Shown: positions 1 through 64,000 of the stretch, piece after piece
How the letters are laid out: each line of letters opens with the position of its first letter
Numbering within the stretch: position 1 is the stretch's first letter
Source: an uncultured Actinomycetota bacterium
GTDB lineage: Bacteria > Actinomycetota > Actinomycetes > Mycobacteriales > Micromonosporaceae
Assembly: GCA_963797675.1 (NCBI GenBank)
Contig: CAWCQQ010000008.1
Span: forward strand, 6,425-70,424
DNA length: 64,000 nt
Direction of reading: 5' to 3'
Made by a program: the position numbers and the translations under genes
The notes under the pieces: model-generated
Told to the model about the DNA's origin: nothing
Seen by the model: the letters and a program-made list of their open reading frames with translations, nothing else
The model's database searches: none

Positions 1-2
1 TC

Positions 3-191
3 TGCTTCGTCGGCGTACCGATGAACGTCAAGGCCACGAGCCTTGACCTGCGCGAAATCCGGTACGACGCGACATGGCGTACGGAGCCGTCGGAGTGGAG
101 CTTCGCCGACATCACGCGGATCGAGTTCGCCGATCGGTACAGCGGCATCATCTACGCCGTGGCCACCGAGTCGGAACCCGCGCCGAACTGA
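3..191 (+). CDS. 3' end of an unidentified protein-coding gene (starts upstream of the window)
   Basis: Frame 3 is open from the window edge to TGA at 189-191. Translation is CFVGVPMNVKATSLDLREIRYDATWRTEPSEWSFADITRIEFADRYSGIIYAVATESEPAPN, with high GC3. No family recognised. Confidence 0.4.
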   Translation, partial: CFVGVPMNVKATSLDLREIRYDATWRTEPSEWSFADITRIEFADRYSGIIYAVATESEPAPN

Positions 192-310
192 TGACCAGCG
201 CCGGTGCCGAACGGGCGATTGTCTGAGTCCGTACAGATACCTGTGCTGAGCGTCCGATTTCTGCTACCGTGCGGCGGATCTCACGGCGAACGCGTTAGAG
301 GAGCGGCACT

Positions 311-1651
311 GTGTCCGAAGAGGACAGTCCAATCGGTAACCTGGCGAGCAAATTGACCGAGAAGGCCACCCAAAAGGTGACCGAGAAGGTCGGAGACGCC
401 GTTGACGCGGCTGACATGGACACAAAGGAAGCCCGGGGCCTGCGGAAAGTTGCGGGCGTCTTCGACTCGGCCCGCAAGGTGGTCGCGTCGGCGTCCGCAC
501 TCGTGGTCGCGGCCGGAGGCCTCTGGTTGGGCATCCACCAGATCTTCGCGTCGCCGTCCGCGAACGCCAAGCCGGACACGGCAGTCAGCACGCCGGCCAC
601 CGCCCCTCCGAGCGTGACGCCGACCACGGCCGCGCCGTCGCCCACCGCGACACCCATCCCGCCGCCCGCGGCCGCGGCGAACATCCCGACCCGGAACCCA
701 AACTGGGCGGTGCCGTTCGGCGACAGCGTCGAGTCAAGCCCGACCGTCTACAACGGAGTCGTCTACGTCGGCAGCGACGACAACTACCTGTACGCGATCG
801 AGGCGACGACCGGCCACACGCTGTGGCACACCAAGACCGGCGGCCGCGTGCTGAGCAAGCCGGTGGTGAGCGGCGGCGTGATCTACGTCGGCAGCGCGGA
901 CAAGAAGATCTATGCGATCACGGCTGCCACCGGCGTCGTCCGCTGGTCGTACGCGACGAAGGGCGAGGTCGACACCGCGGTCGCGATCGCCGGCGGCGTT
1001 CTCTACGCGGGCAGCACCGACCACGACCTATACGCGATCACGCTGAGCACGCACAAGCTCAAGTGGAAGGTCGCCACGAAGGGCGCGATCCGCTCGGCGC
1101 CTGCGGTCTCCGGCACGACCGTCTACGTCGGCAGCGACGACGGCAAGCTGTACGCGTTCAGCACCACGACGCACCGGCAGGTCTGGGCGGTTACCACCGG
1201 CGCGGCGGTCGAGTCGAATCCGATCGTGTCCGGCGGGATCGTCTACGTCGGCAGCAACGACGGCTACGTCCGGGCGATCCGGCAGGCCGGCGGCACGCAG
1301 GTCTGGAAGTTCCGCACCGGCTCGTCGGTGCACGCCAGCGGCATCATCTCGGCCGGTGTGCTCTACATCGGCAGCGACGACGACACGATGTATGCATTCA
1401 ACGCCGGCAACGGCAAGGTCAACTGGAAGCAGAAGACGTCCGGCGACATTCGGACCGCCCCGGCGCTGGCCGCGTCCGTGATCTACATCGGCACCCGGGA
1501 CGGCTCGGTCTACGCGCTGAGTGCGACCACCGGCACGCCGGCCTGGACGATTGCGACCGGCGACTGGGTCGACTCGTCACCGCTCTACTCGAACGGCTAT
1601 ATCTACTTCGGCAGCGACAACAACTACCTGTACTCGGTAGCCACCTCGTAG
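311..1651 (+). CDS. PQQ-like beta-propeller repeat protein (BamB/PQQ-enzyme-repeat family), membrane anchored
   Basis: 446-aa ORF with a GTG start preceded by GAGGAG. It has a charged N-terminus, one hydrophobic span (GGLWLGIHQIF) and a Pro/Ala/Thr linker. About 8 copies of the repeat G.(V/I)YVGS.D..(L/M)YA(I/F)...TG...W follow. Confidence 0.85.
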   Translation: MSEEDSPIGNLASKLTEKATQKVTEKVGDAVDAADMDTKEARGLRKVAGVFDSARKVVASASALVVAAGGLWLGIHQIFASPSANAKPDTAVSTPATAPPSVTPTTAAPSPTATPIPPPAAAANIPTRNPNWAVPFGDSVESSPTVYNGVVYVGSDDNYLYAIEATTGHTLWHTKTGGRVLSKPVVSGGVIYVGSADKKIYAITAATGVVRWSYATKGEVDTAVAIAGGVLYAGSTDHDLYAITLSTHKLKWKVATKGAIRSAPAVSGTTVYVGSDDGKLYAFSTTTHRQVWAVTTGAAVESNPIVSGGIVYVGSNDGYVRAIRQAGGTQVWKFRTGSSVHASGIISAGVLYIGSDDDTMYAFNAGNGKVNWKQKTSGDIRTAPALAASVIYIGTRDGSVYALSATTGTPAWTIATGDWVDSSPLYSNGYIYFGSDNNYLYSVATS

Positions 1652-1661
1652 ATCCGCCAAC

Positions 1662-1724
1662 CCGTTCGTCCGCTATCTGCGTTCGGCCAGCTTCGGCAGG
1701 CTCATCCACATAGCGGACGAACGG
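1662..1724. terminator. Long inverted repeat between convergent genes (putative bidirectional terminator)
   Basis: Perfect 15-bp arms CCGTTCGTCCGCTAT (1662-1676) and ATAGCGGACGAACGG (1710-1724) with a 33-nt loop. It lies between the stop codons at 1651 (+) and 1741 (-). Confidence 0.45.
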
Positions 1725-1740
1725 CGGCGCCGTGCTTTCG

Positions 1741-3024
1741 CTACACGGCGACCGGAACAGCCTCGTCGATGATGACCGGTTCGGTGTCGCGGCCGTCTTG
1801 CCCCGGCGTGAGGAGCCGGTGCAGCGACAGCGCGAGGGCCGATGCCACGAGCGCACCGATCACCACGAGGACCAACCACACCGTCGCAAATCCGTGCCCG
1901 ATCAGCGGCGCTGCGGTCAACGGCCCGATAATCCCGGTGATGCCCCAGGACATGCCGGAGATCGCGTTGTAGCGTCCGCGCAGCTCATCGGTGGCCAGCG
2001 CGTTCGTGACCGCCGGCAGGATCGGCGACATCAGCGTCTCGCCGCACGCGAACACGGTTGCGCACAGAATCACGCAGATCATCGGGATCACCGAGTTGAC
2101 CGACGCGCCCCAGGCACCGGCGCCGAGGATGAGCCAGGACACCGCGATGATCGCGCCGACCAGCGCGAGCGCCCGAGTGCGGCTGCGACCTTCCATGCGT
2201 TTCAGCACGAACAGTTGGGCGAGCACGATCGTCGCGGTGTTCGCGGCGAACGCCCAGGCGATGGTGCGTGGCGCCACACCGGCCGCGGTCGACGCGTACG
2301 CCGGGAAGCCGACCTCCATCTGCGCGTACGCGCATGACATCAGGACAACCGTGAAGATCGCCATGCGGCGGAATGCCCGATTGGCGAAGACCTCCCGATA
2401 GCCGCCGGACTCGGAGCGTTTCTCCGGTGTCGCCGCGGATGCCACCGGTCCGCCGATGCGCCGCAGCGCCAGCAGGATCACCATCGGTATCAGCGTGGTG
2501 GCACCATCGATCAGGTAGAGCAACTGGAACGACGAGGGCCGGTGGACGTCGGCGATGAAGCCGGCAACGACGCCACCCGAGCCGATGCCGAGATTCAGGA
2601 TCGCGAACGACAAGCCGAACACCTTCTGGCGCTCGGCTTCGGTCGTGACGCCCACCATGATCGTGTTCTGGCCGGACCACAGCCCCGCGCCACCGACCGC
2701 GCCGAGGCTTGCCGCCGCGAGCGCCTGCCACGTGGTATGGATGAAGCCGTATCCGGCGGTGCCGACCGCGCTGCACACGAACAGCGGCAGGATCACCCGC
2801 CGTGCACCGAACCGGTCGATCATCGCGCCAACCGGTCCGCCGAGGATCAGCCCGAGGATGCCCATCCACGCGATGATCACGCCGACCATGATCGAGTCGA
2901 TGTGCCGGACTTTGGTCAGATAGATGAAGAGGAACGGCAGGGTCATGCCCTGACCGAACGAGGTCAGGAACGTGCCGAACAGCATCCAGCGTGCTTCCGG
3001 GCGGTGGGGGAGGGCGGATCGGAT
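1741..3024 (-). CDS. MFS transporter
   Basis: ORF 1741..3117 has many hydrophobic spans and the MFS loop motif GAMIDRFGARRV. The start is probably internal (GTG 3024 or ATG 2985), because a start at 3117 would leave only 20 bp to the divergent gene. Confidence 0.85.
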   Translation of the reverse strand: MRSALPHRPEARWMLFGTFLTSFGQGMTLPFLFIYLTKVRHIDSIMVGVIIAWMGILGLILGGPVGAMIDRFGARRVILPLFVCSAVGTAGYGFIHTTWQALAAASLGAVGGAGLWSGQNTIMVGVTTEAERQKVFGLSFAILNLGIGSGGVVAGFIADVHRPSSFQLLYLIDGATTLIPMVILLALRRIGGPVASAATPEKRSESGGYREVFANRAFRRMAIFTVVLMSCAYAQMEVGFPAYASTAAGVAPRTIAWAFAANTATIVLAQLFVLKRMEGRSRTRALALVGAIIAVSWLILGAGAWGASVNSVIPMICVILCATVFACGETLMSPILPAVTNALATDELRGRYNAISGMSWGITGIIGPLTAAPLIGHGFATVWLVLVVIGALVASALALSLHRLLTPGQDGRDTEPVIIDEAVPVAV

Positions 3025-3137
3025 CACGCGGCTAGTCTGCCTTCCGGGTACGACATCGGCTCCCTCGTGAGGGCCATCCCACATCTTGTTCGGGCACGTC
3101 CCGCGCGCGCGACTCATTTATTACTACGCTGACGGTC

Positions 3138-3758
3138 GTGGCTCGTTACTTTGACGTCAATCCCGACAATCCGCAGGCTCGTTCGATCCGCCAGGTGGTG
3201 GACGTGGTACGCGAGGGCGGGCTGATCGCGTACCCGACGGATTCCTGCTTCGCCCTCGGCTGCCAGATCGGCAACAAGGAGGGTCTGGACCGGATCCGAG
3301 AGATCCGGCGCCTCGACGATCGGCACCACTTCACGCTGGTGTGCCGGGACTTTGCCCAGCTCGGGCAGTTCGTGCAGGTGAGCAACTCGGTGTTTCGCCT
3401 GGTGAAGGCATCGACGCCGGGCAGCTACACGTTCATCCTGCCGGCCACGCGGGAGGTGCCCCGGCGCCTGCTGCACCCGAAGAAGAAGACGGTCGGCGTA
3501 CGCGTACCCAAACATGCGGTTGCGCAGGCGCTCCTGGAAGAGCTCGGCGAACCGCTCCTGTCCACGACCCTGCTCCTACCTGACGAGGAAGAGCCGATGA
3601 CGCAGGGCTGGGAGATCAAGGATCGCCTGGACAGTGCGATCGATGCGGTGATCGACTCGGGTGACTGTGGCATCGAACCGACCACCGTCGTCGATCTGTC
3701 CGGAGACGAACCGGAAATCCTGCGCCGCGGCGCCGGCGACCCATCCCGCTTCGAGTAG
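3138..3758 (+). CDS. yciO: YciO-type YrdC/Sua5-family protein (threonylcarbamoyl-AMP synthase paralog)
   Basis: 206 aa. It is colinear with E. coli YciO as I recall it: NPDNPQ, YPTDSCFALGC, HFTLVCRD, TPGSYTFIL, REVPRRLL, KKTVGVRVP, AQALLEELGEPLLST, IKDRL. Confidence 0.8.
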   Translation: MARYFDVNPDNPQARSIRQVVDVVREGGLIAYPTDSCFALGCQIGNKEGLDRIREIRRLDDRHHFTLVCRDFAQLGQFVQVSNSVFRLVKASTPGSYTFILPATREVPRRLLHPKKKTVGVRVPKHAVAQALLEELGEPLLSTTLLLPDEEEPMTQGWEIKDRLDSAIDAVIDSGDCGIEPTTVVDLSGDEPEILRRGAGDPSRFE

Positions 3759-3769
3759 GCCCAGGAGTC

Positions 3770-4165
3770 TCAGGCGTCGTCCCCGGTGATCGCCTCGATC
3801 AATCGCCACATTGCTGAGCTGGGATTGGTCCCCTTCGCCGAGCCGTCGAGACGGTGTTTGTCGTCCAGTTTGACGGCCCGCTCGACCGCGTCACGATGTC
3901 GCAGGACCAGGGTCGCAAGAGCTGAGCCGTCGAGTACCTTCGCGCATTTGAGCAGCTCTTTAGACCGACGGGCCGGCCGCGTCCTCGTCCGGCCTCTCGT
4001 GCCTCGAGTTGCTGCGCTTCCACCGCGTGTTGGACGAGTTGCAGCGGTGGCGCGCCCAATGCGTGAGGTAAAGCTCTCGGTCTGTCGCCCCTCGACAAAT
4101 ACAAGTATTTCGCGGCGTTGGGCGGCGTCGGAGACGGATCGTCTAGGTCTACCTGCCTTGATCAA
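3770..4165 (-). pseudogene. RloB-like (Toprim-like) protein remnant, internally frameshifted
   Basis: It starts ..RREILVFVEGRQTE (the xxEGxxTE motif of RloB-like proteins) and ends ..GTNPSSAMWRLIEAI (RloB-like C-terminal NPS motif). The middle ~40 codons are Arg-rich nonsense in this frame. It overlaps the upstream ATPase fragment by 4 nt. Confidence 0.35.
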
Positions 4166-4686
4166 TGCCCGCCTCCGGGCGCCGCGGTGATGGCATCCGC
4201 GAACTGCTGGCCGGACAGGATCGGTATGGCACCGTAACGTCCGGCTAGGTAGCGCCGGCCGATTGCCTCGGCTTTACGCGGCGCCAGATCGGCCAACGCG
4301 TACAGCCGCGTACTCCGGCCATCGCGTTTCTCGGTGAACCAGACTTGATCTCGTCCGATCGTGGCGTCGTCGACCGAGTCGCCCAGCAGCGTGGCATCGT
4401 GCGAGTTGAAAACGAGTTGGGCGTGTTCGCGATTGGTTTGAGGATCCTGGAAGAGCCGGATCAGCCTAGTGACGAGAGCGGGATGGAGGCTTGCGTCCAG
4501 AATCCGTACGACACGGCGGACGCGTTCCCTCATCGCCGGATCGATTTCGCGTTTCACTGCGCCAGTAATGCCCAGGTCGGCCGCCTGCAGAAGACCGAGC
4601 ACCTGATCACGACGCTTCGGGTCATCGAGCAGCTGAGTGGTCATGGCCTGGCGGCCGTGATGGAACCGCCACGAGGGGCAGCTCAT
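4162..4686 (-). pseudogene. C-terminal fragment of an AAA_21/RloA-type ABC-like ATPase (5' part missing)
   Basis: Only the last third of the family is present: ILDASLHPAL (Walker B/D-loop region), QLVFNSHDATLL (H-loop), RDQVWFTEKRDGRSTRLYALADL and RRYLAGRYGAIP. No Walker A region exists upstream before the divergent gene. Confidence 0.5.
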
Positions 4687-4764
4687 TGCCCTGCTAGCAT
4701 GTTGGTCTCGGCTAATCTCCCGATAGCGCGGATTCCTCGCAAATCGACATTAGGATGCCAAAGC

Positions 4765-5694
4765 ATGCCAACGCGCAGGTCAATTGTCATCAACGGAGAC
4801 CTCGGCAGCGGCAAAAGCACGGTGTCGAAGCTATTGGCCGAGCGGCTGTCGATCAAGCGGATCAGCGTCGGCGACCTGTACCGCGATATGGCTGCCCAGC
4901 GGGGAATGACGGCGCTGCAGCTGAACTTGCACGCGGAACTCGACGACAAGATCGACACGTACGTCGATGAGCTGCAAAGCGGCATCGCTGCCTCCGGTGA
5001 ACAGCTGATCGTCGACAGCCGCCTCGCGTGGTTCTTCTTCAAGGACGCACTGAAGGTCCACCTGATCACCGAACCGATGGTCGCCGCGCGCCGTGTTCTG
5101 TCCCGGCCCGGTGACGAGGTCGAGAGTTACGCATCGGTGGAGGAGGCGATCGACCGCCTGGCCAGCCGCAGCGAGAGCGAGCGCGCACGGTTCGTCACGC
5201 GGTACGGCGCCGACAAGACCCGCCTGCGCAACTACGACCTGGTCTGCGATTCGACCGGTGCCACGCCGAATCAGATCGTCGAGCAGATCGTGCAGGTCTT
5301 CCAGCGGCATACGACCGCCGGACCGGTCCTGCTCCTGGACCCGACGCGCATCTACCCGACGGCAGAGATCGCGGCGGTCGGCGGCATGTGGGACTCGGAT
5401 CTCGTCGAGGCGGTCAAGGCCGATCCGGCGGCGCTCGAGACCATCTCGGTCGGCTACGCGCACCCGAACTTCTTCGTCATCGACGGCCATCGCCGCCTGA
5501 GCGCCGCGATCCAGAACGGCCTCCGGCTCGTCCCCGCGACGCTGGCGGCCGAGGCGAACGAGGAGGTCGCCGGCGGTCTGAGCGCGCTGCAGTTTCTGGA
5601 GCACGAGGTGACCGCGGCGCGTATCGACGACTGGGCCGAGGCGCACCAACTGACTCTCCCGGCGCCGCATCGGACTCGTGTCGCCCCGCTTTAG
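4765..5694 (+). CDS. P-loop kinase (cytidylate-kinase-like) fused to a ParB/Srx-fold domain
   Basis: An in-frame ATG at 4765 lies inside ORF 4345..5694. The N-terminus carries a Walker A motif (IVINGDLGSGKSTVSKLLAERL) and LIVDSRLAWFF. The C-terminal ~90 aa carry the ParB/sulfiredoxin signature FFVIDGHRRLSAA. Confidence 0.7.
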   Translation: MPTRRSIVINGDLGSGKSTVSKLLAERLSIKRISVGDLYRDMAAQRGMTALQLNLHAELDDKIDTYVDELQSGIAASGEQLIVDSRLAWFFFKDALKVHLITEPMVAARRVLSRPGDEVESYASVEEAIDRLASRSESERARFVTRYGADKTRLRNYDLVCDSTGATPNQIVEQIVQVFQRHTTAGPVLLLDPTRIYPTAEIAAVGGMWDSDLVEAVKADPAALETISVGYAHPNFFVIDGHRRLSAAIQNGLRLVPATLAAEANEEVAGGLSALQFLEHEVTAARIDDWAEAHQLTLPAPHRTRVAPL

Positions 5695-6715
5695 CAGCTC
5701 TGTTCTCGCGCTCGGTCTGCTCGTCGGCGTCGTCGGCCTGACGCCCGGTCCGGCGTCGGCCACGCGCCAGACCGTCTGTACGGTCACGGATCACCGGGTG
5801 ATCGGCCTGTCCGGTCTGATCGTCACGAAGACCGGGTTCATCTCGATCTCGGACAGCAACATCGACAAGTCCAAGATTCGCATCTGGTACCTCGACCAGA
5901 ACTGCCACGTCGTCACGTCCATCGGATACCCGACGTCGGCCTACGACCCGGAGGATGCCGCGATCGGCCGGGACGGCACGCTCTATGTCGCCGATATCGG
6001 GGACAACGGCCGCAGCCGGTCGACCATCGCGGTCTGGTCACTGCCACCCGGGCACAAGATCCCCACGATCACGCGGTACGCGTACCCCGACGGCCCGCAC
6101 GACGCGGAAGCGATGCTGCTGGCCGCCGACGACACACCGATCTTCGTCACGAAGGATCCGATCACGGCCGGCATCTACACGCCGAGCGCGCCGGGTGTCC
6201 TGCGGAAGGTCGGCATGTTCACGCTGACCCCGACGGATACGCCCAGTGGCGTCGGTGCCCTCGGCGGATTCGTGGTGACCGGTGGCGCGAACTCGCCCGA
6301 TCGCCGGAAGGTCGCGCTGCGCTCGTACAACGACGCCTACGAATGGGACGTCCCGGACGGCAACGTCGTCACGGCGATCACCACGACACCCCCGCGGATC
6401 AGTCCGCTGCCGAACGAGCCGCAGGGCGAAGGCATCGCGTACGGGCTCGACGGTGCCTCTTTCTATACCGTCAGCGACCAGGAGGTCGCGCCGATCCGTA
6501 CGGCGATCCGGCGCTATCCGTCGGCGCTGGTCGCGTCGTCGGCCGCTCCGATCCGATCGGCGGCCCCGACGGTGTCCCCATCGGTGTCCGCATCGCCGGC
6601 CGGCGGGAGCGGCGGTCGATCGACACGAAGTCCGTTGTTACTGCTGGTAGCGGGTGGGATAGTCCTCGTCGGCGGTGGCGCCTGGGGGCTCAGCCGATCT
6701 CGACGGCGTCCGTGA
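5678..6715 (+). CDS. Secreted, C-terminally membrane-anchored protein of unknown function
   Basis: The N-terminus looks like a signal peptide (LALGLLVGVVGLTPGPASA). The body carries a propeller/phytase-like ADIGDNG motif. A Ser/Ala/Pro linker, a TM span (LLLLVAGGIVLVGGGAWGL) and RSRRRP follow. Confidence 0.6.
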   Translation: MSPRFSSSVLALGLLVGVVGLTPGPASATRQTVCTVTDHRVIGLSGLIVTKTGFISISDSNIDKSKIRIWYLDQNCHVVTSIGYPTSAYDPEDAAIGRDGTLYVADIGDNGRSRSTIAVWSLPPGHKIPTITRYAYPDGPHDAEAMLLAADDTPIFVTKDPITAGIYTPSAPGVLRKVGMFTLTPTDTPSGVGALGGFVVTGGANSPDRRKVALRSYNDAYEWDVPDGNVVTAITTTPPRISPLPNEPQGEGIAYGLDGASFYTVSDQEVAPIRTAIRRYPSALVASSAAPIRSAAPTVSPSVSASPAGGSGGRSTRSPLLLLVAGGIVLVGGGAWGLSRSRRRP

Positions 6716-6866
6716 AGCAGCGCTCCGTGACCCCGCCAATTGGTACGGCGAGGACGAAAACGGCCTCTACGTCGAACCCCGGAACCACGGCAATGTCCGC
6801 CATTTCCGGGTGTTCGCGGTCGGCATAGAGACCAGGGTCACCCGCCCGGCGTACGCCACCTAGAGT

Positions 6867-9327
6867 GTGCTCGTGGGAATCGCGGATCGTTTGAAGAAGT
6901 CATTTGGGAAGCTGCTCCAGAAGCCTGGCGCGACGGTCAACCTCGCCGAGTACGAGCTGGTGCTCGACCAGGTCACCGAGCGTGAAGCCGAGCTGCGCGA
7001 GCTCTCCGACGAGGAGCTGACCGCGGTCGCACGTGAGGTGCTCGGGCGCCCGGACGTCGATGCGGCATCCGACGCAGACGACGCGAGACGACGAGGTGGA
7101 AGACCTCGATGCGGAAGACCTCGATGCGGAGGACGCCGACCTCGACGTCGAGCCCGATGATGACGATGCGGTGGTGGCCGAACCGGTCGCACTGACCCGC
7201 GAACAGCTCGCGGAGATCTGTGCACTCGGTCGCGAGGCCGGTCGTCGTGCGCTCGGCGAGACCGCGTTCGACACGCAGTTGCTCGGCGCGATGGCGATGA
7301 TCGACGGGCGCGTCGCGGAGATGGCGACCGGCGAGGGCAAGACGCTCGCCGCCGTGATCGCGGCGTTCGGGCATGTGGTGCGGGGGTCGCGCGTACACGT
7401 GTTGACGGTCAACGACTATCTCGCCCGGCGCGACGCGACCTGGATGGGCCCGGTCTACGAGCTGCTCGGACTGACCGTCGCCGCGGTCGGCGAGACCAGC
7501 ACGCACGATGAGCGGACCGAGGCGTACGCCTCCGACGTGACATATGTCGGCATCAGCGAGGCCGGCTTCGACTTCCTGCGTGATCAGCTCATCGTCTCTT
7601 CGGACGATGCCGTGATGCCGCCGCTGGCGACCGTCATCGTGGACGAGGCCGACTCGATCCTGATCGACGAGGCTCGCGTACCCCTGGTTCTGGCCGGAAG
7701 CATCACCGAGACGGACGCCGAGAGCATCGCGGTGGCGACCGCCACCCTGGTCGGCTCGCTCCGGCGTGGCCGGGACTACCAAATCGTGGACGACCGGCGC
7801 AACGTGCAGCTCACCACGCGCGGCGCGGCCGTCGTCGAGCGTGCGTTCGGCGATATCGACCTGTACAGCGAGGAGAGTCTCGGCAAGCTGACCGCGGTCA
7901 ACCAGGCGCTGCACGCCCGCGCGCTGCTGACCCGCGACGTCGACTACATCGTGCGGGACGGCAAGGTCGCGCTGGTGGACGAGTTCCGCGGCCGGGTACC
8001 GAAGCGTCGGCGCTGGCCGGACGGCCTCCAGGCCGCGGTCGAGGCGAAGGAAGGCCTGGTCGCGACGCCGGAAGGCCACGTACTGGGCTCGATCACGGTA
8101 CAGGCGTTCATCGGTCTCTACCCGACCGTCTGTGGCATGACCGGCACCGCGATCCGGATCGGCGACCAGCTGCGTGAGTTCTATCAGCTCGAGGTGGCGG
8201 TGATCCCGCCGAACACGCCGTGCATCCGTAAGGACGAGCCGGACCGCGTCTATGCGACGGCGGAGGAGAAGGAGGCCGCGCTCATCGCCGAGGTCGCCGA
8301 GGCACACGCCGAGGGCCGCCCGGTACTGGTCGGCACGCTCGACGTGGCCGAGTCCGAGCGCCTCGCCGAACACATGCGTGCCGAGGGCGTCGAGTGCGTC
8401 GTGCTCAACGCGAAGAACGACGAGGACGAGGCGGCCATCATCGCCGAGGCCGGCCGGCCCGGCGCGGTGACCGTGTCGACGCAGATGGCCGGCCGCGGCA
8501 TCGACATCCGTCTCGGCGGCAGCGAGACGACCGAACGTGACGAGGTGGTCGCGGTCGGCGGCCTGTACGTGATCGGTGCCGGCCGCAACGACAGCAGCCG
8601 GATCGACGACCAGCTGCGCGGTCGCGCCGGCCGGCAGGGCGATCCGGGCGGCTCGGTCTTCTTCGTCAGCGTCGAGGATTCGCTGATCGTCAACAACGGC
8701 GATCCGGTCTACGGCCGCGCGGACGGCGACGGGCTGGTCAAGGACCCGGCCGTAGTCGAGGCGGTGGCGCACGCGCAGCGCGTCTCCGAGGGTGTCTCGT
8801 TCGAGATCCACCGCAGCACCTGGAAGTACGGCGTCCTGATCGAGCGGCAGCGCCAGCTCCTCGCCGAGCGGCGGCACGAGCTGCTGACCACCGACGCCGC
8901 CGTCGACCTGGTGTCGAGCGGGGAATACTACGACGAGGTGGTCGAGGAGGTCGGCGCCGAGACGGCCGCACGTGCAGCTCGGCTGATCGCGCTCTACTAC
9001 CTCGATCAGGGCTGGTCCGACCACCTGGCCATGCTCGCCGACGTACGCGAGGGCATCCACCTGCGTACCCTCGGCAAGCAGAATCCGCTGGACGAGTTCC
9101 ACCGAGCCGCGATCCCGGCGTTCCGCGAGATGATGGCGCAGGCCGAGACGCAGACCGTCGACGCGTTCGAGGAGTCGGAGATCAGCGGCAAGGACTGGTC
9201 ACCGGATGAGGCGGGCCTGGCCCGACCGGCGGCGACGTGGACGTACATGGTGCACGACAACCCGTTCGGTTCGGAGATGGAGCGCTTCATCGCGAACGCG
9301 TCCCGGGCCCTCCTCGGCAAGCGCTGA
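6867..9327 (+). pseudogene. secA2: SecA-family preprotein translocase ATPase, SecA2-like, with one apparent frameshift
   Basis: The N-terminus (MLVGIADRLKKSFGKLL..LSDEELTA) lies in ORF 6867..7160. The rest lies in ORF 7033..9327 (MATGEGKTL, LTVNDYLARRDA, IVDEADSILIDEARVPLV, TQMAGRGIDI). The total is ~820 aa with no C-terminal zinc tail. The shift is near 7075-7095. Confidence 0.85.
7099..7128 (+). repeat. 15-bp perfect tandem duplication inside the secA2-like acidic insert
   Basis: GAAGACCTCGATGCG occurs twice in tandem and encodes EDLDA-EDLDA. Confidence 0.9.
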
Positions 9328-9338
9328 CCGCCGCTTAC

Positions 9339-9360
9339 CACCCTGCACTCACGCAGGGTG
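9339..9360 (+). terminator. Hairpin downstream of the secA2-like gene
   Basis: CACCCTGC-actcac-GCAGGGTG (8-bp stem, 6-nt loop) starts 12 nt after the stop. No U-tract follows. Confidence 0.4.
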
Positions 9361-9421
9361 CAGAGTGGTGGGCACAGCAAAACCGGTTGGGCTCCGGTGC
9401 CTGGTGACGGAGACTGATGGC

Positions 9422-9916
9422 ATGTCGACGATGCAGCGGCCGGCCGCCAAGACCGCACACACGGTGGCCAGCGAATATGCGCTCGGCACGCTCGACGCTC
9501 GTTACCTGCCGTGGTATGCCGCGGACTGGCTCGCCGAAGGGCACGACGGGCCGAACCTTGTCGAGCTGGCGTGCCTCGACGACAGCGATCCGGGACGCAA
9601 TATCGACCTGCTCCCGGATGCTCTCGCTGACGTCCGGGAACCCGTACCGACGGTGGACCAGGCGGTCGACGAGTGGCTCGACGACATCGCGGCGGCGTTG
9701 GCGCGCGGTGAGATCGACGAGCGCACGGTCTTTGTGCGGGTCGCGGCGTTCACCGTGGAGGTCCTCGGCTACCAGACCCGGTGGCCCGCGACACTCGTGA
9801 CGCTGGCCGCGATGGCGGACGAGTGGGAAGGCGAATGGGGCCGCAGCGACGCCGAACTGGCCACCGAGGTCCGTGATGTGTGCGCCCAGCACGTTCGTCG
9901 CCGGCCCGACGCGTGA
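9422..9916 (+). CDS. Hypothetical protein
   Basis: An in-frame ATG at 9422 lies inside ORF 9206..9916. The upstream part overlaps the secA2 end and is Arg-rich. GC3 is high. No family recognised. Confidence 0.5.
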   Translation: MSTMQRPAAKTAHTVASEYALGTLDARYLPWYAADWLAEGHDGPNLVELACLDDSDPGRNIDLLPDALADVREPVPTVDQAVDEWLDDIAAALARGEIDERTVFVRVAAFTVEVLGYQTRWPATLVTLAAMADEWEGEWGRSDAELATEVRDVCAQHVRRRPDA

Positions 9917-10221
9917 CGGCGAGCGAGGCGAGACGGGTGCAAGTCCGGACGGCGTTCCGGCCGGGACCGGAGTCGGTGTATCGGATCGGGTTCGCGGCGC
10001 ACACCATGTTCGTCACCGGCAACGCTGCGGCGTTCACCGCCGAGGCGAACGAGCTGCGGACGATGACACTCGAGGCAGGTCGCGAGATCAAGGAGCGCGA
10101 CGGGAGGTACCACTTCTGTGTAGAACTGGGTAACCACTCGGTCACTCCGTGGTTCCGGCGGAAGCGCCGCTACCCGACTGAGGTGCACATTCAATACTGC
10201 CCTCGGTGGAAAGCGTTCTAG
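9913..10221 (+). CDS. Hypothetical protein
   Basis: GTG at 9913 overlaps the upstream stop (GTGA), which suggests translational coupling. No family recognised. Confidence 0.4.
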   Translation: MTASEARRVQVRTAFRPGPESVYRIGFAAHTMFVTGNAAAFTAEANELRTMTLEAGREIKERDGRYHFCVELGNHSVTPWFRRKRRYPTEVHIQYCPRWKAF

Positions 10222-10306
10222 TCTGACCGTTCGGTCGGCTACCGCCAGTCGCGGTCATCGATACTCTCGGCCCTGGCATGTCCAGTGGCGACCGTGGGGG
10301 CCGCAG

Positions 10307-11275
10307 GTGGTGGGGGTCTTTTCCGCAAGCGATGTCGTTCATCCGTTTGACGAAGCGGCGAAACGGCACCTTGAATCGATGAACGGCCTGCAGACGGCGG
10401 TCCAGTCGTATCACAAGGCCTATACCGAGCGGCTGCAGTTCAACGCGAGCCTGGCCGAGTCGCTCCGGCTCGGTCCTCGGCAGGTGCCGGAGATCTACCG
10501 GCTACTGCCTCCGATCTGCGAAGCCTTCGGCATTCCGGAGCCCGAGCTGTACCTGGCACACGGGCCGATCAACGCGTTCACGACCGGACACACCCGCACA
10601 GCCATCACAATCTACAGTGGACTCGTCGAGGATCTGCGGCCGGACGAGATCGAGGCGGTCCTCGCGCATGAGTGCGGCCACATCCTCTGCCAGCACATGC
10701 TCTACCACTCGATGGCCGCGTTCCTGACCCAGGCGGCGTCGGTCGGCAGCACCGCTGCCATCCCGGTCCTGTCGACGTTGCTGCAGGTCGCGTCGGTGCC
10801 AATCCGGGTCGCGATCGGGGCGTGGGCGCGCAAGAGCGAGTTGTCCGCCGATCGTGCAGCGGCGGCGTACATGGGGAATACCGACGTGATCACGCGGCTG
10901 ATGCTGCGCTTCGCCGGCATCTCCGCACGATCGAAACTGACCTACGACATCGACCTGTTCGCCTCGCAGGCCCTGGAGTTCGAGGCGTTGCGCGAATCCA
11001 AGTGGGACCGCTTCCTGCAGTGGCAGGTCGGGCAGGCGTCGACACATCCGCTGCTGGCCGTCCGGGTGCGCGAGATCCAGTCCTGGTCGTCGACCGCGAT
11101 GTTCGAGCGGCTGGCCGCGCTGGCCGAGCCGATCCGGACGGCGCCTCGATGCTCCTGGTGCGGCCAACGGATGGATCCGGCTTGGCAGCACTGTGCCGAA
11201 TGCGGCGCCGCCCGCAGCCAGGGTCAGCCCGCTCTGCCCGCGCCCCGCGCCGAACACTCCGAGATGGTGGACTGA
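10307..11275 (+). CDS. M48-family zinc metallopeptidase with C-terminal zinc ribbon
   Basis: It has the HEXXH motif (LAHECGHILCQH) and a downstream SELSADR element. The C-terminus has CSWCG...CAECG. Confidence 0.85.
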   Translation: MVGVFSASDVVHPFDEAAKRHLESMNGLQTAVQSYHKAYTERLQFNASLAESLRLGPRQVPEIYRLLPPICEAFGIPEPELYLAHGPINAFTTGHTRTAITIYSGLVEDLRPDEIEAVLAHECGHILCQHMLYHSMAAFLTQAASVGSTAAIPVLSTLLQVASVPIRVAIGAWARKSELSADRAAAAYMGNTDVITRLMLRFAGISARSKLTYDIDLFASQALEFEALRESKWDRFLQWQVGQASTHPLLAVRVREIQSWSSTAMFERLAALAEPIRTAPRCSWCGQRMDPAWQHCAECGAARSQGQPALPAPRAEHSEMVD

Positions 11276-11277
11276 CG

Positions 11278-11820
11278 ATGGCCCGCATGCGTATGCCGAC
11301 CGATCCATTCAAGACTCAGAAGCGGTTCTGGACGGTCGTCGAAGATCTGAGCCCGGTCGCCGACGCCGTGCAGAGCCACTTTTCGGCGAAGGGCTTCCAG
11401 GTCGCATCGGTGCGTACGGCGACCGGCGCGTGGGACATCGACGTGACCAAGAGCGGCACGTTCCGCACCGTGTCCGGTCTGAACACCTCGTTGAAGATCC
11501 GGATCGAATCGCTGGACGATTCGGTGATGGCCCGCGCCGGCATCGGCATCCTCGGTGCACAGGTGCTGCCGACCGCGATCGCGTTGCTGGTGTTCTGGCC
11601 GGTCGTGGTCACGCAGGTCTGGGGCGTGGTCCGCGCGGCAAAGCTCGACGACGAGGCACTCATGGTGATCGAAACGGCGCTGTCCACGGGCTCCTCGGGC
11701 GCCGTCCCGGGCGCGTACGGGACGCCGGCCGCGCCGACGGCGACGTTCTGCCCGTCCTGCGGTGCGGCCCGCGCGGGGACGGCGAAGTTCTGCGTATCCT
11801 GCGGCGGCGCGATGGAGTGA
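11278..11820 (+). CDS. Membrane protein with C-terminal double-CxxC zinc ribbon
   Basis: ATG at 11278 lies 3 nt after the M48 stop, inside ORF 10672..11820. It has a soluble N-domain, a hydrophobic span (VLPTAIALLVFWPVVVTQVWGVV) and FCPSCG...FCVSCG. Confidence 0.6.
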   Translation: MARMRMPTDPFKTQKRFWTVVEDLSPVADAVQSHFSAKGFQVASVRTATGAWDIDVTKSGTFRTVSGLNTSLKIRIESLDDSVMARAGIGILGAQVLPTAIALLVFWPVVVTQVWGVVRAAKLDDEALMVIETALSTGSSGAVPGAYGTPAAPTATFCPSCGAARAGTAKFCVSCGGAME

Positions 11821-11845
11821 CATCGGCTGTCTCTAGAGTGATCCA

Positions 11846-13717
11846 GTGGGGATATCCGGTTGGTTGGTCGTGCTGGTCGCGGTTGCGACGGCGGCCGGTG
11901 CGCTCGCCCGCCGGTACGGCATCTCCGAGCCACTCGTCCTGACCATAGTCGGGCTGGCCGGATCGTTCCTCCCGTTCGTACCGACCCTGCATCTCACGCC
12001 GGACGTCGTCCTCGCCGGCCTGCTCCCGCCGCTGCTCTACACGGCCGCGATCCGGACGTCGCTGGTCGACTTCAAGGCGAACAAGCGACCGATCATGCTG
12101 CTCTCCGTCGGTCTCGTGGTGTTCACCACGTTCGGGGTCGCGCTGGTCGTCTGGTGGCTGCTGCCGGTCCCGTTCGCGGCAGCGGTTGCGCTCGGCGCCG
12201 TTGTCGCGCCGCCGGACGCCGTTGCCGCGACCGCGATCGCGCGCCGGACCGGGCTGCCCCGGCGGGTCGTGACGATCCTTGAGGGGGAGTCGCTGTTCAA
12301 CGACGCGGCCGCGCTGGTCACGTTGCGTACCGCGATCTTCGCGATTGCCGGTGCGGTCAGCGTGTGGCACATCGGCCGGGACTTTCTGGTCAGCGTCGTC
12401 GGCGGTATCGCGGTCGGTGTGGCGGTGGCGTACCTGCTCGGCGCGATCCGGCGCCAGGTCGTCAATCCGGTCACGGACACCACCATCTCGTTTCTCGCGC
12501 CGTTCGTCGCCTACCTCCCGGCCGAGCGCATCGATGGTTCCGGCGTGCTGGCCGTGGTCACCGCCGGTTTGATCCTCGGCCAGAACGCGCCCCGCTGGCA
12601 GAGCGCCTCGTCGCGGATCGCCGAGCGCACGAACTGGCGTACCGTCCAGTTCGTCCTGGAAAACGCGGTGTTCGTGCTGATCGGATTGCAGGTCCGAGCG
12701 ATCGTGGAATCGGCATGGCGCACAAACCTCGGACACGGCCGCCTGCTCGGAGTCTGCGGTGCGGTGCTGCTCGCCGTGGTGGTCCTCCGGCCGCTCTGGG
12801 TGTTCCCGGCCACCTACCTGCCACGGCTGATCCCGTCGGTCGCTCGCGCCGATCCGTCGCCGTCGTGGAAGGTGCCGGCGGTCATCTCGTGGGCCGGCAT
12901 GCGAGGTGTGGTCACGCTGGCGGCCGTGTTCGTGATCCCGGCGAGCGTGCCGTACCAGCCGGTTCTGGTGCTGTTGTCGTTGGTGGTCGTCGCTGGGACG
13001 CTGCTCGTCCAGGGCACGACGCTGCCCGCGCTGGTCCGGGCGCTCGCGATGCGCGGCCCGAGCCGGGCCGAAGATGCGCTGCAGGTCGCGAACCTGCTCC
13101 AGCAGGTGACATCGGCCGGTGAACGCACGCTCGACGAGGTCACCGACGAGAACACCGACAAGGCCACGATCAAACAATTGCGGGTACGGGCGGAAGCGCG
13201 TACGAACGCGGCGTGGGAGCGGCTGGGCCCGGGGGAGGCCGAACGGAGTACGCCGAGCGAGACCTACCGCAAGCTACGGCTGATCATGCTCGGCGCGGAG
13301 CGGGCCGAACTGCTCCGGGTCCGTGACTCCGGTGTCATGGATCATGAAGTGATGCAGGTCGTGATGCAGATGATCGACCTGGAAGAGTCGATGATCGATC
13401 GGCTCGAACTCGCGGAGGACGAGCTGCGCGAGGAGGAGCTGAACCTCGTGCCCGGATCGGCCGAGTGCGTCCATCTGCACAAGGCACCGCGCGCGCTCCG
13501 CCCGGACACGCCGGGTGTCTGTGAGCGCTGCGTCGAGGGCGGCTCGACGTGGGTGCACCTGCGGATGTGTTTGACCTGTGGGCACATTGCGTGTTGCGAT
13601 TCGAGCCCGCAGCGGCATGCGACCGCGCACTTCCAGGCGGAGCAGCATCCGGTGATGCGCAGCGTCGAACCGGGCGAGGCGTGGCGTTGGTGCTACGTCG
13701 ACGAACTTCTCGGCTGA
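11846..13717 (+). CDS. Na+/H+ antiporter (CPA1/NhaP type) fused to a C-terminal UBP-type zinc finger
   Basis: 623 aa. It has ~12 TM spans with ESL(F)NDA and WAGMRG(V)V motifs. The C-terminus reads CERC..W.HLRMCLTCGHIACCDSS..HA..H, a zf-UBP pattern. Confidence 0.9.
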   Translation: MGISGWLVVLVAVATAAGALARRYGISEPLVLTIVGLAGSFLPFVPTLHLTPDVVLAGLLPPLLYTAAIRTSLVDFKANKRPIMLLSVGLVVFTTFGVALVVWWLLPVPFAAAVALGAVVAPPDAVAATAIARRTGLPRRVVTILEGESLFNDAAALVTLRTAIFAIAGAVSVWHIGRDFLVSVVGGIAVGVAVAYLLGAIRRQVVNPVTDTTISFLAPFVAYLPAERIDGSGVLAVVTAGLILGQNAPRWQSASSRIAERTNWRTVQFVLENAVFVLIGLQVRAIVESAWRTNLGHGRLLGVCGAVLLAVVVLRPLWVFPATYLPRLIPSVARADPSPSWKVPAVISWAGMRGVVTLAAVFVIPASVPYQPVLVLLSLVVVAGTLLVQGTTLPALVRALAMRGPSRAEDALQVANLLQQVTSAGERTLDEVTDENTDKATIKQLRVRAEARTNAAWERLGPGEAERSTPSETYRKLRLIMLGAERAELLRVRDSGVMDHEVMQVVMQMIDLEESMIDRLELAEDELREEELNLVPGSAECVHLHKAPRALRPDTPGVCERCVEGGSTWVHLRMCLTCGHIACCDSSPQRHATAHFQAEQHPVMRSVEPGEAWRWCYVDELLG

Positions 13718-13729
13718 CCGTTTAGCCGT

Positions 13730-15391
13730 TCAACTCAGTACGTCGACGTATGCACGGATGTTGTTGAGCAGCTGTGCCAGCTGCTTCGCGTGCTTGGCGC
13801 CGACCGGCCGCGGTACGCCGTCGCCGAACGTCACGTGGGTCGGCGTCGGGCTCTCGAAGCGTTTCCGCGGAAAGTCGACGTACCGGCAGGCCGAGGACGC
13901 GTAGTTGTCGCTCCAATAGACGCCGGTGTTCGTGAACAGCACGGACTGGTACGCCCCGACGTGCAGAAACGCGACCGTCTCCTCGTTCGTGGAGACGCCC
14001 GCATTCGTCCGGGCACGGCGCAGCGGTCCGGAATCGGCTGGCGTGAGCAGCAGATCGGGGACTGTGGAGACGCGGATCGCATCAGCGATCGCACTAGCGG
14101 TGACGAAGCGCGGAGCGCGTGGTGGTTCGGCGTCCGCCTGAGCGGTCGGGGACTGCGGCGTGTTCGCCCCATGGCTGGTGGCGCGCTCACCGGCTCTGGT
14201 CGCAAGATCCCGCGCGTATTGGGTCATCGGGGTAGGCCATGATGTGCTCACCGATAGGCCGGCATCGATTTGGAAGACTTCAGGGTCGGAGATCGATGCC
14301 TGGCCCACCGCTGGAATCTCCGCCGGTTCCGCATCGGGCGGCGAAGCAGGCACTGGCACCGGCTGCTGCGGCAGGACCGCGGCGGCGGCGGCGACGGTGA
14401 CCTCGATCGGCAGCTCGACGACCGTACCGCTGATCCGATCGTGTACGTAGACGTAGGCGAGGTGCCGACCGGGCGGCGGGTCGAGAGACACGTCGAAGTA
14501 GCCGTCGTCGGGTCGGACCGTAACCCACTCGGTCGGCGATCCGGCTCGCCAGTCGGCCGGCCCGTTCGGATCGGTACGGACGAACACGCGGCTGTTCGGT
14601 GGCCGGCTCCCGGCCGGGACGGTGTCGGCGAACCGAATGCCGGTCGAGGACAGCGTTAGCGGAGCCAGGACGGCGGCGACCGGACCGTTGCCGCGGGCGA
14701 TCGTCAGCTCGCCGGCACCCTCGGTGTGGAACTGCGGTTCGGCCTGCCCGTACCCGGACATCTTTCCGTAGACGTACTGGTAGAGCTCGTGGATCGAGAT
14801 TTCCGCGCCGATCGCCGCCGCGCCGGCGAGCCCCTGAGTGAGGTGCCGGGTGAAGAGGCTGGGTGCGTTGCGATCGACCGTGTCCGGTGTCAACTGGGTG
14901 GCGCGCGAGCTGGTCAGGACGAAGCGGCCGGTGCCGGCCAGCGGAGAGGAGATGTCGGCGTCCTTGAACGCGCCGCTGTGGCAGCAGTCGAGCACCACCA
15001 CGATGGTCTTCGCGGCCGAGTCGGACATCGCGTCGTTGAGCCATCGGGAGCCGAGAGCGGTCGCGTTCATCCGGGCGAGAACCGTATCGGCGGCGCACAG
15101 AAACAGCTGGTTGTTGGCGTTGCGTACGCCGTGGCCGCTGTAGTAGAAGACCAGGACGTCGTTGCGGGTGGCGTCGGCGAAGAAGCCCTCGATCTCCTCG
15201 CGCAGCTCCTGGATCGGACGTTCCGGCAGACGGCGTACGTCGTCGGGCTTGAATAGCCCGCGTCGCTCGTCGGTGATCGCCGCGAACATCAGCGGCACGT
15301 CGTTCGCCGGACCTTCGAGGTCGGCGAGGTGTGGCTCATGAGCAAACCGGGAGTTGCCGATCAGGATGGCCCGGTAGCGCCGATCGGTCAC
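13730..15391 (-). CDS. Caspase-like (peptidase C14) protein with long uncharacterised C-terminal extension
   Basis: The N-terminal ~240 aa carry YRAILIGN, the catalytic-His context FYYSGHG and the catalytic-Cys context VVLDCCHSGAF. Residues ~240-553 have no family I recognise. Confidence 0.85.
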   Translation of the reverse strand: MTDRRYRAILIGNSRFAHEPHLADLEGPANDVPLMFAAITDERRGLFKPDDVRRLPERPIQELREEIEGFFADATRNDVLVFYYSGHGVRNANNQLFLCAADTVLARMNATALGSRWLNDAMSDSAAKTIVVVLDCCHSGAFKDADISSPLAGTGRFVLTSSRATQLTPDTVDRNAPSLFTRHLTQGLAGAAAIGAEISIHELYQYVYGKMSGYGQAEPQFHTEGAGELTIARGNGPVAAVLAPLTLSSTGIRFADTVPAGSRPPNSRVFVRTDPNGPADWRAGSPTEWVTVRPDDGYFDVSLDPPPGRHLAYVYVHDRISGTVVELPIEVTVAAAAAVLPQQPVPVPASPPDAEPAEIPAVGQASISDPEVFQIDAGLSVSTSWPTPMTQYARDLATRAGERATSHGANTPQSPTAQADAEPPRAPRFVTASAIADAIRVSTVPDLLLTPADSGPLRRARTNAGVSTNEETVAFLHVGAYQSVLFTNTGVYWSDNYASSACRYVDFPRKRFESPTPTHVTFGDGVPRPVGAKHAKQLAQLLNNIRAYVDVLS

Positions 15392-15771
15392 GGGGAGGTG
15401 CTGCCGGGCCCGGCCAGCGCGGCCGCGAATTTCGCGAGCGTCTCGTCGCTGAGGCCGGTGCCGCGGAGGACCAGCTTCTCCTCTTTACCGTCGACCGTCC
15501 GGGTCAGCTCGATCACCCGGGTGGGGTCGCGTCGCAGCCAGCCGCCGAGGCACTGCAATGCGACCTTGATCGTGCCGGGCGTGATCAGGCTCAGGATCAG
15601 CGCCTCGGTGAACCCTTTCGCGTTCGGCACGACCGTACGCTCGAGACGAGCGGCTTCGGTCTCTTCCATCAACTCGTTCCACAGTTCGCGTTCGGCCTCG
15701 CTGACACGTTCGTCGTCCGGGTCGAATCGCTCGGAACTGGTGGCAAGCTGGAACTCGGATGCCGTGGTCAT
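15388..15771 (-). CDS. Small adaptor-like protein, possible effector-associated constant component (EACC1-like)
   Basis: 127 aa with an acidic N-terminal helix. The core then resembles remembered EACC1 proteins (LILSLITPGTIKVALQCLGGWLRRDP..IELTRTVDG..LVLRG.GLSDETLAKFAAAL). Its stop overlaps the caspase start by 4 nt. Confidence 0.45.
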   Translation of the reverse strand: MTTASEFQLATSSERFDPDDERVSEAERELWNELMEETEAARLERTVVPNAKGFTEALILSLITPGTIKVALQCLGGWLRRDPTRVIELTRTVDGKEEKLVLRGTGLSDETLAKFAAALAGPGSTSP

Positions 15772-15786
15772 GTGCAGATTGTGAAT

Positions 15787-15852
15787 GGCGTAGCGCCGCT
15801 ACGCCAGCCTCCAACCGAATGACGGACGCGGTGTCCCGTCGGACACCGCGTC
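15787..15852 (-). terminator. Two GC-rich hairpins between the vWA gene and the EACC1-like gene
   Basis: A 12-bp perfect stem GACGCGGTGTCC-cgtc-GGACACCGCGTC (15825-15852) begins 11 nt after the vWA stop. A 19-nt palindrome GGCGTAGCGcCGCTACGCC lies at 15787-15805. No U-tract. Confidence 0.5.
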
Positions 15853-15862
15853 GCCAACTACG

Positions 15863-18190
15863 TCACCGCTTCCAGAACGCTCGCTTCGACTCGCCTGCGC
15901 CGGCGCCCCCACCTGCGAATGCCTGCAGCGGCTCGAGCGTCCACTGTCCTGTGTCGAGGTCCGCGATCATCCGTACCAGAGTCTCGACGTCGGGCTCGGT
16001 CGCGCCGATCGATCGCAGGTCATCGACGAGGTCGACGAGTTCGCGCCGCAGGCCGTCCGGGTCCAGCTGGCCGCGTTCGACCCGATCGAGCAGGTCACCG
16101 GCGCGCTTTCGATAGGGCGTGAGGTCCAGCACCGCGGCTTCCTTGCGCTTCGGCTGGTCGTCGCCGCGGACTCGGATCGATCGCTGGGCCGCCGGCGGCA
16201 ACGAGAGGTTCACGGCGCCACCCGATCTCGCGGCCCTCATGCGCTTCGGCGCCGACATCGAAGTCGGCATGGGTGCGGCCGCCGGAGCCGCCATTGCCGC
16301 ACCGAAGCCGCCCACCATCGGCGGGCTCATCGGCGCCGCATCCGCCTGGAACATGTCCCAGCCGTGCGGTGCATCCACCGGCTGCGTGACCTTGCGCATG
16401 GTGCCGCCCTCGACCACCACTACGACGTCAACCGCGACGAACGCGGTGAACCGGGACAGCACCATACCGTCCAATGACGTGCGGACGATCTCGCGTTCGA
16501 TTGCCTCATCGCCGAACGCGACAACATAGCGGTCCTCGAGATCGCGGATGTGTGCACGCGCCCAGGCCGGCGCGAGAGCTGCGCTGCCGGTGCCGGACGC
16601 GGCGACCTCGGTCGCCCATGGCCGACCGGCCGCGTCGGTCGCGGTGACCCGGACGGTGCCGGTCGGATCGCCGGTAAACCGCCCGAGTACGACCAGCGGC
16701 GCGCCCTCGTGCAACGCGGGCAGGCGCGCCGGAGCGACCGTACCGGCGGTGATGCCGAGACCGGGGCCGGTGATCGTGATGCCGCTGAGCACCGGCGCGC
16801 TGATCCTCCGGTGGATGCGTTCCATCACCTCGTCGAGACGATCTTCGGACTCGACGACCTCGCAGCTTCCGCCGCCCGCGGCCGCGACCCGGCGCAGGAA
16901 CGCGTCGTTGACGGCGGTGTCAATCCCGACCGTGAAGATGCGGATGTTGGCCGCATCCGGTCCGATCGCGGCGAGGATCTGATCCTCGTTGCCGACCTGG
17001 CCGTCGGTGGCCAGGACGAGGACCCGGTCGCGGGTACGGTCGTCGCCGGCCAGAACCTGGACCGCTTGCTGCAGGGGTTCGAGCATTTCGGTGCCGCCCC
17101 GCGCATCGAGCGTGGCCAGGTATTCGACCGCCCGGAACCGCTGCCGATCGGTCGCCGCGACCAGACCGCCGTCCAGCGTGGAGGGAGTCTCCACGCGGTC
17201 GTCGAACGCGAGCACCGCGAACCGATCGCCGCTGCCCAGCGTATCGATCATGCGGGCCACGGCACGCCGGGCGGCGGTCATTTTCCAGCCTTGCATGCTG
17301 CCCGAACGATCCAGGACGAAGACGATGTCGCGGGGCCGGGTCGTACCGGCGGCTCGGGCCGGCGGCACGATCGTGAGCGCGAACGTGCCCTCGTGCGCGA
17401 CCAGTGACGTTCCGATGGTGTCGGTGCCGACATCGAACCGGATCACCAGGTCGCGATCGAGGCGCTGACCGGGCTGGAGCGTGACGACCGAACCGTCGAT
17501 GCGAGCCGGGAGGCTGGACCGGATGCCGGTTACCGGCAGCCCGGCTGCGTCGATGTCGACCCGTACGCCGAGCCGGACCGGGTTCGGAAAACCGGGCAGC
17601 AGCACCGGCGGCGTGATCCGGGATGCGTCCGGGACGGCATCAGTGTCGATCGCGGTACCGTCGCCGACCGGCGCGCCGGGCAGCGGGTTGCCCGGGATGT
17701 AGCGCGGCGCCACGACCAGCGGGAACCGCCACGTCGCCTCGCCGGAGTCCAGCGCCAGCGGCCCCGCCAGCATCAGCTCGACGGTCGCGCGGTCACCGGG
17801 AAGGAGGTTTCCGACCCGTACCGTAAAAATGTTCGGACGCTCTTCCTCGGCGATGGCCGCGCGCCGCCCCTCGGAGATCGCCTGGTCATAGTTGTGGCGG
17901 GCCTCCGCACGCTCCTGCAGCAGGCCTTCCACCACCCGGTCGCCGACCTCCATCCGGAACGCCGTCACCGCGGCGCGGTCCGGCAGCGGGAAGATGTACG
18001 TCGCCTCCAGCGGCTCGTCGTGCGGATTCGTGAACGTCTGGCGGACCCGCGAGGTGTGCAGCAGTCCGGTGATGTGCGCGTCGATGTCGACGGCCTCGAG
18101 TGGCAGGTTGCCACGTTCGGTGGTGAGGCAACCGAGACCGGCCTCGTCATCGACGGTAATGGTGTCGGACATCAGTGGCACGGAGTTCAT
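15863..18190 (-). CDS. VIT domain + von Willebrand factor type A domain protein
   Basis: 775 aa. The N-terminal VIT pattern reads VRQTFTNPHDEPLEATYIFPLPDRAAVTAFRMEVGDRVVEG. The vWA domain has a MIDAS motif (VFVLDRSGSM). The ATG is preceded by AGGAC. Confidence 0.9.
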   Translation of the reverse strand: MNSVPLMSDTITVDDEAGLGCLTTERGNLPLEAVDIDAHITGLLHTSRVRQTFTNPHDEPLEATYIFPLPDRAAVTAFRMEVGDRVVEGLLQERAEARHNYDQAISEGRRAAIAEEERPNIFTVRVGNLLPGDRATVELMLAGPLALDSGEATWRFPLVVAPRYIPGNPLPGAPVGDGTAIDTDAVPDASRITPPVLLPGFPNPVRLGVRVDIDAAGLPVTGIRSSLPARIDGSVVTLQPGQRLDRDLVIRFDVGTDTIGTSLVAHEGTFALTIVPPARAAGTTRPRDIVFVLDRSGSMQGWKMTAARRAVARMIDTLGSGDRFAVLAFDDRVETPSTLDGGLVAATDRQRFRAVEYLATLDARGGTEMLEPLQQAVQVLAGDDRTRDRVLVLATDGQVGNEDQILAAIGPDAANIRIFTVGIDTAVNDAFLRRVAAAGGGSCEVVESEDRLDEVMERIHRRISAPVLSGITITGPGLGITAGTVAPARLPALHEGAPLVVLGRFTGDPTGTVRVTATDAAGRPWATEVAASGTGSAALAPAWARAHIRDLEDRYVVAFGDEAIEREIVRTSLDGMVLSRFTAFVAVDVVVVVEGGTMRKVTQPVDAPHGWDMFQADAAPMSPPMVGGFGAAMAAPAAAPMPTSMSAPKRMRAARSGGAVNLSLPPAAQRSIRVRGDDQPKRKEAAVLDLTPYRKRAGDLLDRVERGQLDPDGLRRELVDLVDDLRSIGATEPDVETLVRMIADLDTGQWTLEPLQAFAGGGAGAGESKRAFWKR

Positions 18191-18199
18191 GACTGTCCT

Positions 18200-18422
18200 A
18201 ATGAGTTCTGGGAGTGAGCCATCCGGCAGACTCCTGGTGGGTAGGTAGCCGCCGGCAGATGAGCACTCGATTCTCCTGGACGTTGAGTCCTGACGAAAGA
18301 TCGTGCTGCTGCCGGTCGGTGGGGAGAGTTGATCGCTGATGGGATGTCGTGCCCGCCGGTTTGCTGCGTGAGCACTGCTTCATTAGGTCGCTGATGGTTC
18401 TCCCGCTGGCTGCTGTGTATCG
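18200..18422 (+). ncRNA. Candidate IS110 bridge-RNA-type non-coding region (left end)
   Basis: This ~220-nt non-coding stretch lies 5' of the transposase, where IS110-group elements encode their guide (bridge) RNA. An inverted pair CCTAATGA (18197-18204) / TCATTAGG (18380-18387) brackets it. I did not model the structure. Confidence 0.3.
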
Positions 18423-19679
18423 GTGTCGGAGACGGGAGCTGCGTTGCTGTTCGTAGGAGATGACTGGGCTGAGGATCACCACGACGTGGAGTTGATGGAC
18501 GCCTCCGGGCGTCGGCTGGCCAAGGCCCGGCTGAGCGAGGGTGTGGCGGGGATCGCCCGGTTGCACGCGATGATCGGCGAGCAGCTCGGCGACGACGCCG
18601 ACGACGCCGACGACGCTGCCGGGCAGGTGAAGGTCGGGATCGAGACCGATCGGGGTCCGTGGGTGCAGGCGCTGATCGCGGCCGGATACATCGTGTTCGC
18701 GGTCAACCCGTTGCAGGCGGCCCGATACCGGGAACGCCTCGGTGTGTCGGGTGCCAAGAGCGACGCCGGCGACGCGCACATCCTCGCGGACATGGTTCGC
18801 ACCGACTCCCATCAGCTGCGCCCGGTCGCGGGTGACACCGCCGAGGTCGAGGCGGTCAAGGTGGTCACCCGGATGCATAAGACGCTGATCTGGGAACGGA
18901 CCCGGGCCGGGCAGCGGTTGCGGCACGCGTTGCGGGAGTACTTTCCCGCCGCGCTGCAGGCGTTCGAGGATCTCGACGCCGCCGACACCCTGGAACTCCT
19001 CGCCAAGGCCCCGGACCTGGCCGGTGCGGCCAGGCTGACGACCGCGCAGATCAGCGCCGCCCTCAAACGCGCCCGCCGCCGCGACATCCCGGCGAAGACC
19101 GCGACGATTCAGGCGGTACTGCGCGCCGAACACCTCGGCCAACCCGCTGTCGTCACCGCCGCCTACGCCGCGTCGGTCCGCGCACTGGTCGCGATCCTGG
19201 GCACCCTCAACGAGCAGGTCACGATCCTGCAGGGCGAGGTCGAGGCCTATTTTGGTCGGCACCCGGACGCTGAGATCGTGCTGTCCCAGCCCGGGCTGGG
19301 ACCGATCCTCGGCGCCCGGGTGCTTGCCGAGTTCGGCGACGACCACGACCGGTACATCTCGGCGAAGGCCCGCAAAAACTATGCCGCCACCAGCCCGATC
19401 ACCCGCACGTCCGGGAAGAAGAAGGTCGTCGCCGCCCGGTTCGTACACAACGACCGACTTATCGACGCGCTGATGACCCAGGCATTCACATCGCTGCGAT
19501 GGTCCCCAGGCGCGAGGGCTTACTACGACCAACAACGCGCCCGCGGCGCCAGCTACAACGCCGCGCTGCGCCAGCTCGCCAACCGGCTCGTCGGCATCCT
19601 CCACGGATGCCTCAAAACCGGCACACCCTACGACGAGGCAACTGCCTGGTCGCACCACCTCACGAACGCTGCTGCTTGA
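18423..19679 (+). CDS. IS110-family transposase (DEDD N-domain + Transposase_20 C-domain)
   Basis: 418 aa. The N-terminus LFVGDDWAEDHHDVELMD..G is typical of IS110. The C-terminal part has QPGLGPILGARVLAEFGD and ARKNYAATSPITRTSGKK. Confidence 0.9.
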   Translation: MSETGAALLFVGDDWAEDHHDVELMDASGRRLAKARLSEGVAGIARLHAMIGEQLGDDADDADDAAGQVKVGIETDRGPWVQALIAAGYIVFAVNPLQAARYRERLGVSGAKSDAGDAHILADMVRTDSHQLRPVAGDTAEVEAVKVVTRMHKTLIWERTRAGQRLRHALREYFPAALQAFEDLDAADTLELLAKAPDLAGAARLTTAQISAALKRARRRDIPAKTATIQAVLRAEHLGQPAVVTAAYAASVRALVAILGTLNEQVTILQGEVEAYFGRHPDAEIVLSQPGLGPILGARVLAEFGDDHDRYISAKARKNYAATSPITRTSGKKKVVAARFVHNDRLIDALMTQAFTSLRWSPGARAYYDQQRARGASYNAALRQLANRLVGILHGCLKTGTPYDEATAWSHHLTNAAA

Positions 19680-19682
19680 CAT

Positions 19683-20216
19683 TCAAGCTCCTGGGATGTC
19701 TTTCGGGAGCTGTGCGACGGCGGCATCGAGTTGAGCGGCGGCGGCGCGCAGTGTGGCGGCTTCGTGGTCGGTCAGAGCCTGGTTGCGGGGGATGAGCACG
19801 ATCGCGCCGCTGGGCAGCGGCACGGTCTGATAGGCGGGCGTTGCCTCGGTCGTACTCCGGGCTCGGGTCGGCTTCGGCACCTGTCGCCAGAAGCCCTCGT
19901 CCGGTACGTCGGCGAGGCGCTTCAACGTGGCGTCGGGTGCGGCGGCCAACTCGTGCTGGATCTCGGCGAGCGTCCGGCCGTCGGCCTGGAGTCGCTTGAT
20001 CGCAACGAGCTGCCACAGGTGGCGCGGACGGTAGAGCGCGGTTCGGCCGCGCATCTCGGCCGGCCGATCGAGGAGTCCGAGCGTCGTGTAGTAGCGGATA
20101 GCGCGGGTGTCCGGGACGTCGGAGACGCGTCGGTTCTGCTGGCCGGGGTATCCGGACGACAATGCGCCCGCAACCCGATCGGCCAACTCGGCCAGCGTCC
20201 ACAACTCCGTATCCAT
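19683..20216 (-). CDS. MerR-family transcriptional regulator
   Basis: It has an N-terminal HTH with WTLAELADR..VPDTRAIRYYTTLGLLDRP..GRTALYRPRHLWQLVAIKRLQADGRTLAEI. Its stop lies 4 nt from the IS110 transposase stop, so the C-terminus may be altered by the insertion. Confidence 0.8.
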   Translation of the reverse strand: MDTELWTLAELADRVAGALSSGYPGQQNRRVSDVPDTRAIRYYTTLGLLDRPAEMRGRTALYRPRHLWQLVAIKRLQADGRTLAEIQHELAAAPDATLKRLADVPDEGFWRQVPKPTRARSTTEATPAYQTVPLPSGAIVLIPRNQALTDHEAATLRAAAAQLDAAVAQLPKDIPGA

Positions 20217-20222
20217 GCACCT

Positions 20223-20251
20223 AATATGACACTGTCATATGACACTGTCAA
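20223..20251 (-). promoter_or_regulatory. Putative leaderless promoter of the merR-like gene overlapping a tandem palindromic operator
   Basis: The minus strand reads TTGACA (20251-20246), a 17-nt spacer, CATATT (20228-20223), then 6 nt to the ATG. The spacer holds two tandem 13-bp copies of TATGACACTGTCA (20225-20250). Each copy contains the palindrome TGACAnTGTCA. Confidence 0.5.
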
Positions 20252-20319
20252 ATAGAAATTCCGGTTACGTTTGCCGTGCTTCGGGTATCGGAATGCTTCA
20301 TCCGGACATAGGAGTGCAC

Positions 20320-20661
20320 GTGTCGCAACAGTCATGGATCGTGCTCGGCGTTGTGGTCGGAATCGTCGGGATCGTCACCTTCGCGTACGCCATCCGGCTG
20401 GTCTTCAAGCTGGTCACGGTCAAGCGAATGCTGGGTGAGATGGGCGCGAAGGGCACGTGGGTGTTCTGGGGAGCGATCGCGTACCTGATCTTCCCGATTG
20501 ATCTGCTGCCCGACCCGATCTACCTCGACGACATCGCGGTCCTGAGCGGCGCGTTGATCTTCCTGACCAGGCTCGTCAAGAAGCAGGAGACGATGAAGGC
20601 GGGCCTGCCGCACGCTCGGCGGATCGTCGAGCGCGTCGCCGCCCGCAAGCGCGTTCGCTAA
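20320..20661 (+). CDS. DUF1232 (YkvA-like) membrane protein
   Basis: GTG at 20320 lies 6 nt after GGAG. It has two TM spans and the family motif FPIDLLPDPIYLDDIAV. Confidence 0.75.
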   Translation: MSQQSWIVLGVVVGIVGIVTFAYAIRLVFKLVTVKRMLGEMGAKGTWVFWGAIAYLIFPIDLLPDPIYLDDIAVLSGALIFLTRLVKKQETMKAGLPHARRIVERVAARKRVR

Positions 20662-20789
20662 TTCGACGCCTGGCCGCTGCCGGGGCACTCCTCCTGGCTG
20701 CCCTCGGCCCGGTGCGGAGGCGTCGGGGTGCCGGTCTGGGCGTAGACACGAGCCCCGCACACGGGGCACCTGCTCAGCAGTTCGCTCAT
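20658..20789 (-). CDS. Candidate 43-aa Cys-containing small protein (below the ORF-track cutoff)
   Basis: ATG at 20789, TAG at 20658-20660. Translation is MSELLSRCPVCGARVYAQTGTPTPPHRAEGSQEECPGSGQASN. About 39 of 43 codons end in G or C. It lies 25 nt downstream of and co-directional with the DUF4230 gene. The RBS is weak. Confidence 0.3.
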   Translation of the reverse strand: MSELLSRCPVCGARVYAQTGTPTPPHRAEGSQEECPGSGQASN

Positions 20790-20814
20790 CGTCTCTTCAT
20801 ACTCCGTTCGGGCC

Positions 20815-21621
20815 TCAGGCGGACCGAAAGTTCACCGTAATCGTCGTGAAGCCCAAAGCTTTCAGGAAGCCGATCAGCATCGATTTCGTGTTCGCCTCGG
20901 CGGTCGCGACGAGCTGGCTGCTCACGGCGGCGGCCGCGATTTTCTGGTCGGCGAGCTGGTACAGCTCCTGCTGCTTGTTCGCGTCGCTGCTGAACAGGTC
21001 CTGGAGCTTGTTGATGATGCCTTTCTGATCCTCGTAGACGTACGACTTGGCCGGGTCGATGGTCGGCGGTTCGAGTTGCGGCATCGGCAACGTGATGGTC
21101 GCCGTCTTGCCGTCCGCCGATGCGACCACGTCGCCCGCAGCGATGTTGGAGAAGTCCACGTACGCGTCGACCGAACCGGCCGCGATGAACAGTGAACGCT
21201 CGCTGAAGATGATGTCGGGGATGTAGGAGCGATCGTTCTGGACGTCGACGATGACCTGGAAGTTGCCGCTGGCCGCCTCGAATCGGGCCAGGTCGCGGAT
21301 GGACAGCACGAGCACCGGCCCGCTGCGGTCGGTGGTCTTCGCCTTGAACGGGTTCGACAGATGCGGCAGTACCAGCACGATGCCGATCACGACCACGATG
21401 ATCGCGACCAGTGCGGCCACGATCGCCAGTTTGAGAGCCCGGCCGGCCCGGCGCCAGCCGCCCGACGTACGCGGCTCGTCCAGCGGCCGAGTCTCATCAC
21501 CGCTCTGCCCAGCCGGGATCCGGACGGTCGTGTGCGGACCGTTCGAGGCCCATGGATCCGAGGCGCGCTCGTCATCGTCCGGCGAGGTCATGTTAGCTCC
21601 GTCATGATGGGTCGAGGACAT
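20815..21621 (-). CDS. DUF4230-like membrane-anchored protein
   Basis: It has an N-terminal disordered region and one TM span (LAIVAALVAIIVVVIGIVLVL). The body motifs match my recollection of DUF4230 (LARFEAASGNFQVIVD, AAGSVDAYVDFS). Confidence 0.7.
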   Translation of the reverse strand: MSSTHHDGANMTSPDDDERASDPWASNGPHTTVRIPAGQSGDETRPLDEPRTSGGWRRAGRALKLAIVAALVAIIVVVIGIVLVLPHLSNPFKAKTTDRSGPVLVLSIRDLARFEAASGNFQVIVDVQNDRSYIPDIIFSERSLFIAAGSVDAYVDFSNIAAGDVVASADGKTATITLPMPQLEPPTIDPAKSYVYEDQKGIINKLQDLFSSDANKQQELYQLADQKIAAAAVSSQLVATAEANTKSMLIGFLKALGFTTITVNFRSA

Positions 21622-21707
21622 ATATCACGTTCCATACCCCCGATTCCGACGTTTTAACACCGTCACCCGCAGTGGGTCTCCGAGGGGCTGGCGCTACGCT
21701 CGACGGC

Positions 21708-21995
21708 GTGGCCAGGAAAGCAATCGAAGTGTGTTCGTGTGACCGGTGCGGTGTGGAGTCGGCGCACACCTGGGTGATCGTCGGTCCGGACGGCCTCGCT
21801 CGGGAGATCGAGCTCTGCGATGCGCACAGCGGTCCGGTCGCCAACACGTACGCGCTCGCGCGCCCGACCGACCACCGGCTGATCGCCGCCCGGCCCGTCA
21901 AGCGCGCGACGAAGGCCGAGGCTCCGCCTGCGCCGGCCGCTCCACCCACTCCACCCACCCCGGCCAAGGCCGAGCCGGAACCGATCTGGCGCTGA
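21708..21995 (+). CDS. Hypothetical small protein, possibly Lsr2-N-terminal-domain-like
   Basis: The start is GTG at 21708 (VARKAIEVCSCDRCG..). The pattern A.K..V...D......T....G.DG...EIELCD.H resembles the Lsr2 dimerisation domain. The tail is Pro/Ala-rich. Confidence 0.4.
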   Translation: MARKAIEVCSCDRCGVESAHTWVIVGPDGLAREIELCDAHSGPVANTYALARPTDHRLIAARPVKRATKAEAPPAPAAPPTPPTPAKAEPEPIWR

Positions 21996-22033
21996 CCTCA
22001 GAGAGCGCCGACCTGAGCAGGCGCCGACACAGA

Positions 22034-22070
22034 GAAGGCGCTGACCAGATAACTGCTGGTCAACGCCTTC
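22034..22070. terminator. Bidirectional terminator hairpin
   Basis: GAAGGCGCTGACCAG-ataactg-CTGGTCAACGCCTTC (15-bp stem, one mismatch). It lies between the + gene ending at 21995 and the 3' end of the minus-strand tRNA. Confidence 0.6.
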
Positions 22071-22079
22071 TTCACGGGG

Positions 22080-22151
22080 TGGGCAATGCTGGTTTCGAAC
22101 CAGCGACCTCTCCGGTGTGAGCGGAGCGCTCTCCCACTGAGCTAATCGCCC
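22080..22151 (-). tRNA. tRNA-Val (anticodon CAC)
   Basis: The reverse complement folds as a cloverleaf: GGGCGAT-TA-GCTC-AGTGGGA-GAGC-G-CTCCG-CTCACAC-CGGAG-AGGTC-GCTGG-TTCGAAA-CCAGC-ATTGCCC-A. CCA is not encoded. Confidence 0.9.
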
Positions 22152-22243
22152 GTGACTCACGGGTCAGTGTTTCGCCCGCGAACACGGCGACTCTACCCGA
22201 TGCGGGCCGCCCACGGCATCATGGGGTGCGCTAGGGTCGCGAA

Positions 22244-22780
22244 ATGTTCGCCAACGAGCGCATCCGGCTCCGGCCCGTGATGTCGGACGACGCCACCAAG
22301 ATCTACGAGATCACCGCGGATCCGGAGACGCACCTGATCGCGGACGATCGGCCCTTCATCCCGCGCTCCCTGGCTGCGGTGATCGCCGACATCGAGAAGC
22401 GCGACGCCGAACCGGGCGACGGCAGTGAGGTGGGATTCGTCGCGGAGACGGTTGCGGACGCCACGTTTGTCGGCATCGGCGTGGTGTGGGGGATCGACGC
22501 CTTCAACCGGTACGGGCACCTGGGCATCAACCTGGCCCGGTCGGCGCGCGGCCTCGGGTACGGGCGGGACGTGGTCGCACTGCTCAGCCGGTACGCGTTC
22601 CGCAACCGCAATCTTCGCCGCCTGGAGATCGAGACGCTCGCATCCAACACTCCGATGCGCCGGACGGCCGAGGCCTGCGGATTCATCCATGAAGGCACCC
22701 AGCGGTCGCGCGAATACGACGGCGACGGCTACGCCGACATCGCAATATATGGGCTGCTGAGGACGGACTGGGCGGGATAG
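22244..22780 (+). CDS. GNAT-family N-acetyltransferase (RimJ/RimL-like)
   Basis: 178 aa with the acetyl-CoA-binding motif ARGLGYGRDVV and RLEIETLASNTPMRRTAEACGF. Confidence 0.85.
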   Translation: MFANERIRLRPVMSDDATKIYEITADPETHLIADDRPFIPRSLAAVIADIEKRDAEPGDGSEVGFVAETVADATFVGIGVVWGIDAFNRYGHLGINLARSARGLGYGRDVVALLSRYAFRNRNLRRLEIETLASNTPMRRTAEACGFIHEGTQRSREYDGDGYADIAIYGLLRTDWAG

Positions 22781-22790
22781 TCTCCGGCAC

Positions 22791-23345
22791 ATGTTCGCTA
22801 CCGATCGCGTCCGCCTCCGTGCGGCCGTCCCCGACGACGCTGCCGACCTCGTCGGGATCTGGGGAGATCCGGAGACTCACCTGCTCGCCAGCGGCGCGCC
22901 GTTCGTTCCCAAGTCGGTGCCCTCGGTGCGAGCCTCGCTGGAGAAGGACATGTCCGAGACCTCCGAGACGTTCGCGGGCTTCGTCGCGGTGGCGGCCGGC
23001 GACGGAACGCTGCTCGGCCGATGCGCCCTGTGGGGCATCGATGCGTACAACCAGGAGGCGCACATCGGCTTGTCACTTGTGCCGACCGCACGCGGCCACG
23101 GGTACGGGCGGGACGTGGTGCAGCTGCTCTGCCGCTACGGTTTCCGGATGCGCAACCTCCACCGCCTCGAGATCGAGACGTTCGCGCACAACATGTCGAT
23201 GCGCAAGACGGCGGAGGCCTGCGGATTCACGCTGGAGGGCACCCAGCGGCAAAAGGGGTGGACCGGCGAGGGCTACGGCGACCTCGCGCTCTACGGTCTG
23301 CTCAGGACGGAGTGGGCATCGCCAGGACACCCGTCCCGCGCTTGA
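22791..23345 (+). CDS. GNAT-family N-acetyltransferase, tandem paralog of the preceding gene
   Basis: 184 aa, colinear with 22244..22780 (ARGHGYGRDVV, RLEIETFAHNMSMRKTAEACGF, LYGLLRTEW). Confidence 0.85.
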   Translation: MFATDRVRLRAAVPDDAADLVGIWGDPETHLLASGAPFVPKSVPSVRASLEKDMSETSETFAGFVAVAAGDGTLLGRCALWGIDAYNQEAHIGLSLVPTARGHGYGRDVVQLLCRYGFRMRNLHRLEIETFAHNMSMRKTAEACGFTLEGTQRQKGWTGEGYGDLALYGLLRTEWASPGHPSRA

Positions 23346-24473
23346 TCAGCTCACCCGCGATGATCAGGCGCTGGATCTCCGACGTGCCCTCCCAGATCCG
23401 GTCGACGCGCAGTTCACGGTAGAGCCGCTCGACCGCGTACGTCCGGTCGTAGCCTCGGCCGCCGAAGATCTGCAGGCAGCGGTCGATCACCCGGTTCGAC
23501 GCCTCGGACGCGCCGAGCTTCGCGATCGACGCCTTGGCGTGCAGCGTTTTCGTCCATCCACACCGTTGTCCGCCTCCCATGCCACCTGGTGGTAGTAGGC
23601 CCGCTGGACCGCGATGTCCACCGCCGAGTCGGCGAGCATGCCCTGGATCAGCTGGTACGACGAGATCGGCGCACCGAACTGCTCCCGCTGGACGGCCCAG
23701 TCGCGAGCCTCGTTCAGACCCCGCTCGGCGGCACCGATCGTGCGGGCCGCGATCATCAGGCGCTCCTCGGTGAACCAGCCCCGGGTGATGTCGTAGCCCT
23801 GTCCGATCTCGCCGAGCACGTTCGCCGCCGGTACGAACACGTCGGTGAACGTGAACTCCGGGTGCTCGTACACGAAGGTGTGCATGAAACGCGGCGTACG
23901 CTGCACCGCGATCCCGGCGGTGTCCTTGTCGACCAGGAACAGCGTCGGCTGCCGGTCGGGGCCGGCCGCGGCCAGCAGGATCATGAAGTCGGCGTGGTCG
24001 CCGACGGTCACGAACCACTTCTCGCCGTTGATCAGCCAGCCGCCGTCGGTCTCGGTCGCGGTCGTGGCGAGGTTCTGCGGGTCGGAGCCGGCGTTCGGCT
24101 CGGTGACCGCGTAGCAGTCGCGGCGCTCGCCGTTGATCACCGGGATCAGGTACTTCTCGCGCTGCTCGGGCGTGCAGAAGCTCAGCGCGTTGGCCGGGCG
24201 CCAGATCATGTCCCACAGCGCGCCGGTCAGCCGGCCGAGTTCTTCCTGCACGACGACCTGCTCGAAGATGGTCAGCCCGGCGCCGCCCCACTCGGTCGGC
24301 ATGTTCACCGCCTGCAGACCCGAGGCGAGCACGGCCTTGCGGACGGCGGCGTGTGCCTCCGGCGGCAGCCCGTTGTTCTCCTCGTTCTCGATCTCGTACT
24401 GCTTCACGAACTCGTACAGCTCGGCGGCGGTCGCCTTCAGCGCTGCCTGGCGGGCGCTATACCGGAAGTCCAT
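23302..24473 (-). pseudogene. Acyl-CoA dehydrogenase with one frameshift
   Basis: The N-terminal and middle domains lie in ORF 23487..24473 (AVTEPNAGSDP, GWLINGEKWF). The C-terminus lies in ORF 23302.. (TLHAKASIAKLGASEA..IFGGRGY..YRELRVDRIWEGTSEIQR). The shift is at the T4 run 23547-23550. One extra base there restores GRKTLHAK. Confidence 0.85.
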
Positions 24474-25664
24474 GTCATGCCTCCGACAGTGAAGTTGAGC
24501 GCGCCCGTGCCGCGCTTGATGATCTCGTTCGCGATGATGAGTCGCTGGATCTCGGACGTGCCTTCCCAGATGCGGTCGACGCGCAGCTCGCGGTACATCC
24601 GCTCGACCGGGTACGAGCGGTCGTAGCCGCGACCGCCGAAGATCTGCACGCAGCGGTCGATGACCCGACCGGCCGCCTCGGAGGCGGAGAGCTTCGCCAT
24701 CGACGCCTTGGCGTGCAGCGTCTTCTTGCGTCGACGGCTGCCGTTGATCTCGCCTCCCACGCGACCTGATGCGTGAAGGCCCGGTTCACCGCGATGTCCA
24801 CCGCGCAGTCCGCGAGCATGCCCTGGATCAGCTGGAACGACGCGATCGGCGCACCGAACTGCTCGCGCTGGACCGCCCAGTCGCGGGCCAGCTTCAGCGC
24901 GCGCTCGGCGGCGCCGACGGTCCGCGCCGCGATCATCAGGCGCTCGTCGGTGAACCACTCCTTGGTCAGGTCGAAGCCCTGGCCCGAGCTCGCCGAGGAT
25001 GTCCTCGTCGGCCACGAACACGTCGGTGAACACGAACTCCGGGTGCCCGTTCACGGCCGAGTGCATGAAGTGCGGCGTGCGCTGGATCGTCACGCCGGGC
25101 GTCGACTTCTCGACCAGGAACAGCGTCGACAGCTTCGCGCCGTCGACCAGCGCGTCGGCCTGGACGACCAGGAAGTCGGCGACGTCGCCGCAGGTCACGA
25201 ACCACTTCTCGCCGTTGATGAGCCAGCCGCCGTCGGTGCGGGTCGCGGTCGTCGTACCCATGCTCGGGTCTGATCCGGCGTTCGGCTCGGTGACCGCGAA
25301 CGCGTCGAACCGCTCGCCGCGGATGATCGGCAGCAGGTACTTCTCCCGCTGCGCCTCGGTGCCGTAGGCCAGCACGTTCGCCGGCCGCCACGGGATGTCC
25401 CAGAGGCAGTTCGTCGCCTTGCCGAACTCCTCCTCGACGATCACCTGGTCGAGCAGCGACAGGCCGGCGCCGCCCCACTCCGTCGGCATGTTGATCGCAT
25501 AGACGCCGTGGTCCATCGCCTGCCTGCGTCAGCTCCCGCACGATCGCGTCCGGCAGCGGCCCGCCGGCCTGCTCGGACGCGTCTTCATGCGCGATCATCA
25601 ACTCGGTGTAGGCGGCGGCCCGCCGCTTGAGATCCACTTGCTCGGGCGTGTACCGGAAGTCCAT
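24437..25664 (-). pseudogene. Acyl-CoA dehydrogenase (tandem paralog) with at least 3 frameshifts
   Basis: Colinear pieces lie in three frames: MDFRYTPEQ.. (25664-~25525), MDHGVYAINMPTEWGG..GWLINGEKWF.. (to ~24975), MIAARTVGAAERAL..HQVAWEA (to ~24760), then KKTLHAKASMAKL..EGTSEIQR. Confidence 0.85.
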
Positions 25665-25693
25665 CTCGAGTCCTCACATGTCCAGTAGTGCAG

Positions 25694-27742
25694 TCATGGT
25701 GGTCGGATTGCGCGCGCATCCAGCGCCAGCGCGCCTCGCGGCGTCACCAGCAGCGGGTTGACTTCGAATTCGGCAATCTCGGGATGTGCCGCCGCGACCG
25801 CGGTGATCCGCGCGATCGCGTCGGCCGCGGCCTCGAGGTCAACAGCCGGACGGCCGCGCACGCCCGCCAGCAACGCCGCCGACCGCAGCGTCCGCAGCAG
25901 ATCCAGCCGCCAGATCAGCGGGTACGGGCGCCAGCGCGAACGCGACGTCGCGGAAGACCTCGGCGTACACGCCACCGAGACCGACCATCGCCACCGGCCC
26001 GAATCTCGGATCGGACGTTGACACCGACGATCAGCTCGATGCCGTCGGTGCCATCGGCCATCGCCTCGACCGAGTAGGACGGCGCACCGAGCCGCGCGTG
26101 CATGTCGGCATGCGCGGCGACCAGTGCGTCGACGTCGCGCAGCCCGACGCGTACGCCACCGGCATCCGACTTGTGCAGCAGGTGCAGCGCCTTGAGGACG
26201 AACGGGCCTCCGATGGCAACGGCGGCGGCCCGGAGTTCGTCGACCGTCGACACCTCGACGGCCGGCGGGAACCGGACACCGGCGTCGGCGAGCAGGCGCC
26301 GGCTGCCGAAGTAGCCGAGATCCGTCGCGGCCGCAGCCGGCCGGGGGAGCGCTGCGAAACCGCGCGGCCCGGTCGACGACATCACCGACGCGAGCGACGC
26401 CGCAGCATCCTCGATCGCGCCGAAAACGGGCGCGACGACCGATGTCAGCGACGGCGACGCCGGGTACATCGACTGGATCGCGACCGGCTTGCCGTGCTGC
26501 TCGACGAGCCGCCCGATCTCGGCGGCCGCCTTGCCTTCGCCGTCACCGAGCGCGGCGCCGCCGAAGCCGTCGCGCCGCGTACCCGCCGAAGAAGCCCGTC
26601 ATCAGCACGCCGTCGACGTCATCGGCGGCCAGCAGCGCGCCGAGCGCGTACGCGTAGCTCATCGGATCCTGCTCGCCCATGCCGGCGAGGTCGACCGGGT
26701 TCGTGACCGACGACTGGGACCAGAGCACATCCGCGACGCGGGCCTGCGCTTCGATGCCGAGCACCGGCACGGTGAGACCGGCGCGCTCGGCGACGTCGGC
26801 CGCGATCGAGCCGTGCCCGCCGCCGTCGGTGAGGATCGCCGACCCGCCGGCCGGTCGCCCGCCGGGGCGTCGTCAACGACGCGAGCAGCGCGGTCAGCTC
26901 CCTCGGCGTACGGGCGAGATGGATGCCGGCATCCCGGCACGCGGCCGCGACCACATCGGACGAACTGGTCAGCGCGCCGGTGTGCGATGCGGCGCTGCGC
27001 GCCGAGGCCTCGCCTCCGCCCGCTGTCAGGCGACGATCGGCTTGCCGTACTCGGACAGGGCCCCGGCCGCAGCCATCGCGAACCCCCGACCGTCGGCGAA
27101 GTCCTCGGCGTAGACCGCGATCGCGTTCGTCCGTTCGTGCCGTGCGCAGTCCTCGACCAGGTCGACGAGGCTGACGTCGGCCTGGTTGCCGAACGAGACG
27201 AATCGGGAGAAGCCCAGGCCGTGGCCGGTGCAGCCGAAGTTCGAGTTCGAGCGCGAGGTTGCCGCTCTGCGACAGCAGCGCGACCGAGCCGTCGGTGAAC
27301 CGGTCCGAGGACAGGTAGACCTGAGTGGTGTTGTCCACGAGGCCGAGGCAGTTCGGGCCGACCAGCACCGCGCCGGCGGCCCGGACGCGCTCGACGATCG
27401 CCCGCTGCCGTACGGCGCCATCCGCGCCCAGCTCGGCGAAGCCGGCCGTGATGCCGACGATGCCCCGCGCACCGAGCGCGAGTGCCTCATCGACGCACGC
27501 CTCGAAGCTCGCCGCCGGAACCGAGATGACCACGAGGTCGATCGGCTCGCCGATATCGGTCAGGCTGGTCGCCGCGCGCCGCCCGAGAATCGTGCCGCCA
27601 CGGCGGTTGACCAGGTGTACCGGCCGGCGGTCGCCGGCCCGCAGCGCCTGCGCCGCGACGGCGTGGCCCCACTTCGAATGGTCGTCGCTGGCCCCGACGA
27701 TCGCGACCGAGCGGGATCGAACAGCGCACTCAAATCTTTCAC
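25694..27742 (-). pseudogene. ADP-forming acetate/acyl-CoA ligase family protein (CoA-binding + SCS-like + ATP-grasp) with at least 6 frameshifts
   Basis: The start MKDLSALFDP is followed in another frame by RSVAIVGASDDHSKWGHA. Later pieces are VISVPAASFEACVDEALALGARGIVGITAGF..VGPNCLG, GLGFSRFVSFGNQADV, SHTGALTSS, TNPVDLAG, GGPFVLKALHLLHKSDAGGVRVGL and EFEVNPLLV, spread over all three frames. Confidence 0.8.
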
Positions 27743-27803
27743 TTCTACCTCCGCTTCGCAGGAGCCAGAAGTCCGGCTACACCAGTTCGCTCGCTGCGCT
27801 CGT

Positions 27804-27998
27804 TCATTTGGATTCCAGCCTCAGAGCCACGTTCGGGCAGATCGCGACGGCTGCGCGTGCGGCGTCGACCTGATCGGCCGGCACATCCGGCATGATGACC
27901 GCGGCGTAGCCCCACTCATCGAGTTGGATCAACGCCGGTGCCTGTTCGTGGCACAGCCCGTACGCCTGGCAGAGCGTGGGATCGACGTGCAGTTTCAT
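27804..27998 (-). CDS. Small ferredoxin
   Basis: 64 aa (MKLHVDPTLCQAYGLCHE...AICP). ATG at 27998 is preceded by GGAGGAA and overlaps the upstream stop (ATGA). Confidence 0.8.
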   Translation of the reverse strand: MKLHVDPTLCQAYGLCHEQAPALIQLDEWGYAAVIMPDVPADQVDAARAAVAICPNVALRLESK

Positions 27999-29188
27999 GC
28001 GTTCCTCCGAGCAAGTTCCATGGGTGAGACGAAGAATCGGGCGCCGCCGCTGCGGGTGGAGTCGGTGCAGGTCGGGCAGGCGCGATCGAGGTGCGCGGCA
28101 ACGGGTTCCGCGCAGTGCATGCCGAGCGATCCGGCGATCCGCGCCGCCGCGTCGAGCAGCCCGCAGGCGCCGCGTCCGGGCAGGCCGGTAGCCCAGCGGG
28201 CCACGTTCGCAACGTGCGTCTCGGTCGCCGTGCCGTCGCGCATCGCGGCGACCGCATCGGCGAGCGACCGCGTGCCCGAGACGCATACGCCGCACTGCCG
28301 GGAACTCTCGGCCGCGAGGTAGGCGAGCGCATCGGCGGCGACATCAATCGGGCAGTCGCCGCCGCTGAGCGCGTATATCGTGCCGTGGCCCATCGGTCCG
28401 ATCAGGTGCCCGGTGCCGATCGGAGCCAGGCCACCGAACATGCCGCCGACCAGCGCGAACTCGGTGTCCGGCAGGAGGTCATGCAGCGCGGTCCGGCTCG
28501 ACGCTTCGATCAGCTGCGGCTCGATACCGCTGCCCGCGAGCGTGATCAGGAGATGGCCGGTCGCGTCGATCCCGGACGCCAGCAGCGCCACATGGGCGAG
28601 CGTTTCGACGTTGCTGATCAGCGTCGGAGCGCCGCCGACGCCGTACTCGAACGGTCGGGGCGGCTTCGCGACCGGCAGCGCCGGCCCGCCGTCGAGGAAC
28701 CGGACGAGCGCGGTCTCCTCGCCGGCGACGTACGTGCGGGCCACCTCGACGACCGTCACGTCGATCGGTTGGGCGTGTTCGACCAGCGCCTCTCGGATCG
28801 TGCCGGCGGCGATCGGATCGGAGAGGTAGACGTACCCGCGCTCGGCACCGACCATCGCAGCCGCGCGCGCGAGACCGTCCAGGATCAGGTGGGGCCGCGT
28901 ACGCATCAGGTGCCGGTCCTTGATCGAACCGGGTTCGCCTTCCTCGCCGTTGGCCACGACGATCGGGGAGGTCGGTTGGGCGGCGACCGACTTCAGCTTC
29001 GTCGCCAGCGGGAACCCGGCTCCGCCGCGGCCGCGCAGGTTGGTCGCGTCGATGCGCGCAAGCAGGTCCGTCGAGGTCACGGCGTCGGCGTAGCCACCGG
29101 CCGCGCGATAGCCGTCAAGATCTTCGCACTCGTACGGCCGGCCGCCCAGCAGCAGCGGCTCCACATTGAGCGATCTGACCGTGGTCAT
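27995..29188 (-). CDS. NuoF-like flavoprotein (NADH dehydrogenase 51-kDa subunit family, Fe-S binding region)
   Basis: 397 aa with LRGRGGAGFPLATKLKSV (the NuoF FMN/NADH motif). It also has an SLBB-like middle region and a C-terminal Cys cluster (QCGVCVSGT...GACGLLD...CPTC). Confidence 0.85.
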   Translation of the reverse strand: MTTVRSLNVEPLLLGGRPYECEDLDGYRAAGGYADAVTSTDLLARIDATNLRGRGGAGFPLATKLKSVAAQPTSPIVVANGEEGEPGSIKDRHLMRTRPHLILDGLARAAAMVGAERGYVYLSDPIAAGTIREALVEHAQPIDVTVVEVARTYVAGEETALVRFLDGGPALPVAKPPRPFEYGVGGAPTLISNVETLAHVALLASGIDATGHLLITLAGSGIEPQLIEASSRTALHDLLPDTEFALVGGMFGGLAPIGTGHLIGPMGHGTIYALSGGDCPIDVAADALAYLAAESSRQCGVCVSGTRSLADAVAAMRDGTATETHVANVARWATGLPGRGACGLLDAAARIAGSLGMHCAEPVAAHLDRACPTCTDSTRSGGARFFVSPMELARRNA

Positions 29189-29658
29189 GAGGCGGCCGCC
29201 CGCAGCCTCGTAACGATCACGGTCAGCGCTTCGCGATCCGCGGCGACCCGCTGATAGCCGTCGCCCGGCAGGCCGATCAGCATCCGGTGGTGCTCAAGGA
29301 CGGCCTCCGCCGCCTGCAGGATCAGCGCCGCATCGTCCGCGTCCGAAGCAGCCGAGGCATCCGTGATCAGGCCGGTGACGTCGCCCAGGTAGCGCAGCCA
29401 GGATCGTTGCGTCCCGCGCATGATCAACGCTTCGATGCGGCGGGACTCGGCGGTGATCCACGGCGCGACATCCGCCGCCGTACCGGCGCTCAGCGCAGCA
29501 CTCGGGGCGCCGTGGCGGGCGCGCAGCATGGCGACGGCGACCGGCAGTTCGCGCTCGGGCTCGGGCGTGAGGCCCAGCCAAGCCAACCTCGCTCCCATGC
29601 CGCTCCATCCTCGATCGTGGTGACGTCGTGCTGCTCCGGCCACCCGAAACTCACCCAC
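29185..29658 (-). CDS. Hypothetical protein, translationally coupled to the NuoF-like gene
   Basis: It overlaps the downstream start by 4 nt. The start is uncertain (29658 or ATG at 29598). No family recognised. Confidence 0.45.
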   Translation of the reverse strand: MGEFRVAGAARRHHDRGWSGMGARLAWLGLTPEPERELPVAVAMLRARHGAPSAALSAGTAADVAPWITAESRRIEALIMRGTQRSWLRYLGDVTGLITDASAASDADDAALILQAAEAVLEHHRMLIGLPGDGYQRVAADREALTVIVTRLRAAAS

Positions 29659-29690
29659 GGTCGGCCGGCTTCGGGTGCCGTGGCGCCAAC

Positions 29691-29710
29691 CTAACTAACT
29701 GGTTAGTCAG
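29691..29710. promoter_or_regulatory. Palindromic operator 1 (TetR-type candidate) inside a minus-strand promoter
   Basis: CTAACTAACTGGTTAGTCAG contains the perfect palindrome ACTAAC-tg-GTTAGT. On the minus strand it lies within TTGCAA (29716-29711) - 17 nt - TAGGTT (29693-29688). Confidence 0.55.
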
Positions 29711-29786
29711 TTGCAAGAGGCAATATCCGAGCGACTGTCAAATCTTTGCAGCGTGACCCTTGACACGTCTCGGTCGGGGGTAGAGG

Positions 29787-29806
29787 CTAACTAACCAATT
29801 AGTCAG
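29787..29806. promoter_or_regulatory. Palindromic operator 2 (near-identical copy)
   Basis: CTAACTAACCAATTAGTCAG matches site 1 at 17 of 20 positions. It lies 21 nt downstream of a plus-strand TTGACA (29760-29765), ahead of the Rieske oxygenase gene. Confidence 0.5.
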
Positions 29807-29968
29807 GCCGTCGTTGCCCTAGCTGCGGCGGCCGGCTTTCCAGCCCCTGGAGCGTGAGATGCCGAGCCCGACCGCACCGAGCCGAACCGACGCACCGCCG
29901 GTCATGACCGACGAAACACACGTCGCTGAGCCGGCTGCCCTGGACGGGGAGGCGTCGAGTCTCCGAGG

Positions 29969-31109
29969 TTGCAGCAGCGACCCGCCGTTACCAGCGGGGT
30001 CGGCGAAGCGCTCGCGGCGCGGTACTACGTGGACCCCGCCGTGGCGGACGCCGAGAGCGAACGCATCTTCGCGCGGACCTGGCAACTGGCGTGCCACGAG
30101 TCGGATCTGCCGGCGGTCGGCGCGCGGATCGTGGTGAGCGATCGCCGGGCGCGAGGTGATCGTCGTCCGGACCGAGACCGGGCTGGCCGCGCATCTGAAC
30201 GTCTGCCGGCATCGCGGGTCCCGGCTCGTCACCGGGCCCGAGACCGAGGGCAAGGCGATCCGGTGCCGGTACCACGGTTGGACGTACAACCTGGATGGAA
30301 CGCTTGTCGGGGCGCCGGAGGGCAAGACCATCCCGTGCCTCGACCGCCCGAGCCTCGGTCTGTTCCCGCGCGAGTGGAGTCGTTCCTCGGGCTGGTCTTC
30401 GTCAACCTCGACCGCGACGCGACGCCGCTGGCGGAGCAGCTCACCGGGCTTGGAGGAGCGGATCGGCCGCTATCTCGGCGCGGATCTCGTGCCGGTCGGG
30501 AAATACCGGATCTACACCGACCTCGAGCAGCAGGACGCGAACTGGAAGGTGATCGTCGACAACTACCTCGAGGGTTACCACGTGCCGGTCGCGCACCCGG
30601 GACTCATGCGGCTGCTCGACTACCAGCGCTACACCGTCGCCACGACCGAGCACTACGCCTACTTCGAGGTGCCGCTGCGGGACAAGCCGTCGTCGAACCT
30701 GCTGGAGCGCGCCTACCAGCGGATGGCGTCGCCGATGCCGGGTCTGCGCGAGTCCGACCGGCGGATCTGGCGCTACCTGATGATCTATCCGAACACGCTG
30801 ATCGATCTCTACCCGGATCACGTGCTCGCCTGGAAGGTCACGCCGCACGGGGTCGGCCGGGCCGGGCTGCCGGGCGCGTTCTATGCCCGCCCGGGGACGA
30901 GCCTGCGGACCCGGATCGCGCAACGGCTGAACATCAAGATCGGCTGGATCACGAACGACGAGGATGCCGAGCTGGTCGCGCGGGTCCAGCAGGGCGTCGC
31001 GACGCCCGGCTGGGGTCCGGGCCCGCTGTCCCGGCGGGAAGCCGGCGTCGCGTGGTTCGCCGACCGCATTCGCGCTGATATCGGCGTCGACAAAGGAGAA
31101 CAGCAGTGA
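29969..31109 (+). pseudogene. Rieske [2Fe-2S] ring-hydroxylating/N-demethylating oxygenase alpha subunit with about 3 frameshifts
   Basis: The pieces alternate between ORFs 29969.. and 30156... They are YYVDPAVADAESERIFARTWQLACHESD, then CRHRGSRL..CRYHGWTY (Rieske motif), then VESFLGLVFVNLD, then DANWKVIVDNYLEGYHVPVAHPGL. The true start may lie upstream (about 29904). Confidence 0.8.
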
Positions 31110-31735
31110 CGGCTGAAGAACGCGCGGAGTCGACGCGTCGCAAGATCCTGACGGCGGCCTGCGAGGTGATCGCGGAGCTGGGCTTCGAAGGCGTACGCAT
31201 GCGCAGCGTCGCCGCCCGTGCCGAGGTCTCCAGCGCGCTGCTGCACTACCACTTCGAGAACCGGGAGAAGCTGTTCCTCGCGGCGCTGCGGTTCTCGTTC
31301 GAGAACGCCGGGTCGGCGACGTACGACGAGGCGCCGCCCGGAGATCACCCGAACACGTGGCGCCTCGCCCGGATCATCGACGGCTGCCTGCCGATCGACG
31401 CCGAGCTGCGGCGCGACTTCCTGCTCTGGCAGGAGCTGTGGCTGCGCGGCGCCCGTGACGCCGACTCGAAGGCGCTCGCGGTCGTGCTCTACGGCGAGTT
31501 GCGGGAGTGGGCCGGCGGCGCGATCCGCGACGGCATCAACGCCGGCGAGTTCATCGCCTGCGACGTCCAGGCGGTGACCGACCTGCTGCTCGCCCTCACC
31601 GACGGCTACGGCATCCGACTCGTACTCGACGATCCGCTGCTCAACCTCGACCGAGCGCGTACCCAGATCTGGGCCGCGATCAGTCGTGATCTCGGCATCA
31701 CCATGCCGTTCCCGGTAGTCCAACGCGTTTCCTGA
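31106..31735 (+). CDS. TetR/AcrR-family transcriptional regulator
   Basis: 209 aa with the N-terminal HTH RRKILTAACEVIAELGFEGVRMRSVAARAEVSSALLHYHFENREKLF. Its start overlaps the oxygenase stop. Confidence 0.9.
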   Translation: MTAEERAESTRRKILTAACEVIAELGFEGVRMRSVAARAEVSSALLHYHFENREKLFLAALRFSFENAGSATYDEAPPGDHPNTWRLARIIDGCLPIDAELRRDFLLWQELWLRGARDADSKALAVVLYGELREWAGGAIRDGINAGEFIACDVQAVTDLLLALTDGYGIRLVLDDPLLNLDRARTQIWAAISRDLGITMPFPVVQRVS

Positions 31736-31773
31736 ACCCCTTTCATAAAACCCACCTCGAAAGGAACGTTCCC

Positions 31774-32904
31774 ATGCCCCAGGGAACTTCACGCCGCAAC
31801 ATCCTGCGCGGCGGCCTGATCGGCGCAGCCGCATTGGCGACCTCGGCCTGTGCGTTCGCGCCGCAGACCGCCGCCACGGCGACGCCGTCCGCGGTCGACA
31901 CCCAGCCCGCGGTCAAGCCGACGATCGACGGCGACCTCGTCTACTTCAACTGGGCCGACTACGTCGACCCGTCGATCTTCGACGGGTTCAAGAAGGAGTA
32001 CGGCGTCAACATCGTCCAGTCGAGCTTCGACTCGATGGAGTCGATGGTGGACAAGATGAACGCCGGCAACTCGTACGACGTGATCTTCCCGTCCGCGAAG
32101 TGGACGCAGCGGCTCTGGCAGGCCGGCAAGCTCGCCCACATCGACCCGAACTCGCTGGTCAACGGCGCGGCGATCTACGGCACGTACACCTACTTCGATG
32201 ACCCGTGGTACGACCCGAAGTCGCAGCACAGCGTGCCGTTCAGCATGTACAAGACCGGCATCGGCTGGCGCAAGGACAAGCTCGGCGACCTGACCGGCTC
32301 GTGGGGCGACATGTGGAACGCGACCGCCAGCGGCCACACGTACGTGCTGGACGACCGCGACGAGGCGCTCGGCATGGCCGCGCTGCGGCTCGGCCTGGAC
32401 GTGAACACCGCGAAGCCGGACGATCTCGCGAAGATCGTGACGATGCTCAAGGATCTGCGCAGCCATCTGCGCGCGTTCGACAGCGACGACTACGACAACC
32501 TGCTCAACGGCAACGCGTGGATGACCCAGGCGTGGAGCGGCGACATGACCACGGTGCTGTCGCAGGCGAAGAACCCGAACCAGTACGGCTTCGAGGTCGC
32601 GAAGGAGGGCGCGCCGGTCAACTCGGACTGCTACGCGATCCCGGCCAACGCGGCTCACCCCGGCACGGCGCTGCTGTTCATCGACTTCATGCTGCGGCCG
32701 GAGAACGTGATCAAGAACATCAACTACATCGGCTACCCGATGCCGGTCAAGGGCACCGAGTCGGCGTACGAGGCGCTGGTCGCGACATTGCCGCAGTGCG
32801 TCGTGACGGTCGACGACCTGAAGAGCGCGGTCACGTTCCAGAACGGTACGCAAGCCGGCGAGCAGGCCCGCGACGCTGCGTGGACCGACGCTCAGGCGGG
32901 GTGA
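31774..32904 (+). CDS. Polyamine (spermidine/putrescine) ABC transporter substrate-binding lipoprotein, PotD/PotF family
   Basis: The N-terminus is Tat-like (RRNILRGGLIGAAALATSAC, with a lipobox Cys). The body motifs are NWADY, YDVIFPS and the PotD-like WSGD. Confidence 0.85.
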   Translation: MPQGTSRRNILRGGLIGAAALATSACAFAPQTAATATPSAVDTQPAVKPTIDGDLVYFNWADYVDPSIFDGFKKEYGVNIVQSSFDSMESMVDKMNAGNSYDVIFPSAKWTQRLWQAGKLAHIDPNSLVNGAAIYGTYTYFDDPWYDPKSQHSVPFSMYKTGIGWRKDKLGDLTGSWGDMWNATASGHTYVLDDRDEALGMAALRLGLDVNTAKPDDLAKIVTMLKDLRSHLRAFDSDDYDNLLNGNAWMTQAWSGDMTTVLSQAKNPNQYGFEVAKEGAPVNSDCYAIPANAAHPGTALLFIDFMLRPENVIKNINYIGYPMPVKGTESAYEALVATLPQCVVTVDDLKSAVTFQNGTQAGEQARDAAWTDAQAG

Positions 32905-32905
32905 C

Positions 32906-33830
32906 ATGGCGGACATGACCGATGTGATGACGCGGCCGGCCACGACGCCGGCCACGACGAAGAAGCCATCGCAGGCGAAGAGTGCGAACCGGCTGTGGCT
33001 GCTGCTCGCCGCTGCCCGGTACGGCCTGGATGTCGGTGTTCTTCATCGCGTCGCTGCTGCTGGTGATCGCGCTGTCGTTCGGCACCACCGACTCGCTCGG
33101 CGGTGCCCACTTCGGCGCGTCGCTCGCGAACGTCAAGGCGCTCGGCGACCCGGTGTTCCTCAAGGTCGCCGCCCGGTCGCTGGTCTACTCGGTGCTGACC
33201 GCGGTGCTGTGCCTCGCGCTCGGCTATCCGGTCGCGTACGCGATCGCTCTGCACGGCGGCCGGTACAAGAACGCGCTGATCGCCGCCGATCGTCGTGCCG
33301 TTCTTCGCGAACTACCTGGTCCGGATGTACGGCTGGTCGGCGGTGCTGTCCGACAACGGCCCGATCCTGTCGCTGGGTCGCAAGCTGGGCCTGTCGCCGG
33401 ACGTGCACATCATCAACACCGAGCTTCGGCGTGATCCTCGGCCTGGTCTACGGCTTCATCGTGTTCATGATCCTGCCGCTCTACGCGGCCCTGGAACGGA
33501 TGGACACGTCGCTGATCGAGGCCGGCCGAGACCTGTACGGCGGCCCGCTGCGGACGTTCCTGTTCGTCACGGTGCCGGCCACCCGGCAGGGCGCGCTCGC
33601 CGGCCTCGTGCTCGTCTTCCTGCCGGCCACCGGCGACTTCGTCAGCGCGCAGTTCATGGGCGGCCCGAACCAGATCATGATCGGCGGCCTGATCCAGCAG
33701 AAGTTCACCGAGGCAGATCAACTGGCCGCTCGGATCCGCACTGACGATGGCGCTGCTGCTCGTACTCCTGATCGGCATGTTCGGCTATCTGCGCCGAGCC
33801 CGCCGCGACGAAACGGATGCACTGCGATGA
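32906..33830 (+). pseudogene. Polyamine ABC transporter permease (PotB-like) with about 4 frameshifts
   Basis: The colinear permease sequence hops between three frames near 33000, 33290, 33425 and 33720. The pieces include ..SLVYSVLTAVLCLALGYPVAYAIA.., PFFANYLVRMYGW, LIEAGRDLYGGP (EAA loop) and NWPLGSALTMALLLV... Confidence 0.8.
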
Positions 33831-34651
33831 GATCTCCTAAGCGAGTCGTCCGCCGGCCACGCACGGCCATCGTCATCACCGCGCTGTTCTTCGTGCTGTT
33901 CTACCTGCCGATCGCGGTCGTCGTGCTGTTCTCGTTCAACTCGCAGAAGTCGCTGTCCGTGTTCAAGGGCTTCAGCCTGCAGTGGTACACGGCGTTCTTC
34001 CACGATCAGGAGCTGACCGGATCGCTCGGCATGAGCCTGAAGGTCGCCGCGGTCGCGATGGTCGGCTCGGTCATCGTCGGTGTCGCGCTGGCGCTGGGGC
34101 TGGTCCGCGTACGGTCGAGGTTGGGCTCGTTCGCCAGCCTGATCATGTTGATCCCGCTGGTCACGCCGGAGATCGTCACCGGTGTCGCGTCGCAGATGCT
34201 GTTCAAGGGCTTCGGCATGCATCTGTCGATCACGACCGTGATGATCGCCGAGATCACGTTCTCGATCTCGTACGTGACGGTCATCCTCCGCAGCCGCGTC
34301 GCCGCGCTGAATCCGGAGCTCGAAGAGGCCGCGATGGACCTCGGCGCGACGCGTTTCCAGGCGCTGCGCCTGGTCACGCTGCCCGCGCTGATGCCCGCGA
34401 TCCTGGCCAGTTCGGTGCTGATGTTCGCGCTGGTCTTCGACGACTTCGTGCTCGCGTCGTTCACCACCGGCGTCTCGCCGCAGCCGCTGCCGGTGCGGAT
34501 CTACTCCGCGATCCGGACCGGCGTGAAGCCGACCATCAACGCGGTCGGCACGCTCATGCTCGTCGCCTCGATCGGCCTGATCGTGCTGGCGATGGTGATT
34601 CCACGGTTCTTCGGCCGCAAGGGCGGCCTGGATATCTTGTCGGGAGACTAG
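33827..34651 (+). CDS. Polyamine ABC transporter permease (PotC-like)
   Basis: ATG at 33827 overlaps the PotB-like stop (ATGA). 274 aa, 6 TM spans, EAA loop [16 protein letters not shown]. Confidence 0.85.
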
Positions 34652-34653
34652 GA

Positions 34654-35725
34654 ATGAACACACCAGCCGTAAGACTCGACCGGATCTCCAAGGAGTTCGA
34701 CGGAAACCTCGCCGTCAACGACGTCACGCTCGACATCGCTCCCGGTGAGTTCTTCTCGCTGCTCGGCCCGTCCGGCTGCGGCAAGACCACGTCGCTGCGG
34801 ATGATCGGCGGCTTCGCCGACCCGACAGCCGGCTCGATCCTGCTCGACGGCGTCGACGTCACGTCGCTGCCGCCGAACGAGCGCAACGTGAACACGGTCT
34901 TCCAGAGCTACGCCGTCTTCGAGCACCTGACCGTCGCGGACAACGTCGCGTTCGGCCTGCGTCGCAAGGGCGTCGCCAAGGCGGAGATCAAGACGCGAGT
35001 GTCGGACATGCTCGATCTCGTGCAGCTCACCGGCATGGCGGACCGCCGCCCGCGTACGCTCTCCGGCGGTCAACGGCAGCGGGTCGCGCTCGCCCGGGCC
35101 CTCGTCTGCCGGCCGGCCGTACTGCTGCTGGACGAGCCGCTGGCCGCGCTCGACCTGAAACTACGCCGCCAGATGCAGGTCGAGTTGAAGCATATCCAGC
35201 GCGAGGTCGGCATCACGTTCGTGTTCGTCACGCACGACCAGGACGAGGCGCTGACCATGTCCGACCGGCTCGCAGTGATGAACGGCGGCGTGGTCGAGCA
35301 GTGCGGTACCCCCGAGGACGTGTACGAGCGGCCGGCCACGAAGTTCGTCGCCTCGTTCATGGGCACGTCCAACCTGATGTCCGGCATCTACACGTCGGAC
35401 GGGCGGGTCACGCTCGACGGCGGCCCGTCGGTCGCGGTCGGTGCCCGGGACGGGTTCGCGAACGGTGCCGCGGTCAACGTGTCGATCCGGCCGGAGAAGA
35501 TCTGGCTGTCCGAGTTCGAGCCGGGCATGGTTCAGGCGCGCCGGAACCGTACGGGACACGGTCTACGGCGGTGCCACCACGACGTACCTGATCGATCTCG
35601 CACCGGGCATCTCGGTCGCCGTTCTGGAGCAGAACACCGACCGGTCCCGCAACGAGGACCGCTGGTCGAACGGCCAGAACGTCCAGGTCGGCTGGCGTCC
35701 CGAGCACTGTCTGGTGCTGGCATAG
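34654..35725 (+). pseudogene. Polyamine ABC transporter ATP-binding protein (PotA-like) with one frameshift
   Basis: It has Walker A ([11 protein letters not shown]), the signature [15 protein letters not shown] and Walker B (LLLDEPL). The C-terminal TOBE-like part continues in ORF 35441..35725. The shift is near 35530-35545. Confidence 0.85.
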
Positions 35726-35727
35726 CC

Positions 35728-37037
35728 ATGAAACACGACGTGATCGTGCTGGGCGCCGGGCTCGGCGGGACTGTCCGCCGCTCGGGATCTCCACCGGGCC
35801 GGCGTCGACGTACTGGTGTTGGAGGCCCGGGACCGGGTCGGCGGCCGGGTCGAGCAGCAGGTGCTCGACGACGGCCGGATCGTGCAGCTCGGCGGCGAGG
35901 TGGTCGGCGGCGCGCATACGTCCTATCTCGGGCTGGTCGCCGAACTCGGGCTCACGCTCGTGCCGAGCTACGTCGCCGAGCCCGGCGAGATCGTCCGGGC
36001 CACCCCGGAGGACGTGTCCGTCGGCGATCCGCCGTCGTGGTTCGGCTCCGGCGATTGGGCTGTCCACGAAGCCGTCACGATGGAGTTCACCACCCTCGCG
36101 ACCAGCGTGGACCCGGACAACCCCTGGGTGCACCCGGACGCGATCAAGCTCGACGCGATCTCGGTCGGCGCATGGCTCCGGACCAACGGTGCGACGCCGG
36201 CCGTCATCCGGCTGTGGGAGATCGGCCAGCTGTCGCTGTCCAGCGGCTCGTACGAGCGGACGTCGATGCTGGCCGCGCTCCGCAAGAACGCCGCCGTACC
36301 GAGCGAATCGCACTACTCGACCGACGACTGGGAAGGCCTGCGCGTGGCCGAGGGCTCCGCGACGGTGGCGCTGCGCATGGCGGCCGATCTCGGCCAGCGA
36401 GTCCGGCTGGGCTCACCGGTCGCCGCGGTGCACATCGGCCCGACATCGACGGTTCGGCTGACCACCGGCGAGACGTTCACCGCCCATGCGGTGGTCAGTG
36501 CGCTGCCGGTCGGACCCCTGCGCGACGTGCACATCACCGGCGTCTCCGACGCACGTCTGGACTCGCTGCATCGCCAGCGGAACGCGCGCGCGGCGAAGGT
36601 GGCCGCCGTCTACGACCGGCCGTTCTGGCGTGACCTCGGCCGCAACGGTCTGTCCGAGAGCGAAGGCGTACTCGGCAGCACCTGGCCTCAGGGGTACGGC
36701 ATCCTGTCCGCGTTGATCCCGCCGGAGCGCCTGTCCGTCCTCACCGGCATCCCCGCCCACCTGCGGCAGCACGAAGCGCTGTCGGAGATCGCCCGCATGT
36801 ACGGCGACGCAGGCGATGTCGCCGTCCGCGTTCTATCTGCGCCTCTGGGGCACCGATCCCTACACCCAGGGGTACGTCACGCAGTGGACCCCGGGCGACG
36901 TCATGGCCGTCGGGCCGCTGCACGCGACGCACGAGCCGCCGTTCTACGTCTGCGGTTCGGATCAGTGGGTCGCCGGATACATGGAAGGCGCGGTACGCAC
37001 CGGGCGCGGCACCGCGGCGGCGGTGCTGGCACGATGA
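35728..37037 (+). pseudogene. Flavin-containing amine oxidase with about 2 frameshifts
   Basis: The N-terminal dinucleotide motif [14 protein letters not shown] is followed in another frame by [12 protein letters not shown]. The C-terminus (WGTDPYTQGY...GSDQWVAGYMEGAVRTG) lies in ORF 36816..37037. Confidence 0.75.
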
Positions 37038-38454
37038 GATTCCTCAACCACATCAACGGAACGGACGTCGCCGCGCAGTCCGGCGCGACGCTCGACATCA
37101 TCGATCCGTCCACTGGCGAGGTCTACGGCACGTCGCCGAATTCAGGAGCGTCCGATGTGGACGACGCTTGCCAAGCGGCGTTGACCGCGCTCGGAAGCTG
37201 GCGCCGGACCACGCCGTCGCAGCGGGCCCGTGCCCTTCTCAAGCTTGCCGACGCGATGGAAGCGCGCGCATCCGACCTGACCAGCGCTGAGGTTACCGAC
37301 ACCGGCAAGCCGATCGCCGCGTTCCGCGACGACGAACTCGAACCCATCATCGACGTGGTCCGGTTCTTCGCCGGTGCGGCCCGCTCGATGACCGGCTCGG
37401 CGACGGGCGTTTACGCGCCCGGATTCACGTCCATGCTCCGGCGCGAACCGATCGGCGTCTGCGCCCAGATCACACCGTGGAACTATCCGCTGATGATGGC
37501 GGTCTGGAAGATCGCGCCCGCGCTCGCGGCCGGCAACACGGTCGTGCTGAAACCGGCCGACACCACACCGGCGTCGGCGGTGCTACTCGCGCAGATCGCG
37601 GCCGAACACCTCCCACCCGGCGTGTTCAACGTCGTCTGCGGCGATCGGGACGCCGGCCGCGCGCTGGTCGAGCACCCGACGCCGCGGATGATCGCGGTCA
37701 CCGGTTCGGTGCGCGCCGGTCGCGAGATCGCCGCCGCAGCCGCCGCCGATCTCAAACGCACCCACCTCGAACTGGGCGGGAACGCGCCGGTGCTGATCTT
37801 CGACGACGTCGACATCGCGGCGACCGCGGAGACGCTGGCCGGCATCGCGTACTACAACGCCGGCCAGGACTGCACGGCGCCGACCCGGCTGCTCGTACAG
37901 GATAAGGTTCATGATCTTTTTGTTCGCGAGTTTGCGCGCGCGGCGTCCGCGCTGCGCACGGGGGCGCCGGCCGAGTCGGGCATCGCGTTCGGTCCGCTCA
38001 ACAACCAGATCCAATTCGATGCGGTACGCGCAACCGTGGCCGCCCTTCCCCCGCACGCGTACGATCGTCTGCGGCGGATCCGCGCTGGACCGGCCCGGCT
38101 ACTTCCACGCAAGCGACCGTCGTCGCCGGCGTGCGTCAGGGCGACGCGATCGTGCAGCGTGAGACGTTCGGACCGGTCGTGACCGTGCAGTCGTTCGCGG
38201 ACGAGACCGAGGCGTACGAGCTGGCGAACGGCGTCGATTTCGGGCTCGCCGCGAGCGTCTGGACCCACGACCATGCGCGCGCGATGCGGGCCGGTCAGGA
38301 GCTGGATACCGGCATCGTGTGGCTGAACACGCACGGTACGACGGTGTCCGAGATGCCGCACGGCGGTACGAAGCACTCCGGCTACGGCAGCGACCTGTCG
38401 ATGCAGGGCCTGCTCGACTACACCCGGGTCAAGCACGTGATGTCCGCGCACTGA
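37034..38454 (+). pseudogene. Aldehyde dehydrogenase (aminobutyraldehyde-dehydrogenase-like) with about 2 frameshifts
   Basis: It has ITPWNYPLMM, VVLKPA, ELGGNAP and the catalytic-Cys context GQDCTAP. After ..ALPPHA the sequence continues in two other frames (IVCGGSALDRPGYFH; TVVAGVRQGDAIVQRETFGPV..GLAASVWT..PHGGTKHSGYG). Confidence 0.85.
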
Positions 38455-38486
38455 GCGGGCTTCGCGGCGAGCCGCCGACCGCTACC

Positions 38487-38909
38487 ATGCGCCGCATGAG
38501 TTTCTCTGAGGAGGTCCGCGCGACCACTCGCATGCTGGCCACGTTTACGCTTGTCATCGGGTTCCTGGTGGCGATCCTGTCGCAGCTCGCGGACTCGACC
38601 GTCGCGTCGTCGGCCGGCCGCACGATCGGTGTGTCGGTGATCACGGTCGGGCTCCTCCTGCGGTTCGAGTCGGTGTTGCGTGTCGGCGAGCCGGTCCGCG
38701 TCGCGTCCGGCGGTGCGTCGGAGCGTGATGCAGCGCGAACCGGCCCGCGGACTCGGTCCGCCGGTGGGCTCTCGATGCTCGCCGGCCTCGTCGTCGAACT
38801 GTTCGGCGTATCCGACCATCCACGTGCGCTGCTGGTCGGTGTGCTGTTCGTGCTCGTCGGCGCGGCGTTACGGATCGAGGCGCTGGTAACCGAGCGGCTC
38901 CGGGGTTGA
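38487..38909 (+). CDS. Hypothetical membrane protein
   Basis: ATG at 38487 lies inside ORF 38319..38909. It has 3-4 hydrophobic spans. No family recognised. Confidence 0.5.
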   Translation: MRRMSFSEEVRATTRMLATFTLVIGFLVAILSQLADSTVASSAGRTIGVSVITVGLLLRFESVLRVGEPVRVASGGASERDAARTGPRTRSAGGLSMLAGLVVELFGVSDHPRALLVGVLFVLVGAALRIEALVTERLRG

Positions 38910-38943
38910 CGCACCTATTGAGTCGGTGTGACAAGATTTTCTG

Positions 38944-39456
38944 GTGGAACCCGACGTAGCTGAAATCGCAGGAGCGACCCTCCGACCGCCGAGCCTGACC
39001 GTCAGCAAGCGCGCGATCGGCTATTGGACGGCCCGTGCGGTCCCGCCATGGCTGGTGATCATCGCGATCGAGATCCTGTGGTGGCTCAACGACACCGCAG
39101 ACGGCACCGCGCACCTGATCGCGCTGATCGTGACCGTCGTCGTGGCGGTCGCGCATCTGATCGTGATGCCGCAGTGGCGGTTCCGCGTGCACCGGTGGGA
39201 GACGACGCCGCAGGCGGTCTACACCCAGGCGGGTTGGTTCAACCAGGAACGCCGGATCGCGCCGATTTCCCGGATCCAGACCGTGGACAGCCAGCGCGGA
39301 CCGTTCGAGCAGATGTTCAAGCTGTCGAACGTGACCGTGACGACCGCGTCGGCGGCCGGCCCGCTGCGGATCCATGGGCTGGACCGCGAGGTGGCGCAGC
39401 GACTCGTCGACGAACTCACGTCGATCACGCAGGCCTCGCAGGGCGATGCCACATGA
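38944..39456 (+). CDS. Bacterial PH-domain protein (YdbS-like, bPH_2)
   Basis: Two N-terminal TM spans are followed by RRIAPISRIQTVDSQRGPFEQMFKLSNVTVTTASA, typical of bPH_2. Confidence 0.75.
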   Translation: MEPDVAEIAGATLRPPSLTVSKRAIGYWTARAVPPWLVIIAIEILWWLNDTADGTAHLIALIVTVVVAVAHLIVMPQWRFRVHRWETTPQAVYTQAGWFNQERRIAPISRIQTVDSQRGPFEQMFKLSNVTVTTASAAGPLRIHGLDREVAQRLVDELTSITQASQGDAT

Positions 39457-41059
39457 GCCAGCCACGAGTCGATGCAAGCGACCGATGTCCGATGGGCCTG
39501 CCCGCCCGTTCGACGAAGTGGATCCCGGCTTCAACGACGGTGACGCCGATGCGGTCGTGGAGGCGCGGCGACGGCTGGCGCCGGCTGAGCCCTCGCATGC
39601 TGCTCGTGCACCCGCTGCAGGAGGCGCGGCGGGTGATCTGGCCGCTGCTCGCCGTGGTCCTGTTCGGGCAGCGGATCGCGGCCGGAGTTGTGGCCGCTGA
39701 TCGGTCTCGCCGTCGTGGTCGTGCTCGGTGTCACGCGATGGTTCACCACCACCTATCGGGTCACGCCGGTCCAGGTGCAGGTCCGACGTGGTCTGCTCTC
39801 GCGGAGCACGATCACGGTGCCGCGCGATCGCGTACGTACGGTCGATCTGACGTCGCATCTGCTGCACCGCGCGCTCGGACTGGCCCGGATCACGATCGGC
39901 ACCGGCCAGACCGACCGGAAGAAGGAAGAGCTTCGGCTCGATGCGCTGACCGTCGCCGCGGCCGAGCGCCTGCGTACCGAGTTGCTGCACGAGCGGCCAC
40001 GGGACCGCCGGAGCCGATCCGGCCGTGCCGGTCACCGCATCGACCGCCGATGGCCGACCGGCCGATCGCGCGGCTGAATCCGGCCTGGGTCCGGTACGCG
40101 CCGTTCACGCTGTCCGGCCTGGTCACGATCGGCGTGTTCGCCGGCTTCACGGCGAACCTCATCAATCAGACGCGGGTCAACGTCGCGAACAATCCGGCGC
40201 TGCAGTCCGCTCGGCGAGACCTGTCCAGCATGTCCTGGGTGACCGCGACGATCGTGATCATCCTGCTGATCATCGTGGTCGTCGTCGGTGCTGTCGGCCG
40301 GCGGGTACATTCTGCAGTTCTGGAACTTCCGGCTGTCCCGGCAGGGCGCGACGCTGCACGTGTCCCGAGGACTCCTGACCACGCGGCAGACCACGATCGA
40401 GGAGCGGCGGCTGCGCGGCGCCGAGATCAGCGAGCCGCTGCTGCTCCGCTGGGTGCACGGCGCCCGCTGCGTCGCGATCACCACCGGCCTTCGGGTCGGC
40501 CGTGGTGCCGAACGCGGCGGTTCGATCCTGATGCCGGCCGCCCCGCCGGCCGAGGTCGACCGCGTCGCCGCCGACGTGCTGGCCACCTCGGCGCCGGTCG
40601 ACGTGGCGCTGTCCAGCACAGCTGCGAAGGCCCGGCGGCGCCGGTTCACGCCGGGCGTTCGAGTTCGCCGCGATCGTCACCGGCATCGGCGCGCTGATCT
40701 GGCTCGCCGGAGGGTCGGAGTGGTTCCCGCTGGTCGCGCTGGTGATGTTCCCGCTCGGCGTCTACTTCGCGATCGACCGCTACCGCAACCTCGGGCACGC
40801 GCTCGTCGACGGATATCTGGTGGCGCGGCAGGGCTCGGCGATCCGCCGCCGGTACATGCTGCACACCGACGGCATCATCGGCTGGAACGAGCGGCAGTCG
40901 TTCTTCCAGCGCCGAGCCGGCGTGGCGACGCTGAAGGCGACGACGGCCGCGGGCCGAGGCGGCTACGAGATCCTGGACATCGAACCCGCGGCGGGCATCG
41001 CGCTGGCGAACGAGGCGACGCCGGGCCTGCTGACCCCGTTCCTCACGTCATCCCTTTAG
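39453..41059 (+). pseudogene. Multi-PH-domain membrane protein (YdbT-like) with at least 4 frameshifts
   Basis: ATG at 39453 overlaps the ydbS-like stop (ATGA). Three bPH_2-like repeats lie in different frames: RVTPVQVQVRRGLLSRSTITVPRDRVRTVDL.., FRLSRQGATLHVSRGLLTTRQTTIEERRLRGAEI.., and RQGSAIRRRYMLHTDGIIGWNERQSFFQRRAGVATL. Confidence 0.7.
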
Positions 41060-41152
41060 GAGATCCTCCCCATGATCTTTCGAGCGGAGTGCGTTTCCGC
41101 AGGTCGTGGCGGTGTCATCCGGTGTTCGGCGGCGTCCCGGACGGCTCGCCTG

Positions 41153-41204
41153 GTGATCCTGTAGAGATAAGGGCGTCATAGCGCCTTTGTCGCTACAGGA
41201 TCAC
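41153..41204. repeat. 12-bp perfect inverted repeat with 28-nt loop in a convergent intergenic region
   Basis: GTGATCCTGTAG (41153-41164) pairs with CTACAGGATCAC (41193-41204). Confidence 0.6.
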
Positions 41205-41371
41205 GGGACGGCCGCGCGACCGCAGCCGGCGCCGACAAGAAGTGCCAGGTCACGGCATTGCCCTGCTTGTTGCCGCCATGATCGCGAAGAGTTAACGGGC
41301 CTGCGGCACCGAAGTCTTCACGATCTTGTCCACCGGCGTCCAAGATCTACCAGACGCAACCGAGTCCATGA

Positions 41372-42319
41372 TCAACTTTTCGTGCCCTGGGCCAGGGCGG
41401 CACCGAGGCGGTCGTACGTGGGAGCCAGGGTGCGCAACGCTGCCGCGGCCGCCGGAAAGTTGCCCGTAACCAGCGGATGCTGGAGCGATCCGACCAGCCG
41501 TGCCTGCGTCGCGGCAACGTCCGCCGCCTCGGCGTAACCGGCCAGCGCCAGGCAGCCGGCGGCGTCGCTGAGTGAGCGCGCGCCACCCCGGACGGCGAAG
41601 TAGATCAGGTGCTCGCGCAGTCCGTTATCGGCGCCCGCCTCGATCATCTGCGCGAGCCGTTCGGCGGCTTCGGCGTTGCCAAGGCTTCCCGGCGGCATCT
41701 CCTTGTCGGTGTGCATGGACAGGAGCTCGATCGCGAACGGGATGATCGATCGGATCGCGTCGGCATCGGACACATCGGCCACCCGACGGAAGCCGGTACG
41801 CATCGTGTACGGCTCGCCGTAGTTGATCGTCTCGGCACGCCAGGCGGCCATGAAGTCGTCGATCGGCACCTCCGCGTACGGATACCCGTGCGGGTCGTGG
41901 ACGAGTACGCGCTCGTCATCGACGTCGAGGACGACCACGTAGTGATCGGCTCCGATCGGCCCGGTCATCTCGGGCTGATGGTGGAGATGCCCCATTTCCA
42001 CGGGACCGACCCAGACCGGTCCCGCCGCCGCGGCCTCGGCGAGACGCGCGCGAGCGGCATCGGACTCGCCGCCACTGGTCACGGTCGATGTCCATCCGAT
42101 CGCGGACAACGCGCGTTCGAAGCCCATTCCAGGGTTCCAGCCGTACGGGTCGAAGAACGGGAGCGTGCCGCCGATGACCTGCATCCCGAACGGGCTGCCG
42201 GTGATGACCTGGATGATCGCCGGCGATGGTGCCCGGTCGCCGAGGAGCATGGCGAAGGAGTTGGCGTAGCAGTAGGGGCCGCTGCCCACGTAGGGGGTGT
42301 GTCGCACGGGAGGGACCAA
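41372..42319 (-). CDS. BtrH-N-like (papain-fold, peptidase-C39-like) domain protein
   Basis: The motifs GPYCYANSFAMLL (candidate Cys), GPVWVGPVEMGHL and ADHYVVVLDVDDERVLVHDPHGYP (candidate His) match my recollection of the BtrH_N/DUF4872 architecture. The start is uncertain (TTG 42319 or GTG 42307). The ORF-track start at 42430 overlaps the upstream gene. Confidence 0.55.
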   Translation of the reverse strand: MVPPVRHTPYVGSGPYCYANSFAMLLGDRAPSPAIIQVITGSPFGMQVIGGTLPFFDPYGWNPGMGFERALSAIGWTSTVTSGGESDAARARLAEAAAAGPVWVGPVEMGHLHHQPEMTGPIGADHYVVVLDVDDERVLVHDPHGYPYAEVPIDDFMAAWRAETINYGEPYTMRTGFRRVADVSDADAIRSIIPFAIELLSMHTDKEMPPGSLGNAEAAERLAQMIEAGADNGLREHLIYFAVRGGARSLSDAAGCLALAGYAEAADVAATQARLVGSLQHPLVTGNFPAAAAALRTLAPTYDRLGAALAQGTKS

Positions 42320-42335
42320 CCGATCTGTTTGCGGG

Positions 42336-43133
42336 TCAGTGGGACAGGGGGTACGCGACGTCGAAGCGCGCGCCCGTACCGGGGTAGATCTCGTACGGAT
42401 GCCCGGCGCACGTGACGTCCGGTCGGGCATCGGTCCAGGCTTCGATCGCGTCGTACGCGCGGAAGATCAGCGGGAAGTCCTCGTACGCCGGCGGGACCGG
42501 CAGGTAGACCTCGCGATGTGCCGGAGTCAGCCGGATGTGCAGATCGTCGACCGGCTCGACGCTGCCCTGATAGGCGACGGCGACCTCGACGACGCGTTCG
42601 GTGTCCGGTGTCACGAGACCGGTGAAGGTCACGATTTTCGGACCGTCGCCGGACAGCCCGGAGGCTCGCAGGTGGGCTCGGATCTCGCGCTCGGCATTCT
42701 GGTTCAGATCAGGTAGGGCCGCCGTGTCAACCTGGCGGCTGCGGCACAGAACTTTGGTCGCGGGTACGTGCCTGATCGCGACGGCGGCGGTCAGGGCATC
42801 GTCGTCCACGCTCCCGCGGACCAGCTCCGCGAGGACTGCCTGTTCGTCAAGTTCCGTCCGCCGAGCCCGGAGCCAGCCGCGCAGCTCGATCTCGCGCGCC
42901 TCCGGCGTGAGGTCGGCCAGGAACGCGATGCGGGCCAGCGGCAGCCCGAGCCGGCGCAGCCGGCCGATCAAGCGGGCGCGTGGCAGCTGATCCGGCGCGT
43001 AGTAGCGGTAGCCGGTGACCAGATCCTGGTTGGCCGGGAGCAACAGTCCCTGTTCGGCGTAGAGGCGCAGCGCTTTCGGTGACAGCCGTGCGGCCGCCCC
43101 GAACTCGCCCGCCAGGAGGAATTTCCGATCCAT
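42336..43133 (-). CDS. MerR-family regulator with GyrI-like effector-binding domain
   Basis: It has an N-terminal HTH (FLLAGEFGAAARLSPKALRLYAEQGLL.P......GYRYY) and a coiled-coil linker. The C-terminal ~150 aa look GyrI-like. Confidence 0.85.
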   Translation of the reverse strand: MDRKFLLAGEFGAAARLSPKALRLYAEQGLLLPANQDLVTGYRYYAPDQLPRARLIGRLRRLGLPLARIAFLADLTPEAREIELRGWLRARRTELDEQAVLAELVRGSVDDDALTAAVAIRHVPATKVLCRSRQVDTAALPDLNQNAEREIRAHLRASGLSGDGPKIVTFTGLVTPDTERVVEVAVAYQGSVEPVDDLHIRLTPAHREVYLPVPPAYEDFPLIFRAYDAIEAWTDARPDVTCAGHPYEIYPGTGARFDVAYPLSH

Positions 43134-43188
43134 GAGGGCAGTGTGCGGCGTGCCCGTGGGGCGAGGTCAAGCTCGTTGACCGTACGGG

Positions 43189-43635
43189 TCAGGAGTGGTC
43201 GTCCGGGCGCTGGCGGTTGCGTTTGATGTCAGCGGTCCGGCGCTTTGCGGTGATCCGGCGCTCGATCGAGCCCTTGGACGGCTTCGTCGGATGCCGTCGG
43301 GCCGGCGGCGGTGCGATCGCTTCGGCCACGATCGAGGCCAGCCGGCGCTCGGCGATCTGCCGGTTCTGCAGCTGCGCGCGCTCCTCCGAGACGACCACCG
43401 ACAGCACGCCGTCGATCAGGCGCTTGGCGAGGCGTTCGGTGGCGCGTACCCGTAATGGTTCGGGCAGTGCGGCGCTCGCCGCGAGGTCCCAGCGGAGCTC
43501 GACCCGCGAATCCGCGGTGTTGACGCCCTGACCGCCCGGACCGCTGGACCTGGAGAAACGCCAACGGAGCTCGCCGCGGGGGATCACGATCGATCCGCGC
43601 ACGACAAGCCCGTCAGAGGTAAACGGCGCGGTCAC
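43189..43635 (-). CDS. arfB: Alternative ribosome-rescue factor ArfB (peptidyl-tRNA hydrolase, GGQ family)
   Basis: 148 aa with the GGQ motif (SSGPGGQGVNTADSRVELRWD) and a basic C-terminal tail (KRRTADIKRNRQRP). Confidence 0.85.
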   Translation of the reverse strand: MTAPFTSDGLVVRGSIVIPRGELRWRFSRSSGPGGQGVNTADSRVELRWDLAASAALPEPLRVRATERLAKRLIDGVLSVVVSEERAQLQNRQIAERRLASIVAEAIAPPPARRHPTKPSKGSIERRITAKRRTADIKRNRQRPDDHS

Positions 43636-43771
43636 GCCGCAACGATGTCACCACCGAGCCGGTCGGCGCCAAAGAAATAACGATGATCGGATACTTTCGT
43701 CGCTAATAATCCCAAAAGTCTAGATCCGGCGGGTAGATGATTAGGGTGCCTAAGTATTAGGGTGAGGAACT

Positions 43772-44266
43772 GTGAGCCAGATGAACAGTTCCGATGACCG
43801 CGTGGCCGCGGTCCGCGTGCTCGCCCGGCTGCACCGGATGCTGGAGGCGACCGACTCCGGATTGACGCTGCCGCAGTATCGGGTGCTGGCGGCCGTTGCC
43901 CAGGGTGGCGTGCGATCGGCCCATCTCGCGGAGCGTCTGGCCGTCCGGCGGCCGACGCTGACCGCGATCGCCGACGGGCTGGTCGCTGCGGGCTATGTGT
44001 GCCGGCAGAGCGAAGAGGGCGACCGGCGGGTCGTCCGGCTCTACGCAACCGACGCCGGCCGCTCCATTTTGGCCGCGGCAGACGAGGCGTACGCGGCCCG
44101 ATTCGGTCGGCTTCTCGACGAAATACCGCACCCCGACGCGTTTGTTGCCGCTCTTGTGAGCGTCGGTGACGCCCTCGACGCGAGGCTGCGCGCTGACCTC
44201 CCTCTCCCCGAAACCCACCACAAAGCTGATCTCCCCGGAACCACTGATCTCCCGAGAACCGACTGA
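43772..44266 (+). CDS. MarR-family transcriptional regulator
   Basis: It has a winged-HTH core (LTLPQYRVLAAVAQGGVRSAHLAERLAVRRPTLTAIADGLVAAGYVCRQSEEGDRRVVRLYATDAGR). The start is GTG 43772 or ATG 43781. The C-terminal tail is encoded by the DNA repeats at 44226-44278. Confidence 0.85.
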   Translation: MSQMNSSDDRVAAVRVLARLHRMLEATDSGLTLPQYRVLAAVAQGGVRSAHLAERLAVRRPTLTAIADGLVAAGYVCRQSEEGDRRVVRLYATDAGRSILAAADEAYAARFGRLLDEIPHPDAFVAALVSVGDALDARLRADLPLPETHHKADLPGTTDLPRTD

Positions 44267-44278
44267 TCTCCCCGGAAC
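44226..44278 (+). repeat. Three direct copies of a 16-nt motif (period 18-19 nt) upstream of the ABC exporter gene
   Basis: The copies are CTGATCTCCCCGGAAC (44226), CTGATCTCCCGAGAAC (44244) and CTGATCTCCCCGGAAC (44263). They end 22 nt before the GTG at 44300. Confidence 0.7.
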
Positions 44279-44299
44279 GCACGAAAATGAGGCTGCACT

Positions 44300-47200
44300 G
44301 TGACCGACGCACGACCTGGATGGCTCCACCGTCTCGCCGCCGCCTGCTGGCAGTACCGCCGGAACGTTCTGATCGCCTTCGGCGCATCGATGTTCGGGAT
44401 GACGCTCACCGCGCTCGTCCCGCTGGTGCAGCGCCGGATCGTCGACAACGTCGATCGTCCATCACACCGAAAGCATCTGGCCGCTCGCGGCGATCCTCGT
44501 CGGTGGCCGCGCTGATGACGTACGGGCTCACGTTCATCCGGCGCTACTTCGGCGGCAAGCTCGCCCTCGACGTGCAGCACGACCTGCGTAACCAGATCTT
44601 CGGCTCGCTATCGCGGCTAGACGGCGCTCGTCAGGACGAGTTGGAGACCGGCCAGATCATCGGCCGGGCCACCGGCGACATCACCATGGTCCAGGGCCTG
44701 CTCAGCATGCTGCCGATCATGACCGGCAACATCATCCTGTTCGTCGTGTCGCTGGTCGTCATGCTCGTACTCTCGCCGCTGCTGACGCTGATCGCGCTCG
44801 CCGTCGGCCCGGGCCTGCTGGTGATCGCGACGCTGGCCCGCAAGCGGCTGTTCCCGGCCAGCTGGGACGCGTCACAGCAGGCCGCCGCGGTGGCTGCGAT
44901 CGTGGACGATGCGGTCACCGGCGTACGCGTCGTGAAGGGCTTCGGCCAGGAGGAGCAGGAACTCGGCAAGCTCACGTCGGTCGCGAAGCGCCTGTTCGCA
45001 TCGCGGGTCCGGGCCGCCCGGCTGACCGCGAAGTACAACCCGTCGCTGCAGATCGTGCCGGCGCTCGGCCAGGTCGGCGTGCTGTGCCTCGGCGGCTACC
45101 TCGCGGTCAAGGGTTCGATCTCGCTCGGTACGTTCCTGTTGTTCTCGACATATCTTGCCCAGCTCGTCGGCCCGGTCCGGATGCTGTCCAACCTGATCAC
45201 GATCGGCCAGCAGGCACGCGCGAGCGTGATCCGCGTGTTCGAGGTGATCGACTCGAAGCCGATCGTGACCGAGAAGCCGGACGCGCAGCCGCTCGACCCT
45301 GCGCTGACGCCGGACATCCAGCTCGACGACATCACGTTCGGCTACCTCAGCGCACAGCCGGTTCTCAAGGGCCTGTCGCTGCACGTGGCACCGGGCGAGA
45401 CGGTGGCGCTCGTCGGTACCTCCGGCTCCGGCAAGTCGACACTGTCGATGCTGCTGCCACGCTTCTACGACGTGCAGTCCGGCGCGGTACGGGTCGGCGG
45501 CATCGACGTACGCGACCTGACGATCGACTCGATCCGAGCCTCGATCGGATTCGTGATGGAGGACAGCTTCCTGTTCTCCGAGTCGGTACGGGCGAACATC
45601 GCGTACGGGCGGCCGGACGCGACCGAGGAGCAGATCATCGCGGCGGCCAAGGCGGCCGAGGCGCACGACTTCATCGCGGCGCTGCCGAACGGCTACGACA
45701 CGATGATCGGCGAGCAGGGCTTGACACTCTCCGGTGGCCAGCGCCAGCGGGTCTCGCTCGCCCGGGCGCTCATCACCGACCCGCGGATCCTGATGCTCGA
45801 CGACGCGACCAGCGCGGTTGATGCCCGGATCGAAGCCGAGATTCACGCGACGCTGCACCGGGTGATGGCCGGGCGTACCACGATTCTGATCGCGCACCGC
45901 CGCTCGACGCTCGAGCTGGCCGACCGGGTCGCGGTACTCGACGAGGGCCGGCTGGTCGACATCGGTACGGCCGACGAGCTGGAAGCCCGCTGCCCGCTCT
46001 ACCGGCTGCTGCTGTCCGGCCCCGGCGATGACGCGGAAGGCGTCGATGCCGGTGAGCTGCTCGCCGCTGCGCCGGTGGTGGACACGATGGTCGATGGCGT
46101 CACGCCGGCACTGTGGGACCCGGCGCGGGCGCCGGACGACCTCGCGGTCGACACGAGCGGTCGTGTCCTGTCCGCCGCCGGTTCGACCGGCGGCGGGCCG
46201 TGGCGGCTCGGTCCGCGGTGGCCGCGCCGGCCTCGGCGGCGGCGCGATGTCCGAGGCGATGGGCAGCATGCCGGCCACGCCGGAACTGCTCGCCGCGGTC
46301 GGAAAGCTGCCGCCGGCGAACGACGTACCCGACGTGGACGAGGAGGCCGCCCGGGCGGCGGATCCGAACTTCACGTTGAAGAAGCTGATCCGGCCGCTCG
46401 TGAAGCCGCTGTTGGCGGCGTTCGTGCTGGTTGCGCTCGACGCGATGGCAACGTTGGCGCTGCCGGTCCTGATCCGCAACGGCGTCGACAACGGTGTCGA
46501 TGCCGGCGCGTACGACGTGATCTGGACGGTCTCGGCGATCGCGCTGGCGGTCGTACTGGTCGACTGGTTCATCAACTGGAAGCAGACGTGGCTCACGTCG
46601 AAGACCGGCGAGCGCTTCCTCTACACGCTGCGGCTGAAGACGTTCGCGCACCTGCAGCGGCTCGGGTCTGGACTACTACGAGCGCGAGATGTCCGGCCGG
46701 ATCATGACCCGCATGACGACCGATGTCGATGCGTTCGCGACGTTCCTGCAGACCGGCCTCACCACGACGGCGGTCAGCCTGCTCACGTTCGTCGGCATCC
46801 TGGCCGCCCTGCTCTACCTCAACCTCATGCTCGGGCTCGTCGTGCTGATCAGCCTGCCGTTCATGCTGGTGGCGACGCAGATCTTCCGGAAGAAGTCGGC
46901 GAAGGCCTACACCGAGGCGCGGGAGAAGGTCGCGATCGTCAACGCCGACCTGCAGGAGAACGTGGCCGGCATGCGGGTCGCGCAGGCGTACCGCCGCGAG
47001 GAGCACAACCAGAACCGGTTCTCCGGGCGCAGCGATGCGTACCGGGTCAGCCGGATGCGGGCACAGCGCTACATCGCGACGTACTTCCCGTTCGTCCAGC
47101 TGCTGTCCGACCTGACGGCGACCGCGGTGCTGGTCGTGGGTGCGCACCTGGTCGGCAACAACATGCTGACGCAGGGCGCGCTGATCGCCTACCTGCTGTA

Positions 47201-48110
47201 CATCGACATGTTCTTCGCGCCGATCCAGCAGCTGTCCCAGGTCTTCGACGGATACCAGCAGGCGATGGTCGGTCTCCAGCGGATCCGCGATCTGCTCCGG
47301 ACGCCGACGTCCACACCGCCGGCGTTTGCGCCGGTCGAGGTCCGCGGCCGGCTGCGCGGCGACATCACCTTCGACAACGTGCATTTCCGGTACGCCGCCG
47401 ACGCGCCGGAAGCACTCGCCGGCGTGAACCTGACCGTGCCGGCGGGGGAGACGCTGGCGCTCGTCGGGCAGACCGGCGCCGGCAAGTCGACGATCGTGAA
47501 GATGGTGTCGCGGTTCTACGACGTCACCAGCGGCACGGTTCGCGTGGACGGCGTGGATGTGCGGGACTACGACATGGCCGGCTACCGGCACCGGCTCGGA
47601 TTCGTGCCGCAGGAGGCGTACCTGTTCCCCGGCACGGTCCGGGACACCATCGCGTACGGGCGGCCGTCCGCCACGAACGCCGAGGTGGAAGCGGCGGCGC
47701 GGGCGGTCGGTGCGCACGAGATGATCGCGCGACTCGACGGCGGCTACTACCACGAGATCACTGGGCGCGGTCGCAACCTGTCCAGCGGACAGCGACAGTT
47801 GCTGGCACTCGCACGGGCCGAACTCGTCGATCCGGATGTGCTGATCATGGACGAGGCGACCGCATCGCTCGACCTGGCCAGTGAGGCTGCGGTTGTCCGG
47901 GCGGCGGATGTGCTGGCGGCTCGGCGTACCACCTTGGTCGTGGCTCACAGATTGACCACGGCGGCCCGGGCCGACCGGATCGCGGTGCTGCACGCGGGCC
48001 AGGTGGTCGAATTGGGCACGCATGCCGAACTGCTGGCGCAGGACGGCTTCTACGCGGCCCAGTGGGCGACGTTCACCGGAGCCGATCGGGAGCTGGAGCC
48101 CTCCGCCTGA
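44300..48110 (+). pseudogene. Fused (TMD-NBD-TMD-NBD) ABC exporter, ~1270 aa, with at least 4 frameshifts
   Basis: There are two half-transporters: NBD1 ([28 protein letters not shown]) and NBD2 (GQTGAGKST, LSSGQRQL, LIMDEATASLD). A Gly-rich linker joins them with no stop in the appropriate frames. The shifts are near 44447, 44505, 46190-46250 and 46660-46690. Confidence 0.8.
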
Positions 48111-48115
48111 CCGTT

Positions 48116-48151
48116 GATCCCGGAGCCGGCCGTGTGACCGGCTTCGGGATC
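48116..48151. terminator. Bidirectional terminator hairpin
   Basis: GATCCCGGAGCCGG-ccgtgtga-CCGGCTTCGGGATC (14-bp stem, one mismatch) lies between convergent stops at 48110 and 48150. Confidence 0.55.
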
Positions 48152-48710
48152 ACCGTCGAAGTGTGGGATTGATCTGGGCGGCCAGCTGCGCGAGGGTGGC
48201 GTCGGGCACCGGGCGCGCGGTGTTGACCCGGTGGACCGTGCCGAAGCCGAGCGGCTCGGCCAGAATGGCCCACTCGGCCCAGATCTCGGATTTGTCCAGG
48301 TCGTCGAAGTGGATCGGGTGGCGCGTCCGAGCGCGCTCGACGTAGCGGGCCATCGCAACCTCGGTCGGTACGTCGCACCAGACCTCGTGGATGTCGTCGA
48401 GCGCGACGCCGGCTCGTTTGAGTCCGGCCGCGGCGAACTCGCGCGTGTGAGCGAGCATGGGTGACTCGATCACGGCGCCGCGTCCGGATGCGCCGAGGAG
48501 CGTCCAGATCGCCTCGGTCGTGGCGGCGCCCAGCGCCTGGCTCCACTCCAGCGGCGTACGTCCGGGCGGCGGCGTGACACCGATCACGTCGGCAATCGTC
48601 TCCTTTACGGCATCCTTGGCGAACAACGGCAGGTCGAGTGCCCGCGCGAGCCGAGGGGCGAGCGTCGTCTTACCCGCACCAGGCAGGCCGTTGACCAGAA
48701 CCGCGATCAT
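48150..48710 (-). CDS. P-loop NTPase/kinase-like protein (AAA_33-like)
   Basis: 186 aa with Walker A at the extreme N-terminus (MIAVLVNGLPGAGKTTLAPRLA). Confidence 0.7.
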   Translation of the reverse strand: MIAVLVNGLPGAGKTTLAPRLARALDLPLFAKDAVKETIADVIGVTPPPGRTPLEWSQALGAATTEAIWTLLGASGRGAVIESPMLAHTREFAAAGLKRAGVALDDIHEVWCDVPTEVAMARYVERARTRHPIHFDDLDKSEIWAEWAILAEPLGFGTVHRVNTARPVPDATLAQLAAQINPTLRR

Positions 48711-48762
48711 GCGGGGAGTTTACGTGGGCGTGATCTGTGTCGCTGGCCGCGATCCCGGGTAG

Positions 48763-49329
48763 ATGGTCGAATCGTTGGGTTGGATGCATGGTGTGGTTAT
48801 CGAGAAGGCGGGCAGTGTGGGAATCGATCGCGTGGACATTACGAAAAAGGTCGGCCGTGGCGGGTTGGGGCTGCTCACGGGCTTCCGTGACTTCATTGCG
48901 CGAGGAAACGTCGTCGACTTGGCCGTCGGTATTGTCATCGGTGCGGCGTTCACCGGCCTCGTCACGCAGTTCACCAAGGACTTCATTCAACCGTTGATCA
49001 GCGGTTTCGGCGGCGGGACGACGATCCACGCCGGGCAGTGGAAGTTCCGCGGTCAGTACTTCAACTGGGCCGACTTCGCCAACCAGGTTGTCCTGTTCCT
49101 GCTCGTCGCGGCCGTGCTCTACTTCCTCGTGGTGATGCCGCTCAACAAGCTTGCCGAGCGGCGCAACCGCAATCGGAAGCCGGATCCGGTCCAGATCAGC
49201 GATGAGGTTGCGGTGCTGATGGAGATCCGCGACGCGCTGCTCGCCGGCGCTCGTCCCGCTCCCGCGCAGCGGACACCGGACCGTGCCCTGGTTGATGACC
49301 GCGTCAATGACGCGCCGGCGGCCGACTAG
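48763..49329 (+). CDS. mscL: Large-conductance mechanosensitive channel
   Basis: The signature is GFRDFIARGNVVDLAVGIVIGAAFTGLV..F..D.I.PLI. The real start is probably internal (for example GTG 48832). Confidence 0.85.
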   Translation: MVESLGWMHGVVIEKAGSVGIDRVDITKKVGRGGLGLLTGFRDFIARGNVVDLAVGIVIGAAFTGLVTQFTKDFIQPLISGFGGGTTIHAGQWKFRGQYFNWADFANQVVLFLLVAAVLYFLVVMPLNKLAERRNRNRKPDPVQISDEVAVLMEIRDALLAGARPAPAQRTPDRALVDDRVNDAPAAD

Positions 49330-49426
49330 CGGGTAGCCGCCTACCGGCCGGTCGGATAGTAGATATACCTTCGACGCGGAATCAGACACGGAATCAGATG
49401 TGAATCGCGGACAAGGGAGTTGGCGG

Positions 49427-50182
49427 ATGTCGGAACAGCGTGTGGCAATTGTGACGGGCGCGGCCCGCGGGATCGGCGCGGCGACCGCGCTGCGCCTCGC
49501 GGCGTCGGGGCACGCGGTCGCGGTCATCGACCTCGACGAGGCGGCGTGCGGCGCCACGGTGTCGGCCGTCGAGGCGGCCGGTGGGCGCGCGCTCGCGGTC
49601 GGTGCAGACGTGTCGGACGCGGCGGCAGTGGCCGCAGCATTCGAGCGGGTGGAGGCGGGTCTCGGCGCGCCGACGATCCTGGTGAACAACGCCGGCGTGC
49701 TGCGGGACAATCTGCTGTTCAAGATGACCGACAGCGACTGGGACACGGTCCTCGGCGTGCACTTGCGCGGTGCGTTCCTGATGAGCCGGGCCGCGCAGGC
49801 GTACATGACGGCGGCGAAGTGGGGCCGGATCGTCAACCTGTCGTCGACGTCCGCGCTCGGCAACCGTGGTCAGGCGAACTATGCCGCGGCGAAGGCCGGC
49901 ATGCAGGGCTTCACGAAGACGCTTGCGATCGAACTCGGCCCCTTCGGCGTGACCGCGAACGCGGTGGCACCCGGCTTCATCGTGACCGACATGACCGCGG
50001 CGACCGCGGCCCGGCTGAAGGTCGGCTTCGACGCACTGCAGGAGCACACCGCAAACGAGATCCCGGTACGCCGGGTCGGCCGGCCCGAGGACGTCGCCAA
50101 CGTGGTGAACTTCCTGGCCAGCGACGAGGCGTCGTTCGTCTCCGGTCAGACGATCTACGTCGCCGGTGGCCCGCGCGGCTAA
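49427..50182 (+). CDS. fabG: 3-oxoacyl-ACP reductase-like short-chain dehydrogenase (FabG family)
   Basis: ATG at 49427 follows AAGGGAG. Motifs are TGAARGIGAA, NNAG and the catalytic S...YAAAKAG. Confidence 0.8.
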   Translation: MSEQRVAIVTGAARGIGAATALRLAASGHAVAVIDLDEAACGATVSAVEAAGGRALAVGADVSDAAAVAAAFERVEAGLGAPTILVNNAGVLRDNLLFKMTDSDWDTVLGVHLRGAFLMSRAAQAYMTAAKWGRIVNLSSTSALGNRGQANYAAAKAGMQGFTKTLAIELGPFGVTANAVAPGFIVTDMTAATAARLKVGFDALQEHTANEIPVRRVGRPEDVANVVNFLASDEASFVSGQTIYVAGGPRG

Positions 50183-50251
50183 GGTGCGATAAGCGATAAT
50201 GGTCCGGGCGGCGTACGCGCCCGGACCATTTTGTCTGATCGAGGGAGAGTT

Positions 50252-51085
50252 GTGGGTCTTCTGTACTCCGGCAAGGTGCGAGACATCTACGCCGACGGCG
50301 ACGACCTGATCCTGGTCGCGTCCGATCGCATCTCGGTCTATGACGTGGTCCTGCCGACCGACATCCCGGACAAGGGCAAGATCCTCACGCAACTGTCGCT
50401 CTGGTGGTTCGACCAGCTTGCCGACCTGGTGCCGAACCACATCATCTCGGCGACCGATGTGCCGGCCGAGTGGGCCGGCCGCGCCGTACGCTGCCGTCGC
50501 CTCCAGATGATCGGGGTGGAGTGCATCGCCCGCGGCTACCTGACCGGGTTGGGCCTGAAGGAGTACCAGGCGACCGGCCAGGTCTCCGGTATCCCGCTGG
50601 CGCCCGGTCTGGTCGAGGCTTCGAAGCTGCCGGCACCGATCTTCACGCCGACCACGAAGGAGGCCGTCGGTACGCACGACGAATTCATTACGTTCGCGGA
50701 CGTGATCGAGCGCGAGGGCGCCGAGGTCGCCGAGGAGTTGCGGAGGCTGACCGTCGAGATCTACTCCCGTGGTGCTGCGATCGCAGCGAAGCGCGGCATC
50801 CTGATCGCGGATACGAAGCTCGAGTTCGGGTGGGACGCCAGCGGCACGCTGGTCCTCGGCGACGAGGTCCTGACGCCCGATTCGTCGCGGTTCTGGCCGC
50901 TGGACGAGTGGCAGCCGGGGCGCGTCCAGCACTCGTACGACAAGCAGTACGTCCGGGACTGGTCGATGAGCACCGGGTGGGACAAGACCGCACCGGCACC
51001 GGAGATCCCGGAGCAGATCGTCGAGGCCACCCGAGGGCTCTACGTCGAGGCGTACGAGCAGCTCACCGGCGATACGTGGCGGTAG
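50252..51085 (+). CDS. purC: Phosphoribosylaminoimidazole-succinocarboxamide (SAICAR) synthase
   Basis: Motifs are LLYSGKVRDIY, SDRISVYD, IADTKLEFG and DSSRFWP. GTG at 50252 follows GAGGGAG. Confidence 0.9.
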   Translation: MGLLYSGKVRDIYADGDDLILVASDRISVYDVVLPTDIPDKGKILTQLSLWWFDQLADLVPNHIISATDVPAEWAGRAVRCRRLQMIGVECIARGYLTGLGLKEYQATGQVSGIPLAPGLVEASKLPAPIFTPTTKEAVGTHDEFITFADVIEREGAEVAEELRRLTVEIYSRGAAIAAKRGILIADTKLEFGWDASGTLVLGDEVLTPDSSRFWPLDEWQPGRVQHSYDKQYVRDWSMSTGWDKTAPAPEIPEQIVEATRGLYVEAYEQLTGDTWR

Positions 51086-52685
51086 CCTCCGGCTCGTAGA
51101 CGATCTCCGGCGCGGGTTCGGTGCCACTCATCCGGCCGGGTGCGAATTCGGCGCGCAATGCAGCGGCGGCCACCCATCCGAGTTCCCACCAGGACGCCAT
51201 GAGCAGGCTCCGGGCGCGCCACCGTGGTGCGAACTTCGCGGAGAACCGGTTCAGCGGCCCGACCTCGATCCAGCGGTCGAGCGCGTGCAGCAGCGTGGCA
51301 CTGACCTTCGGGATCAGGCCGGGCGAGTCGAACACCCAGCGCAGCGCCGCGAAGTTCAGCGACACCTCGCGGCCGCCTTGTGTGCGCGCGTAGTCGACGA
51401 TCTCGATGATCATGCGCTCGGCCACGCCGTTCGGAGCGTTCCGCCCGCGCGGCGCCACGTCCAGCGTGTAGACCGCGCCATCGGCGGCGACCGCGAACCG
51501 GGCGAACGCCACCGGCTCGCCGGTACGGGTGTAGGCCGTCGCGACCAGGCAGTCCGGCCGTGGCGTCAGGATCGCATCGAGGTTCATCGCGAAACCGCGC
51601 TCGCGCTCGCCGTGCAGCCATTCGTCGAGGATCGGCCGCAGTTGGATCGACTGCTCGGCGGTCAGCCGGCCGATCGTGACGGTCACGCCGGCGTTGCGGG
51701 TCCGGTTCACGGCCTGGCGGAGGTTGCGCATACGCCGCGACTCCAGGCTGAAGTCGTGTACGTCGAGGACTGCTTCGTCGCCGATGTGCATGCCCCGCAG
51801 GCCCAACTCGCGCCAGAGTTGTGTCATCGCATCGCTCGCGCCCAGGACGGCCGGACGCCAGCCGTGTTTGACGCAGAGGTCGAGGTAGGCCGTCATCGCG
51901 GCCGGGGCGCTGGTCAACGCGCCGACCGGGTCGCCGCCGACGAGTGCGGTGCCGAGCACAACCCGATATCCGATCGCGGCGCGACGGTCGGGGCTGAACA
52001 CGTACGCCTTGTCGCCGCGGGTTGCGAACGGCGCCAGGCTGTCGGCATCGGTGTGGGCGACGAGCGCCCGGACGTCGGCCCGCTCGGCCGGATCGCCCGG
52101 TGCCGGAGGCGCCGCCGGTCCGAACGCAACGATCACGGCGGCGATCACCGCGGTAGCGAGTGCGAACGTCAGGATCATCGAGCGCCAGCTGTCCGGCGAT
52201 CCGGTGGACAGGTTGGCGAGCATCACGTGGCCGACGCCGCCCGGCGAGTGGCGATTCGTGACCGCATCCCAGGTGCCACCGACGACGGCGGCACCGATCG
52301 CGATAAACGACAGTTGTGCGGCGACGTGCATTCGCGCCGGATCCGGCCGGGTCACGAAGGCGCGCCGCATGATCACCAGCGCGAGGAGTGCGCAGCCGCA
52401 GAGCAGCGCGGAGAACGGGCGGTGTTGCGGGACGACGATCAGGGTGGCGAATGCGAGCGTGACGACGCCGCCGATCCACGCGGCCCAGCGCCGGTGCACC
52501 AGTCCACGTGCGACGGTCAGCAGCAGCAGGCCGAGCACGAACATCTGCGCGCGGCCCGGAACGGCACCGTCGATGGGTGTGGCGAGGTCAGCCACCTCGG
52601 TGTCCGGACGGATGGCTGTGAGAAAGTTCACGCCACCGATCGCGGCGACGAGGAGTGCTACCAGGCGTACGCCAACAAATCGCAC
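51063..52685 (-). CDS. MprF-like phosphatidylglycerol aminoacyl-transferase domain protein (TM domain + DUF2156)
   Basis: 540 aa with ~6 N-terminal TM spans. The C-terminal region (RRMRNLRQAVNR..G.TV....L......L..I...WL....ERGFAM) matches my recollection of the LPG-synthase C domain. Confidence 0.75.
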   Translation of the reverse strand: MRFVGVRLVALLVAAIGGVNFLTAIRPDTEVADLATPIDGAVPGRAQMFVLGLLLLTVARGLVHRRWAAWIGGVVTLAFATLIVVPQHRPFSALLCGCALLALVIMRRAFVTRPDPARMHVAAQLSFIAIGAAVVGGTWDAVTNRHSPGGVGHVMLANLSTGSPDSWRSMILTFALATAVIAAVIVAFGPAAPPAPGDPAERADVRALVAHTDADSLAPFATRGDKAYVFSPDRRAAIGYRVVLGTALVGGDPVGALTSAPAAMTAYLDLCVKHGWRPAVLGASDAMTQLWRELGLRGMHIGDEAVLDVHDFSLESRRMRNLRQAVNRTRNAGVTVTIGRLTAEQSIQLRPILDEWLHGERERGFAMNLDAILTPRPDCLVATAYTRTGEPVAFARFAVAADGAVYTLDVAPRGRNAPNGVAERMIIEIVDYARTQGGREVSLNFAALRWVFDSPGLIPKVSATLLHALDRWIEVGPLNRFSAKFAPRWRARSLLMASWWELGWVAAAALRAEFAPGRMSGTEPAPEIVYEPEATATYRR

Positions 52686-52801
52686 GATTCGACCTTAGTG
52701 AACTGGTTCGGTGAGACGTCAAATATGGTTTCGGGGGGTGCGTAACCGCATTTAACACCTCATAAGCGACAAGTCTCTTTGTTGTAAACCTTTAACCGTT
52801 A

Positions 52802-54589
52802 ATGACCTGGTCAAAGCCCTCTTCCATCCGGAGTATGGGGTCGGTGAAGGGACAGCATCGCAACTCAAGTGGCTCTACCGCGCGTCGGGTCTTGACCTCG
52901 GTCATTGTTCTCGCGCTCCTCGGGGCCGTCGGTTGGTATGGCGATCGGCACGGGTGGTTCAGCAAGGCCGGTAGCACCACGGCGAGCTGCACCACCGATC
53001 TGCACGTCGAAGCTACGCCGGAAATCGCCCCGGCGCTGTCCACCGTAGCCGCCAACTGGAACACCAAGCGAACCCTTATCGATGGCACCTGCGTACGGGT
53101 GGTCGTCACGCCGGGCGTTCCGGCCACGGTGGCCGCCACGATCGCCGGCAAGAAGGGTGTCGCGGTCCCCGGCCTCGGCGGTGCGAACGGCACCGCAACC
53201 GTGCCGGACGTGTGGGTCCCGGATTCGTCCACGTGGCTGTCCCGCTTGAAGACGGCGTCGCCCGATCTGGCGATGACCGGCACCACGATCGCGACCAGCC
53301 CGATCGTGATCGCGCTCCCGCAACCGGTGGCCGCCTCGCTCGGCTCGTCCCTGACGTCGCTGAACTGGACCGACCTGCTGGGCAAACTGACCGGTGGCAC
53401 GCTGCGGCCGGGCATCGTCGATCCGAACCTGGACGCGACCGGCCTGGCCACGTTGCTCACCGTCGGTGCGGTCGCCACCGGTGGCACCGGCCAGGTGACC
53501 CAGCACAGCCAGGCGGAGATCGTCGGCGCGATGCGGGCACTCTCCAGCGGCGACTCGCAGCTGCGTGATGATCTGATGGGTCAGTTCCCCCGGGCCACCG
53601 ATGCGTCCACGATCGCCCGGAGCCTCGCCGCGGCACCGATTCCCGAGCAGGCATTGTTGGCGTTCAACGCGCAGCAGCCTCCGGTCCCGCTGATCGGCCT
53701 CTATCTCGACCCGGCACCGCCCGCGCTGGACTACCCGTACGCGACGATCGGCGGCCTGACCTCGGTGAAGGCGGATGCGGCCGCACAGTTCGGTGCACTC
53801 CTGACCGGTCCGGCGTGGCGCGACGATCTCGCATCGGTGGATCTGCGAGCGGCGGACGGCACCTACGGCAACGCCATGCCGTCGACGGCCGGCATGCCGA
53901 CCGGGCCGCTGGCATTGACGCCGGCCCCGGTCGATGCGATCGCGCAGGCACTGTCGACCTGGTCGGCGGTGACCGTACCGGGTCGGATGCTGGCCGTGAT
54001 CGACGTATCCGGCTCGATGACCACGCCGGTGCCGACCGCGGGCGGCGCTCCACGCGAGGCCGTCACGGTCGCGGCGGCCACCGCCGGTCTGGGCCTGTTC
54101 GACGATCGGTGGTCGGTCGGTCTGTGGACGTTCTCCACCGACATGGACGGCAAGAAGCCGTACAAGCAGCTGGTCCCGATCCAGCCGCTGTCGAGCGGCC
54201 GGAGCACGATGGCCTCGGCACTGGGCCAGGTCCAGCCGATCCCGAACGGGAACACCGGCCTCTACGACACGGTTCTGGCCGCTTACAAGACCGTGCAGGC
54301 CGGTTGGGACCCGAGCCGGGTGAACTCGATCGTGATCATGACCGATGGTCAGAACGACAACCCGGGCGGCCTGACGCTTCCGCAGTTGCTGGCGGACATC
54401 GCCAAGATCAAGGACCCCAGCAAGCCGATCGAAGTGATCGCGCTCGGTATCGGCGACCAGGTCGACAAGGGTGAGTTGATGAAGATCACGGATGCGACCG
54501 GCGGCGGCGTCTTCGTTGCGACCGACCCGTCCAAGATCGGGGAGATCTTCCTGCAGGCGATTGCGCTTCGGCCGGGTTCCGCCAAGTAG
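52802..54589 (+). CDS. Substrate-binding-protein-like domain fused to a vWA domain (secreted or anchored)
   Basis: It has an N-terminal TM/signal (VLTSVIVLALLGAVGWY) and a periplasmic-binding-protein-like half. The vWA domain has a MIDAS motif (LAVIDVSGSM) and IVIMTDGQND. Confidence 0.8.
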   Translation: MTWSKPSSIRSMGSVKGQHRNSSGSTARRVLTSVIVLALLGAVGWYGDRHGWFSKAGSTTASCTTDLHVEATPEIAPALSTVAANWNTKRTLIDGTCVRVVVTPGVPATVAATIAGKKGVAVPGLGGANGTATVPDVWVPDSSTWLSRLKTASPDLAMTGTTIATSPIVIALPQPVAASLGSSLTSLNWTDLLGKLTGGTLRPGIVDPNLDATGLATLLTVGAVATGGTGQVTQHSQAEIVGAMRALSSGDSQLRDDLMGQFPRATDASTIARSLAAAPIPEQALLAFNAQQPPVPLIGLYLDPAPPALDYPYATIGGLTSVKADAAAQFGALLTGPAWRDDLASVDLRAADGTYGNAMPSTAGMPTGPLALTPAPVDAIAQALSTWSAVTVPGRMLAVIDVSGSMTTPVPTAGGAPREAVTVAAATAGLGLFDDRWSVGLWTFSTDMDGKKPYKQLVPIQPLSSGRSTMASALGQVQPIPNGNTGLYDTVLAAYKTVQAGWDPSRVNSIVIMTDGQNDNPGGLTLPQLLADIAKIKDPSKPIEVIALGIGDQVDKGELMKITDATGGGVFVATDPSKIGEIFLQAIALRPGSAK

Positions 54590-54605
54590 TCAGATCAGCA
54601 CAGCG

Positions 54606-56124
54606 TCAGTTCAGTCCGGCGTCGTTGTTCGTCGCGGTCGTGGCGGCGTCGGTCGAGAAGCCGCAGCCGGCACCCGCCGGTACGGTCTCGGCCGGCGCGC
54701 CCGATGGCGTCGCCGCGCAGACGACCACGCGCCCCGGCGGTATCCCGAGCGTCACGTCGATCGCGGGTGAGGACAGCGTCGGGGCGACCGGCCCGCCGAG
54801 CGTGCACGTGACGACGATCGCAGAGCCGGACACCGTACCGCTGTCACAGGTGATCAGGTTGTGCTTCGGAGGCACGGTCACGATCGGCGTACCGGCCGGC
54901 AGCCACATCGTGACCCGGACCTTCTGCGGTGAGAGGTTCGGGCCGGTGTTGCTCACCCAGGCCCGGACCGTCCGGCCGTCCAGCATCTGTACGTGCGTGA
55001 CCAGGTCATAGGCGGTGGATCCGCCGAGTGCCGCGTCGACGTTGTGACCGGCCGGATCGATCTCGTCCGGTGCGCGCCGCTTGTCGTGCAGCCCGGTCGG
55101 GCACAGTGTCATGTCACCCGCGGCGCAGAACGTCGAATCCGGATCGCCGGACTGATCGATGTGATCGACGCCGATCAACCACCCGCGCCCCTGCGGCTCG
55201 CCGGACGGGCAGAGCGCCTTGTCCGGCTTCGTGATCGTGCAGCCCGGCGTGCCGGGCCCCGATGCGGTCCGACCGCCGATCCGCACCCGGACGCCGGCCG
55301 CCGGTGGCCAGGCTGCCGGCGAACGACAGGTCGAGGTAGCGGGTCGAGCAGTCCGGCGCCGCCGGGCTCACGGTCAGATCGCCCAGGCCGGACGGCACCG
55401 TGTACGCCAGCACCGCGGCCCCCGTCGCACAGTCCCCGGGCGGTACGTAGACCCGGGCGCGTACGCCGGTCAGCGGGCTCGTGCCCTGGTTGAACAGCTG
55501 CCCGTCCATCGCGAACGTGTCACCGGCGCGGCAGATCTGCAGGCTGCCGCCGACGCAGGTGCCGGACGTCCAGGACAGGCGTGCCGCGACGTCGACCTCG
55601 TTCGCCGGAACCACACCGGCGACCGGCGGCGGAATCGTCATCGAGCGGCCGGGCCAGTCCGGCACCAGCCCGACGTTGATGTTCGAGACGCTCTTCGACG
55701 TCAGCACGTACCGGACGAACTGGTTGTTCACGGTGAAGTCGTTGTCCGCACCCGGTCCGACCTTGCAGCTATTCGTGGTCGGGTTCGCGGCCGGCGGGCA
55801 CTGCGACCGCAGCCAGCCCGTCTCCACCTGGAGATAGCCGGACTTCGGCAACGACGTGAACGCATAGCCGCCGTCCGTGCCGGTCAGGGTGGTGTGCGCG
55901 ACCGAGCCGGTATCGATGCGCAGGCCGGCGAGGCCCGGTTCGCCGGGATCGCGTACACCGCTGTCATTGCGGTCGTAGAACACATATCCGCGGACCGCGA
56001 CCGACGCCGCACTTCCGGCGGACGCCTGGTCCGGCACCGACAGCCAGATCAGGAGCAGCGCGAGCGCTGCGATTCCGGCGAGAATGGCGGTCGAGGTGCC
56101 TGCGGCAGAGCGGACGGTACGCAT
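54606..56124 (-). pseudogene. Secreted SdrD-B-like/Cys-rich repeat protein with one frameshift
   Basis: It has a signal peptide (ILAGIAALALLLIWLSVPDQASA) and an SdrD B-like fold motif (RGYVFYDRNDSGVRDPGEPGLAGLRI...TDGGYAF). The C-terminal half lies in ORF 54606..55286. The shift is near 55285-55310. Confidence 0.6.
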
Positions 56125-56175
56125 GGTCTGGGCAACGATCCAGACCTATCAGTGGAAATCGGATGAAACGGTAAA

Positions 56176-56535
56176 TTAACGTTCTTCCGCGCGAACCCAG
56201 CCGGTGACCTTGCGCTCGGCGTAGAACGACAGGAAGGGGATCGTGCCCGCGAGCCCGACCCAGACCACCCGGATCATGCTCCAGCGCGCCCGGGCGGCCA
56301 GCACGAACGTCACGATCAGGTAGACCATGAACAGCCAGCCGTGTGCGATGCCGACATACGTGGCGATGATCTTGTTGTGTCCCCAGAATTGCAGCGGGAG
56401 GCCGACGCACACGAGGATCACCAGACCGGTGCCGACCACATAGGCGAGAATCCGGTAAACCAGCAGGTTGGTGCCGAGATCCGGCCGCGTCCTCGCCGCT
56501 GCGGTGGTGGGCTCGCTCAACTCGATGTCGCTCAT
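56176..56535 (-). CDS. DUF3817-like small membrane protein
   Basis: 119 aa, 4 TM spans, with motifs HGWLFMVYL and GTIPFLSF. Confidence 0.7.
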   Translation of the reverse strand: MSDIELSEPTTAAARTRPDLGTNLLVYRILAYVVGTGLVILVCVGLPLQFWGHNKIIATYVGIAHGWLFMVYLIVTFVLAARARWSMIRVVWVGLAGTIPFLSFYAERKVTGWVRAEER

Positions 56536-57017
56536 GCGCGGGACGTCTCCTCAGATGTGGCCGGATGGATGGCCGGATGGACGGTGGGCGACACGGCCGC
56601 TCGCCGGTAGTCACTCGGTCGGGCGTGGGGGTGCTCCGCCAGCCACGTCAGATATTGGTTGTATTCGGATGTCGGGTCGCCGGCCGCATCGGTGCTCGCG
56701 CTGACCGCCGCACGCGCGGCGCGTGCCTGCGCCGGATCAAACCGGGAAACCCCGGCGGGTACGTCCGGCTCGCCCGGTTCGGCTGCGGCCGGGGCCACGT
56801 CGGGCCGGCCGGCCCGGACGGTGGTCCGGACTTCGCGCAGCCATACCAGCACGACGAATCCGGAAAACAGCGGCCACTCGAGCGTGTATCCGATGCTCAG
56901 ACCGTTACCGCCCTCGGCCCGGCTCAGCTGCCACCACCCGAGCCGCAGGAACGTGACGACCAGCGCGACCATCGCGACATGGCACAGTAGCCAGCCGGGC
57001 GTCGCCAGTCGTTTCAT
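56532..57017 (-). CDS. Hypothetical membrane protein
   Basis: ATG at 57017 lies inside the long ORF 56532..58364 (MKRLATPGWLLCHVAMVALVVTFLRLGWWQL). It has two TM spans and overlaps the DUF3817 start by 4 nt (ATGA). Confidence 0.5.
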   Translation of the reverse strand: MKRLATPGWLLCHVAMVALVVTFLRLGWWQLSRAEGGNGLSIGYTLEWPLFSGFVVLVWLREVRTTVRAGRPDVAPAAAEPGEPDVPAGVSRFDPAQARAARAAVSASTDAAGDPTSEYNQYLTWLAEHPHARPSDYRRAAVSPTVHPAIHPATSEETSRA

Positions 57018-57134
57018 GCGCGCGAGAGTACGCCTGCTACCTGAAACGGCCGTTCGACGCCTGCCCGAGCGTCGGCGCGGACACATTGTCGTTCTGGCAT
57101 GGCGCGTCCGACGATCTAGTGATCTGCTAGGACT

Positions 57135-58988
57135 ATGGCATTGGCGATCGAGGATTACGGCTTCATCGGTGACCTGCATACCGGAGCGCTGGTCGGCAAG
57201 GACGGGTCGGTCGACTGGCTGTGCCTGCCGCACTTCGACTCCGGCGCCTGCTTCGCGGCCCTGCTGGGCACGCCCGACCACGGCCGGTGGCTGCTCGCGC
57301 CGGCGGGTGTCTACGGGCAGGACTACACGTCGACACGCTCGTACCGGGGCGAGACGCTGGTGCTGGAGACCGTGTTCGAGACGGCTACCGGCGCGGTCCG
57401 GGTGATCGACTGCATGCCGGTACGCGACGAGGTCGCGGACCTGGTCCGGCGGGTGGAGGGCATCCGCGGCACGGTGGAGATGGTGTGTGACGTCAATCTC
57501 CGGTTCGACTACGGCAGCATCGTGCCCTGGATCCGGCGGCTGCCGGAGAACACTTCGGCCGGGCACTGCCGGGTGCAGATCATCGCCGGTCCGGACACTG
57601 TGATCCTTGACTCGACGGTGCCGCTGGACTGCGGCGACGATCACGCCGCACGAGCCTCGTTCCGGATCTCGGCCGGGGACGCGGCCGACTTCCGGATCGG
57701 ATGGACCGGCCCGCGCGCTCGGTTCACGCCGGTCCCGGACGTTCGGCGGCTCATCCACGACACCGAGCTGTGGTGGCAGAAATGGTCGTCGAAGTGCCGA
57801 TACGTCGGGCCGGATCGAGATGCCGTGGTGCGATCGCTGATCACGTTGAAGGGACTCACGTACACGCCGAGCGGTGGCATCGTCGCCGCGCTCACCACAT
57901 CGCTGCCGGAGCAGCTCGGTGGCGTCCGGAACTGGGACTATCGCTACTGCTGGATCCGCGACGCGACGTACACCCTCCTGGTGTTGGTCGAGGGCGGCTA
58001 CATCGATGAGGCGCGTCGCTGGCGCGAGTGGCTCGTGCGCGCGCTCGCCGGGCAACCCGAGCAGATGCAGATCATGTACGGCATCGACGGCAAGCGCCGG
58101 CTGACCGAGATGGAGCTGCCGTGGCTGCCCGGCTACCAGGGCGCCGCCCCGGTCCGGATCGGTAATGGCGCGTCCACGCAGCTGCAGCTGGACGTGTTCG
58201 GTGAACTGATCGACGCGCTCTACCACGCACGGTTGGCCGGCCTCGGACCGACGCCGGAGGGCTGGATGGTCCAGACGAAGCTGATGGACTTCCTCGAGTC
58301 CAAGTGGCACGAGCCGGACGAGGGCATCTGGGAGGTACGTGGGCCGCGCCGCCACTTCACGCATTCGAAGGTGATGGCATGGGTGGCGATGGACCGGGCG
58401 ATCAAGAGCGTCGAGGAGTTCGACCTCGTGGGCGACCTCGACACCTGGAAGCGCAGCCGCGACGAGATCCGCACACAGGTTCTGGACCTGGGCTTCAACA
58501 GCAGCAAGAACACGTTCACCCAGTCGTACGGGTCGACCGCGCTGGACGCGTCGACGCTGCTGATCGCGCCGGTCGGATTCCTGCGAGCGGACGATCCTCG
58601 GGTGCTCGGCACAGTGGCCGCGATCGAGCGCGAACTGATGCAGGACGGATTCGTCCGCCGCTACAACAACGACAACGACTCCAACGTCGATGGTCTGCCG
58701 CCCGGCGAAGGTTCATTCCTGGCCTGCACGTTCTGGCTCGCGGACAACTACAGTCTGCAGGGCCGCCACGACGAGGCCCGCGCCATCATGGATCGACTGC
58801 TCGCCTTGCGGAACGATGTCGGCCTGCTGGCCGAGGAGTACGACGTCATCAACAAACGCCAGGTCGGCAACTTTCCGCAGGCGCTGTCGCACATCCAGCT
58901 GGTCAGCTCCGCGTTTACGATCGCGGCTGCGGCCGGGCACTCGGAGATGTCGGGGCCGGCGATAACCCGTGCGGCAACGTCCGCCTAG
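57135..58988 (+). CDS. Glycoside hydrolase family 15 protein (glucoamylase/trehalase-like)
   Basis: 617 aa. The N-terminus IEDYGFIGDLHTGALVGKDGSVDWLCLPHFDS is characteristic. It also has WDYRYCWIRDA and the C-terminal FPQALSH. Confidence 0.9.
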   Translation: MALAIEDYGFIGDLHTGALVGKDGSVDWLCLPHFDSGACFAALLGTPDHGRWLLAPAGVYGQDYTSTRSYRGETLVLETVFETATGAVRVIDCMPVRDEVADLVRRVEGIRGTVEMVCDVNLRFDYGSIVPWIRRLPENTSAGHCRVQIIAGPDTVILDSTVPLDCGDDHAARASFRISAGDAADFRIGWTGPRARFTPVPDVRRLIHDTELWWQKWSSKCRYVGPDRDAVVRSLITLKGLTYTPSGGIVAALTTSLPEQLGGVRNWDYRYCWIRDATYTLLVLVEGGYIDEARRWREWLVRALAGQPEQMQIMYGIDGKRRLTEMELPWLPGYQGAAPVRIGNGASTQLQLDVFGELIDALYHARLAGLGPTPEGWMVQTKLMDFLESKWHEPDEGIWEVRGPRRHFTHSKVMAWVAMDRAIKSVEEFDLVGDLDTWKRSRDEIRTQVLDLGFNSSKNTFTQSYGSTALDASTLLIAPVGFLRADDPRVLGTVAAIERELMQDGFVRRYNNDNDSNVDGLPPGEGSFLACTFWLADNYSLQGRHDEARAIMDRLLALRNDVGLLAEEYDVINKRQVGNFPQALSHIQLVSSAFTIAAAAGHSEMSGPAITRAATSA

Positions 58989-58994
58989 ACACCG

Positions 58995-59387
58995 CTACTC
59001 GTCCGCCTTACCGCGGTCGCCCAGCCACAGGCAGAACGGATGGCCGGCCGGATCGAGCATCACCCGTACCTCGTCCTGCGGTTGGAGCTCGGCGACCGTG
59101 GCGCCGCAGGCCTCGGCGTGCGCCACCGCGCCGTCCATGTCGTCGGTCCAGATCTCCAGGTGCATCATCATGTTGTGGTCGCCCGCCAGCGCCGGCCAGA
59201 CCGGCCGGACGTAGTGCGGTTCGTGCTGGAACGACAGCGGCAGGCCCGCGCCGGGTGGCCGCATGATCACCCAGTCCGGCTCTTCAGCGGCGATGTCGTA
59301 GCCGAGCAGCCGCTGGTAGAAGTGGGCCAGAGCGGTGGGATCCGGCGCACCGATATTGATCGTGGTGAGTTCCAGCCGAGCGGTCAT
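58995..59387 (-). CDS. VOC (glyoxalase/bleomycin-resistance) family protein
   Basis: 130 aa starting at ATG 59387 (MTARLELTTINIGAPDPTALAHFY..). It has the HLEIW and DPAGHPFCL motifs. Confidence 0.8.
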   Translation of the reverse strand: MTARLELTTINIGAPDPTALAHFYQRLLGYDIAAEEPDWVIMRPPGAGLPLSFQHEPHYVRPVWPALAGDHNMMMHLEIWTDDMDGAVAHAEACGATVAELQPQDEVRVMLDPAGHPFCLWLGDRGKADE

Positions 59388-59397
59388 GCCGGTCACT

Positions 59398-60402
59398 TTA
59401 CGCGGCGCGCAGCAACTCGGTGACCTGTGTGACCTGCTCCTGATCGACCGGATACGGCGTGTAGAGCGAGATCCGGCCGACCATGTCGCCGAAACGGGCA
59501 CGCAGACCGGCCGCGACGTGGATGGCGTCGCCGGAGACCGCGAACGCATCCAGCACGTCGTCGGTGATCAGCTCGCCCATCTCCGTCCACGCGCCCTGCC
59601 GGGACAGCGCGTTGAGCTTCGCGCCGAGGTCGGCCCAGCCGTGCTGCTCCAGCACCGGCAGGTAGGAGGGTGTCGACCCGTAGAACGCGATCTGCTTGCG
59701 GATGCCGATCTCGGCGCGGGCTCGAGCAGCGTCGTCGGCGCCGAGTACGACGAACGCGGGCAGGCACAGCGTGAACCCGTCGAGCGAGCCGCGTGCCTGG
59801 CGGAGTGCCGGCAGCGTGTGCTCCCGCAGGTACGCCTCCGTGGTGAAGCTGTGTACGAGCATGCCGTCGGCCACCCGCCCGGCGACGCGGGTCATCAGTT
59901 CGCCGACCGCGGCCAGCAGGATCGGCGGGTTCCCGTGCGGGTTCGGGCCCGGGTTGAAGAAGTCGGTCATCAGCGTGTGCGAATAGAACTCGCCCTTGAA
60001 CATCAGCCGCTCGCCGGTGGCCCACGTAGCCCAGATTGCCCGGATCGCAGCGATGAACTCCTCCATCCGTGCGGCCGGCTTGCTCCAGGGCATCGAGAAG
60101 CGGCGCTCGATATGCGGCTTGACCTGCGAACCGAGCCCGAGCTGGAAGCGGCCTTCGGAGATCAGCTGGATGTCGTTCGCGGCCGTCGCGACGGTCATCG
60201 GATTACGGCTGAACGCGACCGCGATCGCGGACTGCAGCGTGATCCGGGTCGTTGCACGGGCGGCCAGCGACAGGACCGTGAACGCGTCGTGGCTGGTCTC
60301 GGCGACGCCAAAGCCGTCGTACCCGTCCGCCTCGGCACGCACCGCTGCGGCCTCGACCTGCAGTGGGGAGGCGGAGATATCGGCGCTGATATCGACACGC
60401 AT
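59398..60402 (-). CDS. LLM-class F420-dependent oxidoreductase
   Basis: 334 aa with the luciferase-like TIM-barrel pattern (GYDGFGVAETSHDAF, RFQLGLGSQVKPHIERRF, YGSTPSY). Confidence 0.85.
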   Translation of the reverse strand: MRVDISADISASPLQVEAAAVRAEADGYDGFGVAETSHDAFTVLSLAARATTRITLQSAIAVAFSRNPMTVATAANDIQLISEGRFQLGLGSQVKPHIERRFSMPWSKPAARMEEFIAAIRAIWATWATGERLMFKGEFYSHTLMTDFFNPGPNPHGNPPILLAAVGELMTRVAGRVADGMLVHSFTTEAYLREHTLPALRQARGSLDGFTLCLPAFVVLGADDAARARAEIGIRKQIAFYGSTPSYLPVLEQHGWADLGAKLNALSRQGAWTEMGELITDDVLDAFAVSGDAIHVAAGLRARFGDMVGRISLYTPYPVDQEQVTQVTELLRAA

Positions 60403-60404
60403 GG

Positions 60405-61238
60405 CTACTCCTCGGTGCGGGCCGCTACTGCAGCCTGAATCCTTCGCAGCGTACGCAGGCCCTTCTTGGCGGCCACGCGTACCCAGCCGTCGAACACGGT
60501 CACGCCCTCGTCGTCGGCCATGATGCGCTCCAGCGTCGGGATGACCTCGTCATCGCCGGTGGAGCCGAGCGCGATCGCGGCCCAGTAGCGCTGGTCCGCA
60601 TCTCCGTTCGTGGCCATGCCGATCAGATCCGGGATGACCCTCGGGGTGAACGTGGCCAGCGCGCTGGCAATGTGTCCGATCCGCTGAAAGCGCCGGTGTT
60701 CGAGTTCGGCCCACAGCGCGGCGTACGCGGCGTCGCCGCCGATCGTGCCGAGTGCCGCGGCGGCGGCTTCGCGCGTGTACGGGTCCGAATCGCCGAGCAG
60801 CGGCGCGAGGATCGGGACGGTGGACGCGTCGCCGAGCATGCCGAGTCCGATGATCGCCTGCTCGCGAGCGATCCAGCGATCGTCGTCCAGCATCGGGATC
60901 AGCATCGGGATGGCCGCCGTGAAGCCGAGGTCGGCGCAGCCCATCGCGCCCCACGGCTCGCACTGGAAGTCCCGGTCGGTCAGCAACGCGAGCAGCGGCT
61001 GCTCCAGGCTGGCGTCGCCGAAGACGGTGGCCTGGTTCAGAGCGCGGCTGACGAGGCCCGGATGAAAGTCCGAGTAATGGGAGATCATGTGCCGCAGTGC
61101 GGCCGCCGTACCGTCGTCTCCGCTGCGGGCACGGTTGATGAGGTCGTAGAGGTGTTCCTCGCGGTCGGCGAGGTCACCCTCCTGGAGCGCTTGCAGATCG
61201 GCCGGGTTCACCGTGTCACCGTAGTCGTGACGCACCAA
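60405..61238 (-). CDS. HEAT-repeat (PBS-lyase-like) protein
   Basis: 277 aa with repeated units ..D...VR..A..ALG.(I/L)GD..A...L.. Confidence 0.75.
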   Translation of the reverse strand: MVRHDYGDTVNPADLQALQEGDLADREEHLYDLINRARSGDDGTAAALRHMISHYSDFHPGLVSRALNQATVFGDASLEQPLLALLTDRDFQCEPWGAMGCADLGFTAAIPMLIPMLDDDRWIAREQAIIGLGMLGDASTVPILAPLLGDSDPYTREAAAAALGTIGGDAAYAALWAELEHRRFQRIGHIASALATFTPRVIPDLIGMATNGDADQRYWAAIALGSTGDDEVIPTLERIMADDEGVTVFDGWVRVAAKKGLRTLRRIQAAVAARTEE

Positions 61239-61281
61239 GATCTACACACGCCACTACACTTCGCGGCGTGGAGACTGGCTG

Positions 61282-62553
61282 ATGGGCGCGCGTAAACCGA
61301 AGGTGCCCCGCGGCCGACCGCTGCGGGCGCCGCATCACGTCGACGCGCCCGAGGCATCGACCGATGCCCGCAAGGCCGTCTACGCGATCATCGACCGGGC
61401 GCTCACCGCGACCCGCGACCAGGGCGGCGCCGCATTCGAGTCGGCGCTGGACGAGCTGACCACCGCGCCGGATGAGCTGGTCGACGCCTCGATCGTGGAG
61501 ATCACCGAGCACATCCTCGGAGCGATCTGGAAGCGCGGCTGGCAACCGCTGGACGTCGCCCGTACGGTGTCGAAGGGTCCGCACACGGACTGGTTGCGCG
61601 ACATGGTGGCCGGCCAGATCGGCACCTATCCGGCCGACCGGATCCACGACCGCTGGAGCGCCCAACTGGTCGAGATGCGGGCCGACGTGTGGTGGGCCGG
61701 CGATGCATACGCGCACCTGCGCCTCTGGTCCGAGCAGTGGGGGATGCCACGGGTCGAGGCGCTGCGGATTGTGCTTGAAGTCGTCGGCGAGATCAACTAC
61801 CTGCCGGATCTGCCGTTGCTGATGCCGCCACCCGGGCAGGCCCGCCGCGGCACGCTGTCGCCGGATGCCCGGGCCGCGGACAGCCGGATGCTCGGCAAGA
61901 TCCGGGGGCTGCTGGCGAAGGCGGAGTCGACGAAGTTCCCGGCCGAGGCCGAGTCCTACTCCGCCAAGGCGCAGGAGCTGATGGCCCGGCACGCGATCGA
62001 TCACGCGCTGATCGCCGGGCAGATCGACGATCCGGACAAGCCGGTCGGCGTACGGATCACCATCGACAAGCCGTACGCGGAGTCGAAGGCGGTTCTCCTG
62101 CAGCAGGTGGCCGAGGCGAATCTGTGCCGGTCGGTGTGGAGTCCGGACTACGAGTTCTCGACCGTCTTCGGATATGCCCCGGATCTCGACGTCGTGGAGA
62201 TGATGTTCCTGTCCCTGCTCGTCCAGGGCTCGGCGGCGATGATCCGCGAGGGCTCCACGTCGAAGGAGAGCCCGGACCGCACGCGCGCGTTCCGGCAGTC
62301 GTTCATGCAGGCATATGCGAGCCGGATCGGCGAACGCCTCGGCGAGGTGTCGGCGGCGGCCATGGCGGACGCCGCGCAGGATGACGACCGCCTCCTCCCG
62401 GTGCTGGCCAGCCGGGAGAAGGCGGTCGATGAACGGATGCGGGCGTTGTTCCCGGTGTCCACGCGAGGCACGATTCGGGTCCGCGACGAGCGGGGCTGGG
62501 TCTCCGGCCGCGCCGCCGCCGACCGAGCCGCCCTCCGTGGTCAGGACCACTGA
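61282..62553 (+). CDS. DUF2786 domain-containing protein
   Basis: 423 aa with an internal motif KIRGLLAKAESTKFPAEAESYSAKAQELMARH, typical of DUF2786. Confidence 0.7.
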   Translation: MGARKPKVPRGRPLRAPHHVDAPEASTDARKAVYAIIDRALTATRDQGGAAFESALDELTTAPDELVDASIVEITEHILGAIWKRGWQPLDVARTVSKGPHTDWLRDMVAGQIGTYPADRIHDRWSAQLVEMRADVWWAGDAYAHLRLWSEQWGMPRVEALRIVLEVVGEINYLPDLPLLMPPPGQARRGTLSPDARAADSRMLGKIRGLLAKAESTKFPAEAESYSAKAQELMARHAIDHALIAGQIDDPDKPVGVRITIDKPYAESKAVLLQQVAEANLCRSVWSPDYEFSTVFGYAPDLDVVEMMFLSLLVQGSAAMIREGSTSKESPDRTRAFRQSFMQAYASRIGERLGEVSAAAMADAAQDDDRLLPVLASREKAVDERMRALFPVSTRGTIRVRDERGWVSGRAAADRAALRGQDH

Positions 62554-62633
62554 GTCCCGGTTCTCGTCCGGCATCCGGCCGCCGCCGGCGGGCGATCTGC
62601 CCGCGACCGAATATGATGCGGTGGGAGGCTCCG

Positions 62634-63584
62634 ATGGCGGACGACTCGATCGACGGTGTGGAATTCACGCATCTGGACCAGGAGTTATTTGACGGCGCTG
62701 GTGCGACGAAGCGTGATCTCGTCAGTTATCTCGATGCGATCGCCGGCCCATTCGTCGAGGTACTGCGCGATCGCCCGCTGTCGGTGATCCGAGTTCGGCC
62801 GGGCCAGGAACCGTTCATGCAGAAGAATCTGCCGAAATATGCCCCGGACTGGATCCAGACGACGACCCGCTGGGCGGAGACGTCCAAACGCGACGTCGCG
62901 TACGCGCTCGCCAACGACCGTCGGACGCTGCTGTGGTTCGCGAACCAGCGAGCGGTCGAGTTCCATGCGGCGCTCGTGCGGGTCGATCACTGGGATGCGC
63001 CGACGCACCTCATCATCGATCTGGACCCGCCGTCCGGAGAGGACTTTCCGCTGGTCGTCCGGGTCGCGCAGCGGGTCCGCGAGGTACTCGACACGGCCGG
63101 TCTCGCGGGTGCCGTGAAGACCAGCGGTGCCAAGGGTCTGCATGTGTTCGTACCGCTGGCGCCGGCGTCCCATGAGGACGTGGCGGCCGCGACGAGAGCG
63201 CTCGCGGCACGTGTGGAGCGAGTGGATCCGGCCATCGCGACCACCGCGTTCATCCGCGAGGATCGCGAAGGCAAGGTCTTCGTCGATTCCACCCGAGCCG
63301 GCGGTGCCACGGTGGCCGCCGCGTACAGTCCGCGGATCCGGCCCGGCGTACCGGTGTCGTTCCCGGTGGCCTGGGCCGATCTCGACCGCATCACGCCGGC
63401 CGACTTTACGATCCACAACGCCGCTGCGCTGATTGCCGCCGACGATCCCTGGGCGCGGGAGATGCCGTCGCCGGTGGTGCTCGACCCGGCTCTGATCGCC
63501 GAGGGCCACGAGATCCCGATCGCCCGGGTCCAGGCCATGCACGAGGGCAAACGGCGTGCCCGCGCTCGCCACTACATGCCCTGA
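62634..63584 (+). CDS. Stand-alone LigD polymerase (primase-polymerase/AEP) domain protein for NHEJ
   Basis: ATG at 62634 follows GGGAGG. Motifs are FTHLDQELF..G.TKRDLV.YL, IIDLDP, KTSGAKGLHVFVP, KVFVDSTR and YSPR. Confidence 0.85.
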   Translation: MADDSIDGVEFTHLDQELFDGAGATKRDLVSYLDAIAGPFVEVLRDRPLSVIRVRPGQEPFMQKNLPKYAPDWIQTTTRWAETSKRDVAYALANDRRTLLWFANQRAVEFHAALVRVDHWDAPTHLIIDLDPPSGEDFPLVVRVAQRVREVLDTAGLAGAVKTSGAKGLHVFVPLAPASHEDVAAATRALAARVERVDPAIATTAFIREDREGKVFVDSTRAGGATVAAAYSPRIRPGVPVSFPVAWADLDRITPADFTIHNAAALIAADDPWAREMPSPVVLDPALIAEGHEIPIARVQAMHEGKRRARARHYMP

Positions 63585-63598
63585 TTCGAGCATGTACG

Positions 63599-63625
63599 TT
63601 GACTGTCAACCTGCTTGACAGTCAA
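63599..63625. promoter_or_regulatory. Paired palindromes upstream of the marR-like gene (candidate operator)
   Basis: TTGACTGTCAA (63599-63609) and TTGACAGTCAA (63615-63625) are mutually reverse-complementary. Each is a TTGAC-n-GTCAA palindrome. They lie 13-25 nt before the start codon. Confidence 0.5.
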
Positions 63626-63637
63626 TGGCTTGCAAAT

Positions 63638-64000
63638 ATGATCGACGGCATGGCTGATGCAGGTGAGGTTGTCATCCCGGCTCTGTTGCGCGCGGCGCGC
63701 GGTGCCTACGCCCATGCCGTCCGATCGCGACTGGCCGAAGGCGGCTTCGACGACATGCCCGCCAACGGCCCGTTCGTGCTCGGTGGCATCGTCAACAACG
63801 GCGGCAGCGCCGCGCAACTGATTCGTGAACTGGGCGTCAGTCGCCAGGCCGCCAGCCAGCTCATCGACACGCTGGTTCTGCGCGGCTATCTCGAACGCGC
63901 GCCGAGCACCGACGACCGGCGGCGGATGACGATCACGGTCACCGAGCGTGGGAGGCAGGCCGCATCCGCGGTCCGTGCCGGCGTCGTCTCGGTCGATGCC
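63638..64000 (+). CDS. MarR-family transcriptional regulator (3' end outside the window)
   Basis: The frame is open from ATG 63638 (or 63650) to the window end. It has a winged-HTH core (QLIRELGVSRQAASQLIDTLVLRGYLERAPSTDDRRRMTITVTERG). Confidence 0.75.
   Translation, partial: MIDGMADAGEVVIPALLRAARGAYAHAVRSRLAEGGFDDMPANGPFVLGGIVNNGGSAAQLIRELGVSRQAASQLIDTLVLRGYLERAPSTDDRRRMTITVTERGRQAASAVRAGVVSVDA

Follow-up and report, generated by a model that had tools for sequence, protein, structure and literature searches.

Caspase-like peptidases associated with EACC1 proteins make up 'System 4' of Kaur, Burroughs, Iyer and Aravind (2020, eLife, PMC7159879), a self-contained two-gene conflict system with a core that lacks an NTPase. 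Around 50 alternative C-terminal domains are attached to the EACC1-caspase core, and vWA domains that do not depend on MoxR are reported elsewhere as fusions to EACC1-type caspases (PMC7159879). The mechanism is known for one representative pair, in which EACC1 is cut by the caspase so that its C-terminal piece can make pores in membranes (Evans et al. 2025, bioRxiv 10.1101/2025.11.14.688446). The EACC1 of K. racemifer is cut into fragments of 5.7 and 7.1 kDa, of which the C-terminal one alone is toxic and permeabilizes membranes; modelling placed the cut at an Asp rather than a Lys (bioRxiv 10.1101/2025.11.14.688446). As for VIT-vWA proteins, LT3126 of Limnobacter thiooxidans has been reported to be induced by stress (gamma rays) and to be protective upon overexpression (bioRxiv 10.64898/2026.05.23.727404).

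The window analyzed here is a stretch of 64,000 nucleotides from an uncultured bacterium of the Micromonosporaceae. Four co-directional genes of its minus strand had been taken, in a sequence-only reading, as a single NTPase-free suicide or defense module: a differently wired variant of the vWA systems built around MoxR or STAND NTPases, and one with no experimental characterization. The coordinates and domain calls of that reading were correct, and the four ORFs are all present and intact. The features of the region are the following:

13730–15391, minus strand: EACC1-associated caspase, 553 aa (Pfam Peptidase_C14, NF047832)
Residues 1–233 of the caspase protein: caspase domain, catalytic His87 and Cys137
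Residues ~242–334 of the caspase protein (14390–14668): Ig-like beta-sandwich (AF2, Foldseek)
Residues ~358–427 of the caspase protein: disordered Pro/Ala-rich linker (AF2)
Residues 428–553 of the caspase protein (13733–14110): alpha/beta C-terminal domain, ~125 aa (AF2)
15388–15771, minus strand: divergent EACC1, 127 aa, predicted latent pore-forming effector (PF19953 HMM, orthologues, AF2)
15787–15805 (in 15772–15805), minus strand: 19-bp palindrome GGCGTAGCG-G-CGCTACGCC, read from the sequence
15825–15852, minus strand: hairpin with a perfect 12-bp stem, GACGCGGTGTCC / GGACACCGCGTC, directly 3' of the vWA stop codon
15863–18190, minus strand: predicted cytoplasmic VIT + vWA protein, 775 aa (Pfam VIT, VWA)
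18199–19699, plus strand: IS110-family insertion sequence, 1501 bp (DEDD_Tnp_IS110, Transposase_20, NF033542)
18423–19679, plus strand: IS110 transposase (DEDD_Tnp_IS110, Transposase_20)
19683–20216, minus strand: MerR-like HTH regulator, 177 aa (MerR_1, PF13411, 1.9e-9)
20223–20251, minus strand: MerR-vWA promoter/operator (-35 TTGACA, 17-nt spacer, TG-extended -10 CATATT)

The reading that we favor, with a probability of about 0.75, is that the region is composed of two autonomous two-gene cassettes placed side by side, one made of EACC1 and the caspase, the other of the MerR-like regulator and the VIT-vWA protein. We give the same estimate to their adjacency being a lineage-specific juxtaposition and not a functional unit.

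The 127-aa protein itself lies under Pfam's own EACC1 threshold and finds no match in Pfam, NCBIfam or PADLOC. Its membership was settled via orthologues and with an HMM made independently from 54 PF19953 proteins, this lineage left out; the model matched residues 3–120 with 90.8 bits (E 1.2e-27). The orthologue P0002, 85% identical, exceeds the Pfam threshold (24.0 vs 23.6 bits), and homologues carry the name EACC1 at NCBI and JGI. On these sequence comparisons the protein is a divergent EACC1, as had been proposed. In the cluster-member listing of EACC1 relatives, all are named 'hypothetical protein'.

In the AF2 model of EACC1 (pLDDT 84.7), an N-terminal unit (b1-a1-b2) packs on a C-terminal unit (b3-a2-b4-b5-a3), and a short linker, residues 48–53, connects them. 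This architecture matches the description of the K. racemifer EACC1. When the model was compared with the PDB, no match was found at E<=0.001 (best E 2.9e-3); the best candidates were CutA-like ferredoxin folds with TM <0.45. Lys52 and Gly53 are invariant across the family, and the hydrophobic segment and helix correspond to strand 54–62 and helix 65–80. A hypothetical cut after Lys52 would yield fragments of 6.0 and 7.9 kDa (calculated). In this lineage, the nearly invariant patch G63-S64-A65-G66 has become I-T-P-G, and the nearly invariant residues W23 and Q26 are also replaced, so the ability of this EACC1 to form pores is not assured. The unusual residues are common to three orthologues with 77–85% identity, which argues for conserved divergence rather than decay.

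Between the stop codon of EACC1 and the GTG with which the caspase gene starts there is a 4-nt overlap (GTGA, 15388–15391), as seen before. The caspase product matches Peptidase_C14 (8.6e-17) and the NCBIfam model NF047832, 'caspase, EACC1-associated type' (164.5 bits, cut-off 140). The motifs YYSGHG and LDCCHSG, invariant in the alignment, confirm that the His/Cys dyad is intact. In PADLOC-DB v2 only the generic 'caspase' model matches this protein (5.6e-11); EACC1, VIT-vWA and MerR have no matches there. The AF2 model of residues 235–553 reaches pLDDT >90 in the Ig-like domain and 83–94 in the C-terminal domain, and stays <50 in the linker. All Foldseek matches of the C-terminal region fall on the Ig-like domain, and the C-terminal domain has no sequence match in Pfam or the PDB. 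A PH-like fold came to mind for this domain from the order of strands and helices only, and we do not claim it. Compared with the relative L002, dN/dS rises along the protein from 0.16 in the caspase domain to 0.30 in the Ig-like domain and 0.46 in the linker and C-terminus.

Six other EACC1-caspase loci were inspected (P0004, P0211, P0165, P0183, P0230 and P0258). At each of them EACC1 overlaps with the beginning of the protein that follows, which has 440 aa up to the contig end in one case and 493–751 aa in the others. Peptidase_C14 is the sole Pfam domain on record in five of these proteins, and the sixth, cut by the contig end, has no domain record. No NTPase domain is fused to the caspase protein at any of the six loci. 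In the window, the ATPase that neighbors the locus is SecA only (placed by synteny and blastn with L002). STAND- or MoxR-type NTPases are absent near the locus, as had been stated; the ORFs scanned around it have no AAA+ domain, the flanking ORFs have no VMAP, iSTAND or beta-propeller domain, and EAD domains are missing from the window. Under the favored reading no NTPase is required, which is usual for the EACC1-caspase system in Actinomycetota. The idea of a differently wired variant of vWA-MoxR or STAND systems thus falls, since the EACC1-caspase pair had already been described as a separate two-gene system whose core is free of NTPases (PMC7159879, 'System 4'). For this pair, the absence of experimental characterization is likewise out of date (bioRxiv 10.1101/2025.11.14.688446).

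By analogy, the EACC1 and caspase of the window are most likely a proteolysis-triggered suicide or defense pair, and a mechanism of cleavage and pore formation can be carried over, with due caution, from the literature on the K. racemifer pair. The caspase protein would be inactive until its fast-evolving C-terminal part (Ig-like domain, linker and ~125-aa alpha/beta domain) meets a trigger. The His87/Cys137 protease would then cut EACC1 in the exposed 48–53 linker, presumably beside the invariant Lys52-Gly53. The released C-terminal fragment of ~7.9 kDa would oligomerize into membrane pores, and the cell would die by abortive infection or programmed death.

The second cassette begins with the MerR-like regulator, which also matches a MerR-family protein in the PDB (5gpe, 6e-5) and harbors a conserved family FW motif, GFWRQVP. 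Its scores are far below the cut-offs of the MerR, CadR and CueR equivalogs. The proposal that this regulator has a palindromic operator of its own agrees with two copies of TGACAGTGTCA upstream (20227–20237 and 20240–20250). The palindrome has 4 matches vs 0.59 expected, a count reached in none of 100 shuffles. The resulting 24-bp operator, TGACAGTGTCA-TA-TGACAGTGTCA, embeds the -35 and -10 elements of the sole sigma-70-like site detected in 7 kb with an E. coli-type consensus scan. The ATG of the regulator lies 6 nt past the -10, from which we conclude that the MerR-vWA mRNA is leaderless or nearly so. The same two-arm operator is found in the same register in 49 of 63 MerR-vWA loci, which come from several phyla; Nonomuraea has it as well. 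The 17-nt spacer, the TG-extended -10 and the conserved layout favor simple repression: the MerR-like protein would bind the 24-bp operator over the -35 and -10, most likely as an autorepressor.

The vWA protein matches VIT (6.6e-35) and VWA (4e-17), and the MIDAS motif DRSGS, previously described as intact, is indeed present, with the elements GGTE and TDGQ downstream of it. The protein also has a linker of low complexity, a helical region in its C-terminal part and an FWKR tail at the very end; neither a signal peptide nor a TM segment is visible in its sequence. Among solved structures, ITIH4 and PARP4 come closest. Of 73 orthologues, 67 have a terminal motif of the FW[KR] type (regex [FWY]W, last 14 residues).

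Genome and metagenome scans were run with the vWA protein as query, and the metagenome scan yielded 416 relatives. Orthologues 48–79% identical occur in 80 metagenome loci and in 4 other MAG phyla, and a MerR gene lies upstream of vWA in 64 of 67 loci. The MerR-vWA pair is found, among unrelated neighbors, in MAGs of Gemmataceae, Bradymonadales, Planctomycetaceae and Pirellulales, and also in a cultured actinomycete, Nonomuraea gerenzanensis. When flanking ORFs were clustered in search of a third partner, only local housekeeping synteny was detected (a PALP enzyme, 14 loci); when representative ORFs of the 80 related vWA loci were scanned against Pfam, no family recurred beyond MerR and local housekeeping genes. 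A phage origin of the cassette was considered and discarded, as no relative was found in IMG/VR. MerR and VIT-vWA form a separate, widespread operon in at least 4 phyla. Our literature search on MerR, VIT and vWA found no paper describing the pair, which has no functional annotation in the libraries searched and is absent from PADLOC.

Normally, this operon would be leaderless, translationally coupled and controlled by MerR. In the window, an IS110 element fills the 1.5 kb between the two genes, and has separated vWA from MerR and its promoter. According to the alignment with the uninterrupted relative L002, the element entered between CCCGAAAG and GACAGTCATGA, at a point 8 nt before the vWA start codon. 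It took the place of the final 3 MerR codons (...PKGQS became ...PKDIPGA) and broke the 4-nt MerR/vWA overlap, which is intact in both relatives. IS110 is present in a single copy in the window. Antisense to its transposase there is a match to the sRNA Ms_AS-4.

The IS110 insertion raises the question of whether the locus is decaying and non-functional in this genome, with vWA silenced, the downstream genes possibly affected by polarity, and an EACC1 that has lost pore formation. Toxic systems are frequent targets of insertion sequences, and in L002 an insertion of 4.2 kb separates EACC1 from the caspase; the position of IS110 so close to the vWA ATG and the loss of W23, Q26 and the GSAG patch point in the same direction. 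We nevertheless consider decay unlikely: no ORF is broken, and the catalytic and MIDAS residues are in place; comparison with L002 shows purifying selection on each of the four genes (dN/dS 0.16–0.29); orthologues have the same unusual EACC1 residues; and the EACC1-caspase pair is probably served by a separate promoter, which lies downstream of a hairpin.

This hairpin occupies part of the 91-nt gap between vWA and EACC1. The 99-nt intergenic fold reaches -53.3 kcal/mol (z -4.2), a stability that none of 200 shuffles equaled. In L002 the hairpin is apparently kept with a different sequence, as judged by eye from the alignment. Its probable role is that of a terminator or insulator between the cassettes. 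Further downstream, CACAATCTG, a -10-like element, ends 6 nt before the EACC1 ATG, and both CACAATCTG and the ATG are kept in L002. The E. coli-type consensus scan called no promoter before EACC1. The 19-bp palindrome and CACAATCTG may possibly act as a separate promoter/operator for EACC1-caspase.

That the four genes make up one NTPase-free suicide or defense module, in which MerR controls expression, the VIT-vWA protein activates the caspase as a MIDAS sensor or adaptor, and the caspase processes EACC1, seems improbable to us. The genes are contiguous and co-directional, in the order MerR-vWA-EACC1-caspase, in all three genomes of the lineage, and the gap between the cassettes is short. Co-transcription by read-through is therefore possible. 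One of the three, on JGI 3300047160, is an uninterrupted copy. Reported fusions of EACC1-type caspases with vWA domains that are independent of MoxR (PMC7159879) offer a precedent. None of 22 caspase relatives retrieved by word-indexed search carries a vWA fusion, and the Rosetta-stone argument consequently comes from the literature alone. At the same spot, L002 has other conflict-system debris, namely a pseudogene fragment of bpMoxR (97 aa) and a PNP-type effector cassette. Against these indications, among the 51 vWA loci with >=1.5 kb downstream, neither EACC1 nor a caspase was found (0/51 each, tblastn and HMM), and none of the six other EACC1-caspase loci, with mostly housekeeping neighbors, has a vWA or MerR gene. 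Outside this genome the genes do not occur together, with the exception of two closely related actinobacterial metagenome contigs that carry both cassettes at the same chromosomal position. The three co-occurrences share a Na/H antiporter and SecA as flanking genes, and therefore count as one evolutionary event. In addition, a stable hairpin lies between the cassettes, no copy of the MerR operator precedes EACC1, and the EACC1-caspase pair comes with a separate, plausible -10 element.

A more speculative view, very unlikely in our opinion, is that MerR-VIT-vWA is a new stress- or infection-responsive module recruited here as upstream input to EACC1-caspase, with the FW motifs of the regulator and of the vWA C-terminus allowing partner switching; if true, the locus would represent, in naturally split form, the EACC1 caspases that carry a vWA fusion.

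Under the two-cassette reading, the apparent NTPase-free module of caspase, EACC1 and vWA resolves into the described EACC1-caspase system; what is new at the locus is only the architecture of the C-terminal sensor and the divergence of its EACC1. The MerR-VIT-vWA pair, a by-product of the analysis, may be the more useful outcome: it is a conserved multi-phylum operon whose operator is sharply defined and whose vWA protein has a conserved FW[KR] tail, and its occurrence in the cultured Nonomuraea gerenzanensis makes it directly testable.

Comparison with known systems can be made for both cassettes. LT3126 of L. thiooxidans resembles the vWA protein, by its description, in combining VIT and vWA, with a MIDAS motif, in a cytoplasmic protein of ~700 aa; it differs in that a MerR partner is not mentioned (bioRxiv 10.64898/2026.05.23.727404). 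With canonical MerR regulators (MerR, CueR, HspR) the regulator shares the MerR_1 winged HTH, a palindromic operator between and over the -35 and -10, and the position as first gene of the operon under its control. However, the spacer has the optimal 17 nt, not the 19–20 nt of activation by distortion, the HTH has an insertion, neither a long coiled-coil nor a metal-binding C-terminus is evident, and the constant partner is VIT-vWA. Like the vWA-MoxR ternary conflict systems (VMAP, iSTAND, beta-propeller; Kaur et al. 2020), the locus has a MIDAS-intact vWA near a caspase effector, and the bpMoxR fragment in L002 is a further link. In contrast, the window lacks MoxR, VMAP and iSTAND genes and EAD domains, its vWA is a VIT-vWA (ITIH/PARP4-like), and the constant partner is MerR-like, not an ATPase.

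The closest likeness of the first cassette is to the EACC1-caspase system: a 5' EACC1 in translational coupling with a 3' gene whose product starts with an EACC1-type caspase, an intact His/Cys dyad, a predicted two-part EACC1 fold with a central hydrophobic helix, a variable, fast-evolving C-terminal region and an actinobacterial host. The differences are the C-terminal module (Ig-like plus ~125-aa domain), which is not among the named sensors (Avs12/STAND, DGR targets, DnaK-like, EccC-like), and an EACC1 that scores below the Pfam threshold, with W23 and Q26 lost and ITPG in place of GSAG. Bacterial gasdermin-protease pairs follow a logic that the pair of the window would share, in which an adjacent protease strips the inhibitory part from a latent pore-former; the effector fold is, however, unrelated to the 127-aa EACC1, and the inhibitory part is N-terminal in EACC1 and C-terminal in gasdermin.

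All four open reading frames proposed in the sequence-only reading are present as described. The window has a high GC content (~68%), and an uncultured Actinomycetota MAG is closest to it among assembled relatives. The interpretation attached to them, a single NTPase-free suicide or anti-phage module, proved partly right: the EACC1-caspase genes are predicted to form a suicide or conflict pair, while the vWA and MerR genes do not belong to the same module. The features are as follows (positions in the window):

13730-15391, minus strand: caspase protein, 553 aa; Peptidase_C14 (Pfam) and NF047832; motifs YYSGHG and LDCCHSG
15388-15771, minus strand: EACC1, 127 aa; 4-nt overlap with the GTG start of the caspase gene
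15825-15852, directly after the vWA stop: hairpin with a perfect 12-bp stem, z -4.2
15863-18190, minus strand: VIT-vWA protein, 775 aa; VIT and vWA domains, complete MIDAS motif
18199-19699: IS110 element, filling the 1.5 kb that separate MerR from the vWA gene
19683-20216, minus strand: MerR-like regulator, 177 aa; MerR_1 HTH

When searched directly against Pfam, NCBIfam and PADLOC, the 127-aa protein gave zero matches. A profile made from this protein and two orthologues, used in an exhaustive HMMER search, retrieved 163 clusters whose members are 120-140 aa long; these relatives carry PF19953 and are named “effector-associated constant component EACC1” by NCBI and JGI. An orthologue 85% identical to the 127-aa protein passes the Pfam EACC1 threshold. 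Furthermore, an HMM based on 54 PF19953 proteins alone, leaving out the window's own lineage, matched the 127-aa protein over nearly its full length (90.8 bits, E 1.2e-27). Despite the lack of direct library matches, the orthologue and profile evidence together with the independent HMM thus settle its membership in the EACC1 family. With 164.5 bits, the caspase protein exceeds the curated threshold (140) of the NCBIfam model NF047832, “caspase, EACC1-associated type”.

The order MerR-vWA-EACC1-caspase is found in three contigs: the window, a related actinobacterial MAG locus (L002/L006), and JGI 3300047160, a second relative. Because the string has the same flanking genes in all three (DUF1232/DUF4230 on one side, Na/H-antiporter/SecA on the other), it represents a single inherited arrangement. 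The closest VIT-vWA relatives in a genome scan (48-54% identity) belong to Gemmataceae, Bradymonadales, Planctomycetaceae and Pirellulales MAGs. In every case a MerR homologue (46-55% identity) directly precedes the vWA gene, none of these loci harbors EACC1 or a caspase, and the flanking genes are unrelated (DsbA-like, TPP enzyme, DnaA, nitrilase). A metagenome scan with the vWA protein yielded 416 relatives, of which the best 80 were analysed. Among these, MerR lies upstream of the vWA gene in 64 of the 67 loci with enough upstream sequence; downstream of it, EACC1 and caspase are each found in 0/51 of the loci that extend 1.5 kb or more in that direction. Profile HMMs agree with these counts, and ORF clustering of the flanks detected no third recurrent partner. 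Conversely, six further EACC1 loci, all on metagenome or MAG contigs, have neither a vWA nor a MerR gene nearby (0/6). Housekeeping genes make up most of their surroundings; in one of the six, EACC1 is immediately preceded by a gene for an AAA_14/DUF4143 ATPase.

These absences on both sides indicate that the cassettes are adjacent by lineage-specific juxtaposition. The co-directional genes, possible transcriptional read-through and literature precedent for vWA-caspase fusions (PMC7159879) would fit a functional link between the two; however, comparative support is zero, and we regard such a link as quite unlikely. Judged by its gene neighbourhoods, the MerR-vWA pair is a cassette distinct from EACC1-caspase, widespread and uncharacterised. 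No published description of the pair was found in literature searches, and no VIT-vWA relatives were found among IMG/VR viral contigs. A cytoplasmic VIT-vWA protein induced by gamma rays in Limnobacter provides a loose lead only (bioRxiv 10.64898/2026.05.23.727404).

The hairpin after the vWA stop appears, by eye from the alignment, to be retained with a different sequence in L002. The 91-nt gap between vWA and EACC1 contains two strong palindromes (15787-15852), of which this hairpin is one. The other, the 19-bp GGCGTAGCG-G-CGCTACGCC, is located ~15 nt before the EACC1 ATG and could be the operator for a regulator of the EACC1-caspase pair. A conserved CACAAT element lies just before the same ATG.

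Within the MerR-vWA cassette of both relatives, the end of MerR and the start of the vWA gene share 4 nt. In the window, IS110 is inserted between CCCGAAAG and GACAGTCATGA; the insertion altered the last MerR residues and cut the vWA gene off from its promoter. Two TGACAGTGTCA palindromes (4 matches observed, 0.59 expected) are found just upstream of MerR, embedded in the sole sigma-70-like promoter of the 7-kb region. A two-arm 24-bp operator, TTGACAsTGTCA-TA-TGACAsTGTCA, is present in 49 of 63 MerR-vWA loci from several phyla (window copy, 20223-20251) and does not recur elsewhere in the window. It overlaps both promoter elements (-35 and -10) and keeps a constant register relative to the -35 TTGACA; the ATG usually follows ~10-14 nt downstream. 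On account of this register and of the nearby ATG, MerR-vWA operons are predicted to be leaderless and autoregulated, and a spacer of 17 nt with a TG-extended -10 fits simple repression better than classical MerR-type activation. As a regulatory signature of this unstudied operon family, the operator is sharply defined. The pair and the same operator also occur in a cultured actinomycete, Nonomuraea gerenzanensis. Its locus (NZ_LT559118.1 4276350-4288110) lies in an 11.85-Mb record, essentially unannotated in PLSDB and listed there as “plasmid I”; the size suggests a chromosome.

In 67 of 73 VIT-vWA orthologues, the extreme C-terminus is an FW[KR]-type motif that follows a variable low-complexity linker (window, 15863-15880), and an internal FW...P motif is conserved in their MerR partners (GFWRQVP in the window, 19875-19895). 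FW in the vWA tail and in MerR may represent one short linear motif common to both proteins, through which partners could be switched; we know of no described function for an FW-type tail or motif.

In L002, a 4.2-kb block of three genes (10392-14188) is inserted between EACC1 and the caspase gene. Its PNP_UDP_1 protein matches PADLOC PDC-M60C, a PN-superfamily effector (9e-25), and is a candidate defence effector. Upstream of MerR (6328-6956), L002 has a 97-aa bpMoxR fragment (PF20030, 1.1e-32), a pseudogene left over from a MoxR-vWA-beta-propeller system. In view of the block and the pseudogene, this position acts as a minor conflict-gene hotspot. The IS110-family element is single-copy in the window. 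The 224-nt non-coding stretch 5' of its transposase (18199-18422) would be the expected place for a bridge/guide RNA, and the actinobacterial sRNA Ms_AS-4 (Rfam; 57.4 bits, gathering score 50) has a match at 19286-19367, on the strand opposite the transposase gene. A plus-strand gene (11846-13717) that converges on the caspase gene, and is 89% identical in the relative, encodes a 12-TM-type Na+/H+ exchanger with a zf-UBP zinc finger fused to its C-terminus. In eukaryotes zf-UBP binds the ubiquitin C-terminus, and the fusion is, to our knowledge, unusual for a bacterium.

The caspase domain (1-233) and a beta-sandwich (~242-334) are conserved across EACC1-type caspases. The sandwich is Ig-like in the AF2 model (Foldseek; best match, lambda tail-tube Ig-like domain, E 4.7e-4), an assignment that fits the cross-matching of the caspase HMM to proteins bearing a BACON_2 domain. 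A disordered Pro/Ala-rich linker follows, and the protein ends in a domain modelled with confidence (aa 428-553), common only to two orthologues and without sequence match in Pfam or PDB. Relative to L002, dN/dS increases from caspase (0.16) to Ig-like domain (0.30) and to linker plus C-terminus (0.46); the adjacent antiporter gene has 0.09. The JGI orthologue is 56% identical overall, and EACC1 of the same locus 85%. Such a divergence gradient is the pattern expected of a variable sensor region.

EACC1 plus a protein with an N-terminal caspase has been described as a self-contained two-gene conflict system, “System 4”, prevalent in actinobacteria (Kaur et al. 2020, PMC7159879). The region C-terminal to the caspase can hold any of around 50 alternative fused domains, STAND NTPases and a vWA domain independent of MoxR among them (PMC7159879). 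As STAND is but one of these alternatives, the NTPase is optional and lies outside the core. An NTPase-free form, formerly viewed as a differently wired variant, is therefore not unusual, and none of the six other EACC1 loci has an NTPase fusion on record. EACC1 overlaps the start of the downstream protein in all six. These proteins have 493-751 aa, save one of 440 aa to the contig end; Peptidase_C14 is the sole recorded Pfam domain in five, and the sixth ends at the contig edge without a domain record.

The earlier statement that the system lacks experimental characterisation is out of date for this pair. In Ktedonobacter racemifer the caspase cuts EACC1 into 5.7-kDa and 7.1-kDa pieces; toxicity resides in the C-terminal one only, and liposomes are permeabilised by EACC1 once it has been cleaved (Evans et al., bioRxiv 10.1101/2025.11.14.688446). 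The AF2 model of the window EACC1 (pLDDT 84.7) has the order b1-a1-b2, a short linker (48-53) and b3-a2-b4-b5-a3. Linker residues K52 and G53 are invariant family-wide, and a cut after K52, the predicted site, would yield fragments of 6.0 and 7.9 kDa (computed). The window lineage is divergent: W23 and Q26 are substituted, and the small-residue patch GSAG reads ITPG. By homology, the window pair adds a new member to a described and mechanistically characterised system, with a divergent EACC1 and a putative C-terminal sensor region that is unassigned in the libraries searched.
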